Source: Escherichia phage MET-P1-301
Length of the DNA stretch: 64,000 nucleotides
Direction: 5' to 3' (one strand)
Sequence record: PV700625
Position numbers and translations under genes: made by a program. Numbering within the stretch: the stretch's first letter is position 1; every line of letters begins with the position of its first letter. Of the stretch, positions 1 through 64,000 are shown one piece after another. The notes beneath the pieces were generated by a model. It searched no databases, had not been told where the DNA came from, and saw nothing but the letters and a program-made list of their open reading frames with translations.

Positions 1-328
1 AGAGCATGTAAGTTTTCAATCTCAGACTGCTTCATAATTGCAGTTGCATAAATGTCATCAGAGATGAATGGTGCAAAAGCAAACGCTAAACTCTTAGCAA
101 CTTGGGTATCTGCTTCCCACTGCCACTTAAGAATCTCAAGCATTACACCTGACATTGATGCTGGCACACTCTCAAAATCAAGACGTGATTGTTCAAAAGG
201 GAACTCATCTTCTGACCAGTCTTGCGCTTTTTGTTGTTTATATAGCTCAAAGATTTTTGGGTAGTGCTTGTTAAGTGAGTCAAATGTCTTTCTCTCACCA
301 CCTAAAAGATTGGGTGTTGGTTAATCAT
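1..328 (-). CDS. nrdB: ribonucleotide reductase class Ia beta subunit, N-terminal part (gene continues past window start)
   Basis: Minus-strand translation ...FDSLNKHYPKIFELYKQQKAQDWSEDEFPFEQSRLDFES... resembles the NrdB N-terminal region; ATG at 328 overlaps the stop of the upstream ORF (ATGA); frame is continuous only if one base is added in the homopolymer near 304-308. Confidence 0.65.
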
Positions 329-666
329 AATGTGATTTCTCCTTTCTTTATCATCTCTAAGGCTTGTTTTCTGTCTAAAACTTCCCAATTTTCTTTATTA
401 AACATGTCATAAGGTCTTGCATAGATTTTACCATCTGCTGTAGAGATGTAAGAGACGCCATCGACCCATGAGTCATCATTTTGTTTTATCATCATGTCTG
501 TGCTACTCACATAGTACAGCGTTTTTCGAGGTTTGTGGAGCAAGTATATAGGCCATTCATGGTTTGCTATTAAATCTTTCATAGTCTCTCCAAAGTTAAT
601 TTTAGAGGGTCTTTTACGACCCTCATAGTTATTAAAACTAAACACCACAACCCTCGCAATAGGCAT
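325..666 (-). CDS. hypothetical protein between nrdA and nrdB
   Basis: 113-aa ORF; overlaps the nrdA 3-prime end by 29 nt, alternative start at Met29 (582); no recognisable motif. Confidence 0.45.
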   Translation of the reverse strand: MPIARVVVFSFNNYEGRKRPSKINFGETMKDLIANHEWPIYLLHKPRKTLYYVSSTDMMIKQNDDSWVDGVSYISTADGKIYARPYDMFNKENWEVLDRKQALEMIKKGEITL

Positions 667-2872
667 CTTGCAGTGCAGACTTACCTACACCGATGCGACT
701 GTTAAGGTAGTACATGGTTTTCATACCTACCGAGTTAGCGTAAATCATGTATTTTAAAGCTTGAGCCAATGATACCTTCTTAGCTTTTGCGTAGTCAACA
801 TAGAAATCTGAAGAGATAGCTTGACCAGTGAACTTTTGGACAATTGCATAACAATCAATCAGGTCAAAGGTGTCAATATCCCAAGCAATTTCATAGACAT
901 ACTTCAACTCTTCATAATCTGGAACAATAAACAGTACGTTACCAGTTGCAGACTTTTTAGTTAAAATAAAGTCACGAATTGGGTACAAGCCATTTGTCGT
1001 ATTAGTTGCTAGTGAAGAACTCTCATTAGGCATATAAGCCTCAAGTACAGAGTTTCGGATGCCACCATTTTCTTTGATACGTTGTGCTAAGTCATCCCAA
1101 TCATATCTTAGTTTTGCATCATGCTTCTCATCAATCTTCTTGTTAGCTGTCTTCGGAGGAACCCATCCTTCAGGGTACTTAGTGAACTTCATGTATTCAG
1201 GTACACCACGCTCTTTAGCAAGTCTTAGAGAAGCTTCATGCAGATAGTAAGAGTGCATCTCTGCAAGTTCGTGAAGCTTTGTCTTACCAGCCCTTGAAGA
1301 GTAGTTCACGTAGTTCTTCGCAAGGTAATGAGCCACATTTGTAAGGCCAATGCCAACAGAGCGACGCTTCTGAACATGGTTACGCATCGACGGATACGGA
1401 TAATCCATAAGGTCAATAACGGAGTCAACCATTGCAAGAGCATAATAAGCAACGTCAGCGTATTCATCTTCTGAAATTCTCCCTGCAACCAAACTAGCTA
1501 GGAAGCAAAGAGCTACCTCACCATCCTCCTTCACAGCATCGTCTCTGTAAAGGTCTGTCTCTTTCTCAAAGCCGTACACTGGCAACACAATTTCCATGCA
1601 AAGATTTGACATCTTCAAAGGCTCTTTAAATGGTGTATGTGTGTTTGCATTGTTTGTGAAGAATGGGTACACACGACCTGTTGCATAACGCTGCTGGATA
1701 AACAGTTTAGCAATTTCACGAGCCTTTACTCGTCTGTGCTTAACACCTGCATGTACTGCGTGACCAACTGCCATAGCAAACTCATCAGCAGATGCGGTGT
1801 AGAACATATCATAAAGTTTTGGTGCATCTTTGTAAGAGAATAGCAACCAATCTGTATCATACTGAACACACTGCCAGAAATAATCATTTGTACCAAATGA
1901 GTAGTCCATCTCGTTAATACGTTTAGAAGGAACCGTTGTAGGGTGCTTCAAACGTAGTAAATCTTCAATCTGCGGGTCTAGAGCGGTGTAGAAGTTGTTA
2001 GCTGAACCACCACGACTCTTCTGTTTATTTGCCTCTACAGATGAACGTACAAGCTTGTAATAAGGTAGTTTACCCATGTGTTCGATAGTGTTTTGACGGA
2101 TACCATCACCAATAGTACGGGTCTCCATCAGCATACCAATACCAGCTTGCTTCGTAGTCATATCATAAGCAACCTTTGCAGCAATACCAAGTGACTCAGC
2201 AGTATCATTTGCCTTAATCAAACAGCATGACGCATAACCTGACTTAGTAGCACGTAAACCATTCAGATAAGGTGTAGGAGCATTAATCTTCAGGTCAGAT
2301 AGGTAAGTGTACAGCTTAATAACATCTTGCAGTCTACGGTGCTTTGGTTGCTTCTCAAAGGCTTTCATAGCCATACCCATAAACATAAATTGTGGTGACT
2401 CAAAAAGTCTTCCCGTTTTAATATCACGGATACCATATTTATCTCTGAACTGTTTCAACACTGCATAGCCGTAAGAGATATCTTTTGAGTGCACGATGTA
2501 GCCTTGCAGGTATTCAAGTTCTTCCTGTGAATAATCCATCTTCTCCCAAAGTCCTGCTCTCTCCATATTTTTAACGAAGGTAACCAGCGTAGGAACCTTA
2601 GTAAAGCCTCCAAAGGCTTCTTTGTAGATAATACCCAGAAGTAGCCGTCCAGCCATGTCTGAGTACTCTTGAGTTTGTTTATCAACACAAACATCAATCA
2701 TAGCTTGGTGCATCTCTTTTGTAGTGCAACCTTCATAGACACGCTTCATAGCTTCCATAGTGACTTCTGACCAGATAATTCCACGCTTATCTGCCCATGA
2801 TGCCCACTTATTCAGTCTTTCTGGGTCAAAGCTTACTACTGTACCGTTTGATTTTTTAATTGTCTTAATCAT
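638..2872 (-). CDS. nrdA: ribonucleotide reductase class Ia alpha subunit
   Basis: Intact 744-aa ORF; C-terminal cysteine pair (...YCEGCGV) typical of class I RNR large subunit; adjacent to nrdB. Confidence 0.9.
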   Translation of the reverse strand: MIKTIKKSNGTVVSFDPERLNKWASWADKRGIIWSEVTMEAMKRVYEGCTTKEMHQAMIDVCVDKQTQEYSDMAGRLLLGIIYKEAFGGFTKVPTLVTFVKNMERAGLWEKMDYSQEELEYLQGYIVHSKDISYGYAVLKQFRDKYGIRDIKTGRLFESPQFMFMGMAMKAFEKQPKHRRLQDVIKLYTYLSDLKINAPTPYLNGLRATKSGYASCCLIKANDTAESLGIAAKVAYDMTTKQAGIGMLMETRTIGDGIRQNTIEHMGKLPYYKLVRSSVEANKQKSRGGSANNFYTALDPQIEDLLRLKHPTTVPSKRINEMDYSFGTNDYFWQCVQYDTDWLLFSYKDAPKLYDMFYTASADEFAMAVGHAVHAGVKHRRVKAREIAKLFIQQRYATGRVYPFFTNNANTHTPFKEPLKMSNLCMEIVLPVYGFEKETDLYRDDAVKEDGEVALCFLASLVAGRISEDEYADVAYYALAMVDSVIDLMDYPYPSMRNHVQKRRSVGIGLTNVAHYLAKNYVNYSSRAGKTKLHELAEMHSYYLHEASLRLAKERGVPEYMKFTKYPEGWVPPKTANKKIDEKHDAKLRYDWDDLAQRIKENGGIRNSVLEAYMPNESSSLATNTTNGLYPIRDFILTKKSATGNVLFIVPDYEELKYVYEIAWDIDTFDLIDCYAIVQKFTGQAISSDFYVDYAKAKKVSLAQALKYMIYANSVGMKTMYYLNSRIGVGKSALQDAYCEGCGV

Positions 2873-2918
2873 TTTTGAATCCTACAGATGAGAAGAGCCT
2901 CCGAAGAGGCTCCCTAGT

Positions 2919-3251
2919 TTAAATCTTGAAAATTTGCTCATTCTGCCACATATCGTAAAACTTATCACTTACCTTTGTGACTGACGAAGTGTGCATACAA
3001 TTGACGAACCATGATATATTACTATTCATAATTATTTCAAGCTGTTTTGTGACATCCACATTCATGTCTTCAACAACGTAATTACCTCGCATCTTGCAAA
3101 CAACTCTTCCAAACAAGATTGCACTTCTGCCTCTTCGGTCGTCACAGTACATAACTGTGTCTCCGTGCTTAACATCTTGTCCGATACTATCAACACCTAA
3201 TTTAGCACCTGAGATAATGTCATCATAAGATAACTTTTTTGCTTTAGACAC
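2919..3251 (-). CDS. hypothetical protein
   Basis: 110-aa ORF in minus-strand operon. Confidence 0.45.
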   Translation of the reverse strand: MSKAKKLSYDDIISGAKLGVDSIGQDVKHGDTVMYCDDRRGRSAILFGRVVCKMRGNYVVEDMNVDVTKQLEIIMNSNISWFVNCMHTSSVTKVSDKFYDMWQNEQIFKI

Positions 3252-3576
3252 GGTATTTCTCCAAGTTTCTTTTTAGATATAACCAACCATAGTCAGTTCT
3301 TTCTACACCCATGAAGAGTGGAGCCATTACAACTTTACCAAAAGTATTCCTGTGTTGACAGATTTCAAAAGAATACTCTTTCTCAATATCAATCCCGTAT
3401 TTGTACAGGACTGCTTTTAAAACTTGTTCATTATCCAGAAGTGTATCTGGAGTCTCACCATACTTCTCAAGTAACGGGTCATTCATAAACACCGTCATAG
3501 AAATATTGTAGTTTGAGAAGTGGCTCTTCTGAGCCACACCTTCTTTATTAATGTTCTGTGAATCCATTATAACCAA
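3244..3576 (-). CDS. hypothetical protein
   Basis: 110-aa ORF, overlapping start/stop with neighbours. Confidence 0.45.
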   Translation of the reverse strand: MVIMDSQNINKEGVAQKSHFSNYNISMTVFMNDPLLEKYGETPDTLLDNEQVLKAVLYKYGIDIEKEYSFEICQHRNTFGKVVMAPLFMGVERTDYGWLYLKRNLEKYRV

Positions 3577-4213
3577 CCCCTTTTAACCAGCACTTCAGGT
3601 TATTAGCATCATAATTCAGTTTCGGGTATGAGGTTACATGGAACTGCTCACCATCATAGTAGACAATATCTGCAATCCATAGTCCATTCTCTTTACAGAA
3701 ATCTTTATCTGCTTTAGAGGTAATTGGATTAACTTCTACAAAACCATCTACACCCAAATCCTTTAAGCTACATACAATACCTTTGCAGATAACGCATGTC
3801 TCAGATACTACCACAAAAAGTTCTTGGCTTTCAAGCTCTACAATGTATTCACCAAGCTGTACTTTAGGGAGATTTGATTGCTTCATAATCTTCCCATCGG
3901 CTGCACGAACAATCGCATACCACTCTTTACCATCAACTACTGACATTCTGATGATACACTCTTGACCAGTACGCTTCTCAATATCTGCAAGACGCTTTAA
4001 AGCTTCTTCATAGTCGTCTGTATACTTCAGGTCATTATTATGGCAAACAGCTTCCATAGCACCATTATGGTCATGTTGTGACAGGTAAATCAAACCGTCA
4101 AGGACATATTGCAAATCTGCCTGAGCATCAAGTGTCTCAATGGGGTCTTTCTCTTCAATTGCTTTTACAAGCTCTTTTGCTTCTTCAAGCATACATAGAG
4201 ATTGAGATTTCAA
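3548..4213 (-). CDS. hypothetical protein
   Basis: 221-aa ORF. Confidence 0.45.
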   Translation of the reverse strand: MKSQSLCMLEEAKELVKAIEEKDPIETLDAQADLQYVLDGLIYLSQHDHNGAMEAVCHNNDLKYTDDYEEALKRLADIEKRTGQECIIRMSVVDGKEWYAIVRAADGKIMKQSNLPKVQLGEYIVELESQELFVVVSETCVICKGIVCSLKDLGVDGFVEVNPITSKADKDFCKENGLWIADIVYYDGEQFHVTSYPKLNYDANNLKCWLKGVGYNGFTEH

Positions 4214-4277
4214 AGATTCCCAATACTCATTACTGTAAGGTTGCTTTTGAGTGTTCCCACAACGAAGATTCCAGTTT

Positions 4278-4541
4278 TTACTGATTCTCTTGAGTTAAAC
4301 ATTTGGACTCCTTAAAATATCTGTTAACCTTTAGCTCTCGTGTTTCAATATATTCCAGATGCTCACGTAGCTCTTGACGTTTAAGCATTAGGTGCTGCAT
4401 TTGAGATTCAACAGCTTCAACTTCTCTAATTATTGACTCTCTGGCATTTGCAAGAATGCGCCCAAGTTCTTCAATCTTGCTGTCAACTTTTGCTACATGA
4501 CTCACAGCTTTACTTTTGTTAAACATTTTATTCTCTCTCAA
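4278..4541 (-). CDS. hypothetical coiled-coil protein
   Basis: 87-aa ORF, charged helical composition. Confidence 0.4.
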   Translation of the reverse strand: MRENKMFNKSKAVSHVAKVDSKIEELGRILANARESIIREVEAVESQMQHLMLKRQELREHLEYIETRELKVNRYFKESKCLTQENQ

Positions 4542-4544
4542 TAG

Positions 4545-5042
4545 TTATCAAGCACAATTTGCTTTCATTACCTTATGGATTCTTTTTTCAGCATCTTCAT
4601 AAGTTTCTTTAGTAATAAACTTAATTGCTGCAATATTGGCATTGTAGAAGAGTCTGAGCTTAGAGTCAATCCTTTTGTCATTACATCGAATTTATGTTGA
4701 AGGTTTGCTTCACCATAAACTAGCCCACCTTTTGTGCAGTAGGTCTGGATAATGTAAAAGTCAAAAATTCTTTTCCAAAGCTCTCAATATCTTTTTAATA
4801 TACTCAGAAGAAGTCTCATAAGTCATCCAATCGCTTTCCTTAGTGACTACCTTCTTCCGAGTCTTCCCAGCAACTTTTCTTTTGGTCACACTATTAAGCT
4901 GTTTCTTTCCGATATAATATTGCCCAGTCTTCTTACAGTGTACTAAATAGACAAAGCCAAAATGTTTAGTGGGGTCAACTTTCCCACATAAAGATACCCA
5001 ATGACCGTAGGTAGGGCAATTGCCAAATCCTTTAATCTTCAT
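4545..5042 (-). CDS. GIY-YIG family homing endonuclease (apparently frameshifted)
   Basis: ORF 4761-5042 contains ...HFGFVYLVHCKKTGQYYIGKK... (GIY...YIG spacing); a second frame 4545-4760 reads as protein after a T-run near 4755. Confidence 0.5.
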
Positions 5043-5135
5043 TCATACACGGCTCCCAATTATATTTCTTGAAAGAGAAATTATCTTTTGGATTTCTCTC
5101 TTGATAAGCTATCCAGAAATGCTGTTCCATTAGCT

Positions 5136-6071
5136 CTAACGGTGTCTTTGTAACAGTCTGTCCATCCCATGATACATAGGTGTAAGAGTCTTTTTAGCAT
5201 AGAGTTCATAGATAGCATCAAGACACTCTTTGTAGGTCTCTTTACCATCTAAAGCATTCATCACAGCTACTTTACCAGCACCTTTAAGTCCGAAGTAGTT
5301 GTCTGCATTATCTCCAGCAACAGCCTGATAGCACAAGAACTTAAAACCTACACCAACTGTTTTTGCAGCTTTTGGTTTTGATTTGATAGGACAATCCCAG
5401 ATATCACCAACATTATTATCAGCAATAAAGATTAGTGGTGATTTTTCATAAGTCATATCAATACAATAAGTTCCTTCAGCTTGTCGAAGGTCTTTGTCAA
5501 TACTCATAAGAGCAGCCTTCTTACCCATCTTTTCAGCTTTAGCAATTACGATTGAATCGGCTTCGAATCCTCCCTTTAAGAGTTTGAACTCTGGTCTTGA
5601 CAGAAGGTATTCACGACAAGCGACTAAGTGTGTTGGTGTGACAGCATCTTTACGGTTACCTTGATATTGGTGCTCAAGACCTTTAATGTCTTTATGTTTA
5701 TGCACACCTTTCTCTGTTAAATAACCTACCCAAGTTCTCTCTTTACCAACCACCTTAAGCCATTCCTGAAGAACCTGTTGAGTAGCCATGATAGCTTCTT
5801 TCTCACTCTTAGCTTCTTTCCAAGTCTGTCTTTCCCATTCATCTTCATCAAATGTCAGTCCAAGTTCTTCCACAAGGATTCTCTGGTCTGCTAACCATCT
5901 TGCAGCATCTTTCGCATTATCAAATGGCTCAGATTCTTCTGCTGTGAGTTTATTGACATATTTATATTTTGCTTTCTCAACTACACAAGCACCTTTATAG
6001 GCAATACTGTCAGAGTCAATAAAGACATGTGTAACTGAATCGGGAAGCTTTGTTAATGTGTACTTCTCCAT
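5136..6071 (-). CDS. 5-prime-3-prime exonuclease / flap endonuclease (T4 RNase H, T5 D15-like)
   Basis: 311 aa; N-terminal FIDSDSIAYK, central FEADSIVIAKAEK...SIDKDL and H3TH-like GDNADNYFGLKGAGKVA match FEN-family motifs. Confidence 0.75.
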   Translation of the reverse strand: MEKYTLTKLPDSVTHVFIDSDSIAYKGACVVEKAKYKYVNKLTAEESEPFDNAKDAARWLADQRILVEELGLTFDEDEWERQTWKEAKSEKEAIMATQQVLQEWLKVVGKERTWVGYLTEKGVHKHKDIKGLEHQYQGNRKDAVTPTHLVACREYLLSRPEFKLLKGGFEADSIVIAKAEKMGKKAALMSIDKDLRQAEGTYCIDMTYEKSPLIFIADNNVGDIWDCPIKSKPKAAKTVGVGFKFLCYQAVAGDNADNYFGLKGAGKVAVMNALDGKETYKECLDAIYELYAKKTLTPMYHGMDRLLQRHR

Positions 6072-6132
6072 TATGGCTCTCCATATGAAAAAGCCCCATA
6101 CTAAGTACAGGGCTTTAAAGTAACTTTAGAGA

Positions 6133-6990
6133 TTAGTCTTCTGTATCGAAGTCTTCATCTTCTTCGTCATCTGGGTCTGGCAAATCTTCATCATCACCAT
6201 CATCAGAATCATTCGAAGATTTATGGTCTGTTGCGTCTTCTTCAGTGATTTCACCGTTATCTTCGACACCATCAAGACCAAGCATAGCCAGTTCGTCTTC
6301 ATCCAGTTCAGGTTCACCGTTAGCACCGTTACCACCAGTGTAAGGTACAAGAGTATCAATGATAAACTGTTCCTGAATAGGTTTTGTCAGAACATTGTTC
6401 TCAAAAGTGTAGAAGTGAGTAGAAAGAATCACACTACCAAAAGAACCATTACCAACTGCAATATCTGGATGAATTACATCATAGTTCTTATCATCTTCAT
6501 GTTTATCAGATGCTTGAGCTTTGATTTTCTTCATCGGCTGCTTAACAGCTACACGCTTACCATTTACTTCTTCAATAAGCATAACAGGGAATGACTGTTT
6601 AGCTGTCCACACAGCACCATCTTTATAAGCTGCTGCACGACTCACTTTCAAGATGTAGTAAGTGTCTGCTTCAAATGGTGGTTTGCAACCAAACTTCTCT
6701 TCGAAGTCGTCTGCATCAACTGCTTCAGTAGTAACTTTATCCCAACCTTCTGGGTTTTTCTTAGACTTAGTAAACTCTTTAAACAGTTTGTTACCGTCTT
6801 CTGCAAGAATTGATACACTGTAGTTACAGTCTTTTCCTGGGAATTTCTTATCAATAGACTTACCTTTTCCCGGACGTGGTGAAGTGTTCAGGTAATAAAA
6901 CCAGACATCTTTCAGCAGGTAACGCAGAGTTTGGCGTTCAGTACCATTGTACTTCTCTACCGGAGCTTTCATTTTAACAACTTTAGACAT
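6133..6990 (-). CDS. putative ssDNA-binding protein with acidic C-terminal tail
   Basis: 285 aa; C-terminal 45 residues almost entirely D/E ending ...DEDFDTED, as in phage SSBs; position in replication module. Confidence 0.45.
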   Translation of the reverse strand: MSKVVKMKAPVEKYNGTERQTLRYLLKDVWFYYLNTSPRPGKGKSIDKKFPGKDCNYSVSILAEDGNKLFKEFTKSKKNPEGWDKVTTEAVDADDFEEKFGCKPPFEADTYYILKVSRAAAYKDGAVWTAKQSFPVMLIEEVNGKRVAVKQPMKKIKAQASDKHEDDKNYDVIHPDIAVGNGSFGSVILSTHFYTFENNVLTKPIQEQFIIDTLVPYTGGNGANGEPELDEDELAMLGLDGVEDNGEITEEDATDHKSSNDSDDGDDEDLPDPDDEEDEDFDTED

Positions 6991-7461
6991 TATTTAAACC
7001 TCTATCTCAATTTATGAAGAGTACCAATTCTAATTTGTTGATACTCTATTGTCAAACATTAATTACTGGAAGTTGTGCTTATCTTTAGAAGCTGCTTTAC
7101 GTGCAGTTTTTCCAGTTCTTACACGCTTCTCTTCATAGTATTTTGCTGGTTTTCCAGCAGTGGCTTTAAGGAATCCCCAAAAACTTTTTCAAATGCTTTA
7201 GAGTGTTTCATGATATTCTCCGATATACTTGATATTCAAACACATTTTCTTTAATTATAAATAACCAACCAATATTATGCTCAGGTAGAGTAACGGTGAC
7301 TGTAATTATGCTTTGATGGAACTGCTCTTCTATTTCAACTTCTCCATCGCATTTCATGTAGAGCATTATATAGAACCTATCAATCTTTGTCAAACACTCT
7401 GCTTGAAATTGATTCAAACTTTTTCTTCAAAGAAGGGTGTGAACCCCTCTCTTTGTAACTA

Positions 7462-9447
7462 TCACTCAGTTTCGAATGGGCAGTCATCTGCATCCTCACT
7501 TAATACAGGTGGAATCGTTGAGCTTTGACGCTGCTCTTCAGTATAGACTTCACCAGTCTCACGGTCAAACACTTCATCCTCATAATGTGGCAAAGAGTCA
7601 TCGTAATGGTCTTCAGCTTCGCCAATACCAAACTGTTGGCGAATATTTTCTGCTGCACCATCAATGTCAACCCCACAACCAGATGCTTTGATGAGGCGTC
7701 CTGTATCTGGATTGTACCAAGTATGACCAGCAATACCAGTTGACTTACCATGACGACGACATTTAGTTAACTTGATTTTTGTCAAGTTTTTCTTAACAGG
7801 GTCTGGGTCAACCTTGTTACGCATTAACAGAATGTTGTTCATAGAAATCTGGAAATACGCACCAGAGCCTTTAATATCCTCTTCAGAGATATCTCCACCT
7901 TCAGAGTTGGCTTTCTGACCACCTGCGCTCTTACGAACGTGACAGACGTTCACCTGTGCATACTGGTAGCGTTTGCAACGGCGCAATAGCTCAGACAAAA
8001 CTTCCTCTTCATCCGTATCTGAACGTGACAGAGCCAACGTAATAGGGTCAAGAATAATAATCTTACAGTCTAAACTGTTAACAAGATAATCAACAAATTC
8101 CAGCAGGTTATCTTGGTCAATTGCCCCTTGATGGTCTACGATGTGGATACGACGACCTTTAGACAGTTCTGCATGTGCTTCCTTCAATTCATCCCAATCA
8201 CGTTCGTCATAAGGAATCTCAGAAATCTGCTTGCTGAGGTGGATTGCACAGAGCATCTCCATCAACTCTTCATAGGTATCTTCGACCGGAATTACACCAA
8301 TATTGTAATCGGTATCTTTCCAAGCAGTATAAATCATTTCACGAGTGTATGCTGATTTACCCACTGAAGATGGTGCTGCCAGAGTTGTAATCTCACCTAA
8401 ACCATAACCACCGTAAGTCAGTCTGTTTAAATCCCCGAAAGATTCTGGGAAAGGAATCAATGGAATCTGACCACGATTCTTCATTGCCTCAAAACCATCT
8501 GCGAAGTTCTTGATACCAGCAGGGCAGTAACGGGGCGCATTGTAGATACGCTGCTTAAACCCTTCAAGAACTGTGTCTTTCTCTTTATAGAACTTTGTCC
8601 ACCATTCGTTAAGGTCTTTTACACCTTCTGGATACTGGAATAAACGAACCTTCTCAATAGGTAGGATACCAGCAGCCTCTTTGGTAGCTTTAGCACCTGC
8701 TTCATCATTATCAAAGCACAAGTAAATCTCATCAAATGATGTGATGTACTGATAGTTGTCTTTGATAGACTTAATGTTTGCACCTGACGGAACAGATACG
8801 TGACAGTAATTCTTACGACGAGACTTATCTTTAATCGCCAAAGAAGTCATGTAGATTGCTGTCGCACATTCCATCTCACCTTCCCAGATGAATAGACGGT
8901 TACCACCTTCTGGAGCAATCCATGAGCCGAACATTGCCAGTTCACCTTTAATGTCTCCAACACCACCAGAAAAGTCTTTTAGTTTACCACGTAGGTGCTC
9001 TTTTGGATGGTCTTCTGGGTAACGGTGACGAACACGGTAGCCAACATGTTCTAGCTTACCATCTTCATTACGTTTGTAAGTTGGATAGAAGTGCGCATCA
9101 ATTTCACCGTCACTGTCAATGTCAACCTTGATACCTAAGCGTTCAAGGACTTTTGCAGGAATCTTCCTATCTTTCAAGTCCATTGCTTCTAGGTTTTCTT
9201 TTACATCGTCTAAATCCATTCCACGGAAAGTACGGTTTTTATTGTCTGAACCAGTAGAATAAGTGCTCACGATTTGCCCTTTATCAAAATCCCACTCTGG
9301 GAAACCCTTGTTACAACTAAAGCAAGTCATTGAATAAGAATCATCGTCATGATGATAGATTGAACCAGCATCTGATGAACCACAACGTGGACATGCGCAA
9401 TGACCAACAAACTGACCAGCCTCTTTCAATTTACGACCTTTAGACAT
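7462..9447 (-). CDS. DNA primase-helicase (T7 gp4-like)
   Basis: N-terminal Cys4 zinc ribbon (CACPRCGSSD...CFSCNKG), then DnaB-type Walker A GLGEITTLAAPSSVGKS; AGGTG RBS before ATG at 9447. Confidence 0.9.
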   Translation of the reverse strand: MSKGRKLKEAGQFVGHCACPRCGSSDAGSIYHHDDDSYSMTCFSCNKGFPEWDFDKGQIVSTYSTGSDNKNRTFRGMDLDDVKENLEAMDLKDRKIPAKVLERLGIKVDIDSDGEIDAHFYPTYKRNEDGKLEHVGYRVRHRYPEDHPKEHLRGKLKDFSGGVGDIKGELAMFGSWIAPEGGNRLFIWEGEMECATAIYMTSLAIKDKSRRKNYCHVSVPSGANIKSIKDNYQYITSFDEIYLCFDNDEAGAKATKEAAGILPIEKVRLFQYPEGVKDLNEWWTKFYKEKDTVLEGFKQRIYNAPRYCPAGIKNFADGFEAMKNRGQIPLIPFPESFGDLNRLTYGGYGLGEITTLAAPSSVGKSAYTREMIYTAWKDTDYNIGVIPVEDTYEELMEMLCAIHLSKQISEIPYDERDWDELKEAHAELSKGRRIHIVDHQGAIDQDNLLEFVDYLVNSLDCKIIILDPITLALSRSDTDEEEVLSELLRRCKRYQYAQVNVCHVRKSAGGQKANSEGGDISEEDIKGSGAYFQISMNNILLMRNKVDPDPVKKNLTKIKLTKCRRHGKSTGIAGHTWYNPDTGRLIKASGCGVDIDGAAENIRQQFGIGEAEDHYDDSLPHYEDEVFDRETGEVYTEEQRQSSTIPPVLSEDADDCPFETE

Positions 9448-9640
9448 TAGCACCTCTTCGTTGTAGTTCTGCCTTCAATCCATTTTCAATCTTGTCCAGT
9501 TCATGAATTTCATCTGCAATCTCTTTCCTTCGTGATTCAACTCTCTTAAGACGTTCAATCATTACCTCATTGGAAAGAGATGAGAGTTCCACTAAACGGT
9601 GGTCAATAACTTTAAAATTGTCTTTTACTCTCATCTTCAT
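9440..9640 (-). CDS. hypothetical small protein
   Basis: 66-aa charged helical ORF. Confidence 0.35.
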   Translation of the reverse strand: MKMRVKDNFKVIDHRLVELSSLSNEVMIERLKRVESRRKEIADEIHELDKIENGLKAELQRRGANV

Positions 9641-9668
9641 TCTCTCTTTTAAACTTTAATGATGGCTC

Positions 9669-10389
9669 TTAGCTTGTTCTCAAGGTCTGCAAGAGTACCA
9701 TTATTATGAATAATGTCACGCTCATATTTTGTAGAAATCCCATTTTCTGACACATGTGATGAAACTTTGTCCACATTGTCTCTTTTACTTCAATAGTTTG
9801 GTGTGCAAATCTGCTCAGCCACTCAGCTTCAGAGTCAAATCTTAAATCACTGATTAAGACAAAACCATATTGATTTCTAAGTGAGCACATTTCATGGAAT
9901 CTAACCATTCTTTTTCAAGGTCTTTAGACCAGAACTTGTCGCCCATTACTTTACGGACAACTTCAGTACCCCAAATCTGTTGAATTTGTCTTGATGAGAA
10001 TTTATACTTTTGCTAAACCCCAGACGTGTCAATAGAGTCGGTTTAGCAACCTTCTTAAGCTCCATGATTAATCGTCCGGTTAACTCTGACATAAGCTTGA
10101 AGTCCATATGGTAACGTTCATCTCTGAAGGTGAACTCCATAGCTTCCGTAACTTTAAACATCAGTTCAGGATATGATAAGTCAAATACCTGCGGAGCCTC
10201 TTTAGTTTCACCGTACAGGTCATTCCAAGTCAAGTCAAATATCTTTGATGCAGATAGTTTAAGGTTGTCTGCAAAGGCCATTACTGCAACATTGTAGCCG
10301 TGCTCATCCTCTAAGATGTTCTTCACAATAGAACATGAGGTGTCTTTTCCAGAACGTGCCTTTCCAGTAAATGCTATAATATTACTCAT
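9669..10389 (-). CDS. deoxynucleoside monophosphate kinase (apparently frameshifted)
   Basis: N-terminal ORF 9946-10389 has P-loop AFTGKARSGKDT like T4 dNMP kinase; C-terminal part continues in another frame (9669-9908). Confidence 0.55.
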
Positions 10390-10449
10390 TTTATCTCCAT
10401 TAATTACTAAAAGCCCCCAACTAAGGAGGCTTGTAAGATTTATAAAGAC

Positions 10450-10998
10450 TTAGTGCAGTTGCTCAGTATTAATCTGTGAGTGTTCTTTTTCAGCCATAGC
10501 TGAGATTTGCTTCACAAAATCATCACCAAAGTTAATGCGAAGCTTCTCTTCAATGATTGAAGCACCAATGTTTACCAAAACATCATTGATTGCTTGCATA
10601 CTCACACCGCCAGTCATTTCCTCAACGAACTCAATGGTTACTCCCAACATCTGAGAAAGTTGGATTAGTGCAACGATATTCATCATTGTAGAAATAGCTG
10701 GAATCATCAGAGCAACCTTCACCTGTAGTGGTTCTACATCAGCTACAGAATCATCTTTCACAGCTTCTTCTAAAGAATCTTTAGTTTGCTGGATAATCTC
10801 TTTGATTCGTGGGTTTAACTCTTCTACACCCCAATCAAGTTTTTCATACCGTGACAGCTTCTCTTCCATTCGCTTCTCAAGAGCAGCCATAACAGCACTC
10901 GTTGACGAAATTAACAGGTCAACTAGCTCATTATTATCTAAGAGCAGTAGCGAGTCTTTTTCTTCAGAGGTCATGGCAATATAGTCATTTTTCTGCAT
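10450..10998 (-). CDS. hypothetical protein
   Basis: 182-aa ORF; may be fused with the 10971-11261 ORF if a frameshift is corrected. Confidence 0.4.
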   Translation of the reverse strand: MQKNDYIAMTSEEKDSLLLLDNNELVDLLISSTSAVMAALEKRMEEKLSRYEKLDWGVEELNPRIKEIIQQTKDSLEEAVKDDSVADVEPLQVKVALMIPAISTMMNIVALIQLSQMLGVTIEFVEEMTGGVSMQAINDVLVNIGASIIEEKLRINFGDDFVKQISAMAEKEHSQINTEQLH

Positions 10999-11261
10999 CT
11001 CATAAAAATGAACTCTGCAAGAGCATCAACACCTACAACAATAGATGCTAAAGCAAGTGTTTTGTCGCACAGCATCATATTAACCTGTTCTGCAAAAGCA
11101 ACGTTATCAGACTTGTCTTTAGGCAGGTTATAGCTTGCAGGCATAAACTGTTCTGTGTAGTTGTTTCCACGAAGAATCATAGCCATGCTTTCTACGGCAT
11201 TGATTAAGAAAGCTTCGTCAATACCTTTTTCTTCAAGCATCTGGTCTACAGTAGTATTCAT
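10971..11261 (-). CDS. hypothetical protein
   Basis: 96-aa ORF. Confidence 0.35.
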   Translation of the reverse strand: MNTTVDQMLEEKGIDEAFLINAVESMAMILRGNNYTEQFMPASYNLPKDKSDNVAFAEQVNMMLCDKTLALASIVVGVDALAEFIFMRCRKMTILP

Positions 11262-11262
11262 A

Positions 11263-11685
11263 TTATTTCTCTCTCAGTTGGTTAAGTTTCTTTCTAGAAC
11301 ATTTTAAGTTTTCTGATGAAGAAAAGTCAAGTGTCTTTTCAGAACGTGGATAATAGTGCCTATCCCAAGAAGTTTCAACATCGTTAATCAGTGACGCTAG
11401 ATTACACAGGTCTGTACCACTTTGCAACCTCTTTTTAAGAGAATCTAGTAAAGCAACTGTGTCTTTAGCTTTACGTCTAGCTGTAGCAACATCTTTCATA
11501 TGCTCAAATACAGAGCATTTTAAGTCATCTTCATAGTTTTCAGACAACTCTATTTCATGTTGTATATCAACCATTCTCCTGTGATGGTGAGCATATTCCC
11601 GTTGAGCAGCAATGTCAAGTTCTTCCAACTTCTGCAAAGCTCTAACAAAGTCAGCTATGTCTGGGTGAACAAACATTTTCTGCAT
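11263..11685 (-). CDS. hypothetical protein
   Basis: 140-aa ORF, first gene of the minus-strand early operon. Confidence 0.45.
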   Translation of the reverse strand: MQKMFVHPDIADFVRALQKLEELDIAAQREYAHHHRRMVDIQHEIELSENYEDDLKCSVFEHMKDVATARRKAKDTVALLDSLKKRLQSGTDLCNLASLINDVETSWDRHYYPRSEKTLDFSSSENLKCSRKKLNQLREK

Positions 11686-11940
11686 GTAAGCCTCTTTTAA
11701 GTAACTATTAAGTTTTAATCTTTTATCTTAACGTATTCTATACGTTATACTTTAAAGCTTTTTAAAAGCTATTAAATAATCTTTTAAGAGTTTTAAAGTA
11801 TCTGTATAGTTAAACTGTTAAGTAACCTTTTAAGTAAAAACCCACTTCGCAAAGATTAACACCTTGTCAAGTGTATTGTCAACTTGCTTTTATAATTTTT
11901 GCAGTAATGTATGGGGTTAATGATTTTAGAGGGAGTAAAA

Positions 11941-14637
11941 ATGGAAAACGTAGATTTTAAAAACTTACATTTGGTTGGTGATACAGAAACTGATGGTTTA
12001 CTCCTTGAGTTCACTAAAGTTCACGTAATGGCCTTTGCAGACTATAAATCTGACGATGAAGAGCCACCTGTATGGGTCTTTACAGATGAGCCTATCCTCG
12101 GTCACAAGTACACTAAGTACATTAAGGGTGGTTTACGTGAAGGTGTTGAGTTTGCGTTAAAGGCAAAACGACTTTGTATCCATAACGGCCTCGGTTATGA
12201 CTGGTGGGTCTTCAATCACATTGCACCGGATTTATGGAACTTTGATAATCCAAAATGTAAGCCGTGGAGTAATTTCTTTCAGGATTCTCTTATTCAGTCT
12301 CGTGTTCAGTGGATGGATAGACCAACTCCAAAGGGTTATAAAGGTGCTCATGGTTTGGCTGCATGGGGTGCTCGCGTTGGTGTTCGTAAGCCAGAGATTG
12401 AGCATTGGGGTGTGTGGAATGCAGAAATCTTCACTCGTGTTGTAGAAGATATTCGTATTAACGCCAAAACTAAACGTGCACTTGATAATGAGTATCTCAA
12501 GCTTAAGAAGTGTGGCATAGACACTTATGAGACTTACATGCGAGCTAAAGAAACATCTTTCTGGATGAGTCAACAGGCTATTAATGGCTGGAAAGCTGAT
12601 AAAGAGCTTATGGAGTTCCATGTGAAGGAACTTGACAAATTGACTAATGAGCTTGCTTCAGAGGTTGAACCACATCTACCTCCAACTATTAAGACCAAAG
12701 GTAAAGTCACTGGAGAAGAGTTTGCAAAAGCTTGGAATGAGTATGTTGAAGCATTCGGTCATGCAGATGGACTGAAGAGAATTACCAAGTACCCTAAGAC
12801 AAAGTACCGTCAGCAGGTACGTAACGGTGAGATGCAGACATACGAAATCAAGCCATTTGGTAAGCCAACTACAAAGATTTTTAACATTGAAAAGAGGAAT
12901 TGCTATACACCAACCAACTCTGTAACTGGTGAAGAGTACAAGGAAGGTTTTGTAGCAATGAAGGATGCTCGTGCAATTTGCAATGAGTTGAACGCAAAGA
13001 TTGGTAAGAAATGCAAAGACTGGAAGCCAGTAAAAACAGTCAAAACTGTGAAGTACTATAACAGTCATGTTGTTAACCACTTTGAGCTTGAGTCAAGTCG
13101 CTACACAGGATTGATTGATGCACCATATACACCAATTGAGTTTGAAGTTTCTCGTATGACTCAGGTAGCAGTTGTTAAAGACTACTTGAAGTCAGTTGGT
13201 TGGATTCAGATGACTGGAACTACAAGAAAGATTCAGACGGTCGTCCTGTCAAAGTTTGTCGTTTCAAAGACAACAAAAGATGATTACAAAGCATCCTAAG
13301 TGGCAGGAGATGGTTGAACGGTGTGGCTTGAGTTATGTTGAACATGAAGGTGTCCAGTACATTGAGCATAACTGGTCTGTGAAGAAATACACAGATTTGC
13401 TTGAGCCTTGCTTAATCCGTACTTCACCAAAACTTACTGAATCTTCTTATGATACGATTGAAGGTGAGCTTGGACAGAAGATTGCTAAATACTATACTTT
13501 GATGCACCGACGCAGAACTATTGAGAACTCAAAGGATGATGAAAAAGGTTGGTTGAATCAGATTCGTCCTGATGGTCGCCTTAGTGCTGGTGCAATGGTA
13601 TTTGGTACTTCAACTGGACGTATGACACAATATGGTATTGTAAACGTACCGTCTGGTGCTGCTGTCTATGGGGAACCAATGAGGGCAGTGTGGATTTGTG
13701 AAGAAGGTACTAACGTTGTCTCTGTAGACATGAACTCAGCCCAGCTAGTTCTCCTTTGTAACTTTATGGGTGACAAAGACTTCACCAAAGCAGTAACGCA
13801 AGGTAAAGAAGAGATTGAGTTCATTCGTCAAGAAGATGGACGCTATTACTGCAAACATTTTGATGAGTACCTCAACCCAGAGATTGATAAGTACCTTCGT
13901 TATGACTCTGAGAATGACCTGTACGTTGTCTATTCAGGGACTGATGCACATACACTGAACAGTATTTACTTTAGCTTGAATGATGAGCAGGATATCTTGA
14001 CTTGTCGAGCTACTCAGGATGAGAACCTTCTCCATGAGATTAGTAAGGGTCGTAAGAAAGCTAAGAATGGTATCTATGCACTGCTGTTCGGTGCAGGTGA
14101 TGAGAAGTTTGCTAAGACGATTAAAGCTGCAACTACTCAGGAAGGCGCACTGACTAAACAGACTTACTTTATTCGTTTACCTAAAATTAAGAAGCTGTTA
14201 GATGACTTGGAAGCTGACTACAAAGCAACTAAAAAGGCACTTGAAGAGGTGTTTGGTAAGACTGCTGCAATCTCTAAAGGGGTTTTGTAAAGGTTGCTGG
14301 AGCTTGGTTGTGGTGTAAATCTCCACATAAGCTATTGAATTATTTGCTTATGGGTTCGGAGGCTCAGATTCAAAACGAGGCAATTAACCTTGCTTGTCGT
14401 CGTATGATTGACGAAGGTTTGATGAAGTTGAATGGTCGTCAACCAGCTATTGGTGCTCGTTTGCTCTGCGCATATCACGATGAAACAAGCTGGGAATGTC
14501 CAGAAAGTATGACGGCAGAAGTGAAAGCAGTTACTGACTGGTATTATGGACAAGCTTCTAAGAACTTAGGTCTTAAGAAAGAAACACTTGTTACAGGTAC
14601 TGGTAAGGTTGGTAAAAGCTGGCTTGAGGTTCACTAA
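11941..14637 (+). CDS. family A DNA polymerase (split over three frames)
   Basis: GAGGGAG RBS then ATG 11941; exo motif HLVGDTETDGL; motif B RKKAKNGIYALLFGAG; motif C YHDE; pieces 11911-13299, 13256-14290, 14308-14637 join only across frame changes. Confidence 0.85.
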
Positions 14638-14698
14638 TTAGTATTGACAAGGTGCTCATGGAAGAGTACCTTATACAATATCTTATATAGGAGCGATT

Positions 14699-14908
14699 AT
14701 GAGCCACCGTGGAAGAACCCATGCAGCAATGATGAAAGGTGCTTCAAAGGAAACTATCAAGAATCGTAAGCAGAAGTTGTTTGAGAGAATAAACAGGTTG
14801 ATTGACAATTCATCTCTTTCAGGTTCTGAGAAGGTTTTCTTGAAAGGTAATCTGAAAAGCATTGCACAAGAGCTTGTAGATATTGAATATTGGAGACATC
14901 AAAAATGA
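14699..14908 (+). CDS. hypothetical protein
   Basis: 69-aa ORF. Confidence 0.4.
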   Translation: MSHRGRTHAAMMKGASKETIKNRKQKLFERINRLIDNSSLSGSEKVFLKGNLKSIAQELVDIEYWRHQK

Positions 14909-15123
14909 CACTTGCAGACGTTATTCAGCAACTTCATGATAACTGCTACACTCCAGAGTTAATTCAGGAGATGTCCATTGTAGTCATGCCTAGCAAGTTC
15001 GTAAAAACCTTTAACAACGACGCTTTAAGGTCTACACACATCCTTATCGTTGACGGTAAGATTGCAAAAGACCGTACAGGTGTTCTTAAGGGTGAACGTA
15101 TTGATATTCTGGAGTTGCTATGA
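14905..15123 (+). CDS. hypothetical protein
   Basis: ATG 14905 overlapping upstream stop. Confidence 0.4.
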   Translation: MTLADVIQQLHDNCYTPELIQEMSIVVMPSKFVKTFNNDALRSTHILIVDGKIAKDRTGVLKGERIDILELL

Positions 15124-15255
15124 AGAAGATGTACAGTCTCTGGGGAAGGGTTGGTAAAGGTTTTGACTGGACACTTCTTCGTTCAAACGTTAAACGTAGT
15201 GAATTACCAGAACTCATCACTCACTATTTAAAAACATACAGAGAGGTAGACTATC

Positions 15256-15513
15256 GTGAACAATAAGGTTAAGAGTTGTGTGAAAGCAATGGTTGCACTT
15301 GGAGTAATTTTTCTGGCTGGCTGCAACCCATCTTATGAAAACAAAGATGCTTCTTACAGCCTCCCTCCAGAGATGCAAGACTGCAAAATCTACAAACTCA
15401 ATGGTGATGCTATAAGCAGAGATATTGTTGTTGTCAGATGCCCAAACTCTCAAACAACAACATCTTATAGCTATGGCAAAAATGGTCAATCACATACCAC
15501 GGTTATTGAGTGA
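15256..15513 (+). CDS. putative lipoprotein
   Basis: N-terminal hydrophobic signal followed by lipobox-like FLAGC; 85 aa. Confidence 0.5.
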   Translation: MNNKVKSCVKAMVALGVIFLAGCNPSYENKDASYSLPPEMQDCKIYKLNGDAISRDIVVVRCPNSQTTTSYSYGKNGQSHTTVIE

Positions 15514-15522
15514 GGTTTTTAC

Positions 15523-15730
15523 GATGGAAGTATTAGTAAACTATATCTATCGTTATGATGTTGTTCACTCCACTACAACTGTAGCTCAACGAAATCCAAT
15601 AGTTCCACGAGAAGGTGAGCTTGTTCGCATTGATGGTTGGACTTACACTGTGGAAAGCATCATTCATAAGTTTGATGTTGCTGGTGATGTTCAAGTTATC
15701 GACGTGGAAATTGGTGGTAAGAGAAAATGA
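15523..15730 (+). CDS. hypothetical protein
   Basis: ATG 15523 within larger listed ORF; 68 aa. Confidence 0.35.
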
Positions 15731-15885
15731 AATCTAAGCAAACAATGACAGATGCAATCTTCACAGTACACAGTTTCGAAAGGTTGCACATTAAAGATGT
15801 AAAAATACACCAAAATGCGTTGTACATTTCATTAAAAGACGTAGTGAGAGGTCTTATATAAAATCTGACACAGGCGAGAGTACAA

Positions 15886-16104
15886 ATGGGTAAAGATAAT
15901 AAATTTCAGAACGCAGTTCTTACAGAAGATGGTGAGCTTGAAACATTCATTCTTCGTGTTGATGGTAAGTTATTCCGGTGTCGTTGTGGGTCAAACTGTT
16001 TCCATAAACCAGATAAAAACGACTTAGAGCTTTACGCATGTAATGCTTGCAACACTTGGTATCACTCAGAGGTTAAAAATGACAATTCTGTACAAACAAA
16101 ATAA
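15886..16104 (+). CDS. small zinc-finger protein
   Basis: CRCGSNC...CNACNTW cysteine pairs. Confidence 0.4.
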   Translation: MGKDNKFQNAVLTEDGELETFILRVDGKLFRCRCGSNCFHKPDKNDLELYACNACNTWYHSEVKNDNSVQTK

Positions 16105-17179
16105 AGATGGTTCCTTCAACGTCTGGTCATGTGTTGCTGTAGGCGACAAAGTTATTACAACCTATGGTAAAGAAAATGGCAAGATGATGTTTGAAGAGTA
16201 CACAGCAGAACCTAAAAACATCGGTAAAAAGAATGAGCGTAATGCTGAACAGCAAGCTCTCTTTGAAGTTGCTGCTAAGTATAAAAAGCAAGTTAACCGT
16301 AAAGGTTATGCTTACACAAAAGAGTCTGCACAGAATACTGAGAAGGTAGGTGTACAACTTGCTCATGATGCTGCAAAGGTTAGTCATGCAAAGTATCTGA
16401 AGTTCCCTGCTGATGCCCAACCAAAACTTGATGGTGTCCGTTGTAGAATTTCAAGAGATGCTGATTCAGTTAGTTTCACGGCTTATTCTCGTGAGAATAC
16501 TGTTTACAACGTTCCAACAGAACTAATCCCAGATTTGCTTTTGTTGCTTAAATTACATCCACAAGTTGAAGACTTTGATGGTGAGATTTATGCTCATGGT
16601 TGGGACTTAGAAGATATTGTATCTATGATTAAGAATGCTGACAATCCAGACCGTCACCTTCTTAAATTCTACTGGTATGATATCTGTGACAATTCAAAAT
16701 CTTGGCCTGAGCGTCGTGAAGTTATTGATAACTCACCTATTGTTGAGCTTGGGGATACCTGTAGAGTTGTTCCTGTGCAGACTATCCGTGTAAATTCTTG
16801 GGAAGAGTTTGATGAAGCTCATGATAAGTGGGTTGAAGCTAAGTTTGAAGGTGCAATGTACCGCTCAATCTCTGAAGAATCTTTCTACGAGTGTGGTCAC
16901 CGTTCATACTTCTTGATTAAGCACAAGAAGATGCACACTGAAGAGTTTAAAGTGACTGGTGTAAAGACCGATAAACGTGGTCATGGCAAGTTCGTTGTAG
17001 AGACTCTTCCTAACGTCTTTGTAGATGTCTCATGGAAGACCACTCATGAGAAGAAACAGTATCTTGCTGAACACCCTGAAGAGTTTATCGGGAAGCCTTT
17101 AACGGTTCAGTTCCAGAAGATGACTCGTAAGGGGTCTTTGCAGTTCCCTGTCGGGCTAGTTATTAGGGATTATGAATAG
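16079..17179 (+). CDS. ATP-dependent DNA ligase
   Basis: KLDGVRC matches the ligase adenylation motif I (KxDGxR); about 366 aa, typical T7-type ligase size. Confidence 0.75.
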   Translation: MTILYKQNKDGSFNVWSCVAVGDKVITTYGKENGKMMFEEYTAEPKNIGKKNERNAEQQALFEVAAKYKKQVNRKGYAYTKESAQNTEKVGVQLAHDAAKVSHAKYLKFPADAQPKLDGVRCRISRDADSVSFTAYSRENTVYNVPTELIPDLLLLLKLHPQVEDFDGEIYAHGWDLEDIVSMIKNADNPDRHLLKFYWYDICDNSKSWPERREVIDNSPIVELGDTCRVVPVQTIRVNSWEEFDEAHDKWVEAKFEGAMYRSISEESFYECGHRSYFLIKHKKMHTEEFKVTGVKTDKRGHGKFVVETLPNVFVDVSWKTTHEKKQYLAEHPEEFIGKPLTVQFQKMTRKGSLQFPVGLVIRDYE

Positions 17180-17366
17180 TGAAAGAGAGATTATCAAGTT
17201 TACCAATCCGGGTAGCTGTTGTCCGGTTCATGATAAGTATCCTAGTAATACTTACAAGAATAGGCGCTCTATCAAGAAGAGGTCACTCTTTATTAAGAAA
17301 GAGCACAGGCATGTGAGGCGGGTTGTTAAGCAAAATCTTCATAAAACTTTATTAGAAAGTTGTTGA
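17172..17366 (+). CDS. hypothetical small basic protein
   Basis: 64-aa ORF; weak. Confidence 0.25.
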   Translation: MNSEREIIKFTNPGSCCPVHDKYPSNTYKNRRSIKKRSLFIKKEHRHVRRVVKQNLHKTLLESC

Positions 17367-17390
17367 CATAGAAAATTTGGTGAGTATACT
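17363..17390 (+). promoter_or_regulatory. sigma70-like promoter
   Basis: TTGACA, 16-nt spacer, TATACT; precedes a roughly 370-nt untranslated G/T-rich region before gene 17769. Confidence 0.5.
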
Positions 17391-17439
17391 GAGCAGCATA
17401 AACCAACGGGTACTCACCAGCATCACTTAAGAGTCTTTG

Positions 17440-17700
17440 AAAAGGGTTTTAAGTGATGTTGGGCGAGGCTCGGTGAGGTGGGGTAAGGCATAGTGCGGTG
17501 CTGTTTGGTATGGGTAGTTAGTCTCAGCTACATTAAAATGAGACTTACCTTTTAAAAGGTCTTTAAACAGGGTCTTTTAATAAGGTTGTGTGATGTGATG
17601 TATGGTGCTGTGGAGTTTGGTTAGGTCCGGTCAGGTATGGTATGGTGATGTGAGGTATGGGTGGATGGTAGTAGCCACGTTAAAAATCTACCAAGTTTCT
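17440..17700. repeat. two tandem units of conserved motif + G/T-rich tract + hairpin
   Basis: Motif AAAAGGTCTTTAAACAGGGTCTTTTAATAAGG; G/T-skewed tracts rich in GG/GGG runs; hairpins AGTCTCA...TGAGACT and GGTAG...CTACC. Confidence 0.8.
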
Positions 17701-17750
17701 AAAGAGTCTTCTGTTGAGGGTTCTTTACAAACAACTTAACAATCAACTAA

Positions 17751-18356
<606 letters not shown>

Positions 18357-18358
18357 TT

Positions 18359-18799
18359 ATGAATACAAAAGCATTAGCAGCAAAGTTTAGTTACGGTGAC
18401 ACTGTATCACACTCTGAGATGGATACCTTCTTAGGTATTGTGAAGCCAACTTATCAAGGTGACATTGTTAAGTACGAAGATGAAATGAAGGCTTATGCAC
18501 TTACACGTCTAAACCGACTTGAGAAGTTTATTGAGAAGCTTCTTAAAGAAGAGAAGATTTATCTGGTTGCTTCAATGGGTGTTGGTTATCGTGTGGTTGA
18601 ACCTAAGCATCAAGCAACTATTGCAAAACGTAAAATGTCTGGTAAGATTGGTCGTGCTTTAAAGCAAGCCACCCAAGCAATTGAGAATGTGAATACTATG
18701 GCACTTAGTCATCAAGAACGTTCACGACTGATTGAACAGCAAAACCATTTAGCTGCTATGAAAGCTAACATTAACAAGCAACGCAGAAAACCTTTCTAA
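18359..18799 (+). CDS. hypothetical protein
   Basis: 146-aa ORF followed by terminator hairpin. Confidence 0.5.
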   Translation: MNTKALAAKFSYGDTVSHSEMDTFLGIVKPTYQGDIVKYEDEMKAYALTRLNRLEKFIEKLLKEEKIYLVASMGVGYRVVEPKHQATIAKRKMSGKIGRALKQATQAIENVNTMALSHQERSRLIEQQNHLAAMKANINKQRRKPF

Positions 18800-18810
18800 G
18801 TTGACTAGGT

Positions 18811-18834
18811 AGCCTCTTCGGAGGCTCCTTTTTA
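18811..18834 (+). terminator. intrinsic terminator
   Basis: AGCCTC-TTCG-GAGGCT hairpin followed by CCTTTTT, directly after the stop of gene 18359-18799. Confidence 0.7.
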
Positions 18835-19080
18835 AAAGGTCTTTAAGAGGGTCTTTTAATAAGGTGGGGTGGGGTGTGGTGAGGTTTGGTTTGGTGTAGT
18901 CAGGTAAGGTATGGGTAGTTAGTCTCAGCTACATTAAAATGAGACTTACCTTTTAAAAGGTCTTTAAGAGGGTCTTTTAATAAGGTGCTGTATGGTGGGG
19001 TAAGGTAGGGTTAGGCGAGGTCAGGTGAGGTTTGGTATGGAAGGATGGCAGTAGCCTTATAAAAATCTGCCAAATAAGCT
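18825..19080. repeat. two further tandem units of the same motif + G/T-rich tract + hairpin
   Basis: Motif repeated at 18825 and 18946; hairpin at 18911-18946 identical to 17522-17557; terminal hairpin GGCAG...CTGCC covaries with GGTAG...CTACC. Confidence 0.8.
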
Positions 19081-19090
19081 ATAAAATCTG

Positions 19091-19119
19091 TTGACAAGTC
19101 AGGTGTTATAGCTTATTTT
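19091..19119 (+). promoter_or_regulatory. sigma70-like promoter
   Basis: TTGACA, 17-nt spacer, TATTTT; about 45 nt upstream of gene 19164. Confidence 0.45.
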
Positions 19120-19163
19120 TATACCCAATGTAATACAAAATTTAATATAACTTTGAGGTCATT

Positions 19164-19547
19164 ATGAAAAAGATTTTATTAGCTGCTGCAATGGTTATGG
19201 CAATGAATTCACCAGTCAATGCAACAGAACTCCCAAATGTGGACTTATCAGGTGTTTCAGAAGACACTTGCCAGATTGTAAAAGGCGTTGCCCTAGCTAA
19301 TGGTGAGTTACTTAAACCCATCTCTGAAGAGTCTTTGACAGAGATGACTGATAAGGTGACTGACTACCAGTATCGTGTTCTTGCAGAGTATTTCCTGCAA
19401 TCTGCAAACATTAAAGAGAAACACCATGACGATATTGATGTACAGGCTATGCTCAACCACCGTATCCAGTTTAAAGAAGATTTGATGCAAAAAGCTATGT
19501 ATGGTGTTGAGTATTTCTTAGAAAACAGAAGCTGCACAGGTATTTGA
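19164..19547 (+). CDS. hypothetical secreted protein
   Basis: MKKILLAAAMVMAMNSPVNA signal-peptide-like N-terminus. Confidence 0.5.
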   Translation: MKKILLAAAMVMAMNSPVNATELPNVDLSGVSEDTCQIVKGVALANGELLKPISEESLTEMTDKVTDYQYRVLAEYFLQSANIKEKHHDDIDVQAMLNHRIQFKEDLMQKAMYGVEYFLENRSCTGI

Positions 19548-19548
19548 T

Positions 19549-19761
19549 ATGGCTCTTAAAAAGTTACATCCCAGAAGCGGTTATGGTAAGATAATTGACG
19601 ATACAGACGGCTTTACAGTCTTTACAGTCATCTGTCAAGATGATTCACAGATTGAAAAGGCTCTTGATGATTATCTTAACGATGAACGTGAAAAGGTTAG
19701 GGCTACAAACATTGATTCATTGATTGACACTTCACGCAAACGGAAGAAGAAAGATGAATGA
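19549..19761 (+). CDS. hypothetical protein
   Basis: 70-aa ORF. Confidence 0.4.
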   Translation: MALKKLHPRSGYGKIIDDTDGFTVFTVICQDDSQIEKALDDYLNDEREKVRATNIDSLIDTSRKRKKKDE

Positions 19762-20053
19762 AGCTTTTGACCCTTATGCCCCACAAGATGATTGGGAGGC
19801 TGATAGAGAGGCTGAAATGGAGAGTTATATTTGTCCAATGGATGTAGACGAAATGAGAGATTTCGTTGCACATCGTTTTAAGAGAGAGATTAAATCCAGA
19901 GGTCTTTCTCAAGAGCAAGTTGCTAAAATTTGTGGTATCTCTCAAGCTCGTGTATCCAACATAATCCACCTCACTGGGAATGTTTCCCTTGAGTATATGT
20001 TGGAAGTATGTGAAAAATTTGGTGTTAATTTTAATTTAAGGTTGGCAGATTAA
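19751..20053 (+). CDS. helix-turn-helix (XRE-like) DNA-binding protein
   Basis: LSQEQVAKICGISQARVSNI resembles an HTH recognition helix region. Confidence 0.5.
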   Translation, partial: KMNEAFDPYAPQDDWEADREAEMESYICPMDVDEMRDFVAHRFKREIKSRGLSQEQVAKICGISQARVSNIIHLTGNVSLEYMLEVCEKFGVNFNLRLAD

Positions 20054-20054
20054 T

Positions 20055-20414
20055 ATGAAACGTGAAAACATTATCCACTCTGAAAACTTCGCATTAGGCT
20101 TTTACGGTGTTCCTACTCACCTTGAAAAGTATTATGGTGTGAAGATTCTCTCCAATCTCATTATGGCTTACAAAGATGGTAAGATTAAGCATACTGAGAA
20201 GAAACGTGTCATGGGCTATATGGCTGTAGGTTCAGCAATCTCGAACATTAAGCTGGAAACAACTAGCAGTCAGATTGTGAAAGACCACTTCATTAAAGAG
20301 CTTTACCAGAATCTTGATGGTGTAGATGTTCAGGCTGTTTGGTTGGATGTTGATGGTCACAACTACACGAGTTTTGTTTTCAAAAACGATGACATTAAGT
20401 GTCTATTCCCATAA
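20055..20414 (+). CDS. hypothetical protein
   Basis: 119-aa ORF. Confidence 0.4.
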   Translation: MKRENIIHSENFALGFYGVPTHLEKYYGVKILSNLIMAYKDGKIKHTEKKRVMGYMAVGSAISNIKLETTSSQIVKDHFIKELYQNLDGVDVQAVWLDVDGHNYTSFVFKNDDIKCLFP

Positions 20415-20489
20415 TAGGTGATTAACTATGATTGATGTCTACTTACAAGATGCTCATGCAGATTTCCTTAAAGAGATGCTTAAAAGTTT

Positions 20490-20942
20490 ATGGCTTCACA
20501 GTATGAGAATGAAGCATCTTTTAAAATAGTTACATGTGGCGACGAAGCTGGTTTTGTTGAGATTGAACATGAAGGTACTGGAAAGACTGTTTGTAAGCTC
20601 CCTGATAGTATGTTCTCTAGTGCATTCTTAACAAAGACTAGTATAAATGTTAAGCTTGTACCGCAGATTGAAACATATTCTGGTACAGATTATCCTAAAG
20701 GTTTTAAGTCATTGATGAAGTACTTCTTAGATGACTTTGTAGGTAATCTTCTGAGGGAGGTAAAAGAAAGTCGTACAGTGTTAACTGTAGAGAACATGGG
20801 AGGAACTATAAAGGTTACTTCTGACTGTTTTGTGATGAGCCTCTTCGACTTCGTTCCTAAGAACTTTGAGGGTATTCTGGATGAAGAAGATGACTGTGTA
20901 GACTTTATATTGGTTCTTGAACCAGTTTTTGAGGTTAAATAA
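20490..20942 (+). CDS. hypothetical protein
   Basis: 150-aa ORF. Confidence 0.4.
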   Translation: MASQYENEASFKIVTCGDEAGFVEIEHEGTGKTVCKLPDSMFSSAFLTKTSINVKLVPQIETYSGTDYPKGFKSLMKYFLDDFVGNLLREVKESRTVLTVENMGGTIKVTSDCFVMSLFDFVPKNFEGILDEEDDCVDFILVLEPVFEVK

Positions 20943-21203
20943 ATGAAAATTGAACACTGCTATGAGTCTGATGGAACACCTATCCGATGTCCACATTGTG
21001 GATGTACAGACTTGCAAGGTGAGGTAAGTGAGATAGTCAACGGTCATATCGCTGAAGAGAGTACAAGGTGTACAGGGTGTAATGAAATCATTGCTTTCTG
21101 GGCTTATGGTTCATACCAACCTGCACCACACTTAATCTACCATAGCAATAAAGCTGTGAAGAATGTTATCAACTGGTTCATTAAGAAAGGATTTACAAAA
21201 TGA
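20943..21203 (+). CDS. zinc-ribbon protein
   Basis: CPHCGC...CTGCNE cysteine pairs. Confidence 0.4.
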   Translation: MKIEHCYESDGTPIRCPHCGCTDLQGEVSEIVNGHIAEESTRCTGCNEIIAFWAYGSYQPAPHLIYHSNKAVKNVINWFIKKGFTK

Positions 21204-21745
21204 TTAAATTAATCTTTGCAAGTGGTGAAAATGGGGAGTTTGGTACTCCAACTGGTATGCCGTGGCCTCGACATAAACAGGATATGCAAGAGTTTAAGAG
21301 ACTCACTAAAAACAACTTAGTAGTAATGGGGAATGAGACTTTCAAGACTCTGGGTAGTAAACCTTTACCAGAACGTGCAAACCTCATCTTAACAAATTCT
21401 GTACCATACTTAGGCATAGACTTTGGCAAAGATGAGGTAATGTATGCTAAGGCTAGTAAAGAGTCCTTTGGAGCATTTTTGAAGTATCTTGATAGCTCTA
21501 TTGATGAAGATGTCTTTGTAATTGGTGGTGCAGGTGTTCTTGTCGATGCTTTGCCGTATGCTGGTGTAGTTTTCCATACAGTTTTCCATAAAGTTACTGA
21601 AGAGGCCACTGTGTATTTACCTTTTGAAAACTTCTTTGAGAAGCTGTATGATAACCGTGTATTTACAAAGGTACAGTCAAAACCATCAGAGGATGGTAAA
21701 GCCACCTTTGAAATTTATGTTCCACAAGTAAAAGGGCACTTTTGA
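21200..21745 (+). CDS. folA: dihydrofolate reductase
   Basis: MIKLIFASGENGEFGTPTGMPW...LVVMGNETFKTLG matches the DHFR N-terminal NADPH/folate-binding region; ATGA overlap with upstream gene. Confidence 0.8.
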   Translation: MIKLIFASGENGEFGTPTGMPWPRHKQDMQEFKRLTKNNLVVMGNETFKTLGSKPLPERANLILTNSVPYLGIDFGKDEVMYAKASKESFGAFLKYLDSSIDEDVFVIGGAGVLVDALPYAGVVFHTVFHKVTEEATVYLPFENFFEKLYDNRVFTKVQSKPSEDGKATFEIYVPQVKGHF

Positions 21746-21746
21746 T

Positions 21747-22645
21747 ATGTCACAAGCAGATACAAGTTACAAAAATATCCTGAACCATGTTTTATCAGTC
21801 GGTGAACTGCGTACTACACGAACTGGAGATGTTATCTCTGCATTTGCTCCACCTAAGTTTCGTTTTGATATGCGAACTGGTTTCCCGCTCTTAACATCTA
21901 AACAGGTGTTTACACGGCAAGTTATTGGGGAAGCTTTATGGTTCCTGAACGGTGAGAATAAGCTTGGTGAACTCCGTTACCGTACTTGGGGTGAAAATGA
22001 TGGGGAACGCTGGACTATCTGGTCAGATGATTTTAAACGCTGGTTAAGTTCTAATTATTCTTCTGAACAAGATTGGTTAGAAGATGCAGGTGGGAGAATC
22101 TATGGGGTTCAGTGGAGAAACTTTGAAGGTCATAATGGTTGTGTTGTAGACCAGCTAGATACCTTAGTAACGAAGATGAAGGGTGATATCACAGACCGTT
22201 ACATGCTTGTTAATGCTTGGAATGCAGCAGATATTGCAGCAAACTCAATGGCTTTAGCACCTTGTCATGTTCTGTTTCAGATTTATATCACTAATGAGGG
22301 TGAAGTTGACTTACAGTGGTATCAACGTTCAGTAGACACCTTTTAGGACTTCCGTTTAATATTGCGTCTTATGGTTTCATCTTAGAAGTTCTTTGTAAGA
22401 TGACTGGATACACTCCACGGTACTTGATAGGTGTCTTTGGGGATACCCAGATTTATCAGAACCATATGAAGCAGGTTTATGAACTGATGAACAATGAAGA
22501 GTTCCATGCACCTACTTTTGAGATTGGTGTACCACTTAACACACTAAGTGACCTAAAACACCTTACTGCAAGTGATTTTATTGGTGGCATTTACAACTAC
22601 CAACATGCAGGAAAGATTGAAGCACCTCTGTCAGTAGGTAAGTAA
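21747..22645 (+). CDS. thyA: thymidylate synthase (split by one frameshift)
   Basis: ...RTGTGT-like RTTRTGDV, ALAPCHVLFQ, QWYQRSVD then LGLPFNIASY in the next frame; joins if TTTT near 22343 is read as TTTTT. Confidence 0.85.
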
Positions 22646-22690
22646 AAACAAAAAGGCTCCTTTTACGGGAGCCTTAAAATTTTATTTTTC
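22645..22690. terminator. bidirectional intrinsic terminator
   Basis: AAGGCTCC-TTTTACG-GGAGCCTT hairpin flanked by A-run upstream and T-run downstream, between convergent genes. Confidence 0.7.
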
Positions 22691-23053
22691 AGTATTCTTT
22701 GTGTTCTTTTCAGTAATAGCTTGCAAGGCTGATACTGATTGGGCCAGATTGTTCACACTGTCAGAGAATTTATCAAGAGTTTTGGTAAGTTTCGCATTCT
22801 CACCCTTAACATTCTCTAACTGGACTTTCTGGTTCTCCATCCCTAGCTGAATCAGTCTCATGTCAGACTGTAAATCACGAATAGCTGAATAGTTACTTTT
22901 GGAATAATTATCTAGCTGCTGTAACTTTGTTGTGACAGACACTTCTTGCTTACCACTTGAAACTTGCATAGTGGTATACATCCCGATAACACTAAAAATA
23001 CCAACTACAATTGCACCAATATTATTTTTAAAAGCTTCCTCTAGCCACTTCAT
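22682..23053 (-). CDS. hypothetical membrane protein with coiled coil
   Basis: N-terminal hydrophobic segment IGAIVVGIFSVIGMY then helical Q/K/L-rich region. Confidence 0.4.
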   Translation of the reverse strand: MKWLEEAFKNNIGAIVVGIFSVIGMYTTMQVSSGKQEVSVTTKLQQLDNYSKSNYSAIRDLQSDMRLIQLGMENQKVQLENVKGENAKLTKTLDKFSDSVNNLAQSVSALQAITEKNTKNTEK

Positions 23054-23326
23054 TTATTTCTCCCCCTTAAAAGCTTTTTCTAAGTTATCTACGAACTCAT
23101 CATCAATAGGTGTGTCTGTTTTACTCGCAAGGTATCTTGCAAGCTTAAAGAACACTTTCTCAATCATGTATTCACTCAGAAGGGATAAAATGAGTTTCCA
23201 GAAGAAGCTACCTAGATTTTTAGAAGAATTGCTAGGATTGTAGGCATTTAATCACCTCATCAGCCAAGATGGTGAGAATACCAATAAAGAATATTAACAC
23301 CATCTTAACAATCAGTCAACAAGGGA

Positions 23327-25687
23327 TTAAGCAGTTCTTACCCAAGCCATTAACTTATAGAACTGGTTAGTAACACTAAATGCTGAACCAGAACCAGTAC
23401 CACCTGTGTTACCACTAACTGTGTGGCTGTGAGCACCAATACCAACAGTGTGGCTGTGGTTACCTGTTGTATTCGTTACACCAGACCAGTTTCTTGATGC
23501 GTTGAAGTTGACAGGGATACCATTAGTAAAGTTGTTACCAGTATACCCTTTAGAACCTGCCTGACTACCGAGGTAGAATGCACCACTTGCTGTGTAGAAG
23601 CTACTAGCGTCACTTCTGAAGTAACCAAATGAACCAGTAATCTCCATAGTACCTCTGTTGTGGTTGTGGTTACCAGTTGTGCTAGAGGTCTTAGTACCAT
23701 AGTCAAATGATGAAGTGGTAGCAGAGAAACTGTGTGTATGTGAAGGTAAGTTACCAACAGATAACGTTACAGAGTCTGAACCACCAGTTGTAGCAACATC
23801 TGAACCGTTTGCTGCTGCAATTCTAATAGTTCTACCAACACCATTGTTCAGGTACGTCCAAGTTAGACCAGGAAGTGCTGTATTAGGGTTAACATTACTG
23901 TTAAACCACGTTACAATACCTACTGGATAGATTTTATTCAGGTCTGTAGAGTCACTTACTGCCTGTGCAATCCTCTGGTCAGTTTCAGCTTTAGTGTATG
24001 CACCGATATCTGAAGGTGTTGGTTTATCTTTGTCTGTATAGATTTTAGACCAAGCACTCTCAAAACCATAACCGTCTCTTGCTGACCTATACCAAAAACC
24101 ACCATTGTTGTAGTTAAATTTTAGCTGAGCCGCTGGTGTAGAACTGCTACCCTGATACATATGGTAGACCAGTTGTGTTGAACCACCAGATTTCCCTGTA
24201 ACATTATACAGACCAGTTTTAGCATTCCAAGCAATGCCATCACTATCACCTACCTCTGTACCAGTGCCAGAAGAATAAGCAAGCATATACCTAGAGTTTG
24301 CGGTAGATTGCGTGTAATATCTAGCATCTAGGTTAGAGAAATCTGAAGGTTGAACTTGACCAGTGATTGCTAAAGTTGCATTCATTTCGAATGATGAACC
24401 AATGTTAAGCCCTTTACCTGTCTTGTAGTTATACAGGTTTAAGATGTCGCTGGCATCACCATTCCCAACATACCACTTGCTAGTTCCATCAGCAGATTTA
24501 CCTCTAATAAACAATGACGTTACAGTTTTTGCTTGTAACGCAAGGGCTTCGCCATCAGAGTTAATAATCTGCTGCGCAGAGAATGTGTTAACAGCATTAG
24601 TTCTTGCAATCGTACTTAATGTTGCTGCCGGAATATATCTAGAGTCAATGTTAGCCCAATCTGAAGGTTGGACTTGTCCAGTGATTTGCACAGTTTTATT
24701 GATACCAATAGTAGTACCTAGCGAAACCTGTGAACCTGCAAGGTAGTTATAAATATTTAGACGTGTCTCGTCAGAATCTGTACCAACATACCATTTATTT
24801 GTTCCATCAGACTTCTTACCGAGAATGTAAAGTGCTGTACTTGCATCAGTATTCTGCAAAGTAATAGCATTAGCATTCTTCTTAGCAACAAGGTTAGTGA
24901 AAGTGTTAGCACCTGTAAAAGTGTTATTACCAGCTAACTGTGCAAATCTCTGATTAGCAACTGTCTGAGTAAAGTATCTAGCATCTAAGTTAGAGAAATC
25001 TGAAGGTTGAACTTGTCCAGTGATTGCTAAAGATTTATTAACAGAGATGTTGCTTGCAATAGTCAAGGCTGAATTGTATTTGTTATTATACAACTTCACT
25101 TCATCAGAGCCATTACTACCAATACCAACCCACCATCTAGCCGAACCATCTAGGTTTACACCTTCGATATATTGTGCATTATTTGCATTTTGGTTTCTAA
25201 GGCGAAGTAAGTTAGCATCACCTTGAATATTTTGAGTTCCAGAGAATGTGTTTGTGATAGCAATTCTTGCGTATCTTGCATCATTCTCTTCATTAGTTCT
25301 CATACCAAGCTCATTAGGACTTGGCTTATTCAGAGTATGATAAACAGTTGCTGACCTTGAAGCATCTGCAATAGTTAGTTTAAGACCATTTGCGTTAATT
25401 TTAAAAGTCTTTAAAATATCCCCAATAGTAATCTCAGAAGAGCCTGTAGGGTCAAATACAGCCTTACCACCATAAAGTAACTTGACAATACCTAAATCCC
25501 CAGTCATAGTGCTTCCAGCAATCTGAACAAACCTTTCTAGTTTGAAGGAAGCTAAGAAGTCTTGATAGGTCATTCTACGGTCTTCATCACCCAACATTTC
25601 AGGTCTTTTCTTAACTCTGATGTGCAATAGGTCTTCTGAACGAATTGTGTCGATTGAGTTTAACTGACTCAATTTGTAATCTGCCAT
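23327..25687 (-). CDS. tail fibre protein
   Basis: 786 aa, Gly/Ser/Thr/Asn-rich repeats; C-terminal HxH clusters (HTHSFSA..., GNHSHTVGIGAHSHTV) typical of metal-binding fibre tips. Confidence 0.7.
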   Translation of the reverse strand: MADYKLSQLNSIDTIRSEDLLHIRVKKRPEMLGDEDRRMTYQDFLASFKLERFVQIAGSTMTGDLGIVKLLYGGKAVFDPTGSSEITIGDILKTFKINANGLKLTIADASRSATVYHTLNKPSPNELGMRTNEENDARYARIAITNTFSGTQNIQGDANLLRLRNQNANNAQYIEGVNLDGSARWWVGIGSNGSDEVKLYNNKYNSALTIASNISVNKSLAITGQVQPSDFSNLDARYFTQTVANQRFAQLAGNNTFTGANTFTNLVAKKNANAITLQNTDASTALYILGKKSDGTNKWYVGTDSDETRLNIYNYLAGSQVSLGTTIGINKTVQITGQVQPSDWANIDSRYIPAATLSTIARTNAVNTFSAQQIINSDGEALALQAKTVTSLFIRGKSADGTSKWYVGNGDASDILNLYNYKTGKGLNIGSSFEMNATLAITGQVQPSDFSNLDARYYTQSTANSRYMLAYSSGTGTEVGDSDGIAWNAKTGLYNVTGKSGGSTQLVYHMYQGSSSTPAAQLKFNYNNGGFWYRSARDGYGFESAWSKIYTDKDKPTPSDIGAYTKAETDQRIAQAVSDSTDLNKIYPVGIVTWFNSNVNPNTALPGLTWTYLNNGVGRTIRIAAANGSDVATTGGSDSVTLSVGNLPSHTHSFSATTSSFDYGTKTSSTTGNHNHNRGTMEITGSFGYFRSDASSFYTASGAFYLGSQAGSKGYTGNNFTNGIPVNFNASRNWSGVTNTTGNHSHTVGIGAHSHTVSGNTGGTGSGSAFSVTNQFYKLMAWVRTA

Positions 25688-25733
25688 TATGAATTTTCCT
25701 CTTAAAAGGGGCTATAAAGCCCCTGTAAAGAAA

Positions 25734-26909
25734 TTAAGCTGTTCTCTGCCACACATACACTACAAAAGATGGCTGCTCAACACTGAAAGCTTGACCACCA
25801 CCAACAGAACCAGATGTCCCTGAGTGTGTATGCTCAGAGCTAGAAACAGTAACAGTGCCTGTATGACTGTGCGAACCAATATTAACAGTGTGGCTGTGAG
25901 CACCAATTGCGACAGTATGGCTATGAGCACCAGATGATGCAGTTGTACCTGAGAAGCTATGGGTGTGAGCACCAGCTAAATCAGTATACATAGCATTACC
26001 AACACCAGCATCAGCAGATGCAGTAATAGCGTTTGTGCCACCCCTATCATTACCCCTCATAGGGACTCTATGGTTGTGGTTACCAGCATTACTTGTTGTG
26101 CCACTAAACGTGTGAGTGTGAGCACCAGCACTATTAGTCGTTTTTGTACCGTAATCAAAAGTTGATGTACTTTTTGAACCATAATCAAAACTAGAGATAG
26201 ATACACTTGCAGAGTGTGTATGACCACCACCTGTTAGATAGATAGAGTGAGTATGTGCTGGTAAATTATTATTTGTTAATGCTACAGTCTGAGAACCAAA
26301 CGTTGAACCAACAGGTCTGGAATCTGTATCATAACCAACTAGTGCTCTACCTTTAGAAACTAACTCCCAAGTACCTCCACAAAGCAAGTAAGTGGATGGG
26401 TTAGCAGAGTTAACAGACAGATGAATAGTCCCCACTGGATATGATGCTTGGATAGCTTTGTATAAATTATTAACTGCTTTCGCGGTAGCATATTTATCAG
26501 CATCTTCATTGTACAGATTGGATGTTGTCCAGTTCTGAACATTACTTAAACCGACCTGTGCTTTCGTTGTGTTATGTGGGTTACTTTTGTCGTCAATATG
26601 TTGCTGAATTAAGTTATTCACTTCCTCTGACGACATAATTTGTAGATTTGCTCTTGCCTCAGCAACATTTACAATGTCTGACAAGTTATTAGCTGCAACT
26701 AATTGAAGAGAGTTAATAACATTATCAAGACCTACTTGCGATTTCGTTACACCATGAGGGTTATTCCTCAAAGATGCGTGAGGTGCTAACAACTGTTCAA
26801 GCGTACATCTTTTATCCTCAACACCTTGCTTAAGATGGAAGATATCACTCAAATCAATTGGTAAGGCCGCTTGTGGCAAGGCACTAATTTGAATTTCACC
26901 TACTGCCAT
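25734..26909 (-). CDS. tail fibre protein (second)
   Basis: 391 aa; same C-terminal HTHS/HSHT repeats and similar C-terminal ending. Confidence 0.65.
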   Translation of the reverse strand: MAVGEIQISALPQAALPIDLSDIFHLKQGVEDKRCTLEQLLAPHASLRNNPHGVTKSQVGLDNVINSLQLVAANNLSDIVNVAEARANLQIMSSEEVNNLIQQHIDDKSNPHNTTKAQVGLSNVQNWTTSNLYNEDADKYATAKAVNNLYKAIQASYPVGTIHLSVNSANPSTYLLCGGTWELVSKGRALVGYDTDSRPVGSTFGSQTVALTNNNLPAHTHSIYLTGGGHTHSASVSISSFDYGSKSTSTFDYGTKTTNSAGAHTHTFSGTTSNAGNHNHRVPMRGNDRGGTNAITASADAGVGNAMYTDLAGAHTHSFSGTTASSGAHSHTVAIGAHSHTVNIGSHSHTGTVTVSSSEHTHSGTSGSVGGGQAFSVEQPSFVVYVWQRTA

Positions 26910-26911
26910 TA

Positions 26912-27214
26912 TTAAGCTCCTACATATTCATATGTGTAAAGGTTTCTTGTACTTGTTGATGCAGTCCCTGTCTCAGACTTAATGAGATTCCAACCATTAG
27001 CCACTAAATCTGGTTGCTCAGTTGCATATGAACGAACTTCACCAACAGTGCCATTTACTTTATTCAGCAGGTAGTTGATAATATAGTTGAACCACTGTCT
27101 ACCCATAGGTTCACCCTTTAAAAGACCTGTCTCTTGAACTTCCGGTGGTGGTAAAACTTTTAACTGATTACCATCAGTATCTACTTCGTTTGTAGACCAA
27201 TTTAGAACTGCCAT
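26912..27214 (-). CDS. hypothetical tail protein
   Basis: 100-aa ORF coupled to tail fibre genes. Confidence 0.4.
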
Positions 27215-28068
27215 TAAGAATTTCCTTCTTGTTGTGATTTATCTTTTCTGCCTTTGACAATTTGCGCAACCTCAGCCATGATTCCGTATGCACCACCTGC
27301 AATAGCTTCTTTACCAACGATGAAATAACCACTATTATTAGACCTATCTACAGTCATATAATCATCGCTCTGCGAGTTTGCTGTTCTGTCAACCTTAAAG
27401 TAACCATCAATAACACCAGCATCTGCAAGGCTACCTACTAAGTTGGACTCCAGAGAGCCACCAGTATTATTTGTGACAAGACCTCTGTTAGCATCAGTTA
27501 CAAACCAGTTCTCTTTATCATCAACAATAGCAAGTGATGAATCAGCAACCTCTACAGGTGTCCAAGCAGTCCCATTTAAAGTAACATCTCTTAAGATAAC
27601 AGCGGAGCCAGTAGTTGTTGCAGAAATCTTTGACAGCGTATATGCAGCATCTAGAACGCTTTTTCTAGTGTTGATACGGATAACGATACCACCAGTCTTA
27701 GGAGTAATATGCTCAAAAATCTGAGAGAAAGTTGCACCATATAGTGTCATAATTGCTTTTTGCAAGAATGTTGGGGTGGTGTCAGAGCGTCTTAGGAAGA
27801 TTTGGATATAAAGCATAGCTCTATATGTTTCATCATCTGCACCTAAAGGTCTAGGAACTTTAATCAGTGAGCCAATATTATCAAGTTGTTGGCCTACTGA
27901 CGTCCTGATATTTCTCTCTGTGTGCATCTGCCAGCAAACATCCTCTAATGTTTGTAGCTCATCAGTGATTGCTTTCAAGATACTTGTATAGATAAATTTA
28001 TCTTTAAACTGTGTTACAGTCCTTTCATCAAGTGTTTTATAATAAACACTATCAATCTTTTCAAACAT
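27214..28068 (-). CDS. putative baseplate/tail protein
   Basis: 284-aa ORF in tail module. Confidence 0.4.
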
Positions 28069-28070
28069 TA

Positions 28071-29539
28071 TTACTCCTTAGTGATGGTATACTGGCTACT
28101 TTCCCAAACAGTATATTGGTCACCGTCAACAGTAATTCTTGCTGTAGTATATTGTCCGTCACTAGGTGGAACTGATTGGCTGTTTGATAATGCTACTTTC
28201 ACCTCATTAATCTCAATACCTTTAATTACATCATAGATATATCCGTAGATTCTGTTAGGGATAACGTCATTACCAACCTTAAGAGTTCTTCCGTAGGCAT
28301 TAATACCTTGTACAATACTGTCTCTGATATCCTCTTCAGGGATTGTCAAGCTTTCTTCGTCATATAATGAGTAAGATACTTTAACAAATGCGTATTTTGG
28401 TGTTGGTCTGCTAAAGTAAATATTATGTGCTAAACCACCTAAATCATGGGCTGTACCAAAAATTGAGCCGTAAGCTCTAATACCAGCAGGTTTTGTATCC
28501 CAGATTGCTTGAGCAACATTATCATTTTGACCACCGACTACGACAATCTTAAAAGATTTTGGTGGAAGACCTTCTGAGTTCGTCTCTTCAGTATCATTTT
28601 CAACACCTGAAGCATCTGAGACACCTTGAACCCTTTTAACAGCAGCTACAATTGCATCCAAAGTCCCTACACCAGTAACTGCTAAGGATTCTAAATACCT
28701 CTGTCTAAGTTCTGTGTCAGTTTCTTCGTTTCTACCAGTTGTTAAGTCATACCTGTTATAGATGCTGTCAAGGCCATCAACAGTGGTTTCAATCTCAATA
28801 AGAGTCCCAGCTAAAGCAGGAATAGCACCAACCTCTTCAGCTACTACATCTGAGATAGTTGTAATCTTTGTAAATGTCAGAAACGTTGTCGCAGTAACAA
28901 CCATAGGGTTTGTTCTTGCAATAATATCACCCTCATCTTTATAGACTCTTAATGAGGCTCCATCATTGATAACTTCTGCTTTTGCTACAATACCACCATT
29001 AATAGCCTCTGCTAATTTAGTTAGTAGTGTGGTAATTGTGTCTGATGAGGTTGGTTTATATGAGAAAATAACGTTATCAATAATAATAACATAATCTGCA
29101 TCAGTTCGTAAAGAGTTAACTTCAAGAACAGCTTCAACACAATATGATGGGGTAAGGGTAATATTGTTAACTGGATAAAAGATATTTCCAGCAGTACTTC
29201 TCAATCTTGTTGTTGAAGAGATGGTAGCACCAGTTGTTCCAGTGAACTCAACCTGACCCCTTGTTGCCTGAGCAACATATCTGTATACAGCATTCAAAGC
29301 TGTGATATCATCAAGGTTAAATCCTTCAGCCTTGTCAATTGTCCCACCGTCATAGATTTCTGATAGAATCTCATGTGTATCTGCTAAAGACCTTGCAATT
29401 GAAGCTAGGAAGAGACCTAATTGGCTATCTTCAGAAACGTCAAGGTTTGGTGAAATATCTCTAAGAAGTCTTGATTTGATATTATCAAAAATTTCCTGAT
29501 ATCTTAGAGTTTGTAATCCTGTTGTAGTTAATCCTGCCA

Positions 29540-29540
<1 letters not shown>
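28071..29540 (-). CDS. putative baseplate protein
   Basis: 489-aa ORF in baseplate block. Confidence 0.4.
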
Positions 29541-33015
<3,475 letters not shown>

Positions 33016-34919
33016 TGGTCTTTTGGGTTTGTAATATTTGCAACAGCATTTTCAAATGGTTTTGGAAGTGTAACTTCACTGTAGTTTTTAGCAGCATTTG
33101 GGTCTGTAGAACCTCTTAGCATCAATGCAGAGCCAACAGTACCAAGTGCCATTCTCGTTGCTGTAACTCCACCTGCCGCTGCGGCTGCTTCTCCTGCTGC
33201 TGCTGTACCTGCTGCACTAACACCAAGTCTTTGTAAGATTTTACCAAAGATGCCACCACCGACCAAACCACTTAGGAGCTTGACTGATTTTGATACTACA
33301 GCAACTGCACCACCAATTGTCACGACTGTTCCCAGAAATTCACCAGCACTTTTGATTAGCTTTTGCTGACTGTTGTCAAGGTCTTTATACCAAGCTCTTG
33401 CATAGTAATACAATGCAGATGTTCTGTACATGAAGTCTGTAACGAAGTCAAGCAGATTACTAGCACCTTTTAACAGGTTTCCAATCACAACACCCAAAGC
33501 TTGTGTACTACCCAAAGAACCTTGTAAGAACATTGCAACAGAGTTAGATAACTGTGAAATACCATCACTAGAGTTGTTGAACAGTGCTACAAGCGTGTTG
33601 TCCCACATTGCCTTAGCTTGACCCATTGACGTAGCAGTCTGCTTAGATACGGCGTTCATACCACCTGCTTGTTTGACAAGCTCAGCCATTCTTTCAGACA
33701 CTTTAGGCAGAACGTCTTGAGCAAGAAGTTTCCCGTCTTGCATCATCTTATCAAGTTCTTGTGGAGTCTTCCCAATAGCATCAGCGAATAGCTGCACAGC
33801 ACCTGCTAAACGGTCACCTAACTGTCCACGAAGTTCTTCTGCCTGAACTTTACCTTTTGATGCCATCTGCTGGAATGCAACCATGATACCTTTCAAGTCT
33901 TCATCAGTAGCACCCCTGATACGGGCAAACATTGCAGCATTCTTATAGAACTCTTGAGTACCCTGAAAACCAAGTGTTGGTTGAGCACCAGCAGCAAAGT
34001 TTGAGTACTGCTTCATGGTATCTGTGTAGTTCTGACCAATCTGGTGTGCGAATGATGCAGCGAACATTCTGGCTTGCTGTGTATCTGCTCCAAAGATAGC
34101 TGTAGAGGCTAACTGTGCAGATTGTCTTTTACACCAGCCTCAATAGTCTTTTGTGATAGTTCCAGTAAAGCGTAAGCTGAAACAAAACCACCAACTAATT
34201 GACGTAATGATGCGTTAGCTCTATCCTGTAGCCAAGCTGATTCTTTAACTGATTTTAGTCTAGCATTTTCTGCAATAACCCAACGTTTGGTTACGTCGAT
34301 GAGCTTTTTAACTTCCATCTCATACTCACCAACCTTACCAGTACCTTTATATCTGTTGTAGATATTTTGCAAGCTCCCTCTGAAAGAGGCTGCCATTTGG
34401 TTACCTTGACCACCGATTGTTTCCAGTCTACGGGTTAACCCTGAATAGAAGTTATTATTAAACATTCTTTCCATTTGTCTCTGAGCAACATCTACTCTCG
34501 GACCTCTGGGTGCTCCACCACCAACAGGAGGAATGTTCTGTCCACCTCTTCCTCTACCTGTCTTGATAGTAACTTTACCGTCAACCTTCATAGCATCTTT
34601 TAAAGACTTGTTAATACCCTTTGCAGTCTTTTTTGCTTGAGTTTCAAGTCTCTTAAGAGATTTAACACCTTGTGAATCAAGGTTCAAGGAACTGTTGAGT
34701 GCTTTATTGATTCTGCCCGAAGCAGACTGAGCATTTTTACAATTCTATTAAGTGCTTCCTGAGAACTTTTATTAGGCTTCACATCAAAGGCTTTATTAAT
34801 ATTTCTCTCAATACGTTGAGCAGCTTGCATAGACATCTTCTCAACTCTTTGCAAGCCCTTAATAACCTTTTCACTGAAACCAAGTTCCACAATGAAGCTA
34901 TCAACTGTATATTGTGCCA

Positions 34920-35558
34920 TTACATTTTTCCTGCTCTTCTAAGTTCGTTGTAAGCAATTTCCTCTTTATACGACCTCTGAATCTCAAGAAATTGTCTCAA
35001 TGATAATAAATCAGAGAATGTCATAGCAAAGAGTTGGTCAAGTGTTTCTTTACACCCTTCCATACCATAAATAGCAAGCACAAATTTCATCTCGTCTGCT
35101 TCTTCATAGGTTGCCTCTACAGCAGCATCAGTCAGTGGTGTCTGTAGAGTATTGCCTATGTTTACTGAGAAGTTAGGCTTTTGAAAATGCTTGCTTCGAA
35201 AACTTCCGAAGTTTGCCTCCAGCGCAAATGCTAAGTAATCAATAAACTCGCCGTAGTTTGCTTGGAAGTACGTATCAATATTAAGTGGGAAGTCATCAAC
35301 AGTTGCCCCTTGAAATAGTAATGTAGCCATTTCTTCAAGGTTAATTTCTTCAATTCTGTCAAAACAAGCTTCAACAAGTTCTTTAAATGGAACCATTGGA
35401 GCTTCTTTCTTGTCTTTATCAGTCAGACTTGACAGCATCTGTGCAAAGGTTGGGACAACAATTTTACCCAACTTCATAGACATCTTAATACCATCTCTTG
35501 CCCCAAGCAGAACAATATTTACTTTCTTACCATTAATTACTCTAGATTCTGTTTTCAT
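34920..35558 (-). CDS. hypothetical tail assembly protein
   Basis: 212-aa ORF immediately upstream of tape measure. Confidence 0.35.
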   Translation of the reverse strand: MKTESRVINGKKVNIVLLGARDGIKMSMKLGKIVVPTFAQMLSSLTDKDKKEAPMVPFKELVEACFDRIEEINLEEMATLLFQGATVDDFPLNIDTYFQANYGEFIDYLAFALEANFGSFRSKHFQKPNFSVNIGNTLQTPLTDAAVEATYEEADEMKFVLAIYGMEGCKETLDQLFAMTFSDLLSLRQFLEIQRSYKEEIAYNELRRAGKM

Positions 35559-35629
35559 TGTGATTCCTTAATACTTTTAAAAGAAACAAAAAAGGGAAGA
35601 CCTTTTAAAGTCTCCCCTTATAGGATTTA

Positions 35630-36040
35630 TTAAACACTTGACGCTGGAATTGTAGAAGTGTAGTCTAGCTTCTCACAACCAAAAATCCAAGTTTTAGAGT
35701 TCTGGTCACGACCAAGTTCAATCTGCAGTAATTCCTGCAACCAAGCATTAATACCAGTTGCCAGAACAGAGCCTGATGGGTCGTAGATTACGAAGTTAGA
35801 AGAGATATCTTCTTCAAGTTCCATATTGTCTTGTTTAGCTTGAATTGCAGAAAGCATCTGGTTAGAGAGAGAAGTCTGCATTAGCTCAATCTCAATAGTA
35901 CCTGTCTTGTCTGCATTTCTTGTCAGAGCAACTTGACCACCCGCACCTACAACTGGTGTCACAAGTGGTGATGTTCTCTGTAGACGTAAGAATGAGTCTG
36001 GGGCAAAGCCTTCAATGGCAATACCATTCCAGCTACACAC
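35630..36040 (-). CDS. putative tail tube protein
   Basis: 136 aa, directly downstream of the putative sheath gene. Confidence 0.45.
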   Translation of the reverse strand: MCSWNGIAIEGFAPDSFLRLQRTSPLVTPVVGAGGQVALTRNADKTGTIEIELMQTSLSNQMLSAIQAKQDNMELEEDISSNFVIYDPSGSVLATGINAWLQELLQIELGRDQNSKTWIFGCEKLDYTSTIPASSV

Positions 36041-36090
36041 AACGTCTTTAGGGAATATTGCTGATACATAGCCATTCCAATTTACCTCTA

Positions 36091-37443
36091 TTATTCGTAA
36101 GCCACTGTACCTTTCAAGTCAACATCCAAGATAGCCCCTGCTAAGATACCTGAGAAGGTAACGTCTTTCAGGATACGAGCTTTCTTGTCTGCTAAAGCAA
36201 CTTGAGAGGCTTTAGGAACATTAACTGTGTAAGATGACAGGAAGTTTCTGTTGACTGCTCTTTGCAGAGAGGTTTCAATGACTTGACGAATACGGGTAAT
36301 ACCAGTATCATCATAAGTAATCTTACCACCCTTCTGATTAATTAGCAAGTCTCTCAGAGAAGTTTTCAGGTCTGATTCTAACCAGTCAACACCACGGATG
36401 ATATCAATCCATTCCCCACCAGAAGTAATACCTCTGCGAACCACTGGAACACCACCATCAAGGTCAATAAAGTTACAGTGACGTGCATCTAAAGCTGACT
36501 TCTGAATACTTGTCAGAGGTCTCTGATTAGATGGCTGTAGAGAAGCAGCTACGCCAGTTAACTGTGCATTACCCCAAGCAATTGAACCTGCATCATACGG
36601 AGCACCATAAGCGATGTATGCCATTTCTGGATAGTCTTCTGCTGCTGTGTGATGCCACAAGCAAACGGTACGAGTGTACTGACTCTTAGCAAGCTGTGCT
36701 GGAACATCGTTTGCACTAGCTAATTCTGTGCCTTGTAGGGCTGTTACATCGGAGTTAGCTGTAAAGAAAATCTTCTTACGAGCTTGAATCTCAGAAGCCA
36801 TTGCTAAGACAAACTGTTGAGTTCTGTCTTCTGCTGCAATGAAATACCAGTCAGTTGAATAAGCTTCAATAGCTGCCAGAGCAGTCGATGCTGTGTCAGC
36901 AGTTGTGCTTGCAATTGACACTGTTTGTGCTGTAGTAGTAACCTTCACGAAGTCATTGTCGCCAGCTTTGGTGATTACCATTGTTGCTGAACCGCCAGCA
37001 CCAGTTACATTGACAGTAACAAGGTCTTTTACAGAAGGTTCCGCTTCAATCTGAGTTTTAAGCTGCTGTAGCACCTTCTCAGCAGTATCTTCTGACTGTG
37101 AAGTGTACTGGAATGGCTGAGAGATTCCACCGCTCACAGCTACAGTCAAAGAATAATCGGTGCTCTCAGTAACTTCATCAGGAATTGATACAGTGTACTG
37201 CATAGCACGTCTACCAATATAAAGCTGAGTTACTTTAGGAGTCTGACTCCAAAGTTGTTTAGCAGCCTTATATGCAGCAGAGTTTTCATCGAAATCTTCA
37301 GCAACTTCAGTTAAGGAAGTGTAACCACGGACTCTTTCTTCAAAGTTATCTGTTGAAGCTAAAAATAGTGGCAGCCCAAAACCTTCTCTTGTAGTTCCTG
37401 CGGTGTTCAATGTAATATCTACATTAACAATTGGATTCCACAT
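36091..37443 (-). CDS. putative tail sheath protein
   Basis: 450 aa; gene order (450-aa gene, 136-aa gene, chaperone, tape measure) matches contractile-tail modules; not confirmed by a search. Confidence 0.45.
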   Translation of the reverse strand: MWNPIVNVDITLNTAGTTREGFGLPLFLASTDNFEERVRGYTSLTEVAEDFDENSAAYKAAKQLWSQTPKVTQLYIGRRAMQYTVSIPDEVTESTDYSLTVAVSGGISQPFQYTSQSEDTAEKVLQQLKTQIEAEPSVKDLVTVNVTGAGGSATMVITKAGDNDFVKVTTTAQTVSIASTTADTASTALAAIEAYSTDWYFIAAEDRTQQFVLAMASEIQARKKIFFTANSDVTALQGTELASANDVPAQLAKSQYTRTVCLWHHTAAEDYPEMAYIAYGAPYDAGSIAWGNAQLTGVAASLQPSNQRPLTSIQKSALDARHCNFIDLDGGVPVVRRGITSGGEWIDIIRGVDWLESDLKTSLRDLLINQKGGKITYDDTGITRIRQVIETSLQRAVNRNFLSSYTVNVPKASQVALADKKARILKDVTFSGILAGAILDVDLKGTVAYE

Positions 37444-38043
37444 TTATTTTACCCCTTTGGAGTCTACATCTAGATGGATAGTATATTCTGGTGGCTCTTG
37501 TCCTTCTTCGTAAACTAATTCACCATCAACAATGACACGCTCAATAATACTTCCACGTTCATCTTTCAGGACTGAATTTTTTACAAGAGTTACAACAAGA
37601 GGTGCAGAATTTTCGAAATCTGTATTAAGATAAGTGTAGTCATTTGGGATAGCTCCAGTGTCTAGAACTGTAGCTCCTGTCTCTTCAAGAATTAAATCCC
37701 TGACTGAACTCATCTCTAATCGTTGTTTAAGCTCAAGCATAATACTGTGAGCACCTTTACCATTCACCGTAATTAGTACAGGAATCTGAAAAGCAATTCT
37801 GTAGCAAACTACATCATCCTCAACAAACTTATCAAGAACCCAACCATAAGGTGTTGCAGCATCTTGACAATATACGGTAATAAATGGCTGGTCAGGTTTT
37901 AAACCTTTGTCATTTGAGTTATCAGAAGGGTAAGCTCTAATTACATTTGGTCTATTATTTTTATCACGAGCTAGTCTGTGACCAATAACATCCACTAAGG
38001 TTCTAACTAGACCTTTTTCAAGTTCTGCTGTTTCTAACTGCAT
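37444..38043 (-). CDS. hypothetical head-tail joining protein
   Basis: 199-aa ORF. Confidence 0.35.
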   Translation of the reverse strand: MQLETAELEKGLVRTLVDVIGHRLARDKNNRPNVIRAYPSDNSNDKGLKPDQPFITVYCQDAATPYGWVLDKFVEDDVVCYRIAFQIPVLITVNGKGAHSIMLELKQRLEMSSVRDLILEETGATVLDTGAIPNDYTYLNTDFENSAPLVVTLVKNSVLKDERGSIIERVIVDGELVYEEGQEPPEYTIHLDVDSKGVK

Positions 38044-38419
38044 TCATTTTATCCCTTCTAATAATGATATATTCATAATGGGACGTATGGGCTAATTGCT
38101 GTGACCAATCCATAGTCATAAATACTTCATACTCATGACCATCAATCATAACAATGTCAGACTCATTCCACTCTACATCATCTGAAGTTCTAAGTTTATA
38201 TGTAGTATACAGGATTCTTGTATCGGTAAGCCTGATACCTTCCGGTAAAGCAATCTGTGTACCATTCTTTACAGAACCTTTGATATATGGCTGGATATTA
38301 CCTTTGCAGTTAACCTCTACAATATCTTGTGAAGCTACCCAATCACCATCATCATTGTAGTAACCGTCTTCAGAGACTTTACGCTTTACTACAAAGCTGT
38401 GTCTGTTTAAGAGTCTCAT
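38018..38419 (-). CDS. hypothetical protein
   Basis: 133-aa ORF. Confidence 0.35.
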   Translation of the reverse strand: MRLLNRHSFVVKRKVSEDGYYNDDGDWVASQDIVEVNCKGNIQPYIKGSVKNGTQIALPEGIRLTDTRILYTTYKLRTSDDVEWNESDIVMIDGHEYEVFMTMDWSQQLAHTSHYEYIIIRRDKMNAVRNSRT

Positions 38420-38850
38420 TTCTTAATACCCTTCTTAGTAGAAATTTTATAAGCAAGGTTATCTCTTAAGTCACCTGTCTCAACAAGAGGTGCATTAAAG
38501 CCTTTTTTCTTGACTGTGGAAGGTGCGTTAGGAGGGAGGATAGCAGAATTACCAAAGCCTCTTTTAATTGCCTTTTGAGCATTCTTTGCAAATGCTTCTA
38601 AGGTATTTGAAGGGTCTGTGTTGAGACTGCTAAGTTGCTTATATAGATTCTTCTTAGTCTGCTCTAACAAGGTCTGTCTGTTTAGCATCATAGTGATTTC
38701 AAACAACCTACGATATACTTTACCAGAAGCTGAGGGAACCCCAATAACTTCTTGTAAATACATTAAAGCAGGATAAGAAAAACCAGAGCTATGTTGACCT
38801 TGTTCTTGAAAATACCCAACTTGAGCATTAGCCGTTTGCAAGTTCTTCAT
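38416..38850 (-). CDS. hypothetical protein
   Basis: 144-aa ORF. Confidence 0.35.
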   Translation of the reverse strand: MKNLQTANAQVGYFQEQGQHSSGFSYPALMYLQEVIGVPSASGKVYRRLFEITMMLNRQTLLEQTKKNLYKQLSSLNTDPSNTLEAFAKNAQKAIKRGFGNSAILPPNAPSTVKKKGFNAPLVETGDLRDNLAYKISTKKGIKK

Positions 38851-38896
38851 AGCCCCGACTAATTTTGCTCTAGCGGGGTGAATAACCCTTTAACCA

Positions 38897-39358
38897 TTAT
38901 TCATCTCGCTCGATAATAAATACGCCATTAACACGGTTGCAGTAATCTCTGCCTTCGTATCTGGCAGCATCACCATATTCTGTGTATTTCTTGACAGAGC
39001 AAGGATTCTGACGACGCATATCAATATCACACTGATTAATACCACCTGCATAGGGTAGTCCTGAAACAGAGCTTTTAACAAGGTCGTCATAAACAGCTTT
39101 CAGAGATTTGAATCTGGAAGAGTTACGTAAATAAACACCACCAACCTTCTCATCTCCCATCTTGGCTACTTGAAAGAGTAAATATTTAAGAGCTTTGATG
39201 GCTGCTTTCTTTCATCCTTTCCAGATTCTAGATAGAACCACTCTAGCACAGACTGTTCAATGAGAATTTCATCATTATTGGTGTCTGTGCAGAGGATTCT
39301 TACTCTATCAAGAGGGTTATTGGCTGGGTCGCCTGTATAACACATTCATAACCCTCCT
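38897..39358 (-). CDS. hypothetical protein (apparently frameshifted)
   Basis: ORF 38897-39160 plus an upstream in-phase-shifted reading frame starting near 39358. Confidence 0.3.
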
Positions 39359-39366
39359 TAAGAATA

Positions 39367-40463
39367 TTAGTCTGGTTTAGCGTCAGAACGAACGTCTACC
39401 AGCAACTGAGGACGTGTGCAGTATGGCAGCATGTAAGAGTGAGCTTCAAAGTCAATACCTTCGTCACGGTCTTTTTCGTATTCGAATACGTACAGTTCCT
39501 GACCAAGTGTATTGGCATAACCCATCTTAGGACATGGACCATATGCCACTTCGAAGATGTTGTTTGCTTCGCCCAGCATAGAAACGTTAGGGAAAGCATG
39601 ACCTACACCAACAGTTGCCGCTACGCTATCAATGCTCACCAGAGTGTGAACCTTACCACGCTTGTCTTTGAACTTACCGTTGTACTGGACAAACTTAACA
39701 CCACCGTAGTAGAAAGTGTTCATGTGAGCCTGAACGCCGTCAGTACCACCAGTTCTCAGAGAACCAGTAATCTGTTGCCAAGCCAGTGGAGTCTGCTGTG
39801 CAAGATAAGCGTCACGAATCTTAGGATGCTTAACCAGTTTGCTGAAGAATAAGCGGTCAACAACTACGTGAATTTCTTCACCGTTGATTACAGTGCCAGT
39901 CTTAGCTTCATCTTCCATGTGCATACGCAGTTCTTCAATAGAAGCGTCGATGTCAGCATTAGGGTTGTCAAGGTCGAAGTAAACAGTCTTCTTCTCAACG
40001 TCGAACTGCTTGTACAGGTCAGCATACAGAGTACCACGAGCATCAACAACTTTACCCTTCAGAGCTTGCATAAACAGGAACTCACGAGTAATATCGAACT
40101 TGGTACGAATCTTCATCAGCTTCTTAGCACGTACTACAGCTTCAGTAGTCAGTTCGTTTGCAGTGCCTGGCTGACGTACACCCTGAATTTCATCAGGAGT
40201 AATGCTTTCAACTTCTTTGAAGTACATCATTGGGAAGCTGATTTGACGAACACGCTCAGGTGCGCTAGTCTCTGCTTTACGGCTATCACGGTCTACCGCA
40301 TCAAGCAAGCTAACATCCCAATCAGTCAAGTCCATAAGGAAAGTAGTTTGGGTGATTGGTGCTGAACGGAACAGACCTAAGTTGGAAATATACCCATAAG
40401 TATTTGGGATAGACTGGACTTCACCAGTCAGGTCAGCAAGGAAAAATCTGCTTTTTCAGAATT
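39367..40463 (-). CDS. major capsid protein (lambda E-like)
   Basis: Listed 322-aa ORF extends by about 43 aa to ATG 40463 with GGAG RBS if one base is added in a T-run near 40430; follows decoration, scaffold and protease genes in lambda-like order. Confidence 0.7.
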
Positions 40464-40505
40464 AGTCAACATTGTAAAATTCTCCAGAATGTCTTATTAT
40501 TGTTA

Positions 40506-40883
40506 TTACAGGCCAGTTGGTACGAAATCAATACCTTTAGCAGCCAGAGCTGTCTTGACTGCATCAGCGTCAACGCTTGATTCAAGAGTAAGCATGTCTT
40601 TTAGCTCTGCGTCGCGGTAAATACCAACAACTTTCAACTGACCGTGGTAAGACAGTTGCAGGTCTGCGTAGAAATTAACGATACATACAGAGTCTGCTTG
40701 AGATTCTTCTCCAGCTTGTACCTTAGTACCGTCTGCTTTCAGAACTTCACCTACACGATACTCTGTAGATGCCTGTGGGGTATACTCTTTACGAGAGTGG
40801 CCTGTTGGTGTAACCTGTTCCCAAAGAATGATATCATTCAGAGGTTCTCTGTTACCTAACTTAGTAAAACCTTGATATGCCAT
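40506..40883 (-). CDS. putative head decoration protein
   Basis: 125 aa, immediately upstream of capsid gene. Confidence 0.45.
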   Translation of the reverse strand: MAYQGFTKLGNREPLNDIILWEQVTPTGHSRKEYTPQASTEYRVGEVLKADGTKVQAGEESQADSVCIVNFYADLQLSYHGQLKVVGIYRDAELKDMLTLESSVDADAVKTALAAKGIDFVPTGL

Positions 40884-40894
40884 TATTGTGTTCC

Positions 40895-41446
40895 TTATTT
40901 GATAAGAGATTTTAGAGCATTCTGGAGAGCCAGTTTGCGTTGTTCAGCGGTGTCTTCGGAAGCATTCTTAGCTGGTTCTTTTTCTTCTTCAACCAAATCA
41001 GCTTCGCCGTCATTACCCACTTCTTCCATAGCGTTAGAATGTTCAAGAACAGCACCAGCAGTTTCTTTCAGCTTGGTAATTTCTGATTCTTTTTCTTCCA
41101 TTGCAGAAGCATGGGATGCGATAGTTTCATTAAGTTTCTGGTTAGCACCTTCCATAGCATTCATAAACAGAACACTTAGAGGGTTATCAAGACCAGCACC
41201 TAAAATAGTCGTTGCAGCTTCTTTTGCATCAAATCCAAAAGCTTCAGCAGAAGCAGAAATCTTATTAGTCAAATCTGACAAAGCAGCTTCCTGTTCTTTA
41301 GCTTTCATTTGAGCAACCTGAAGACGCAAAGCTTCTAGTTCTTGCTTTTCTTGTTCAGTCATTTCTTCACCTGAATTGTTAACGTTTAAACTTACAGGAG
41401 CCTCTTCAGAACCTTGTAAGTAATTTAAGAAATCATCTTGAGACAT
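40895..41446 (-). CDS. putative scaffolding protein
   Basis: 183 aa, acidic coiled-coil (EEKEPAKNASEDTAEQ...), between protease and decoration genes. Confidence 0.5.
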   Translation of the reverse strand: MSQDDFLNYLQGSEEAPVSLNVNNSGEEMTEQEKQELEALRLQVAQMKAKEQEAALSDLTNKISASAEAFGFDAKEAATTILGAGLDNPLSVLFMNAMEGANQKLNETIASHASAMEEKESEITKLKETAGAVLEHSNAMEEVGNDGEADLVEEEKEPAKNASEDTAEQRKLALQNALKSLIK

Positions 41447-41544
41447 GATTGAGTTAATTAAACCAAGTTCAAGAGCTTCCTGAGCAGAATAAACATTCGC
41501 CTCAGTATTCTTTACAGCTTCTTCAGAGATATTACGAGCTTCAG

Positions 41545-42240
41545 CTACAAAACCTGTAAAGGTTGCGTAGGTATCATTAATTCTCTTTGAAGTCTTTCTT
41601 TGCTTTCTTCTGAAAGTGCTTGGAATGGTGAACCCATACCTTTAAACTCACCAGCTTTGATGACGTTAATTGTTACGCCATTCTTTTCAAATGCCTTAGT
41701 TAATTCCTGATGAACCATGATTACACCAATAGAACCAACATCTGCATCTGGTGATGCAATAATTTCTTCAGCAGAAGATGCAAGAGCATATGCAGCGGAA
41801 CAAGCGAACTCATCTACATAAGCAATAATTTTCTTTTGGCCTCTTGAAGCCATGATGTGACGTGCTAATTCAAAGCAACCTGAAGCTTCACCACCACCAG
41901 AATCAATATGCAGAACAATAGTCTTAATTGACTCATCTGCTAAAGCTTCGTCAAAGCCTCTGCGTAAACCTTCATAAGAGCTTAAACCGCCTGTACACAT
42001 TGCATCAATGAATGTCATACGATGGGTTAAGCCACCCATAATAGGGATAATAGCAATGTCATCTTTTACTTTTAAAAGACTTCTTGCGTCACCTTTGGGT
42101 TTATCAAAGTTTACTGCTGCTTGGACATCACCCAGCAATCTGTTATTCACATAAGTTGCTGCTGAGTGAGCTAATGATTCAGTGGCTAGTAAAGGTTGGT
42201 TGAATAATCTATCAGCAAGTCTGAAGATATTCGAACTCAT
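41545..42240 (-). CDS. prohead protease (S49/ClpP-like)
   Basis: IAYVDEFACSAAYALASSAEEIIASPDADVGSIGV resembles SppA/ClpP-fold serine peptidases. Confidence 0.7.
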   Translation of the reverse strand: MSSNIFRLADRLFNQPLLATESLAHSAATYVNNRLLGDVQAAVNFDKPKGDARSLLKVKDDIAIIPIMGGLTHRMTFIDAMCTGGLSSYEGLRRGFDEALADESIKTIVLHIDSGGGEASGCFELARHIMASRGQKKIIAYVDEFACSAAYALASSAEEIIASPDADVGSIGVIMVHQELTKAFEKNGVTINVIKAGEFKGMGSPFQALSEESKERLQRELMIPTQPLQVL

Positions 42241-42251
42241 TTTTACTCACC

Positions 42252-42584
42252 CTATTTGTTTAAATCTACAGAGACTGAAGAGATAACATAGATACCTTCT
42301 TCAGCAAAGAATTGAGGTTTGCTAAGAGCACCAGTTGCCACGCATTTATCGTTAGCATCCCACAAGCTATAGTGTGAGACCGTTGCAGAAGCTGGAACAG
42401 TAATGTTAACTGTGTCTTCTGAGGCAATTAAGCCATTATCCGGTTCAGAAAAATAAATAGCCACTGGCTGAGTAACCTTATTTGCTGTAGGGTCTGCCGT
42501 TGGGTCTACATTGTGTAAAATAATAGTCGTTGGGGTTAGCGTGGCGAGGATTTTGTTCTTACCATCAATAGTTAATGTTCCCAT
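42252..42584 (-). CDS. hypothetical protein
   Basis: 110-aa ORF. Confidence 0.35.
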   Translation of the reverse strand: MGTLTIDGKNKILATLTPTTIILHNVDPTADPTANKVTQPVAIYFSEPDNGLIASEDTVNITVPASATVSHYSLWDANDKCVATGALSKPQFFAEEGIYVISSVSVDLNK

Positions 42585-42651
42585 TAATTAAACCTTACTT
42601 TTTGTTTAAGGACTGTTGAATGGTTACCAGATTCATCTACCACATTTACAA

Positions 42652-43083
42652 TCATATCATATACTTTACCTTTGACAAGTACTTTGTAATCATTTTGTGA
42701 AAAATGTATTCAAGTCTGTTTGTTTCTTTATTAACTGTCATTGGGGATTGAAATGCAGTGTCGAGGGTAATGAAAGCGGCTTCAATGCTATTAACATTGA
42801 TACGTTTATTCTCGCAGTTATATAACTTTACACCCAAAAGGCATGAACTGTCAAATGGAATTTTAACAATTTCACTACAATTTCCTGAAATAAACGGTTT
42901 TCCACTCATTGGAGCATCAAGTAACCTACAAATAGTGAAAACGTCAGAGGTTCCACCGTCACTTACGTAACCTGAAAGGCTGACCCTTGAGCCAGCCTCT
43001 ACAGATAATTTGTCAGTGATAATAAGAACACCTCTATACGAATGCACTCGTGTAGCATTTGAAATAGAGATAACTTCAGCCAT
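42652..43083 (-). CDS. hypothetical protein
   Basis: 143-aa ORF. Confidence 0.35.
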   Translation of the reverse strand: MAEVISISNATRVHSYRGVLIITDKLSVEAGSRVSLSGYVSDGGTSDVFTICRLLDAPMSGKPFISGNCSEIVKIPFDSSCLLGVKLYNCENKRINVNSIEAAFITLDTAFQSPMTVNKETNRLEYIFHKMITKYLSKVKYMI

Positions 43084-44557
43084 TATTTATTTGCCTTATT
43101 TGCTGTGCTTGGGTCTTTCGCTGAAGGTGTCTTTGCAGTACCTTCTCCAGCGGTCTTATAACCATCTCCTGAGCGGCTTTGGCTATTTGGAGAAAGCTTT
43201 TCAGATACTGGCTGAGACTCATCAGCAGGAGGAAGACCAATATGCTCTCTAAGCTTGTTAGATAGCTCTTTGTCAACTTCCAAAGCACCTACTGCAACAG
43301 TCTTCTGAATATAAGAACCAATTGCTTCAAGGTCTGGAGTTTCAATATCATCATATGTGATTTGTACATGTTCTTCATCATCCCACATATTAAGAGCATA
43401 AGTCTGTGCAACTAAATCACGGTTAATTACGTTCTTAATTTGCTTCAGCAGAATATCTACTGACATCGCTAGTAAGCTTGTCTTAGAATCTGCAAGAGAG
43501 AATGAACCGTATTTTGACTGACCCATAGCAAGAACATCTGACATAAATGCCATCATAATCTGCTTGGAATATCTGTCAATAATAGAACCTGTATCGTATG
43601 CTTTAGCACCCTGTCTAGAAACTAATGAGAACTCAAAAATATCCTCTTTAGTATCTGGGTCGATATATCTAGGCCAGATTAAACCTGCTCTGTCATTAGC
43701 AATCATATCATTAACAACAGTTTTGCAGTATTGTACGAAAGCTTTCTTTTCAGGTTCTGCATTTTCATCCAGATAATCTGGTGGTAAACCAATCTTTGGC
43801 ATACCTACCAAGTCTCTTGAAACACCAACAGCTTCGTACTCTTCAATCTGAACTTTATACTTCCACGGTACATAGGCATTAAGTAATGGTGAACGACCTT
43901 CTGGGTTCCCATATTCGTCATCATACTTAAACAGCATGAATTTAGCTCGTGGGAGTTTTCTTGTTAGTGGTCTTTCTCCAAGATTAATTGCTCCAGCAAT
44001 ATGTGAAACATTTCTCAGATTCTGTCTAACACCAGTAACTTTTCTAAAGTCTTCGTCAAAATACCACTTATCAAGTGTTGATTGGTTTCTGATTGGTAAT
44101 TTAGCCCATCCAATTAAACCGTCATCAAATTTAGACTGGTACTTTCCTTTTTACCCTGACGCTTCTTATAAACTTTCTCGTTAACACAGAACCCATAAGT
44201 GCAGAATGACATTACAGAATTAATAAAATCTGCCCAATCATGCTCCATGTCATCCATTAAAGAATTAAAGAAGTCTGCTCTTTCAAGCATTTTAGGGTCT
44301 TGCTCTTTTCCCTTTGGAGGTACAAATCTCCAGTTGACTTTTCTGACAAACATCTTAATAATATTTACAGATGCTGCTACAGCAGGGTCACGCATCATTA
44401 ATTGGAAAGTTTTAATACTTTCAGGGAACCTTAGTGCCTGACGAGGTTCTTCATAGATTCTTCCACTCTTAACCTTCAGACCCAAAGAACCTACTTCACC
44501 CATTCTAAATGGTGGTAAGCTTTCTTGTGTTTCTGTAATATCTGCCATTCTTCTCAC
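43083..44557 (-). CDS. portal protein (split by frameshift)
   Basis: ORFs 44114-44557 and 43083-43937 are collinear, separated by a short shifted stretch; downstream of terminase. Confidence 0.65.
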
Positions 44558-44564
44558 CTAGCTA

Positions 44565-46180
44565 TCAACGTCTAAGCCCCTCATATGGGTTTCCTCTCAC
44601 TAAATCTGTGTGAGCACCCATTGACGGTGGCTTGAATAATTTAACTTCGTTAAGACTGTTGAAAGCATCACTGGTAGCATCCACTTGGTCATCTTTAGTT
44701 TTACCATCACCACAAAAGCCTTCAAGTTCTTGAAAGTAAGCTTCATTCCAACTACCTCTCAAGACTTTTACAAGTCCAGCTTCAGAAGCAGCAGAGAATC
44801 CCGCAAAGCGGGTAACTTTATCTTTATTTGTTGGTTTAGCTCTTGCTCGATAACCTTTCTCGGCAAGTTTCCTGATGAGGGATGTTGCGTAGGATTTACC
44901 AGCAGCGCCTGGGTCTTGAGGGATAAAAATACCAGTTCGCTTACCGTCACTTTCAGCAGTCAAATTAATTTGTGTTTCGACTCCAGAGGGTCTATCTCTA
45001 AATCTTACTACATCAATGATATAATAGCAACCGTCTTTTTAGATTTACCCATCTTAACACCTGCTGTCCAGTCTGGATTAGGGTTAATCTCCGATGGTAA
45101 AGTTGCTGCTAAGTCCCATGCTCTAACATCAAATACATCTTCTGGGAGTGAATCAACAATTTCACACCATTGTCTTTGCCAATAGTTTGAACCTTCTGCA
45201 CGAGCCTTCCAGTTACCGAAACGAAGTCTTGCAACGTTTACAGGGGTGTTGTTTTCCAACTTACCACGGTACTTAGGCTCTAAGAAGTCAAGGATTGGGT
45301 TATCATCAATCGTACCAGAGATAAAGGTGTATGTTTGAGGAATCTCAAGAGGGAACATTTCAAGAATCTTGTCTCTCTCCCAATCAGAAACCATCACACC
45401 ATCATTCATTACATACCAACGGATACGACCACACTTTTCAGGGTCTGGGTAGCCTTCTTCATCTAAGAATGGCTCTACCCAATCGTAAATAAAGTGGTCT
45501 CTGTCTGGGTTCATGGAAATCTTCATGTATGAATCACCTTCAGCCCCAGAACGTAGACGAGTCTGTAGGTATGAAATCTGTGAAGCAGAGAAGTGTGTAC
45601 CTTCGTCAAAGTAAATAGCTGAGTATTCAATACCCTGATGACCTTCAGCGTGCTTTTCAAGTTCTAGGTAGGTAAACTTGATAGTTGCCCCAGAAGGGAA
45701 TGTGATAGTCATTTTCTGCTCGTGAGGAATACCACCAAACTTACCAAATAGTTTCTTTGCAGCAGGCCATAAACCACCTTGTAGCTGTGTTGTATTTCGA
45801 CGGAAATATACAGCATTATAGTTAGGGTCTTCAATAAATCTTAAAGAGTCCATTAACAATGCAGCAGTTTTACCAGCACCAGCAGCACCACCATAGAGAA
45901 CCAAGTCAGCATTAGTATTTAAAAAGACCTCTTGAGAACCCGGCTGAGGGGCTACATAATTCTTATCAGTCATCAATTTAAAGATAAGGCGAACTTGGTC
46001 TGGTGTGTATCTTAATAAAGTCAGAATTTGAGTTGGAAGGAATTTAGAGGGGTCTTTACCGAATGATTTAATAATTTCTTTTACTTCATCAGAAAGCCCC
46101 AACTCTCCAGCTAGGACTTTCCTAACATCTTCCACTCGCTTCTGCTTAACAGCATTTAAGTCCATTAAGCGCCTCCGCAA
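44565..46180 (-). CDS. terminase large subunit (split by frameshift)
   Basis: N-terminal ORF has Walker A LYGGAAGAGKTAAL; C-terminal ORF 44565-44963 has nuclease-type GKTKDDQVDA. Confidence 0.8.
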
Positions 46181-46186
46181 ATAGAA

Positions 46187-46387
46187 TTATTCAGAGTCTG
46201 TAGCAGTCTCTTCTTTCTTAACTTCGAACTTTGCATCAACAGCATCAAGAAGTGCATCCATAGATGCTTCTTTAATATCAATACCTGTTGCTACAGACAA
46301 TCTGTCTGCAATTGCCATGATAGTATTCTGCATAAATTCTAGCTTCTTATTAGCTTCATAAAGTTCTTTATAAACGGTCTCGCTCAT
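46187..46387 (-). CDS. hypothetical small protein
   Basis: 66-aa ORF upstream of terminase. Confidence 0.35.
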   Translation of the reverse strand: MSETVYKELYEANKKLEFMQNTIMAIADRLSVATGIDIKEASMDALLDAVDAKFEVKKEETATDSE

Positions 46388-46606
46388 TATGTTTTCTCCA
46401 AATAGTTAATCATGTTTCCCTTAAAAAGACGGTACAGAGACCGTCAAGGAGAAACCACAATGTACGTCAGAGACATACTGTATAAGTCTTCTTATAAAGT
46501 ATAACTCTGTAAAAAGCCCTGTCTAAAAATACTCTTCGGTAGCGAAAGGAAGAATACTGATAGCAGGGCATTATTATTATTTTAATTGAGAGAGAGTAAA
46601 ATAACT

Positions 46607-46682
46607 TGGAGAATCCGAAGGGACTCGAACCCTTATAAACCTGTTTTGCAGACAGGCACATAGCCATTTCTGTCACGGATTC
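46607..46682 (-). tRNA. tRNA-Cys (anticodon GCA)
   Basis: Cloverleaf: acceptor GAATCCG/CGGATTC, anticodon stem CCTGT/ACAGG, loop CTGCAAA, T-loop TTCGAGT, CCA encoded. Confidence 0.85.
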
Positions 46683-46686
46683 AAAT

Positions 46687-46779
46687 TGGAGGAAGATACC
46701 AGACTTGAACTGGTACACCGATTTCTCAGCTACTGGCAGTTTAGCAAACTGCTCCCTTACCTTTTAGGGTTAATCTTCC
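46687..46779 (-). tRNA. tRNA-Ser (anticodon GCT)
   Basis: Acceptor GGAAGAT/ATCTTCC, anticodon stem GCAGT/ACTGC, loop TTGCTAA, long variable arm. Confidence 0.8.
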
Positions 46780-46780
46780 A

Positions 46781-47514
46781 TTATTTCTGTAATGCGTTCT
46801 TCATTTCTGGTGTTGCAATAGTGTCAATTACACCAGTTTTACAAGCATCATCAAACCAGTCTGGTAAGATACCTGCTAAGAACCCATTGATATTCGTTTT
46901 AAGGTACTCTGCAATAAGGGCAGCTTCTTCTTCAATCATCTGCACAACTTCATCTGCATAAGCTGTAATCTTCGAGATACCTTCATTAATCTTACTAACA
47001 GCTTGGTTAGCTAAATCAGAAATAGTATCAAGACCTTTGTCAATAGCGTCTTGTAAGTCACTTAATACATCATTAACACCGTCTAGTGCACTGTTAATCG
47101 TATCAATAGCTTTTTGACCATACTCTGTAGCAACACCCATAATACCACTAAATGGTGTACAGCCAACTTGTTCACCTGCTGCACCCATAACATTAGAATA
47201 ACCTTTTGCTACCTGCATACGTGATGAAAACTCATCAATGGACTTTTGACCGTAATCTGTCAGTGTTTTGGTAGTTGATGTAGTGCTTGTCAGACTCGTG
47301 GTAAAGCTGTTAAGCAGAACTGTTGTAAGTCCAGCAGCAACAAGCTTATCTTTTACTGTAGGGTCTGATACAGAACTAATAGAGCTTACAAGTGATGTGG
47401 AGGCAGCTACGGTTCCACCGAGAACTGCTGCACCAGTAATAAGGGGTTAGAAAACCCTTTACCAGTTTTTAAGAGATTAAAAATCTCCTTACCTTGTTCT
47501 GTCATCTCTTTCAT
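46781..47514 (-). CDS. hypothetical Ala/Thr/Ser-rich protein (apparently frameshifted)
   Basis: ORF 46781-47218 continues upstream in-frame to about 47440 and links to ATG 47514 across one frame change. Confidence 0.4.
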
Positions 47515-47530
47515 TAAGCACCTTTGAAAT

Positions 47531-47607
47531 TGGTAGTCCAGTGGGATTTGAACCCTCTTCTCATGTTTTTCAGACACGCGCTTTAACCATATAAGCTACT
47601 TGGACTA
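47531..47607 (-). tRNA. tRNA-Phe (anticodon GAA)
   Basis: Acceptor TAGTCCA/TGGACTA, anticodon stem CGTGT/ACATG, loop CTGAAAA; D-arm register uncertain. Confidence 0.65.
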
Positions 47608-47612
47608 TAAAT

Positions 47613-47688
47613 TGGGGTGACCTACGGGATTTGAACCCGTATAGACCATGTTCACAGCATGGGTCATTACCATTTATGATAAGGCCAC
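47613..47688 (-). tRNA. tRNA-His (anticodon GTG)
   Basis: Anticodon stem CCATG/CATGG, loop CTGTGAA, T-loop TTCAAAT, CCA encoded. Confidence 0.8.
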
Positions 47689-47719
47689 ATTTAAGGACTC
47701 TCGTAAGAATCCTTAGAAG

Positions 47720-47795
47720 TGGCAGCGGCATAAGGATTTGAACCTTAATAAGACAGCTTCAGAGACTGCTGCATTGCCAGTTATGCTATACCGCT
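47720..47795 (-). tRNA. tRNA-Gln (anticodon CTG)
   Basis: D-stem GCAT/ATGC, anticodon loop CTCTGAA with G-U closing pairs, T-arm TAAGG/CCTTA. Confidence 0.6.
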
Positions 47796-47800
47796 AAATT

Positions 47801-47879
47801 TGGTACTCCATATCGGATTCGAACCGATACATAACACAGATTTTAAGTCTGGCCTCTCTGCCAATTGGAGTAATGGAGC
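47801..47879 (-). tRNA. tRNA with anticodon TAA (Leu-type anticodon, short variable arm)
   Basis: Acceptor and T-arm (ATCGG-TTCGAAT-CCGAT) clear; anticodon loop CTTAAAA; variable region only about 7 nt. Confidence 0.5.
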
Positions 47880-47881
47880 AT

Positions 47882-47956
47882 TGGCGGGGATGTTGGAATT
47901 GAACCAACTTCTTCGATTTCAAAGACCGAGGTTTTAACCTTGTAAACTAATCCCCT
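47882..47956 (-). tRNA. tRNA-Gln (anticodon TTG)
   Basis: D-stem GTTT/AAAC, anticodon stem TCGGT/ATCGA, loop CTTTGAA, T-arm GTTGG/CCAAC. Confidence 0.7.
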
Positions 47957-47964
47957 TTAAATCT

Positions 47965-48522
47965 TTACTTTCTCAGTGGATGAATAAAGAATGCCAACAT
48001 AATTCTTTCCCTTGAGAATGCTCTTTCTTCTGGGACAACACTTTTTAGTTTCCATCCAATATAAATTCTCCAGTAAAATTGTTTACCAAAGATTTTAATT
48101 GATGGGATAAAAGCGAATAATCCCCAAGCATTACTGTTCCACATTAGGAGATAACCTGTCTGATTATCTTCAGGGTCAGAACTTACGTTGATATTACCTT
48201 TCCACTTAGTAACATCTTTTACATCTCTCCCTAATACATGGTAAGAGAAGTTATAAGCTTTGTTTCTCCAGAGCCATCCGACTCTTTGCATGTAGACACC
48301 TAGTTTACCAATCCATCTAATATTAGTCCATCTTTTAACGTGACCTTCATCACCATCAATTGGGTTGTCATAAGTTTCCATCCATCTGAACCCGAAAGGT
48401 AGATGTCCTTTCTTCTCACTGTAGAATGGAACTACGAAAGGTGCTAAGATAACTGCTAAGATTGCTGCAAATGGCTCTAACAAAGCTAAGAAAATCCATG
48501 AAGCATACTTCAAATATCTCAT
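47965..48522 (-). CDS. hypothetical membrane protein inside tRNA cluster
   Basis: 185 aa; N-terminal hydrophobic stretch WIFLALLEPFAAILAVILAPFVVPF. Confidence 0.5.
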   Translation of the reverse strand: MRYLKYASWIFLALLEPFAAILAVILAPFVVPFYSEKKGHLPFGFRWMETYDNPIDGDEGHVKRWTNIRWIGKLGVYMQRVGWLWRNKAYNFSYHVLGRDVKDVTKWKGNINVSSDPEDNQTGYLLMWNSNAWGLFAFIPSIKIFGKQFYWRIYIGWKLKSVVPEERAFSRERIMLAFFIHPLRK

Positions 48523-48541
48523 CTAAATAGCCTCTTTAAAT

Positions 48542-48617
48542 TGGCGCAGGATAAGGGATTCGAACCCCTATTAACAGCTTCGTAGACTGTTGCTCTATCC
48601 ATTTGAACTAATCCTGC
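48542..48617 (-). tRNA. tRNA-Arg (anticodon ACG)
   Basis: Acceptor GCAGGAT/ATCCTGC, anticodon stem ACAGT/GCTGT, loop CTACGAA. Confidence 0.8.
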
Positions 48618-48622
48618 AAAAT

Positions 48623-48700
48623 TGGTGTTCCAAGACGGATTCGAACCGTCACTAGTACAAGGTTTGAGCTTGCATCCTCTACCAATTGGGATACTGGAAC
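48623..48700 (-). tRNA. tRNA with anticodon CAA (Leu-type anticodon, short variable arm)
   Basis: T-arm GACGG-TTCGAAT-CCGTC, anticodon stem GCAAG/CTTGT, loop CTCAAAC; variable region about 6 nt. Confidence 0.5.
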
Positions 48701-48701
48701 A

Positions 48702-48776
48702 TGGTACTCACTAAAGGACTTGAACCTTTTTCTTCATCTTGTAAGGGTGATGTTTTACCATATAAACTAAGCGAGT
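48702..48776 (-). tRNA. tRNA-Val (anticodon TAC)
   Basis: D-stem GTTT/AAAC, anticodon loop CTTACAA, T-arm AAAGG-TTCAAGT-CCTTT. Confidence 0.75.
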
Positions 48777-48782
48777 GTGAAA

Positions 48783-55433: not shown

Positions 55434-55805
55434 ATGAAAGCTAAGAGTGCAAAAGACTTTTATTGCTTCCTACAATCCTATATCAATTCCGTGCAAAATG
55501 GTGAAAGGTACAACCTTAATGATGTTATCCCAACACCTTTGACATGGAGACTCAGTAAATGGCCTGAAGAAGATATTACACCAACAATCGAACAACGCAC
55601 CTACAAACCCGAAATCAATATTCCAGACTCTGAGAATCTATTATATCCAATGTTCCATATTGTTGGTCTTGGAAGATTCCTTATGGATATCCAGTATGTA
55701 ATTGGTAAAGGTTATAAGGTTAAAGGTATTGTTGTTGGTGATGTATCTCCGCATCACAAAGGTTATTTTAGACTAAACGCACATTTAGAGGCTAAAAAGA
55801 AATGA
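55434..55805 (+). CDS. hypothetical protein, paralogue of the N-terminal domain of the next gene
   Basis: Shared pattern KxF..F...YI..V..G.RY...........PLT...S.WPE.DI with 55802-56160. Confidence 0.45.
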   Translation: MKAKSAKDFYCFLQSYINSVQNGERYNLNDVIPTPLTWRLSKWPEEDITPTIEQRTYKPEINIPDSENLLYPMFHIVGLGRFLMDIQYVIGKGYKVKGIVVGDVSPHHKGYFRLNAHLEAKKK

Positions 55806-57186
55806 TTAAAGCAAAGACTTACCCAGACTTCAAAGAGTTTGTGAAGGGCTTCATTGCAAATGTAAAGGCTGGTAAGAGATATGATTTTAGAACATATCAA
55901 GAGGCTATTTTACCACTCACCTATAGTTCATATTGGCCTGAAGCTGATATTGCAGAAGTTGAGGAGTTTGACTACAAACCAGACTACAAAGTCCCATTTA
56001 GCGATGAGTTGCTTTACAGCGTTGGTGCTCAAATGAGAACTTCTGACTTCTTCATGGACTTACAATATGCAATTATCAATGGTAAAGACGTTGATACAGT
56101 TTATTGTGAATGGCTGGCAAGAGTTAAACCGTTCTCAATGTTGAATGCTAAGTTGAAGGATGCTATCAAGCCACCAGCAATCACTCAGCAACCAACCAAT
56201 CAAACAGTAAATGAAGGTGGTACACTTAACCTAAGCGTTATTGCAACTAATGCCACTGGATATCAATGGAAAAAGATGGTGAGGATATCACTAGCGCCAC
56301 ATCTGCAACCTACACAAAACAGTCTGTAGTACCTTCTGATGCAGGTTCATACACTTGCGTTGTATCTGGAGAGGCTGGAACAAGCGTTACCTCAGATTCG
56401 GCAACAGTTACTGTTAACGCACTACCTGTGATTACACAGCAACCTTCTAGCCAGACCATCAATGAGGGTGGAAACATCAGCTTGGAAGTGACTGCAACGG
56501 GTGCAACTGGTTACCAGTGGAAGAAAGATGGCTCTGACATTCCTTCGGCTACAGAGGCTACCTATAGCAAGTCTGGTGCTCTGCCAGCAGATGCAGGTTC
56601 ATACACTTGCGTCGTAACAGGTGCAGGTGGTTCTGTTACTTCTAGCCCTGCAACTGTCACGGTAAATGCTTTACCAGTTATTACCAAGCAGCCAACCAAT
56701 CAGGTAGTTAATGAGGGTAGCTCTTTGACACTGAGTGTTGAGGCGACAGGTGCGGAAGGTTACCAGTGGAAAAAGGACGATGTGAACATCCCTAGTGCAA
56801 CTGGTGCAACTTACACGAAAGCTAACGCAGTTCCTGACGATGCTGGTTCATATACCTGTGTAGTTACTGGTGCTGGTGGCACAACAGTCACATCTAATGC
56901 TGCAACGGTTACTGTGAATGCACTTCCTGTAATCACTCAACAGCCAACCAATCAAGAAATCACTGAAGGTGAGACCTTAACGCTGAATGTTGTGGCAACA
57001 GGTGCAACAGGCTATCAGTGGAAGAAGGGTGAGGAAAACATCCCAGACGCAACTACTGCAACTTACACCAAAGAAGGTGCAACCACTGCTGATTCAGGAA
57101 GCTACACTTGTGTAGTGACTGGCGCAGGTGGCTCTGTAACATCTAATGCGGCAACAGTTACAGTTAACCCAGCAGGGGAGGCATAA
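55802..57186 (+). CDS. Ig-like repeat protein (split by one frameshift)
   Basis: Four about 90-aa repeats (ALPVITQQPTNQ..NEG..L.L.V.ATGATGYQWKKDG..IPSAT.ATYTK...DAGSYTCVVTGAGGSVTS.ATVTVN); frame breaks at an A5 run near 56272. Confidence 0.6.
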
Positions 57187-57650
57187 TGCAACTCTCAAGA
57201 AAAGGTTTAGAAGCTATTAAGTTCTTTGAAGGTCTGAAGCTAGAGGCTTACGAAGATTCTGCTGGAATCCCAACAATTGGGTATGGGACTATCCGTATTG
57301 CTGGTAAGCCTGTTAAGATGGGTATGAAGATTACCGCTGAACAAGCTGAACAGTATCTTCTCGCAGATGTTGAAAAGTTCGTTGCAGCAGTGAACAAAGC
57401 CATCAAGGTTCCAACTTCTCAGAACGAGTTCGATGCACTTGTAAGTGAAACATACAACATTGGCATCACAGCCATGCAGGACTCTACATTTATCAAGCGT
57501 CACAATGCTGGTAATAAGGTAGGTTGTGCAGAAGCTATGCAGTGGTGGAACAAGGTTACAGTCAAAGGTAAGAAGGTCACTTCAAACGGCCTGAAAAACA
57601 GACGTAGAATGGAAGCTGACATTTATCTTGACAGTGTATATCCAAAGTAA
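57186..57650 (+). CDS. endolysin, lysozyme-like
   Basis: N-terminal LEAIKFFEGLKLEAYEDSAGIPTIGYGT resembles phage GH24-type lysozymes. Confidence 0.7.
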   Translation: MQLSRKGLEAIKFFEGLKLEAYEDSAGIPTIGYGTIRIAGKPVKMGMKITAEQAEQYLLADVEKFVAAVNKAIKVPTSQNEFDALVSETYNIGITAMQDSTFIKRHNAGNKVGCAEAMQWWNKVTVKGKKVTSNGLKNRRRMEADIYLDSVYPK

Positions 57651-57670
57651 TATCTTCATAGGCTCCTTCG

Positions 57671-57695
57671 GGAGCCTTTTTATTTTCTAAGGAGA
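57671..57695 (+). terminator. intrinsic terminator
   Basis: GGCTCC-TTCG-GGAGCC hairpin followed by TTTTTATTTT. Confidence 0.7.
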
Positions 57696-57700
57696 AAACT

Positions 57701-58099
57701 ATGAAACTTTGGGCTAGTGACTTTGGAACTTTTAAGTACACTCGTAATGGCTCGCTTGTACGCATTGTCGGGAACAATGTGGTTTCAAGAGGTGACAAGG
57801 TATATACACGGTTTACTGTAGAGCTTGTTGAACTGTCACCTATTGAGTCTGTGAACAATGGCCTGTTCAAGTTTGAGACTTACAATGTCAACGAACATGG
57901 ACAATTCAACCCTCTTGGTGAAAGTGGACTTGATATTATTTCAGAGCACCCATTGACAAAAGAGCAACTTGCAGGTTACTATAAAACTGTTCTGGAAAGG
58001 CAGTTAGCAACACATGAACAAGAAGCTAACTACCATTTACAGCATTGCGAAACTTTAAGAGCAAAAATCGAACAAGCAGAGAGAGGTTTTTATGAATAA
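57701..58099 (+). CDS. hypothetical protein
   Basis: 132-aa ORF with GGAG RBS. Confidence 0.45.
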   Translation: MKLWASDFGTFKYTRNGSLVRIVGNNVVSRGDKVYTRFTVELVELSPIESVNNGLFKFETYNVNEHGQFNPLGESGLDIISEHPLTKEQLAGYYKTVLERQLATHEQEANYHLQHCETLRAKIEQAERGFYE

Positions 58100-58481
58100 A
58101 GAGATTCAAGTAAAAGTTGACACTTTTGGACATGATGGTCGAGAAGATGCTGGACTTGCCGACGCAGTGATTTTTGAGTGTAATGGTAATATCAGTCTTC
58201 GCTTTACAGGCTCAGGTAGCACCCTTCGCAGAATGCGAGATGATGCAGATGGTTGCCCTGTATTTGGTTGGTATGACATGGAGTTCCCACTTTATGCAAT
58301 CCATTATCCAGATGGTGGGGAAGATTGGACGACTCAATCAATCCGTGATGAGCTTAACGGTATTCCAGTTGAGCAAGAAGAGCAAGAACCTGTTGAACTC
58401 ACCTTCACTTTTATCAAAGAAGAGAAAGTGGGTGACTTGTCAGTAACCGAAGCAATTCAAGTCTCACAGGTTATTCGTTAA
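58092..58481 (+). CDS. hypothetical protein
   Basis: 129-aa ORF. Confidence 0.45.
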   Translation: MNKEIQVKVDTFGHDGREDAGLADAVIFECNGNISLRFTGSGSTLRRMRDDADGCPVFGWYDMEFPLYAIHYPDGGEDWTTQSIRDELNGIPVEQEEQEPVELTFTFIKEEKVGDLSVTEAIQVSQVIR

Positions 58482-58774
58482 TGAGTAAAGTACAGGTTGT
58501 TTTCCCTATTTGTGACTTCTCACTAGAGCGTGAACTTGACCTGTACGAAGAAATTACTGACGAAATTATCTGGTCTGTTGTAGAAGAGGCTATCAAGAAG
58601 CTGTATGGTGGCCTCTTAAACCCATCAAGTAAGAAGTTAAGCACTAAGCAAGTAGCTGACCCATATGTTTCATACGATGCCTACAACAAGCCTTTTGAAA
58701 ATACCTGCTTTGACCTTATGGTAGGTAATAACAAAGTCAACTATTTCTTCGTCAGAGAGTTTAACGATGAGTAA
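58481..58774 (+). CDS. hypothetical protein
   Basis: 97-aa ORF. Confidence 0.4.
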   Translation: MSKVQVVFPICDFSLERELDLYEEITDEIIWSVVEEAIKKLYGGLLNPSSKKLSTKQVADPYVSYDAYNKPFENTCFDLMVGNNKVNYFFVREFNDE

Positions 58775-58861
58775 GCTCCATGTCACAGTGTACAAAAACT
58801 TCTCAGATATCAAAGAGTCTTTAACAAATAAGCTTGACTTACAACGTAAAAGACTCTTTTA

Positions 58862-59110
58862 ATGTATGACATAGACAACTACAACCATCCTAAAGAGTTT
58901 AACTACAAAGATGGTACAAAGGTTGTTGAGTTTGAAGATTCTGTGACGGTATATGTCAAGCATGACTTACCAGCAAAGTACATAGGGATGTTAGAGTATT
59001 ACATATTCAAACATACTGGTATGCGTGGTGAATCTGTTAAGATATCTTCTATAGAAGTTTTTGAGAAACCTAACACACAACTTAAAAAGTATTTAATGAG
59101 GAAACTGTAA
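58862..59110 (+). CDS. hypothetical protein
   Basis: 82-aa ORF. Confidence 0.4.
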   Translation: MYDIDNYNHPKEFNYKDGTKVVEFEDSVTVYVKHDLPAKYIGMLEYYIFKHTGMRGESVKISSIEVFEKPNTQLKKYLMRKL

Positions 59111-59430
59111 TGTCAGAAGAACATGAGCATATCCAACCAGAAGTTACATTAGTGAAACATTTCGGAAATGTAGAAGGCTGTGTAGCACTTTTCCAGACCA
59201 ACATCAATTCTCCAGTCAAACTGTGCAAATTGACGATAAACACCAACAACATCAGTGTATGTGTGAATGAAGAAGTCCAATACTTCAAATTCAATGATAA
59301 AGAGGTTGATGCTGCACTGCTGAAATACAGAGCAAATCTTGAAAAAGATATTGACCATAAAGAAGTTGTGAGTCTCTTTGCAGACCTCCATAAGCTTCTT
59401 GATAAGGTTGAAAAAGAACATATTACATGA
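59110..59430 (+). CDS. hypothetical protein
   Basis: 106-aa ORF. Confidence 0.4.
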   Translation: MSEEHEHIQPEVTLVKHFGNVEGCVALFQTNINSPVKLCKLTINTNNISVCVNEEVQYFKFNDKEVDAALLKYRANLEKDIDHKEVVSLFADLHKLLDKVEKEHIT

Positions 59431-59690
59431 ATAATGGCTCTATCATCACCACTATGATTTCACCATGTATCTCTGAGCCAATCTTCACAGATGATGGTGC
59501 TTATTATATTGTAGCCTCAGCAGTGTCTGATTGGTGGTTAAAAAATAACGCCCTGAAAACAGTGATTGATGCTATCAGAGAACACATCCCTACATTTAGT
59601 CCGTGGAAGGGTAAAGGTGACGAATTTATCGCACTGCTGAGTGAAGAGAGTAACAAGCGCAGTGCATTACTGCCTAAAAAATACTCTTGA
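59427..59690 (+). CDS. hypothetical protein
   Basis: 87-aa ORF. Confidence 0.4.
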   Translation: MNNGSIITTMISPCISEPIFTDDGAYYIVASAVSDWWLKNNALKTVIDAIREHIPTFSPWKGKGDEFIALLSEESNKRSALLPKKYS

Positions 59691-59761
59691 CTGAGTATAC
59701 AATATTGATTATGATGGGAGCTATCGAGAGGTAGTTCCCTTTTAGTTTCTGGAGAATAGAT

Positions 59762-60298
59762 ATGGCTAAAGTGAAAGAACACGATAAAATTATTTTGTAT
59801 GTTAAACAGAATCCTTCAAAGAGTGTTGAGGCTGTTGTAACACACATCTCACACAATGGTATAGTTTATTTCCGACCACTGAAGAACTTAGACTTTGATA
59901 CTACACCAAACCACACATTTAGCACTTCTGCAAGACTGTGTGCAGGAACTGTCTACTCAACTGCTGAGATTGAATCTTTATCTTTCACAGGTGCTTACAA
60001 GAACTTTATCGGGATTGCTTTAAAGGACTCTGAGGAATCTTTTAAATTCTTCATGGATGCTGCTAATGGTGGTCGTAGATATACCATGCCAGTCTATAAG
60101 AAAGTTGACACAGAACTTACAAGCAAGTGCGAAGAGATTAGCAGCGACCTGAAGGAGCGTAAAACAGCTATTCAGAATGCTATTTACATCATTGAAAGAG
60201 ACCATTTAGAAGTTCTTTTCAGAGATATGCTGAAAGCAGGGTTTACTCAGACGAAATTACAAGAGAAACTCAACGTCAGTTCAGAAATGCTATGGTGA
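59762..60298 (+). CDS. hypothetical protein
   Basis: 178-aa ORF. Confidence 0.45.
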   Translation: MAKVKEHDKIILYVKQNPSKSVEAVVTHISHNGIVYFRPLKNLDFDTTPNHTFSTSARLCAGTVYSTAEIESLSFTGAYKNFIGIALKDSEESFKFFMDAANGGRRYTMPVYKKVDTELTSKCEEISSDLKERKTAIQNAIYIIERDHLEVLFRDMLKAGFTQTKLQEKLNVSSEMLW

Positions 60299-60302
60299 AA
60301 GA

Positions 60303-60521
60303 ATGAAAAAGTTAACTACAGTTGAAGATTACTATAAGATATCATTATTAGAACAATATCGCAGAAGTCAGAACATCAGAAAATGTTATGGTAAACACGC
60401 TGAAGGTGACTTTTACCATTGTTACGATGCGGATTTAAAAGGTGTAACACCTAGAGGGAAAGTCCTGCAAAGACTTGTTGACCTTGAATGGAACAAATTG
60501 TTGAGAGGGGTTGGAAAATGA
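60303..60521 (+). CDS. hypothetical protein
   Basis: 72-aa ORF. Confidence 0.4.
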   Translation: MKKLTTVEDYYKISLLEQYRRSQNIRKCYGKHAEGDFYHCYDADLKGVTPRGKVLQRLVDLEWNKLLRGVGK

Positions 60522-61021
60522 TTTACGAAGAAAGATACAAAATAGATTACCAGAAGACTGGTCATCATGTCTCTTTGAGAGTAACCAAACCAAATGGAGA
60601 TACTGGTATCATAGCACATTTCGGTGGTGATTATTGGTATGGTACAGGTTGCTTTGAAGGCTACACTCAAGAATACTTGAAAGCTTTCTACAGAGACTTT
60701 ACAAACGACTACAACAGAGTTGTTGACGAAAAGAATAAGTGCATTAAGCATGAACACCATGCCAGAGGTTGTCTAAGTATGGTAATGATACTGGCTTTCT
60801 TCTTGGCAACATTACTAGCCGTATCAGCAATCAGTTCCATAGCTCAAGATTTAACCATTACACAGATTACTGCAAAGGTATATGATGTTTGGTACTTGTA
60901 TGCTGTTCCTTTAGTTGGTATCATCATCTCACTAATGAGATTCAGAGTTCATAAGAAACGACTTAAGGACTCGGAGATTAAACTTGAAGAGGTAAGTAAA
61001 GAATGCAACCTACAATTATAG
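60518..61021 (+). CDS. hypothetical membrane protein
   Basis: ATGA overlap start at 60518; C-terminal hydrophobic segments (LSMVMILAFFLATLLAVSAI, LYAVPLVGIIISLM). Confidence 0.45.
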   Translation: MIYEERYKIDYQKTGHHVSLRVTKPNGDTGIIAHFGGDYWYGTGCFEGYTQEYLKAFYRDFTNDYNRVVDEKNKCIKHEHHARGCLSMVMILAFFLATLLAVSAISSIAQDLTITQITAKVYDVWYLYAVPLVGIIISLMRFRVHKKRLKDSEIKLEEVSKECNLQL

Positions 61022-61097
61022 CTGTATGTGTTCGTTTTGCAATCGCTGAAATGATTAACAAGGCAATCTTAAAAGATGCCTATGGAGAAACTAAGTA

Positions 61098-61322
61098 ATG
61101 ATTAAGACACCTGTACCAATTTTTGGATTTCCTTCTATAGAAGAGTTTAAAGTTTATCTTGACAAAAACTTCTATAATGAGCAGCCTGTTACTTTGCTGA
61201 AGAGTGACTTATCAGAACTTCTTGATATGGTTATCAAGGCAACTTCTGAGAAGGAACCTGAGCAGAAAGCTGAGAAGAAGGCTAGTAAGAAATCCGATAA
61301 GAAGACTGAAAAGTCTGAGTAG
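61098..61322 (+). CDS. hypothetical lysine-rich protein
   Basis: 74-aa ORF with KAEKKASKKSDKKTEK tail. Confidence 0.4.
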   Translation: MIKTPVPIFGFPSIEEFKVYLDKNFYNEQPVTLLKSDLSELLDMVIKATSEKEPEQKAEKKASKKSDKKTEKSE

Positions 61323-61376
61323 TAACTTGAGGGGTTACTTGATAGCCCCTTTGTAGAAACTTAGAAGGTAGCGAAT

Positions 61377-61803
61377 ATGCAAATCATAGCTGGTCAAGAA
61401 CTTGACATCATAGATGCAAAAACACAGGAGTACATCGCAACAGTGAAGGTTATAGGAGTCAGGAGTGGAATACTGAATACCCAATTCAATGCCTTGTGCT
61501 GGAGAAGTTTAAAGCTAATGGTGTACACTTTTACCACGGTGACTACATCAACTTTAACAAAGACGGTTATTGGCAAGGTAAGAACCATCCTCAAGCAAAT
61601 GAGTTTGATATGCGTCTAGTGATACCACAAAAGGTAAATCACAAAATGTAAAAGATATCCTTGTAGAAGCCTATGAAGAAGGTATAATAGATGTTGTGCA
61701 TGATGTTGAAAAAGCTTTAAAGCTCATTATGCCACATTTAGAATCTGGAAAACTGACTTTAGAGATGCTTAATAGGGTTATTCGGAGAGCTTATGGAAAT
61801 TAA
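61377..61803 (+). CDS. hypothetical protein (multiple apparent frameshifts)
   Basis: Protein-like reading frames switch twice across the interval. Confidence 0.25.
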
Positions 61804-61821
61804 AGAAGTGGTTCAAAAGCA

Positions 61822-62256
61822 ATGCTTGACAACTCAACTAAAGATGAAATGTACAAAGAGATTTGTGATAAGTTGAATTGTTCAAGACATGCTGCTAAGG
61901 TTCTTGTCTCGTGTTTTATCTGGGAATGCTCAGAAGCTTATATGCAATATGTAGCGTTTGAAAGTTCTCACTTACTAGGTGATGTAGAAGCTGGTGAGAA
62001 GCTAAAAGAACCTGAAGTGAAAACAGTCCCTAAAGTTGGTAATACATACCCTCTTAAAGACTTCAAGACTGGAAAGATTATTGCAAAAGGTGTAGTAGAG
62101 TCTGTCTACCATGATGGTAAATACTTACTTAAAATATTTGAGTATGACAGCCACCACACACACTTATGTGGGATTACATTCTTAGTAACAGAAGAAGACC
62201 TCATTAAGAACAACGGCAACAAGTTTGCAGTACCAGCTTACCAAGTTTTACGATAA
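61822..62256 (+). CDS. hypothetical protein
   Basis: 144-aa ORF. Confidence 0.45.
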   Translation: MLDNSTKDEMYKEICDKLNCSRHAAKVLVSCFIWECSEAYMQYVAFESSHLLGDVEAGEKLKEPEVKTVPKVGNTYPLKDFKTGKIIAKGVVESVYHDGKYLLKIFEYDSHHTHLCGITFLVTEEDLIKNNGNKFAVPAYQVLR

Positions 62257-62269
62257 TGGTGTGATAGAT

Positions 62270-62818
62270 ATGGAAAAAGATAACTTAAAAGAAGTTGAAG
62301 GTAACTACCTAGTCCTTGATTGGAATGATATTCGAGAAGCACTCTCCGAAGAAAATCTTGACTGGTTCCAACAAATTATCTTTGCAGTACGACATACCAG
62401 AGAAGTTGAAAATGGTAAAGAGCCACTTGAAGGAATCTTTGTAGATAGGTCTTATCCATTCTATGAAGACACTTTGCAGAAAGTTAAGATGTACTTTAGA
62501 CAGAAGAACCGTAAAGTGGTCACTATGGTATCTCTTGGTGGACAGAATATGTCTGTGATGGAAGATATTAATCCTAAGAGACCGAGTAAAGGTATCTGTA
62601 TAAAAATCACAGGACATGAAGAGTATATCTCAGTGGATGACTTTAGTGCATTCTGTAATGGCTCTTGTGTCTTTAATGGTTTCCACTATGATATCCGAGT
62701 GTACCCAATCAAGGGAGATGATATCATGATGCAGGTATTTGATAACAACAACGGCTTTACTCATTTTTATCAGACAACCAAGTCATCACTAAAAACAGTT
62801 CTGGAAACACTGATTTAA
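62270..62818 (+). CDS. hypothetical protein
   Basis: Internal ATG 62270 chosen to avoid overlap with upstream gene. Confidence 0.45.
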   Translation: MEKDNLKEVEGNYLVLDWNDIREALSEENLDWFQQIIFAVRHTREVENGKEPLEGIFVDRSYPFYEDTLQKVKMYFRQKNRKVVTMVSLGGQNMSVMEDINPKRPSKGICIKITGHEEYISVDDFSAFCNGSCVFNGFHYDIRVYPIKGDDIMMQVFDNNNGFTHFYQTTKSSLKTVLETLI

Positions 62819-62830
62819 AAATATCTTAAG

Positions 62831-62860
62831 AGCCTCCTTAATTGGGGGCTTTTTAATTTT
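62831..62860 (+). terminator. intrinsic terminator
   Basis: AGCCTCC-TTAATT-GGGGGCT hairpin followed by TTTTTAATTTT. Confidence 0.6.
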
Positions 62861-62879
62861 ATAAAATTTTATCAGTTGT

Positions 62880-64000
62880 CCCAACCTCTGGGTCACCATC
62901 ATATGTGAACAAAATATCTATCCTTCTTAACAACCTTCTTAATCTTACTCTCTATATAGTTATATAGTACTATATAGTATCTTAGTAACTATCTAGTGGT
63001 CTTAATAACCCCTCTGTATAAACCTTCTAAATAGTCCTCTAACAAGCCCTCTAACAAGCCCTCTAACAAGCCTTCTAACAAGCATTCTTAACAACCTACA
63101 CAATCACCTTAACCATCCCTCTACACCTTCTTAGAAGCTCCTATACACCTCTTAATCTCTATGTCAGCTATGTGACTCTCTATAGGTGTTCACTAGGTAT
63201 TACTAAGCCTCTATATAGACTGTTTTAACAAACTTAACAGGAATATCTTTACAGACCTTATCTCACAAGGTCTAACACAGTACTAACAAGGTATCTTATA
63301 AGCCTGTTTCTACCTGTATTTTTAAAAGACTGTATAGGTAATTATTCAGAATCTTAAAATTTTTATAAAATAGGACTATCAAGTCATTTTTAGGGTCTTT
63401 GAAGGAACTCAAAAATATCTGTAGAAGATGTATATCTGCTTGGTAGCCCTTAACAGTTCCCTTACCATCCCTTTGCAAAATTTTAAAATATCCTTAACAA
63501 TCTCTTAACAGTTCTCACATCTTCTTAACAACTCTTCAAAGGTCTTAACAGTTTCTTAACAGAACTGACAAGGATGTAACAGTTTTCTAACAAGATTTGA
63601 TAGGGCTTTACAGAATCTTAACAGATGACTAACAAGAGCTAACAAGTTAATTTTAAAGAGTTATTTTGTTAAGATAATTAACAAGTTCTAACAAGTGTTT
63701 AATCTTTTTAACAAACTATTAACATGGTCACTATCTCTTTCTTATCGTTCCCTTTCTCTCTTAGTGATTCCTTAAACATACCTCTTAAAAGCTCTCTATA
63801 GCCCCTTATAAGCTCTTTTAAGCCTCTTCCTAGTAGTTACACCCCAACTATACAGACACCTCTTTATAGAGCTTTACAGGAGCTTTTAAGGCTATGTCAA
63901 AGGTTCTTACAAGGCTTTTACGTGGTCTTAACAGAGATTTAACAAGGGGCTAACAAGTCTCTAACAAGCATAACTATGTAGGGTTTGTTAAGAAATTGAA
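62880..64000. repeat. dense array of degenerate YTAACAR repeats in a non-coding, pyrimidine-skewed region
   Basis: About 30 copies of CTAACAAG / CTTAACAG variants, including three tandem CCCTCTAACAAG units near 63040-63080; top strand very G-poor; no ORF over 60 aa except one weak minus ORF. Confidence 0.8.

Follow-up and report, generated by a model that had tools for sequence, protein, structure and literature searches.

The question raised by this locus is whether a short GIY-YIG reading frame in Escherichia phage MET-P1-301 (sequence record PV700625) belongs to a mobile homing endonuclease that has been broken by frameshifts, or to a resident nuclease gene of the phage. The whole stretch of DNA that was analysed, here called the window, is 64,000 nucleotides long. 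The features of the locus, in window coordinates, are as follows.

5032..6071, minus strand: 5'-3' exonuclease gene, the upstream neighbour; 346 aa in relatives, frame-split in the window
5032..5042, minus strand: 11 nt shared by the exonuclease gene, at its end (...MNED*), and the GIY-YIG gene, at its ATG; read from the sequence
4548..5042, minus strand: SegE-type GIY-YIG nuclease gene, 165 aa, interrupted by three 1-nt deletions
4761..5042, minus strand: 93-aa open reading frame as it is read in the window, with an ATG start
4902..4961, minus strand: codons 28-47, FGFVYLVHCKKTGQYYIGKK, with the GIY-like (FVY, Tyr32) and YIG (Tyr43-Ile-Gly45) motifs, read from the sequence
4792..4796: T5 run, T6 in all relatives examined; first 1-nt deletion, after codon 84
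4763..4767: A5 run, A6 in all relatives examined; second 1-nt deletion
4673..4676: T4 run, T5 in all relatives examined; third 1-nt deletion, by which the original frame is restored

The orthologue in Felixounavirus genomes is an intact gene of 498 nt, and the three deletions in the window copy were called from an alignment with three relatives. The reading frame of the GIY-YIG gene changes in the order A, C, B and A again, through the pieces 5042..4791, 4791..4765, 4765..4673 and 4673..4545. These four pieces were joined to give the repaired 165-aa protein. In the 93-aa open reading frame, residues 1-84 are genuine; the final nine (ILRALEKNF) are out-of-frame read-through. A second in-frame stop (4547..4545) directly follows the gene, and the boundaries of 4545-5042 given in the preliminary description were essentially exact (gene at 5042..4548, plus this second stop). 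A frameshift at a T-run had also been suspected there. The frame is indeed lost at homopolymer runs, but the gene carries three 1-nt deletions rather than one, and they appear to belong to an artefact that extends across the whole window.

The start codon of the GIY-YIG gene lies inside the exonuclease gene. The same 11-nt overlap is annotated in TP1, tootiki, Ro111lw, Bas63 and Michonne; in M7 and Wc4 the two genes share 8 nt. A GGGAG sequence is located about 10 nt upstream of the GIY-YIG ATG; overlap and GGGAG together suggest a layout typical of translational coupling within an operon. The scan for promoters and terminators around the gene stayed at chance level, and no promoter-like site above chance was found directly upstream. 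The exonuclease gene matches PHROG 107 'exonuclease' (E=2.5e-63); in the window it has a T6 to T5 deletion at about 5191-5195, and its tblastn pieces (residues 1-294 and 294-346) lie in different frames. The position among genes of nucleotide metabolism that had been described for the reading frame was confirmed, since the gene adjoins the 5'-3' exonuclease gene and lies about 1.7 kb from nrdA.

The product of the locus is a member of the domain-only SegE-type GIY-YIG nuclease family. The GIY-YIG call had been made from the motif FGFVYLV...TGQYYIGKK, which is encoded on the minus strand at 4961..4902, and a profile search returned the expected match. The 93-aa open reading frame alone matched Pfam PF19835 (SegE_GIY-YIG) with E=3.1e-15 (56.9 bits; cut-off 25), and the repaired protein matched it end to end with E=7.3e-23 (81.6 bits; same cut-off); these scores put the match far beyond chance. 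The profile spans residues 22-138 of the 165 residues in the repaired protein. The Bas63 orthologue scored 97.4 bits against the same profile, and the repaired protein matched PHROG 447 with E=2.4e-40. No further Pfam domain was found in the 165-aa protein, and neither a NUMOD nor an HTH module was detected.

A family search against 1.84 billion representatives revealed 2271 relatives at E<=1e-3, with a bimodal length distribution: one group has about 130-170 aa, the other about 230-350 aa. PF19835 was matched by all 150 top family representatives; NUMOD3 was found in 39 of these 150, and I-HmuI-NUMOD or HTH domains in others, always in the longer members. The long members thus have the classic Seg-type homing-endonuclease architecture, whereas the window protein is the nuclease domain alone. 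Conservation was computed over 150 family representatives at no more than 50% identity. The residues Y43, G45, K47, W72, Y75, S78, E112 and N135 are invariant in 150 of 150 representatives; G29, F30 and Y32 are conserved in at least 90% of them, and W15 is also nearly invariant. Both tyrosines of the GIY-YIG motif are present (F30-V31-Y32 and Y43-I44-G45), as are E112 and N135 in the window copy. From their order and helix position, E112 and N135 are the putative counterparts of I-TevI E75 and N90. A counterpart of I-TevI R27 was sought by alignment. None of the Arg positions proved invariant; K47 is, and an RK motif in the hairpin described below is conserved. K47, R62 and K64 would be candidates for the counterpart.

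The AlphaFold model built from the 150-sequence alignment has a pLDDT of 93.1 and a pTM of 0.84. It replaced an earlier model from 11 sequences, which was poor at residues 106-147 and gave weak Foldseek matches. In the protein, the nuclease fold is accompanied by a short YGHW strand at the N-terminus, an inserted basic beta-hairpin and a single helix at the C-terminus; in the model the hairpin covers residues 50-69 and contains the very basic segment KRKVAGKTRKKVV. The best PDB match is the catalytic domain of I-TevI, 1LN0 (Foldseek probability 0.98, TM 0.67 on the target, rmsd 3.1 A), and the best matches among viral structures are SegE-like GIY-YIG proteins. When the family profiles were run against the sequences in the PDB, no meaningful match was obtained.

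The phage had been taken for a T-even-like one, which did not hold. The region is 95-97% identical at the nucleotide level to more than 100 Felixounavirus genomes (Felix O1-like, Ounavirinae), and the surrounding 25-kb stretch is 93-95% identical to the best of them; the window is a Felixounavirus sequence. Orthologues of the GIY-YIG gene are already annotated. They include Felix O1 ORF107 (NP_944980.1), TP1 gp057 (YP_009606873.1), tootiki_118 (QHR75891.1) and bas63_0057 (QXV81748.1). Their labels vary, from 'GIY-YIG homing endonuclease' (tootiki, QHR75891.1) to 'NAD synthetase' and 'hypothetical protein'. The repaired protein has 92-99% amino acid identity within Felixounavirus, including 98.8% to the Bas63 and allfine orthologues (tblastn), and about 85% to Mooglevirus. 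The annotated Ounavirinae orthologues share the 165-aa length, the neighbours and the exonuclease overlap with the window gene; the window copy differs from them by three missing homopolymer bases and two substitutions (E21K and Y103C).

Two records with unexpected names were also observed. GU169904.1 ('Staphylococcus phage SA1') and MG065664.1 ('Campylobacter phage A132') contain near-identical Felixounavirus sequence (92-97% over the region), and they are probably chimeric or contaminated records.

By blastn the gene was detected in 297 phage records; tblastn, at 60% amino acid identity or more, gave 296. The denominator is 299 records with an Ounavirinae-level large terminase, some of which are partial genomes. 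In about 297 of the 299 it always lies between the 5'-3' exonuclease gene and the MazG-like gene. The gene order is primase/helicase, small genes, a 285-aa protein, exonuclease, GIY-YIG, an 82-aa protein and the MazG-like gene, followed by two or three small genes and then nrdA (nrdD in P778 and Wc4). This order is the same in Felixounavirus, Mooglevirus, Kolesnikvirus, Yersinia phage P778 and Pectobacterium phage Wc4. Between genera, the GIY-YIG protein keeps 59-61% amino acid identity and is better conserved than its neighbours, the exonuclease (54-55%) and the MazG-like protein (39-41%). The dN/dS of the GIY-YIG gene is 0.02-0.03 for TP1 and Bas63 (Felixounavirus) against Michonne (Mooglevirus), with dS saturated. 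These comparisons indicate a core gene, vertically inherited in Ounavirinae, that has diverged in parallel with the genes around it and is subject to strong purifying selection.

The alternative that survives best, and which is still quite unlikely, is an active freestanding homing endonuclease, as the preliminary description had proposed. Such an enzyme would cut a specific site in related phages without the gene and spread by gene conversion. The protein shares its Pfam family with the nuclease domain of T4 SegE, its longer relatives have the classic architecture of GIY-YIG plus NUMOD3 or HTH, and the basic beta-hairpin seen in the model (KRKVAGKTRKKVV) could supply some DNA binding. However, a DNA-recognition domain (NUMOD, HTH or zinc finger) is absent from the 165-aa protein. 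No natural 'empty' allele is apparent among the Ounavirinae records, and a gene that all relatives already carry would find no further site for homing. The start codon within the exonuclease gene speaks against an independent insertion, and the divergence parallels that of the neighbours, with a dN/dS of about 0.03. The gene lacks three hallmarks of a freestanding homing endonuclease, because it has no targeting domain, is not sporadic and was not inserted independently. The proposed comparison of synteny with related phages, once run, placed the gene at the same position in practically every Ounavirinae record, which argues against mobility; near-universal presence, the exonuclease overlap and purifying selection point the same way. 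It had moreover been counted as a 'second' homing endonuclease, whereas a six-frame profile search of the window found only one SegE-type GIY-YIG locus.

The site next to the gene is a different matter. An HNH homing endonuclease gene is located precisely between the exonuclease and GIY-YIG genes in Felix O1, VSe102, SeKF_63, Sf14, Mijalis and others. It lies at 2477-3001 of the compared Felix O1 stretch, and its counterpart in the window is the junction at 5032-5042. The insertion is absent from the window, TP1 and Bas63, and the relatives that carry it are a minority; the pattern indicates a genuine sporadic mobile-gene site. Such a hot spot beside the GIY-YIG gene may also be counted in favour of homing. 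Members of the GIY-YIG family occur in varied contexts elsewhere. For example, they lie immediately beside nrd genes in unrelated T4-like phages, with a long form next to nrdA in Aeromonas phage 65 (2492-3388 of the compared stretch) and a short form downstream of nrdB in cyanophage Bellamy (2926-3369 of the compared stretch). Stenotrophomonas phage Moby has another member, which is intergenic. The place of denA in T4 is taken in cyanophages by the short form. These contexts would fit an origin of the family from homing endonucleases; the nrd-adjacent members would fit a link to nucleotide metabolism and an ancestral homing preference for nrd loci equally well. A homing ancestry is part of the reading preferred here, that of a resident domain-only nuclease.

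A role in anti-defence or host takeover, such as the degradation of host immune nucleic acid like retron msDNA, was also considered and is very unlikely as the main function. Bas63 gp77, which was described with a GIY-YIG catalytic domain, is reported to counter retron Ec67 (PhageMaP, PMC11482910), and this shows that small nucleases in the genus can have such roles. However, the orthologue of the window gene in Bas63 is bas63_0057, not gene 77, and bas63_0077 is unrelated to the family (no BLASTP match; hhalign probability 0.1%). Gp77 was accordingly rejected both as this gene and as a paralogue of it. Moreover, accessory anti-defence genes are usually variable; whereas the GIY-YIG gene is core and lies in a replication operon. 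Some observations on gene 77 itself were made. No Pfam GIY-YIG match was found in bas63_0077 and its neighbours; the only named match of bas63_0077 (7949-8464 of the compared stretch) was a weak one to an HNH-endonuclease PHROG (E=4e-4), and its counterpart in TP1 lies outside the part of the genome that the window covers.

The reading of a resident nuclease gene requires an explanation for its broken frame. When the window was compared with phage TP1, 78 single-base deletions were counted, and 59 of them fall in runs that are 4-6 nt long in TP1; only 4 insertions were found in such runs. By rough scaling, the loss affects about 2% of the 4-nt runs, about 12% of the 5-nt runs and nearly half of the 6-nt runs. 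Runs of 6 nt are 3.6-fold depleted in the window relative to TP1, and runs of 7 nt or more do not occur in it. The genes for the portal protein, TerL, the tape measure protein (three shifts), DNA polymerase, exonuclease and baseplate hub are all frame-split, and the major capsid and MazG-like genes have lost their first residues to a 1-nt homopolymer deletion. The deletion sites in these genes are:

40452: major capsid
44148: portal
45036: large terminase
14279: DNA polymerase
33021, 34127 and 34734: tape measure
4275: MazG-like
5191: exonuclease

The two neighbours of the GIY-YIG gene in this list, the MazG-like and exonuclease genes, thus have one more deletion of the homopolymer type each. 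The pieces of the disrupted genes are still 96-100% identical to their relatives at the amino acid level; for the major capsid, portal, large terminase, tape measure and DNA polymerase genes the figure is 99-100%. Metagenomic contigs that encode an identical NrdA (up to 98.3% nucleotide identity to the window) contain intact genes of 165, 346 and 251 aa. Over 6.9 kb of alignment between these contigs and the window, the only indels are seven 1-nt homopolymer contractions in the window. The losses throughout the window and the intact genes of the closest contigs together indicate that the frameshifts of the GIY-YIG gene are sequence artefacts, most readily explained as homopolymer under-calls of sequencing or assembly and not as biology. 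A real phage with this genome would then make the intact 165-aa protein. Programmed frameshifting was rejected, because the three shifts belong to about 59 events of the same type across the window. As a separate observation from the TP1 comparison, about 545 nt of the tRNA region (50212-50756) have no counterpart in that phage. This segment contains a 90-aa Cys-rich open reading frame (50477..50749, minus strand) with a weak double-zinc-ribbon match (Pfam DZR, E=0.002, below threshold).

A true pseudogene with real frameshift mutations in this phage, for example a decaying homing endonuclease, is by the same evidence most improbable. As written, the window gives only a 93-aa product, and split or truncated versions exist in other entries, namely the fragments of phage EC6 and a 93-aa 'partial' NCBI protein. 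However, losses of the same kind have disrupted the genes for the capsid, portal, terminase, tape measure and DNA polymerase as well. The exact window sequence could not be a viable phage, because essential genes are broken by the homopolymer losses. The four fragments of the GIY-YIG gene still match the family profile or the relatives, with only two amino acid changes and no other decay visible; the three deletions total 3 nt, and the closest relatives are intact. The exact 93-aa open reading frame was looked up in public assemblies and was not found there.

The entries with split copies deserve a remark of their own. The 93-aa 'partial' copy of the gene is on an 88,424-nt contig filed under Methanobrevibacter gottschalkii; presumably, an archaeal assembly was contaminated there with Felixounavirus DNA. 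In Escherichia phage EC6 the gene appears as two UniProt fragments (K4IC63 and K4I3J2). The homopolymer runs in the GIY-YIG gene seem to be recurrent error sites. For users of this record, any 'frameshift', 'pseudogene' or other finding in the window that depends on open reading frames should be distrusted and checked against homopolymer under-calls.

The name NAD synthetase, carried by RefSeq and PHROG 447, has practically no chance of describing the protein: the database label is all that favours it, neither Pfam (E<=10) nor NCBIfam (E<=1) yielded a match to an NAD-synthase family, and the protein has the fold and the conserved residues of GIY-YIG. The label occurs in hundreds of Ounavirinae and cyanophage records (for example at 1550-2047 of one compared stretch and at 2926-3369 of the Bellamy stretch), and looks like a propagated misannotation. 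'NAD synthetase' is thus a label without any support, and 'homing endonuclease' reads too much into a core protein made up of no more than the nuclease domain.

The explanation favoured here, with a probability of roughly 80%, is that the locus encodes a core, domain-only nuclease of the early operon, which derives from a homing endonuclease gene, is coupled to the exonuclease, and has frameshifts that are artefactual. Most likely the product is a DNA nuclease that requires Mg and has become a fixed part of the early operon for replication and nucleotide metabolism. The ancestor would have been a Seg-type homing endonuclease; its targeting domain may have been lost, or never have been present, before the gene became fixed. 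The enzyme would be a Mg2+-dependent DNA endonuclease that uses Tyr32 and Tyr43, Glu112 as the metal ligand, and Asn135. DNA binding might be helped by the basic hairpin, and perhaps by oligomerisation as in other stand-alone GIY-YIG enzymes. The gene is probably translationally coupled to the 5'-3' exonuclease. The nuclease may make nicks or breaks for the exonuclease to enlarge, and it would not promote its own spread.

What such a pair would do in the infected cell can be suggested more tentatively. Gene order and gene overlap, and these only, hint at an endonuclease-exonuclease partnership in host-DNA breakdown with nucleotide salvage, in recombination-dependent replication, or in both; this assignment is possible rather than probable. 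Felix O1 was expected to hydrolyse host DNA, and no DNase gene was recognised in it besides the 5'-exonuclease, gene 105 (Whichard et al. 2010, PMC3185647). Gene 105 is the gene directly upstream of the GIY-YIG gene. In a bolder and somewhat doubtful version, the domesticated descendant of a homing endonuclease would be the 'missing' early DNase and the obligatory partner of the coupled exonuclease, with the hairpin replacing the lost DNA-binding domain. If this were true, T4-like cyanophages might use their equally short relatives next to nrdAB for the same task. A difficulty for the role is how a non-specific nuclease would spare phage DNA, since no modification is known for DNA of the Felix O1 type. 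An anti-defence role and residual homing activity are also possible. Felix O1-like phages are widely used for biocontrol of Salmonella and E. coli, and the GIY-YIG gene is a reasonable and cheap candidate for their early DNase.

The protein was also compared with known systems. In T7, the gp3 endonuclease and the gp6 5'-3' exonuclease are expressed together early, and act in host-DNA breakdown and in the processing of recombination intermediates. The likeness is an analogy only; the fold of gp3 is different, and homology is not claimed. T4 endonuclease II (DenA) is a short, domain-only GIY-YIG nuclease encoded beside nrdB, and offers a functional analogy for host-DNA degradation. It shows no detectable sequence or profile relationship to the window protein beyond the GIY-YIG strand, and was not among the top 50 structural matches to the model; a closer relationship was rejected on the hhalign probability of 0.2%. 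I-TevI is encoded in an intron and also comprises a linker, a zinc finger and an HTH domain that binds DNA. Its catalytic domain is only 13% identical to the window protein, with a weak hhalign match (E=0.0036). T4 SegE (205 aa) is the founding member of PF19835. The nuclease domains of SegE and the window protein are homologous (hhalign probability 96.6%, E=7e-10; SegE residues 2-110), and the two proteins share the YIGK, Y-x-x-S-S, G-x-x-x-F-x-F-x-I and YYN motifs. SegE has an extra C-terminal half of about 95 aa, which is absent from the window protein; whereas the 19-aa basic hairpin of the window protein is absent from SegE. SegE occurs sporadically in T-even phages and has been shown by experiment to be a site-specific homing endonuclease; in contrast, the window gene is core in its subfamily.

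Follow-up and report, generated by a model that had tools for sequence, protein, structure and literature searches.

The gene at 55802-57186 of the window (i.e. the whole 64,000-nt stretch of record PV700625, from Escherichia phage MET-P1-301) is, judging from its sequence, a gene for a Hoc-like head-decoration protein, the predicted orthologue of Hex-Dec of Escherichia phage Bas63 and of gp20 of Shigella phage Sf14. Its reading frame is broken in the record, a break which is judged here to be non-biological, and it is preceded by a separate, stand-alone relative of the capsid-binding domain (CapBD) with which its product starts. Taken as a whole, this explanation (a decoration cassette, a frameshift artefact and an upstream paralogue) is considered very probable. 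The identity of the main gene has already been published for close relatives, with capsid structures from 2025 and virion proteomics, and nothing new follows from the main gene itself.

The window derives from the genome of a Felixounavirus (a Felix O1-type myophage), and the 1753-bp region of the two genes matched 218 phage records, nearly all Felixounavirus, with AN17P8 as the top match (97%). On the + strand, the order is a GC hairpin, the paralogue ORF, the Hex-Dec ORF, the lysozyme gene and a terminator-like hairpin (Table 1). The genes are tightly packed, the paralogue stop and the Hex-Dec start overlapping as ATGA, and the Hex-Dec stop and the endolysin start as TAATG. The position right before the lysozyme and outside the structural module, already pointed out in the initial annotation, stands: the Hex-Dec gene adjoins an endolysin gene with a clear Phage_lysozyme match, and a 154-aa lysozyme comes after Hex-Dec in 29 of 29 complete relatives. 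The hairpin upstream of the paralogue fails the T-run rule of a simple terminator scan; its sequence is among the rho-independent terminators of Felix O1 (Table 2: 'ggggctgatgcccctttaactatttat'), and a terminator is annotated at the equivalent place in wV8, where the position of the downstream hairpin carries a terminator annotation as well. A sigma-70 promoter scan gave fewer matches than shuffled controls, with nothing convincing 5' of the paralogue. The locus is most probably a decoration cassette of Felix O1 type, with paralogue, Hex-Dec and endolysin placed between two terminator-like hairpins.

Table 1. Features of the putative decoration cassette (positions in the window).
Feature	Position	Strand	Basis or remark
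GC-rich hairpin, GGGGCTGATGCCCC then TTTAACTATTTAT	55398..55413	+	Directly 5' of the paralogue; read from the sequence
Stand-alone CapBD paralogue, 123 aa (phrog_4463; Felix O1 ORF81/gp37; SUSP1 agp126)	55434..55805	+	ORF list, homology
Predicted Hex-Dec capsid-binding domain (CapBD), aa 1-122	55802..56167	+	119/122 residues identical to 9NCF_S
Ig-like repeat 1 (I-set type), broken by a 1-nt deletion	56168..56418	+	Pfam, repeat alignment
Frameshift site, A5 run	56270..56274	+	Closest relatives: A6 (AN17P8, L007) or A5 then GG
Ig-like repeat 2	56419..56670	+	Pfam, repeat alignment
Ig-like repeat 3, most divergent repeat relative to Bas63	56671..56922	+	Pfam, repeat and Bas63 alignment
Ig-like repeat 4, short C-terminal tail and stop codon	56923..57186	+	Pfam, repeat alignment
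Endolysin, T4-lysozyme-like (Phage_lysozyme)	57186..57650	+	Pfam PF00959, E 7e-41
Intrinsic terminator-like hairpin AGGCTCC-TTCG-GGAGCCT then T-run, end of the three-gene unit	57660..57677	+	Terminator scan

With one base restored, the protein encoded by the main gene is 461 aa long and consists of a 122-aa N-terminal domain and four Ig-like repeats of 84-87 aa each, which are 62-70% identical to one another. This agrees with the layout proposed initially (an N-terminal domain of about 120 aa fused to four Ig-like repeats), and the Ig fold, for which a check had been advised, was confirmed by Pfam Ig_3, Ig_2 and I-set, each matching four stretches (E 4e-36 to 8e-30). The 252-bp period of the Ig repeats went unreported by Tandem Repeats Finder, the DNA identity of about 66-70% being under its threshold, and the repeat boundaries were taken from the protein sequence. 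Pfam holds no family for CapBD or for the paralogue. Once repaired, the window protein shares 91% identity with Bas63 Hex-Dec (9NCF_S) over 459 aa, and a phmmer search of the PDB with the AN17P8 orthologue gave 9ncf_S (E 5e-271) and 9c2d_S (E 1e-165), chains that carry the PDB titles 'Immunoglobulin-like domain protein' (9NCF chain S) and 'tail protein' (chain S of 9C2D and 9C3A, from Sf14). The two arginines that in Sf14 anchor the domain to the major capsid protein (Arg79 and Arg107) are both present in the window protein and are invariant in 31 relatives. Median pairwise dN/dS is 0.044 for CapBD and 0.12 for the first Ig repeat, and the Ig string is acidic (median pI about 4.3).

In both structurally characterised orthologues, the N-terminal domain has been modelled on the capsid by cryo-EM (Bas63 Hex-Dec, 9NCF, PMC12609058; Sf14 gp20, 9C2D, PMC11821841), where these 118-122 aa occupy, in monomeric form, the centres of the pentamer-proximal hexamers of a T=9 head (PMC12609058, PMC11821841). 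In Sf14 gp20, which was found in the virion by MS, the binding domain comprises the first 118 residues, with Arg79 and Arg107 forming salt bridges to Asp221 of the major capsid protein in pentamer-proximal hexamers only (PMC11821841). The binding domain of the Bas63 protein is followed by four predicted Ig domains that are unresolved in the map (PMC12609058), the C-terminal Ig domains of the orthologues being too flexible for resolution in cryo-EM. More than 10 kb separate the Bas63 Hex-Dec gene from the structural module, and members of the genus differ in how many Ig domains they have (PMC12609058). In Felix O1, the corresponding gp36 (31.6 kDa, labelled 'tail protein' and adjoining the lysin gp35) was detected in the virion by MS with 44% coverage (PMC3185647). 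The wV8 proteome paper makes no mention of the Hex-Dec or paralogue genes. The earlier assumption of an Ig-bearing phage surface protein is thus borne out by the orthologues, which are found in virions by MS (Felix O1 gp36, Sf14 gp20) and have their CapBD on the capsid.

Most database records, on the other hand, make the product a tail protein ('putative tail protein', 'HK97 major tail subunit', 'major tail protein', and phrog_3995 is itself labelled 'tail protein'), and Ig domains are indeed found on tail tube proteins. This label derives from Ig-domain similarity alone, whereas the N-terminal domain of the orthologues occupies capsid hexamer centres and both 9C2D and 9NCF are capsid reconstructions. 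Tail protein identity is refuted by these solved structures and is left with practically no probability; given the capsid structures of the orthologues and Felix O1 gp36, the common database label is a mis-annotation that should be corrected to head decoration.

As a head decoration, the protein would let its acidic Ig string project from the head, where it might serve weak Hoc-like adhesion or aggregation control and would be dispensable in the laboratory. Both structural papers reason from T4 Hoc when they propose such a part in adhesion and aggregation control (PMC12609058, PMC11821841). The SUSP1 orthologue, agp125, scored 'Not Fit' in a CRISPRi-ART screen, which is consistent with a dispensable accessory; the lysozyme scored 'Not Fit' as well, which means that the screen has false negatives.

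The initial annotation took 55802-57186 to be one gene, and in this it missed a break in TGGAAAAAGATGG. The stretch is 1385 nt long and is split into an ORF at 55802-56329 (175 aa) and a second one at 56266-57186 in the -1 frame, so that the record as written holds no single uninterrupted reading frame for Hex-Dec (split at 56270-56274). The break amounts to a base missing from the run TGGAAAAAGATGG (56267-56279), where the closest relatives read TGGAAAAAAGATGG or TGGAAAAAGGATGG. It is far from the only one: with AN17P8 as reference and counting ORFs of at least 90 aa with a match in the window (n=68), 18 conserved ORFs are split between frames, one of them with three shifts, and the protein identity between window and AN17P8 is 97-100% on both sides of the shifts. 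Relative to AN17P8 the window carries 137 indels that are not divisible by three, mostly 1-nt deletions in A/T runs of 4-6; roughly 60 of the deletions in the window are 1-nt homopolymer deletions, the A5 site at 56270-56274 among them, and other homopolymer sites include 52213, 53171, 54149, 55357 and 57677. The density of homopolymer runs of at least 6 is 0.23 per kb in the window versus 0.74-1.47 in relatives, which makes them three to six times rarer, and comparison with four independent relatives recovered identical deletions. All 29 complete relatives (25 IMG/VR loci and four GenBank phages) have an intact Hex-Dec of 210/211, 294/298, 377 or 461 aa, corresponding to one to four Ig domains. 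A second frameshift-ridden record, MG969406 (GE_vB_B3), is broken at the identical site and has the same neighbour genes split. The frameshift in Ig repeat 1 is therefore attributed to a homopolymer under-call by the assembly: 18 conserved ORFs are split alike and the relatives are intact. Most probably, then, the protein of the real phage has its whole length of 461 aa. Being an assembly error, the split is no argument against membership of the Hex-Dec family. The record as a whole is flagged as unreliable for gene calls.

Two biological explanations of the break have to be weighed against this under-call. The mutation could be real and yield a truncated 'bald' Hex-Dec of 175 aa (CapBD, half of Ig1 and 17 out-of-frame residues), i.e. 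a natural Hoc-minus-like variant. Decoration does seem to be dispensable (as the 'Not Fit' score of SUSP1 agp125 suggests), the number of Ig domains ranges from 1 to 4 among relatives, and natural cases of truncation may exist, the Z31 record having a stop codon in Ig1. Real deletions at roughly 60 places would, however, together knock out 18 conserved genes, some of them large, essential-looking and hit by up to three shifts each, and no viable phage could carry all of these deletions. Moreover, the ORF 3' of the shift is fully open and 95% identical to relatives, which argues against decay. A real truncation is quite improbable on these grounds, and a genuine pseudogene was rejected on the evidence of the split ORFs, the indels and the intact relatives.

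According to the other explanation, G_AAA_AAG would be the site of a programmed -1 ribosomal frameshift or of transcriptional slippage, giving CapBD-only products next to full, Ig-bearing ones. A -1 shift on AAA_AAG would exactly restore ...YQWKK/DGEDITS..., as in the other repeats; A_AAG is prone to shifting in E. coli, and in some phages Ig domains are appended to structural proteins by frameshifting. Against this, the shift is unneeded in the relatives (in frame in 29 out of 29), it would take place in the middle of an Ig domain, away from a domain boundary, and a similar 'shift' occurs in 17 other conserved ORFs of the window. The motif is also unconserved, with many relatives reading TGGAAGAAGGATGG, and this variability of the site among the 29 in-frame relatives rules out a programmed slippery site. 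The possibility was rejected and is held to be extremely remote.

The claim that 55434-55805 is a stand-alone paralogue of the N-terminal domain has held up well. By BLASTP the paralogue is 35% identical to CapBD over 121 aa (E 2e-18); it matches phrog_4463 with E 6e-80, each of the two proteins matches the PHROG of the other (phrog_4463 and phrog_3995; E 4e-15 and 8e-17), and a search of PDB sequences with the paralogue returned 9ncf_S at E 6e-12. Its AF2 model (pLDDT 76, pTM 0.77) matched only 9c2d_S and 9ncf_S in a Foldseek search of the PDB, over the whole domain and with TM 0.71-0.74, the values for 9c2d_S being 0.72/0.74, and in BFVD it matched ounavirus proteins only. The paralogue is intact in all 31 fetched relatives, where it measures 122-124 aa, carries no attached display domain and overlaps the Hex-Dec start by either 4 or 8 nt in every case. 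With a median pairwise dN/dS of 0.12, it is under purifying selection. It is a real gene and a true tandem paralogue of CapBD with the same predicted fold.

A tblastn search found the full-length paralogue in 232 of 252 phage records (~92%), from Escherichia, Salmonella, Shigella and Citrobacter phages (records of Felixounavirus, Mooglevirus and Suspvirus type), and in decayed form in about 19 (about 8%). In Z31 and vB_CECAV_041 all that remains of it is about 190 bp, without the start codon and with an internal deletion of roughly 226 bp; Hex-Dec is kept in both and is shortened in Z31 by its stop codon. A metagenomic lineage in which the paralogue copy is only 45% identical also has paralogue, Hex-Dec and lysozyme side by side, and more distant lineages of CapBD proteins have a single copy each. 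By these comparisons the paralogue is an old, separately conserved gene and not a swappable cassette. The residues that anchor CapBD to the capsid differ: the position of Arg79 is Gly in 31 of 31 paralogue copies, and at that of Arg107 the 31 close copies have Q, H, N or K and the divergent copy P0055 has Arg. As both anchoring arginines are replaced, the paralogue is not classed as a functional Hex-Dec. Its median pI is 8.6, compared to 5.45 for CapBD.

What the paralogue does can be approached through its relatives. Going by gene adjacency, it would be Felix O1 ORF 37, which, like ORF 36, is maximally expressed at 60 min, i.e. late (PMC3185647). The list of 17 virion proteins of Felix O1 does not include gp37; smaller proteins (9.7-13.7 kDa) were detected, and the list is thresholded at a coverage of at least 25% (PMC3185647). 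The SUSP1 copy, agp126, was 'Not Fit' in CRISPRi-ART, a screen with false negatives (the lysozyme being 'Not Fit' too). The paralogue is unmentioned in both cryo-EM papers (PMC12609058, PMC11821841) and has no entry in the Sf14 supplement, and neither study reports density on other hexamers (PMC12609058, PMC11821841). It is concluded that the paralogue is a conserved but dispensable accessory, and it is probably absent from the stable components of the virion. A non-structural accessory of decoration, or one that associates with the capsid transiently or weakly (e.g. by competing for hexamer-centre sites or modulating them), can be put forward tentatively. There is a smaller chance that it is a new regulator or partner of head decoration, for instance an Ig-less binder of hexamer centres empty of Hex-Dec (true 3-fold or prohead), or a competitor that sets Hex-Dec occupancy; in that case the arginines would have been replaced to suit another target geometry. 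More generally, a role as a Hex-Dec competitor, or one at the true 3-fold hexamers or on proheads, has a low probability.

A further possibility is that the paralogue is itself a second, Ig-less capsid decoration on hexamers unused by Hex-Dec (the 20 true 3-fold ones or those proximal to the portal), with a surface fitted to a different Asp221 geometry. The predicted fold shared with CapBD, the late transcript in Felix O1, the overlap with the Hex-Dec start codon and the more basic character of the paralogue would all suit such a role, as would the replacement of both arginines in every one of the 31 close copies, Asp221 of Sf14 being displaced in true 3-fold hexamers (PMC11821841). The lack of density on other hexamers in the two cryo-EM studies (PMC12609058, PMC11821841) counts against it, even if icosahedral averaging would be expected to smear a monomer on a 3-fold axis. 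So do the place of gp37 outside the 17 virion proteins of Felix O1, among which smaller proteins of 9.7-13.7 kDa were detected (PMC3185647), and the dispensability of the paralogue, which is decayed in some viable phages. A second decoration is therefore regarded as unlikely. If the paralogue does touch the capsid, it would offer an easy way into the question of how phages choose the hexamers to be decorated, and it could serve as a natural scaffold without Ig domains for display on capsids. Expectations remain modest, as it is dispensable and apparently not in virions.

The CapBD family is narrow: searched exhaustively by HMM, 1.84 billion representative proteins yielded only 13 clusters. The weakest HMM match, P0062 (1289 aa), looks spurious and was set aside. 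In these clusters CapBD is joined to I-set repeats, a single Big_2, another kind of Ig-like domain or, in P0059 (which is in the syntenic position adjoining the lysozyme), a Lys-rich tail. By these fusions the display part is exchangeable among relatives, and the modular exchange suggested initially is supported to that extent (one to four I-set domains, Big_2, Lys-rich tail). It is not supported for the upstream gene, which is an old, fixed paralogue that stays paired with Hex-Dec even at 45% identity. Foldseek searches of the PDB and BFVD gave no relatives of the CapBD or paralogue fold outside Ounavirinae, and consequently no link can be drawn to the binding domains of T4 Hoc or T5 pb10.

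Among known systems, Hex-Dec of Bas63 (Escherichia phage JohannRWettstein) shares with the window protein its four Ig-like domains and its lysozyme-adjacent position outside the structural module, the differences being the clearly diverged Ig repeat 3 and the 1-nt homopolymer deletion in the window record. Four-Ig forms are not unique to Bas63, as they are also found in AN17P8, pinkbiff, DaR-2019b, L007 and L010 besides the window. Shigella phage Sf14 (Mooglevirus) gp20 (chain S of 9C2D/9C3A) shares the family, the architecture and both Arg79 and Arg107, but has three Ig domains and a lower identity to the window protein; Sf14-type phages also have the stand-alone paralogue (P0041, 77% identical).

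T4 Hoc resembles the window protein in being a non-essential, hexamer-centre monomer with an acidic Ig string, for which adhesion or environment sensing has been proposed (PMC12609058). The Ig domains of Hoc are, however, N-terminal and its binding domain C-terminal, an order that is reversed here, and the Hoc binding domain is smaller and topologically distinct (PMC12609058). Searches of the PDB with CapBD, both by sequence and by fold, gave no Hoc match and returned only the two ounavirus structures. T4 is not known to have a stand-alone copy of its binding domain. The window protein thus works like T4 Hoc, without being a member of the Hoc family.

T5 pb10 (5LXK, 8ZVI) is likewise a hexamer-centre monomer with Ig, and its Ig region gives a weak sequence match (E 8e-12, 2e-11); it has one Ig domain, and its binding domain does not match CapBD in sequence or fold searches. 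As with Hoc, the window protein works in a similar way but falls outside the pb10 family. The BIG2 domain protein of Erwinia phage phiEa104 (E5AFW9) and the metagenomic P0057 and P0058, in contrast, have a homologous N-terminal CapBD (HMM E 8e-9, 3e-6; Foldseek prob 1.00). Proteins of this phiEa104 type differ from the window protein in carrying one Big_2 domain in place of I-set repeats, and the single short contig examined holds one CapBD gene.

Throughout the window, A/T homopolymers of 4-6 have pervasively lost single bases. These deletions split 18 of the 68 conserved ORFs, and every gene-level result drawn from this sequence should be checked for frameshift artefacts. One such case is the DUF2828/TROVE-like gene, which encodes 471 aa in relatives versus two ORFs of 244 and 227 aa in the window, because of a T6-to-T5 deletion at 53171. 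Similarly, an A6-to-A5 deletion at 55357 accounts for the changed C-terminus of the phrog_4034 product, encoded upstream of the stand-alone paralogue of the capsid-binding domain. In contrast to these homopolymer errors, the differences in the phrog_4348 gene appear to be real, making it an apparent local hotspot of variation: compared with close relatives it carries in-frame indels of 9 bp, located near 58100 and near 58371, and an N-terminal stretch of its product is highly diverged.

Features discussed, with their positions (window coordinates unless another phage is named)
Feature	Position	Strand	Remark
Example deletion sites	5191, 13207, 22341, 33025, 34131, 34739, 45036, 53171, 55357, 56275, 58857, 59411		
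Cluster of 26 tRNA genes	46607-52147	-	
DUF2828/TROVE-like + vWA-like gene	52312-53726	-	'RNA-binding protein' in RefSeq for wV8
phrog_4034 gene	54797-55396		199 aa, versus 196 aa in relatives
phrog_4348 gene	58092-58481		
Paralogue remnant, Shigella phage Z31 (L042)	2306-2497		
Paralogue remnant, Salmonella phage vB_CECAV_041 (L043)	2313-2497		

The tRNA cluster is a typical trait of Felix O1-like phages, and in the window it adjoins the DUF2828/TROVE-like gene; this pairing of a Ro60-like protein with a phage tRNA array may merit separate study.

The error signature of PV700625 is shared by another public record, that of Salmonella phage GE_vB_B3 (MG969406.1, L041). Its Hex-Dec gene (encoding the Hoc-like head decoration protein) is frameshifted at the same A-run as that of the window, its DUF2828 gene is present as two ORFs (243 and 227 aa), and its lysozyme gene is broken into two pieces. 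The length of this record (109 kb), together with the several copies of the paralogue/Hex-Dec region inside it, suggests that it is mis-assembled.

Of 252 related records, approximately 19 retain the stand-alone paralogue only as a decayed remnant, in which the start codon is gone and ~226 bp (equivalent to window 55506-55731) have been deleted internally. Both Z31 and vB_CECAV_041 have kept a one-Ig Hex-Dec gene, that of Z31 having a premature stop in the first Ig-like repeat, which leaves 134 aa.

In the comparison of PMC12609058, which was limited to ICTV species, four Ig domains are given for Bas63 alone. The 461-aa four-Ig Hex-Dec is found in several Felixounaviruses, the carriers besides the window being pinkbiff, AN17P8 and DaR-2019b (between them L001, L002 and L003), as well as two IMG/VR genomes (L007 and L010).

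Follow-up and report, generated by a model that had tools for sequence, protein, structure and literature searches.

The window, that is, the whole 64,000-bp stretch of Escherichia phage MET-P1-301 (record PV700625) analysed here, belongs to a Felix O1-like phage (Ounavirinae), and its final 1.18 kb (62819-64000) is a gene-free block at the genome end, in which short direct repeats recur at helically phased positions that are conserved among the relatives and match the site model of the host regulator ArcA. These features suggest that the block is probably the genome-end, or concatemer-junction, module of the Felix O1-like phages, with phased sites that would be coated by a protein, for which host ArcA-P is the sole candidate backed by evidence. 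The direct terminal repeat (DTR) of these phages was already known, whereas the phased ArcA-like array appears to be undescribed. The 8-mers of the block were found in no paper in a relevant context, and this region does not feature in the results of the PhageMaP essentiality study of Bas63.

The rightward gene cluster ends with a 197-aa ORF (62225-62818, + strand; PHROG 4330), the homologues of which are annotated in the relatives, and is closed by an intrinsic-terminator-like hairpin on the + strand (62828-62853), which has a stem of 10 bp and a run of T after it, at a position where the wV8 and Maleficent records also have an annotated terminator. From 62819 to the end of the window there is no credible gene, and no ORF exceeds 60 aa, which bears out the non-coding character attributed to this region in an earlier, sequence-only note, although the start proposed there (62880) has to be moved back to 62819. 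A 60-aa TTG ORF on the - strand (63296-63478) lies across the genome-end boundary, and in the relatives it is interrupted by indels of 1-2 nt. In many deposited relatives, annotation pipelines have placed spurious small "hypothetical proteins" inside this gene-free block, which continues past the window end and reaches ~1.6 kb overall in the relatives. The top strand of the block is poor in G (12.4%, vs. 19.2% for the remaining window, falling to 6% at 63021-63140), with a GC skew of -0.16 to -0.51, so the strand bias noted earlier is real, but a strand with 12.4% G is not "almost devoid" of it. An AT-rich stretch is found at 63320-63380. The block is matched, at 60-93% identity, by ~290 independent Ounavirinae records, and is thus not an assembly artefact, a possibility that had been raised previously.

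Based on homology, positions 63442 to ~64021 would represent a ~580-bp DTR at the right genome end, of which 63442-64000 lie in the window, which is cut ~21 bp before the right terminus. The window contains a single copy of the repeat, with no matching left end found within it, and the termini are therefore placed by homology. The mapped relatives provide the reference points. ECP2307 has an exact DTR of 592 bp, with 100% identity at both ends of the record, which maps to 63442-63998, while Pr103Blw has an annotated PhageTerm DTR of 581 bp in the same place, and the PhageTerm DTR of a second relative has 613 bp. In UAB_Phi87, a DTR of 608 bp was established in the wet lab by Bal31 treatment and run-off sequencing; the supplement of that study gives no boundary sequences, and the boundary motifs in the record of this phage lie 614 bp apart, in agreement with the wet-lab value. 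The terminal repeat of vEam_S_24 is 444 bp long, with 99.5% identity at both record ends. The DTR homology, together with the subterminal spacer described below, supports the genome-terminal region and, by implication, the packaging site that the earlier note had listed among its options.

The left boundary, CTT/GGTAGCCCTTAACA, lies within CTGCTT/GGTAGCC at 63436-63448 (the slash marks the boundary), in a position homologous to that of the mapped relatives. Three records, belonging to two genera, share identical boundaries, which have homologous counterparts in Erwinia and Suspvirus phages, and both boundaries read inward as TAGCCC(CC)-TTAACA-N5-TTAACA. Inside the DTR, a near-invariant block, CCTTTGCAAAATTTTAAAATATCC (63470-63493, + strand), forms the core of the only stretch that blastn still detects in the Erwinia phages.

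The interior of the DTR is organized in successive arrays. Array A (63451-63724) consists of 15 TGTTA cores on the - strand (TAACA on the + strand), separated by steps of 10, 11, 20, or 31 bp, all pointing towards the left DTR boundary, with a period of 10.25 bp (R = 0.79, a value that none of 2000 random sets reached). Block B (63731-63905) is devoid of TAACA and contains a second family of repeats, with palindromic frames (CTTAAAAG, CTCTATAG, CTTATAAG, CTTTTAAG, and CTTTATAG) in steps of 10-11 bp. Array C (63929-63966, - strand) is made up of four TGTTA cores with an exact 11-bp spacing, and is followed by the inverted triple TGTTAAG-N4-TGTTAAG-N4-TGTTAAGGGGGC/ on the + strand, the first copy of which is found at 63986-64000 and the other two past the window end. 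In the relatives, this triple abuts the right terminus.

The ~30 strand-biased YTAACAR repeats reported in the earlier note were recovered as 28 matches at 62880-64000 (26 on the + strand and two on the - strand), where only ~1.3 would be expected, given the ~75 matches on both strands of the other ~63 kb. In the block as a whole, TAACA occurs 29 times on the + strand and twice on the - strand, a 16-fold enrichment, and CTAACAAG occurs 11 times, vs. four times in the remaining window, counting both strands. The YTAACAR motif is a subset of a wider 8-mer frame, CT-N4-AG, which is present in 48 copies (40.6/kb in the block vs. 9.7/kb); for other spacer lengths of CT-N-AG, only N6 is raised (3.2-fold), the rest lying between 0.4- and 1.5-fold. 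The spacing had been described as irregular, but the steps are, in fact, quantised and helically phased. The copies lie 11, 20-22, or 31-33 bp apart, with steps of 11 bp (nine times), 20 bp (four), 12 bp (three), and 10 bp (two), while the autocorrelation of the bases peaks at lags of 10-12 (z = 6.7, 7.6, and 4.4), 20-22, and 31-32. The best Rayleigh period is 10.25-10.35 bp (R = 0.72-0.79), with none of 2000 random sets equalling it. This long-range period of ~10.3 bp places the copies on one face of the helix, and the periodicity score is maximal exactly over the DTR in three genera.

A subterminal non-coding spacer of ~620 bp (62819-63441) lies just inside the right-end terminal repeat, with 10 TAACA copies on the + strand and 21 CT-N4-AG units. 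It includes CTATATAG-type tandem repeats (62952-63009, + strand) with periods of 10, 18, and 19, and a 12-bp tandem repeat, CCTCTAACAAGC, in four copies (63036-63083, + strand), where G makes up 6% of the top strand locally, and where the fjerdesal and nataliec records have a repeat_region annotated at the matching place. The latter repeat is the "triple tandem" perceived previously, which is indeed a tandem, but with 4.0 copies of the 12-bp unit, matching at 97%. Just outside the terminal repeat, a conserved block (63397-63441, + strand) ends in GATGTATATCTGCTT, and its final 12 bases are invariant in four genera.

The comparison with related phages that had been proposed confirms that the repeats of the DTR are conserved, at the same positions in four genera, with 19-23 TAACA copies per DTR. 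The TAACA bases of the DTR are 97.8% conserved, vs. 85.8% for the remaining DTR bases, and the DTR is 78-79% identical across genera, vs. 62-72% for the neighbouring ORFs. In the spacer, the motif bases are 70% conserved, vs. 86.5% for the other bases, the TAACA copies turn over among the relatives, varying in number from 3 to 10, and identity across genera is 70-73%, vs. 62-72% for the adjacent ORFs. The indels found in the relatives measure 9, 11, 21, 22, and 24 nt.

A number of other functions were considered for the block and rejected. A structured RNA is not indicated, given that Rfam returned no match inside the repeats, its sole hit being a weak Phe-leader match on the terminator hairpin, and the fold z-scores are -1.1 and +1.5. 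As single-stranded DNA, the boundaries fold no better than shuffled sequences (z = -1.1 and +1.5), which rejects a hairpin or cruciform, and the fold energy is as predicted by the GC content (z = 0.14), rather than that of an unusually unstructured strand that might aid the annealing of the repeats. A cluster of sigma-70 promoters was also discarded, with six promoter-like sites vs. 4.4 expected; the absence of a sigma70 match asserted in the earlier note holds for full promoters, which are not enriched, but not for TTAACA itself, which matches the -35 hexamer at five of six positions.

The published ArcA-P site is formed by direct repeats of TGTTA with a spacing of 11 or 22 bp, at 2-5 repeats per site, and its binding is described in the literature as cooperative and accompanied by DNA bending. 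On the bottom strand, the unit of the block is TGTTA at a centre-to-centre spacing of 11 bp, the commonest step (9/28), which matches the ArcA-P direct repeat. An 18-bp ArcA weight matrix based on 115 of 128 published ChIP-derived boxes, applied with a cut-off of >=9 bits, gives 16 matches in the 1.18-kb block vs. 76 in the other 62.8 kb (13.5/kb vs. 1.2/kb), and at >=15 bits there are five matches in the block vs. four elsewhere, the best in the block reaching 20.4 bits. None of 300 column-shuffled matrices reached 16 hits, and, of the spacings compared, 11 bp gave the most hits with the matrix. The matches score 20.4, 15.9, 15.3, 15.2, and 14.8 bits in array A, and 17.9, 11.8, and 10.6 bits in array C. 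Each of four genera has 16-19 matches per DTR, and in a whole 87.6-kb relative genome the DTR is the sole ArcA-box hotspot. The right-terminal triple of fjerdesal, which resembles the ArcA-P footprint of plasmid R1, TGTTAAGTAAATGTTAA, scores 22.5 and 22.7 bits, exceeding all the training sites.

The multi-repeat ArcA-P sites of Escherichia coli icdA, astC, and acs, and of the PY promoter of the F-like plasmids, share with the block the TGTTA(A) core and the head-to-tail direct repeats with 11- or 22-bp centre-to-centre spacing. The degenerate copies of the block (TGTAA, TGTGA, and TGTCA) are variants tolerated in real ArcA sites, and the scores of the block and its relatives (9-22.7 bits) cover the range of these sites and go beyond it. 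The chromosomal sites have 2-5 repeats over a promoter, however, whereas the DTR has 19-23, with no gene to regulate. Some flanking preferences of the TGTTA copies in the block are also atypical, with a G after TGTTA (position 7) in 12/29 copies vs. 3/115 real ArcA sites, and a C before the T (position 1) in 8/29 copies vs. 3/115, although the other flanking positions are compatible. Both the CT-N4-AG frame and block B are unlike ArcA sites, which points to the involvement of at least one further factor or constraint.

The routine culture of the Felix O1-like phages is aerobic, a condition in which the level of ArcA-P is low, and ArcA can therefore not be strictly essential for them. No phage homologue of ArcA was found by tblastn in one whole relative genome, using an approximate ArcA sequence as the query, and no paper was found that links the Felix O1-like phages to ArcA. 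Arrays of TGTTA at 11 bp are also present in unrelated viral contigs, for which a binder encoded by the element itself is just as likely. In a scan of viral contigs for three TTAACA-N5 units, the non-Ounavirinae matches listed were unrelated simple tandem repeats or the arrays of other elements.

In the proposed module, the block would form, in replicating concatemers, the junction between two genomes, with gene clusters converging on it from either side. The repeats would be putative protein-binding sites approximately one helical turn apart, a spacing that would let a bound protein cover a single face of the DNA along most of the DTR. An array of binding sites, plausible here, was another of the options of the earlier note, although the protein envisaged there was one of the phage. 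The arrays are oriented outward, towards both cut sites, and the symmetry of the boundaries would suit a nuclease nicking one strand at the left boundary and the other strand at the right one, which would allow the DTR to be duplicated, as in the T7 model. The protein coat may thus act as an architectural scaffold for the formation of the ends, packaging, or end protection. More tentatively, the DTRs may have evolved as landing pads for ArcA-P, the redox response regulator of the host, with the ~20 outward TGTTA repeats at each end nucleating a filament, a reading that we consider somewhat less likely than not. This filament would be an architectural factor supplied by the host, along one face of the DNA, and might stand in for the DNA recognition of the missing small terminase, shield the ends, or render their formation sensitive to oxygen.

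The closest structural parallel is the concatemer junction of T7, in which SRR and SRL arrays flank the terminal repeat. Like the block, T7 has a short exact direct terminal repeat, with a one-strand motif of 7-8 bp repeated inside it and in both flanks, in non-coding DNA with a C-rich, G-poor top strand. The motifs are unrelated in sequence, however, and the likeness is one of analogy only. The period is 13 bp in T7 and ~10.4-11 bp in the block, and the terminal repeat 160 bp and ~580 bp, respectively. The right boundary of T7 also has neither inverted copies nor boundary symmetry, and its promoters read inward from the ends, whereas the clusters flanking the Felix O1-like junction read outward, towards the ends. 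The ends of T7 have a background score with the ArcA matrix. To our knowledge, no function has been established for the CCTAAAG repeats of T7. In the cos region of phage lambda, the nicking site cosN is accompanied by cosB, with the R sites of the terminase and a site for host IHF. The likeness here is conceptual, in that an array of binding sites and a host architectural protein place the terminase nuclease beside symmetric nick sites. Lambda has 12-nt cohesive ends and three R sites, by contrast with the terminal repeats and ~20 sites of the Felix O1-like phages, which lack a known small terminase, and the block has no IHF consensus.

The same genome-end module might instead be bound by a packaging protein of the phage, a functional small terminase, with the likeness to ArcA being coincidental, a possibility that deserves serious weight, while falling short of probable. 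The DTR phages typically have repeat arrays in terminal and subterminal positions, and these are phage-specific, as in T7, which has 13 CCTAAAG copies, all of them on the same strand, at a 13-bp period. The CT...AG frame and the flanking G and C preferences, which differ from those of ArcA boxes, the non-ArcA repeats of block B, and the similar TGTTA arrays of unrelated elements also speak for this possibility. We know of neither a small terminase nor a packaging signal in the Felix O1-like phages, and a DNA-recognition protein must thus remain to be discovered in this group. No candidate for this role was found, however. The small genes beside the large terminase match no DNA-binding family or solved structure, and searches of PHROG, Pfam, and solved structures with its 66-, 145-, and 185-aa neighbours recovered only families with no assigned function. 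The helix-turn-helix (HTH) protein at 19751-20053, which had been suggested as a binder, is a generic XRE-type regulator that nothing connects to the motif. In addition, the probability that core and spacing would both coincide by chance with those of one of the ~14 OmpR-family regulators of the host is ~3%, by a crude estimate, and the sites score above the best chromosomal ArcA boxes.

An unlikely alternative is that ArcA-P does occupy the sites, with these serving not in packaging but in regulation or as a decoy. Hundreds of DTR copies would titrate ArcA-P and de-repress the respiration and TCA genes of the host, or else ArcA-P would couple the development of the phage to the redox state of the host. 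The extreme density of ArcA boxes, with 16-19 per ~0.5 kb in a repeat that occurs twice per genome, is consistent with this, as is the literature evidence that ArcA-P occupies consensus-like multi-repeat sites even when its level is low, in aerobic growth. The phage also encodes ribonucleotide reductases of the aerobic and of the anaerobic type, suggestive of a life in gut hosts with little oxygen. A decoy leaves unexplained, however, why the array is located exactly in the DTR, why it is oriented outward at both cut sites, and why the copies keep the same positions from genus to genus.

That the block is an iteron-type origin of replication or a partition centromere, located at the concatemer junction only by chance, is less probable still, although both had been put forward in the earlier note. 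The phased direct repeats adjoin the AT-rich stretch, centromeres of the ParR/parC type also use 11-bp direct repeats, and ArcA-P is reported to bind oriC. The parC/ParR system of plasmid R1 and the iteron origins resemble the block in their ~11-bp direct-repeat arrays and cooperative binding on one face, but the block belongs to a lytic phage, with no par or rep gene nearby, and its array coincides with the terminal repeat. The DnaA boxes of the block are at chance level, IHF consensus sites are absent, and both flanks are the 3' ends of gene clusters that converge on the block and consist of small hypothetical genes, with no initiator gene in the vicinity. The unit is also of the wrong size, with 20-50 units of a 5-8-bp core at ~11 bp, rather than 3-8 iterons of 17-22 bp, and the periodic signal has the same limits as the DTR. 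The notion that the repeats have no function and result from slippage during the replication of a dispensable terminal sequence, which the turnover of the spacer copies and the unit-sized steps of the indels might suggest, is already disfavoured by the conservation data, given the near-invariance of the motif bases in the DTR, their fixed positions in four genera, and a block more conserved than the neighbouring genes, and we consider it very improbable.

For the Felix O1-like phages, which are used widely in Salmonella typing, biocontrol, and therapy cocktails, the genome-end module thus has cut sites that are now pinned to conserved, symmetric sequences, and a DTR that is a conserved, helically phased array of putative binding sites, rather than filler. 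This offers a concrete hypothesis for the unexplained repeat arrays that end genomes of the T7 type. If the binding of ArcA is real, a phage would be exploiting a host protein at the ends of its DNA in a novel manner, and the biology of the genome ends would be tied to the oxygen and redox sensor of the host. This would then be the first instance in which the termini of a phage genome have recruited a response regulator of a two-component system, and phage yield could depend on aerobic or anaerobic conditions, which would be relevant to applications in the gut.

The gene-free block at 62819–64000 follows the last plus-strand ORF, which ends at 62818, and has a terminator-like hairpin (62828–62853) near its left edge. 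This block matches approximately 290 phage records at 60–93% identity, all of them Felix O1-like myoviruses (Felixounavirus, Mooglevirus, and Suspvirus, together with the Erwinia Kolesnikviruses over a short stretch). In the relatives assembled through the region, it spans approximately 1.4–1.7 kb, flanked by two gene clusters that converge on it and both end in a terminator, and several records start or finish within it. The record of ECP2307 starts and finishes with the same 592 bp, without a mismatch, a repeat that corresponds to 63442–63998; at the same location, the annotation of Pr103Blw gives a "short direct terminal repeat" of 581 bp (PhageTerm). The terminal repeat of Ro111lw is 613 bp long, and short direct terminal repeats are also found in the Erwinia Kolesnikviruses. 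The left boundary (...TATATCTGCTT/GGTAGCCCTTAACA, with the slash marking the boundary) and the right boundary (...TGTTAAGAAAATGTTAAGGGGGC/) are identical in three records of two genera, recur in Suspvirus, and can still be recognised in an Erwinia phage whose repeat spans 444 bp. In UAB_Phi87, the boundary motifs lie 614 bp apart, at most 6 bp from the 608 bp determined by Bal31 digestion and run-off sequencing. Given these homologous repeats and boundaries, the region from 63442 to approximately 64021 is very probably the direct terminal repeat (DTR), and 62819–63441 a spacer just inside the right end of the genome.

The window carries one copy of the repeat, and ends approximately 21 bp short of the terminus, as placed by homology. 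It closes at 63995–64000 with ...AAATTGAA, where all the relatives read ...AAATTGTTAAG, and the source record may stop near the physical end of the genome, with poor terminal base calls. On the minus strand (40895–46180), the large terminase (45008–46180 and 44565–44963), portal (44114–44557 and 43083–43937), and head protease (41545–42240 and 40895–41446) are each split into two ORFs, and are single genes in the relatives, which suggests frameshifts and hence a draft-quality sequence or pseudogenes. The Felix O1-like terminal repeat of the window is also present, at 91% identity, at 135905–136463 of the 147-kb GU169904.1, "Staphylococcus phage SA1", which suggests a chimeric or contaminated deposit.

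The earlier note had described a strand-skewed array of YTAACAR repeats which no ORF explains, and both points are borne out, with 28 copies at 62880–64000 (26 on the plus strand and two on the minus), versus approximately 75 on both strands of the remaining 63 kb or so, and no ORF of more than 60 aa from 62818 to the end of the window. Many relatives have hypothetical proteins annotated inside the block (e.g., PP952733.1 219–326 and 554–715; JN225449.1 14525–15312), although these small proteins are probably spurious, judging from the indels of 1–2 and 11 nt that separate close relatives. The TAACA core occurs 29 times on the plus strand of the block and twice on the minus, and CTAACAAG is found 11 times, versus four on the two strands together elsewhere in the window. 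Top-strand G is reduced to 12.4%, versus 19.2% elsewhere, reaching 6% in 63021–63140, and the GC skew falls to −0.51. The "triple tandem" is indeed a tandem repeat (63036–63083), albeit with four copies of its 12-bp unit. The YTAACAR motif is a subset of a broader CT-N4-AG family, with 48 copies in the block (40.6 versus 9.7 per kb); of the other spacer lengths, N6 alone is raised (3.2-fold), the remainder being at 0.4–1.5-fold. In the intergenic gap at 61323–61376, a terminator-like hairpin is overlapped by three CT-N4-AG units (CTTGATAG, CTTTGTAG, and CTTAGAAG) at 11-bp spacing, which may represent a minor outlier of the motif family seen at the terminus.

The spacing of the repeats, previously considered irregular, is in fact quantised. 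The steps between TAACA copies include 11 bp (nine times), 20 bp (four), 12 bp (three), and 10 bp (two), and the Rayleigh test recovers a coherent period of 10.25–10.35 bp (R 0.72–0.79), reached by none of 2000 random placements. The base autocorrelation of the block peaks at lags of 10–12, 20–22, and 31–32 (z up to 7.6 relative to the rest of the window). In three genera, this helical periodicity is maximal over the terminal repeat and decays into both flanks.

Within the DTR, array A (63451–63724) contains 15 TAACA copies, and array C (63929–63966) four at exact 11-bp spacing, followed by three inverted copies that reach the terminus, the first alone lying within the window. Block B (63731–63905) lacks TAACA, and has a second, palindromic-framed family of units (CTTAAAAG, CTTATAAG, CTTTTAAG, and others). 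The copy positions from the left boundary (9, (20), 53, 64, 84, 104, 115, 124, 135, 146, and onward) are identical in Felixounavirus, Suspvirus, and Mooglevirus, with the same step pattern in Kolesnikvirus. In an 18-sequence alignment, the TAACA bases of the DTR are 97.8% conserved, versus 85.8% for the other bases, whereas the spacer copies are 70% conserved, below their surroundings (86.5%), which indicates copy turnover in the spacer. There are 19–23 copies per DTR and 3–10 per spacer, and the indels are 9, 11, 21, 22, and 24 nt long. Cross-genus identity is 78–79% in the DTR and 70–73% in the spacer, both higher than in the adjacent protein-coding genes (62–72%). Judging from these alignments, the non-coding array is under purifying selection, and its being junk is a minor alternative. 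One element of the DTR that belongs to neither repeat family, CCTTTGCAAAATTTTAAAATATCC (63470–63493), is nearly invariant in four genera, including the Erwinia phages. Additional intergenic repeats with strong periodicity lie among the leftward genes of the left-end cluster of relatives (L001, 6501–6700 and 7601–7800), and are probably equivalent to the direct repeats of 57 and 39 bp described in Felix O1, and to DR_2 to DR_6 of wV8.

The two boundaries are also related by symmetry. Read inward, the left is tt/GGTAGCCC-TTAACA-N5-TTAACA, and the right, on the complementary strand, is ta/GCCCCC-TTAACA-N5-TTAACA-N5-TTAACA, so that the element TAGCCC(CC)TTAACA is common to both in inverted orientation. 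In the T7 model, opposite-strand nicks at the two boundaries allow the single junction copy of the repeat to be duplicated, and the inverted element would fit one nuclease nicking opposite strands at both boundaries, although, measured from this element, the published cuts are offset by 4 nt. The phased, conserved units are likely to be protein-binding sites that form a one-sided coat. By analogy with T7 and lambda, this coat would most likely act at the concatemer junction, in end formation, packaging, or end protection, a replication origin being a minor alternative. In T7, 13 copies of CCTAAAG lie on one strand, within the repeat and both its flanks, with a 13-bp period.

The bottom-strand core of the repeat, TGTTA, is also that of the sites of the phosphorylated host regulator ArcA (ArcA-P). 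In E. coli, ArcA-P recognises 10-bp direct repeats with a centre-to-centre distance of 11 bp (sometimes 22 bp), of which chromosomal sites have two to five, with cooperative binding and DNA bending; extra or consensus repeats confer higher affinity and a looser oxygen dependence, and F-like plasmids use ArcA-P via TGTTAAGTAAATGTTAA. A weight matrix derived from 115 ChIP-derived ArcA boxes, with a cut-off of 9 bits (approximately the weakest real site), gave 16 matches in the 1.18-kb block, versus 76 in the other 62.8 kb, and five versus four at 15 bits or more, the best being 20.4, 17.9, and 15.9 bits. None of 300 column-shuffled matrices gave 16 matches, and 11 bp was the optimal spacing. Every genus has 16–19 matches per DTR, and scores of 22.5 and 22.7 bits, higher than every training site, are reached at the three terminal copies, as read in a relative. 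The ends of T7 score at background level. A complete 87.6-kb relative has its sole ArcA-box hotspot in the DTR, and lacks a gene for an ArcA homologue. The sole tight cluster outside the DTR (23294–23322, minus strand) has three repeats at 11 bp (16.7 and 15.1 bits), and its counterpart in the relative H12 directly follows the tail-fibre stop codon.

ArcA-P may be the binder, a reading given somewhat less than an even chance. There are several caveats: G follows TGTTA in 12 of the 29 copies and C occupies position 1 in eight, both rare in real sites; neither the CT...AG frame nor block B resembles an ArcA site; and these phages grow aerobically. In addition, three unrelated metagenomic IMG/VR viral contigs (L110 12655–12890, L039 6710–6950, and L115 9730–9990) contain four or five copies of TGTGTTAAT spaced 11 bp apart and opposed by an inverted set, so that TGTTA arrays of this kind are also found in other mobile elements, which likewise counts against ArcA-P. 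An undiscovered phage protein is a comparably tentative candidate; the Felix O1-like group has no known small terminase, and none emerged in this analysis. An ArcA decoy is a minor alternative.

For this genus, the terminal repeat itself is already in the literature, and parts of the array are annotated in a few records, merely as "repeat_region" features. No description of the helical phasing, boundary symmetry, or ArcA-site identity was found in the literature, nor any link between Felix O1-like phages and ArcA. The array belongs with the repeat arrays already known to lie in, and adjoin, phage direct terminal repeats, and the more novel possibility is that a host response regulator may have been recruited to the phage termini.
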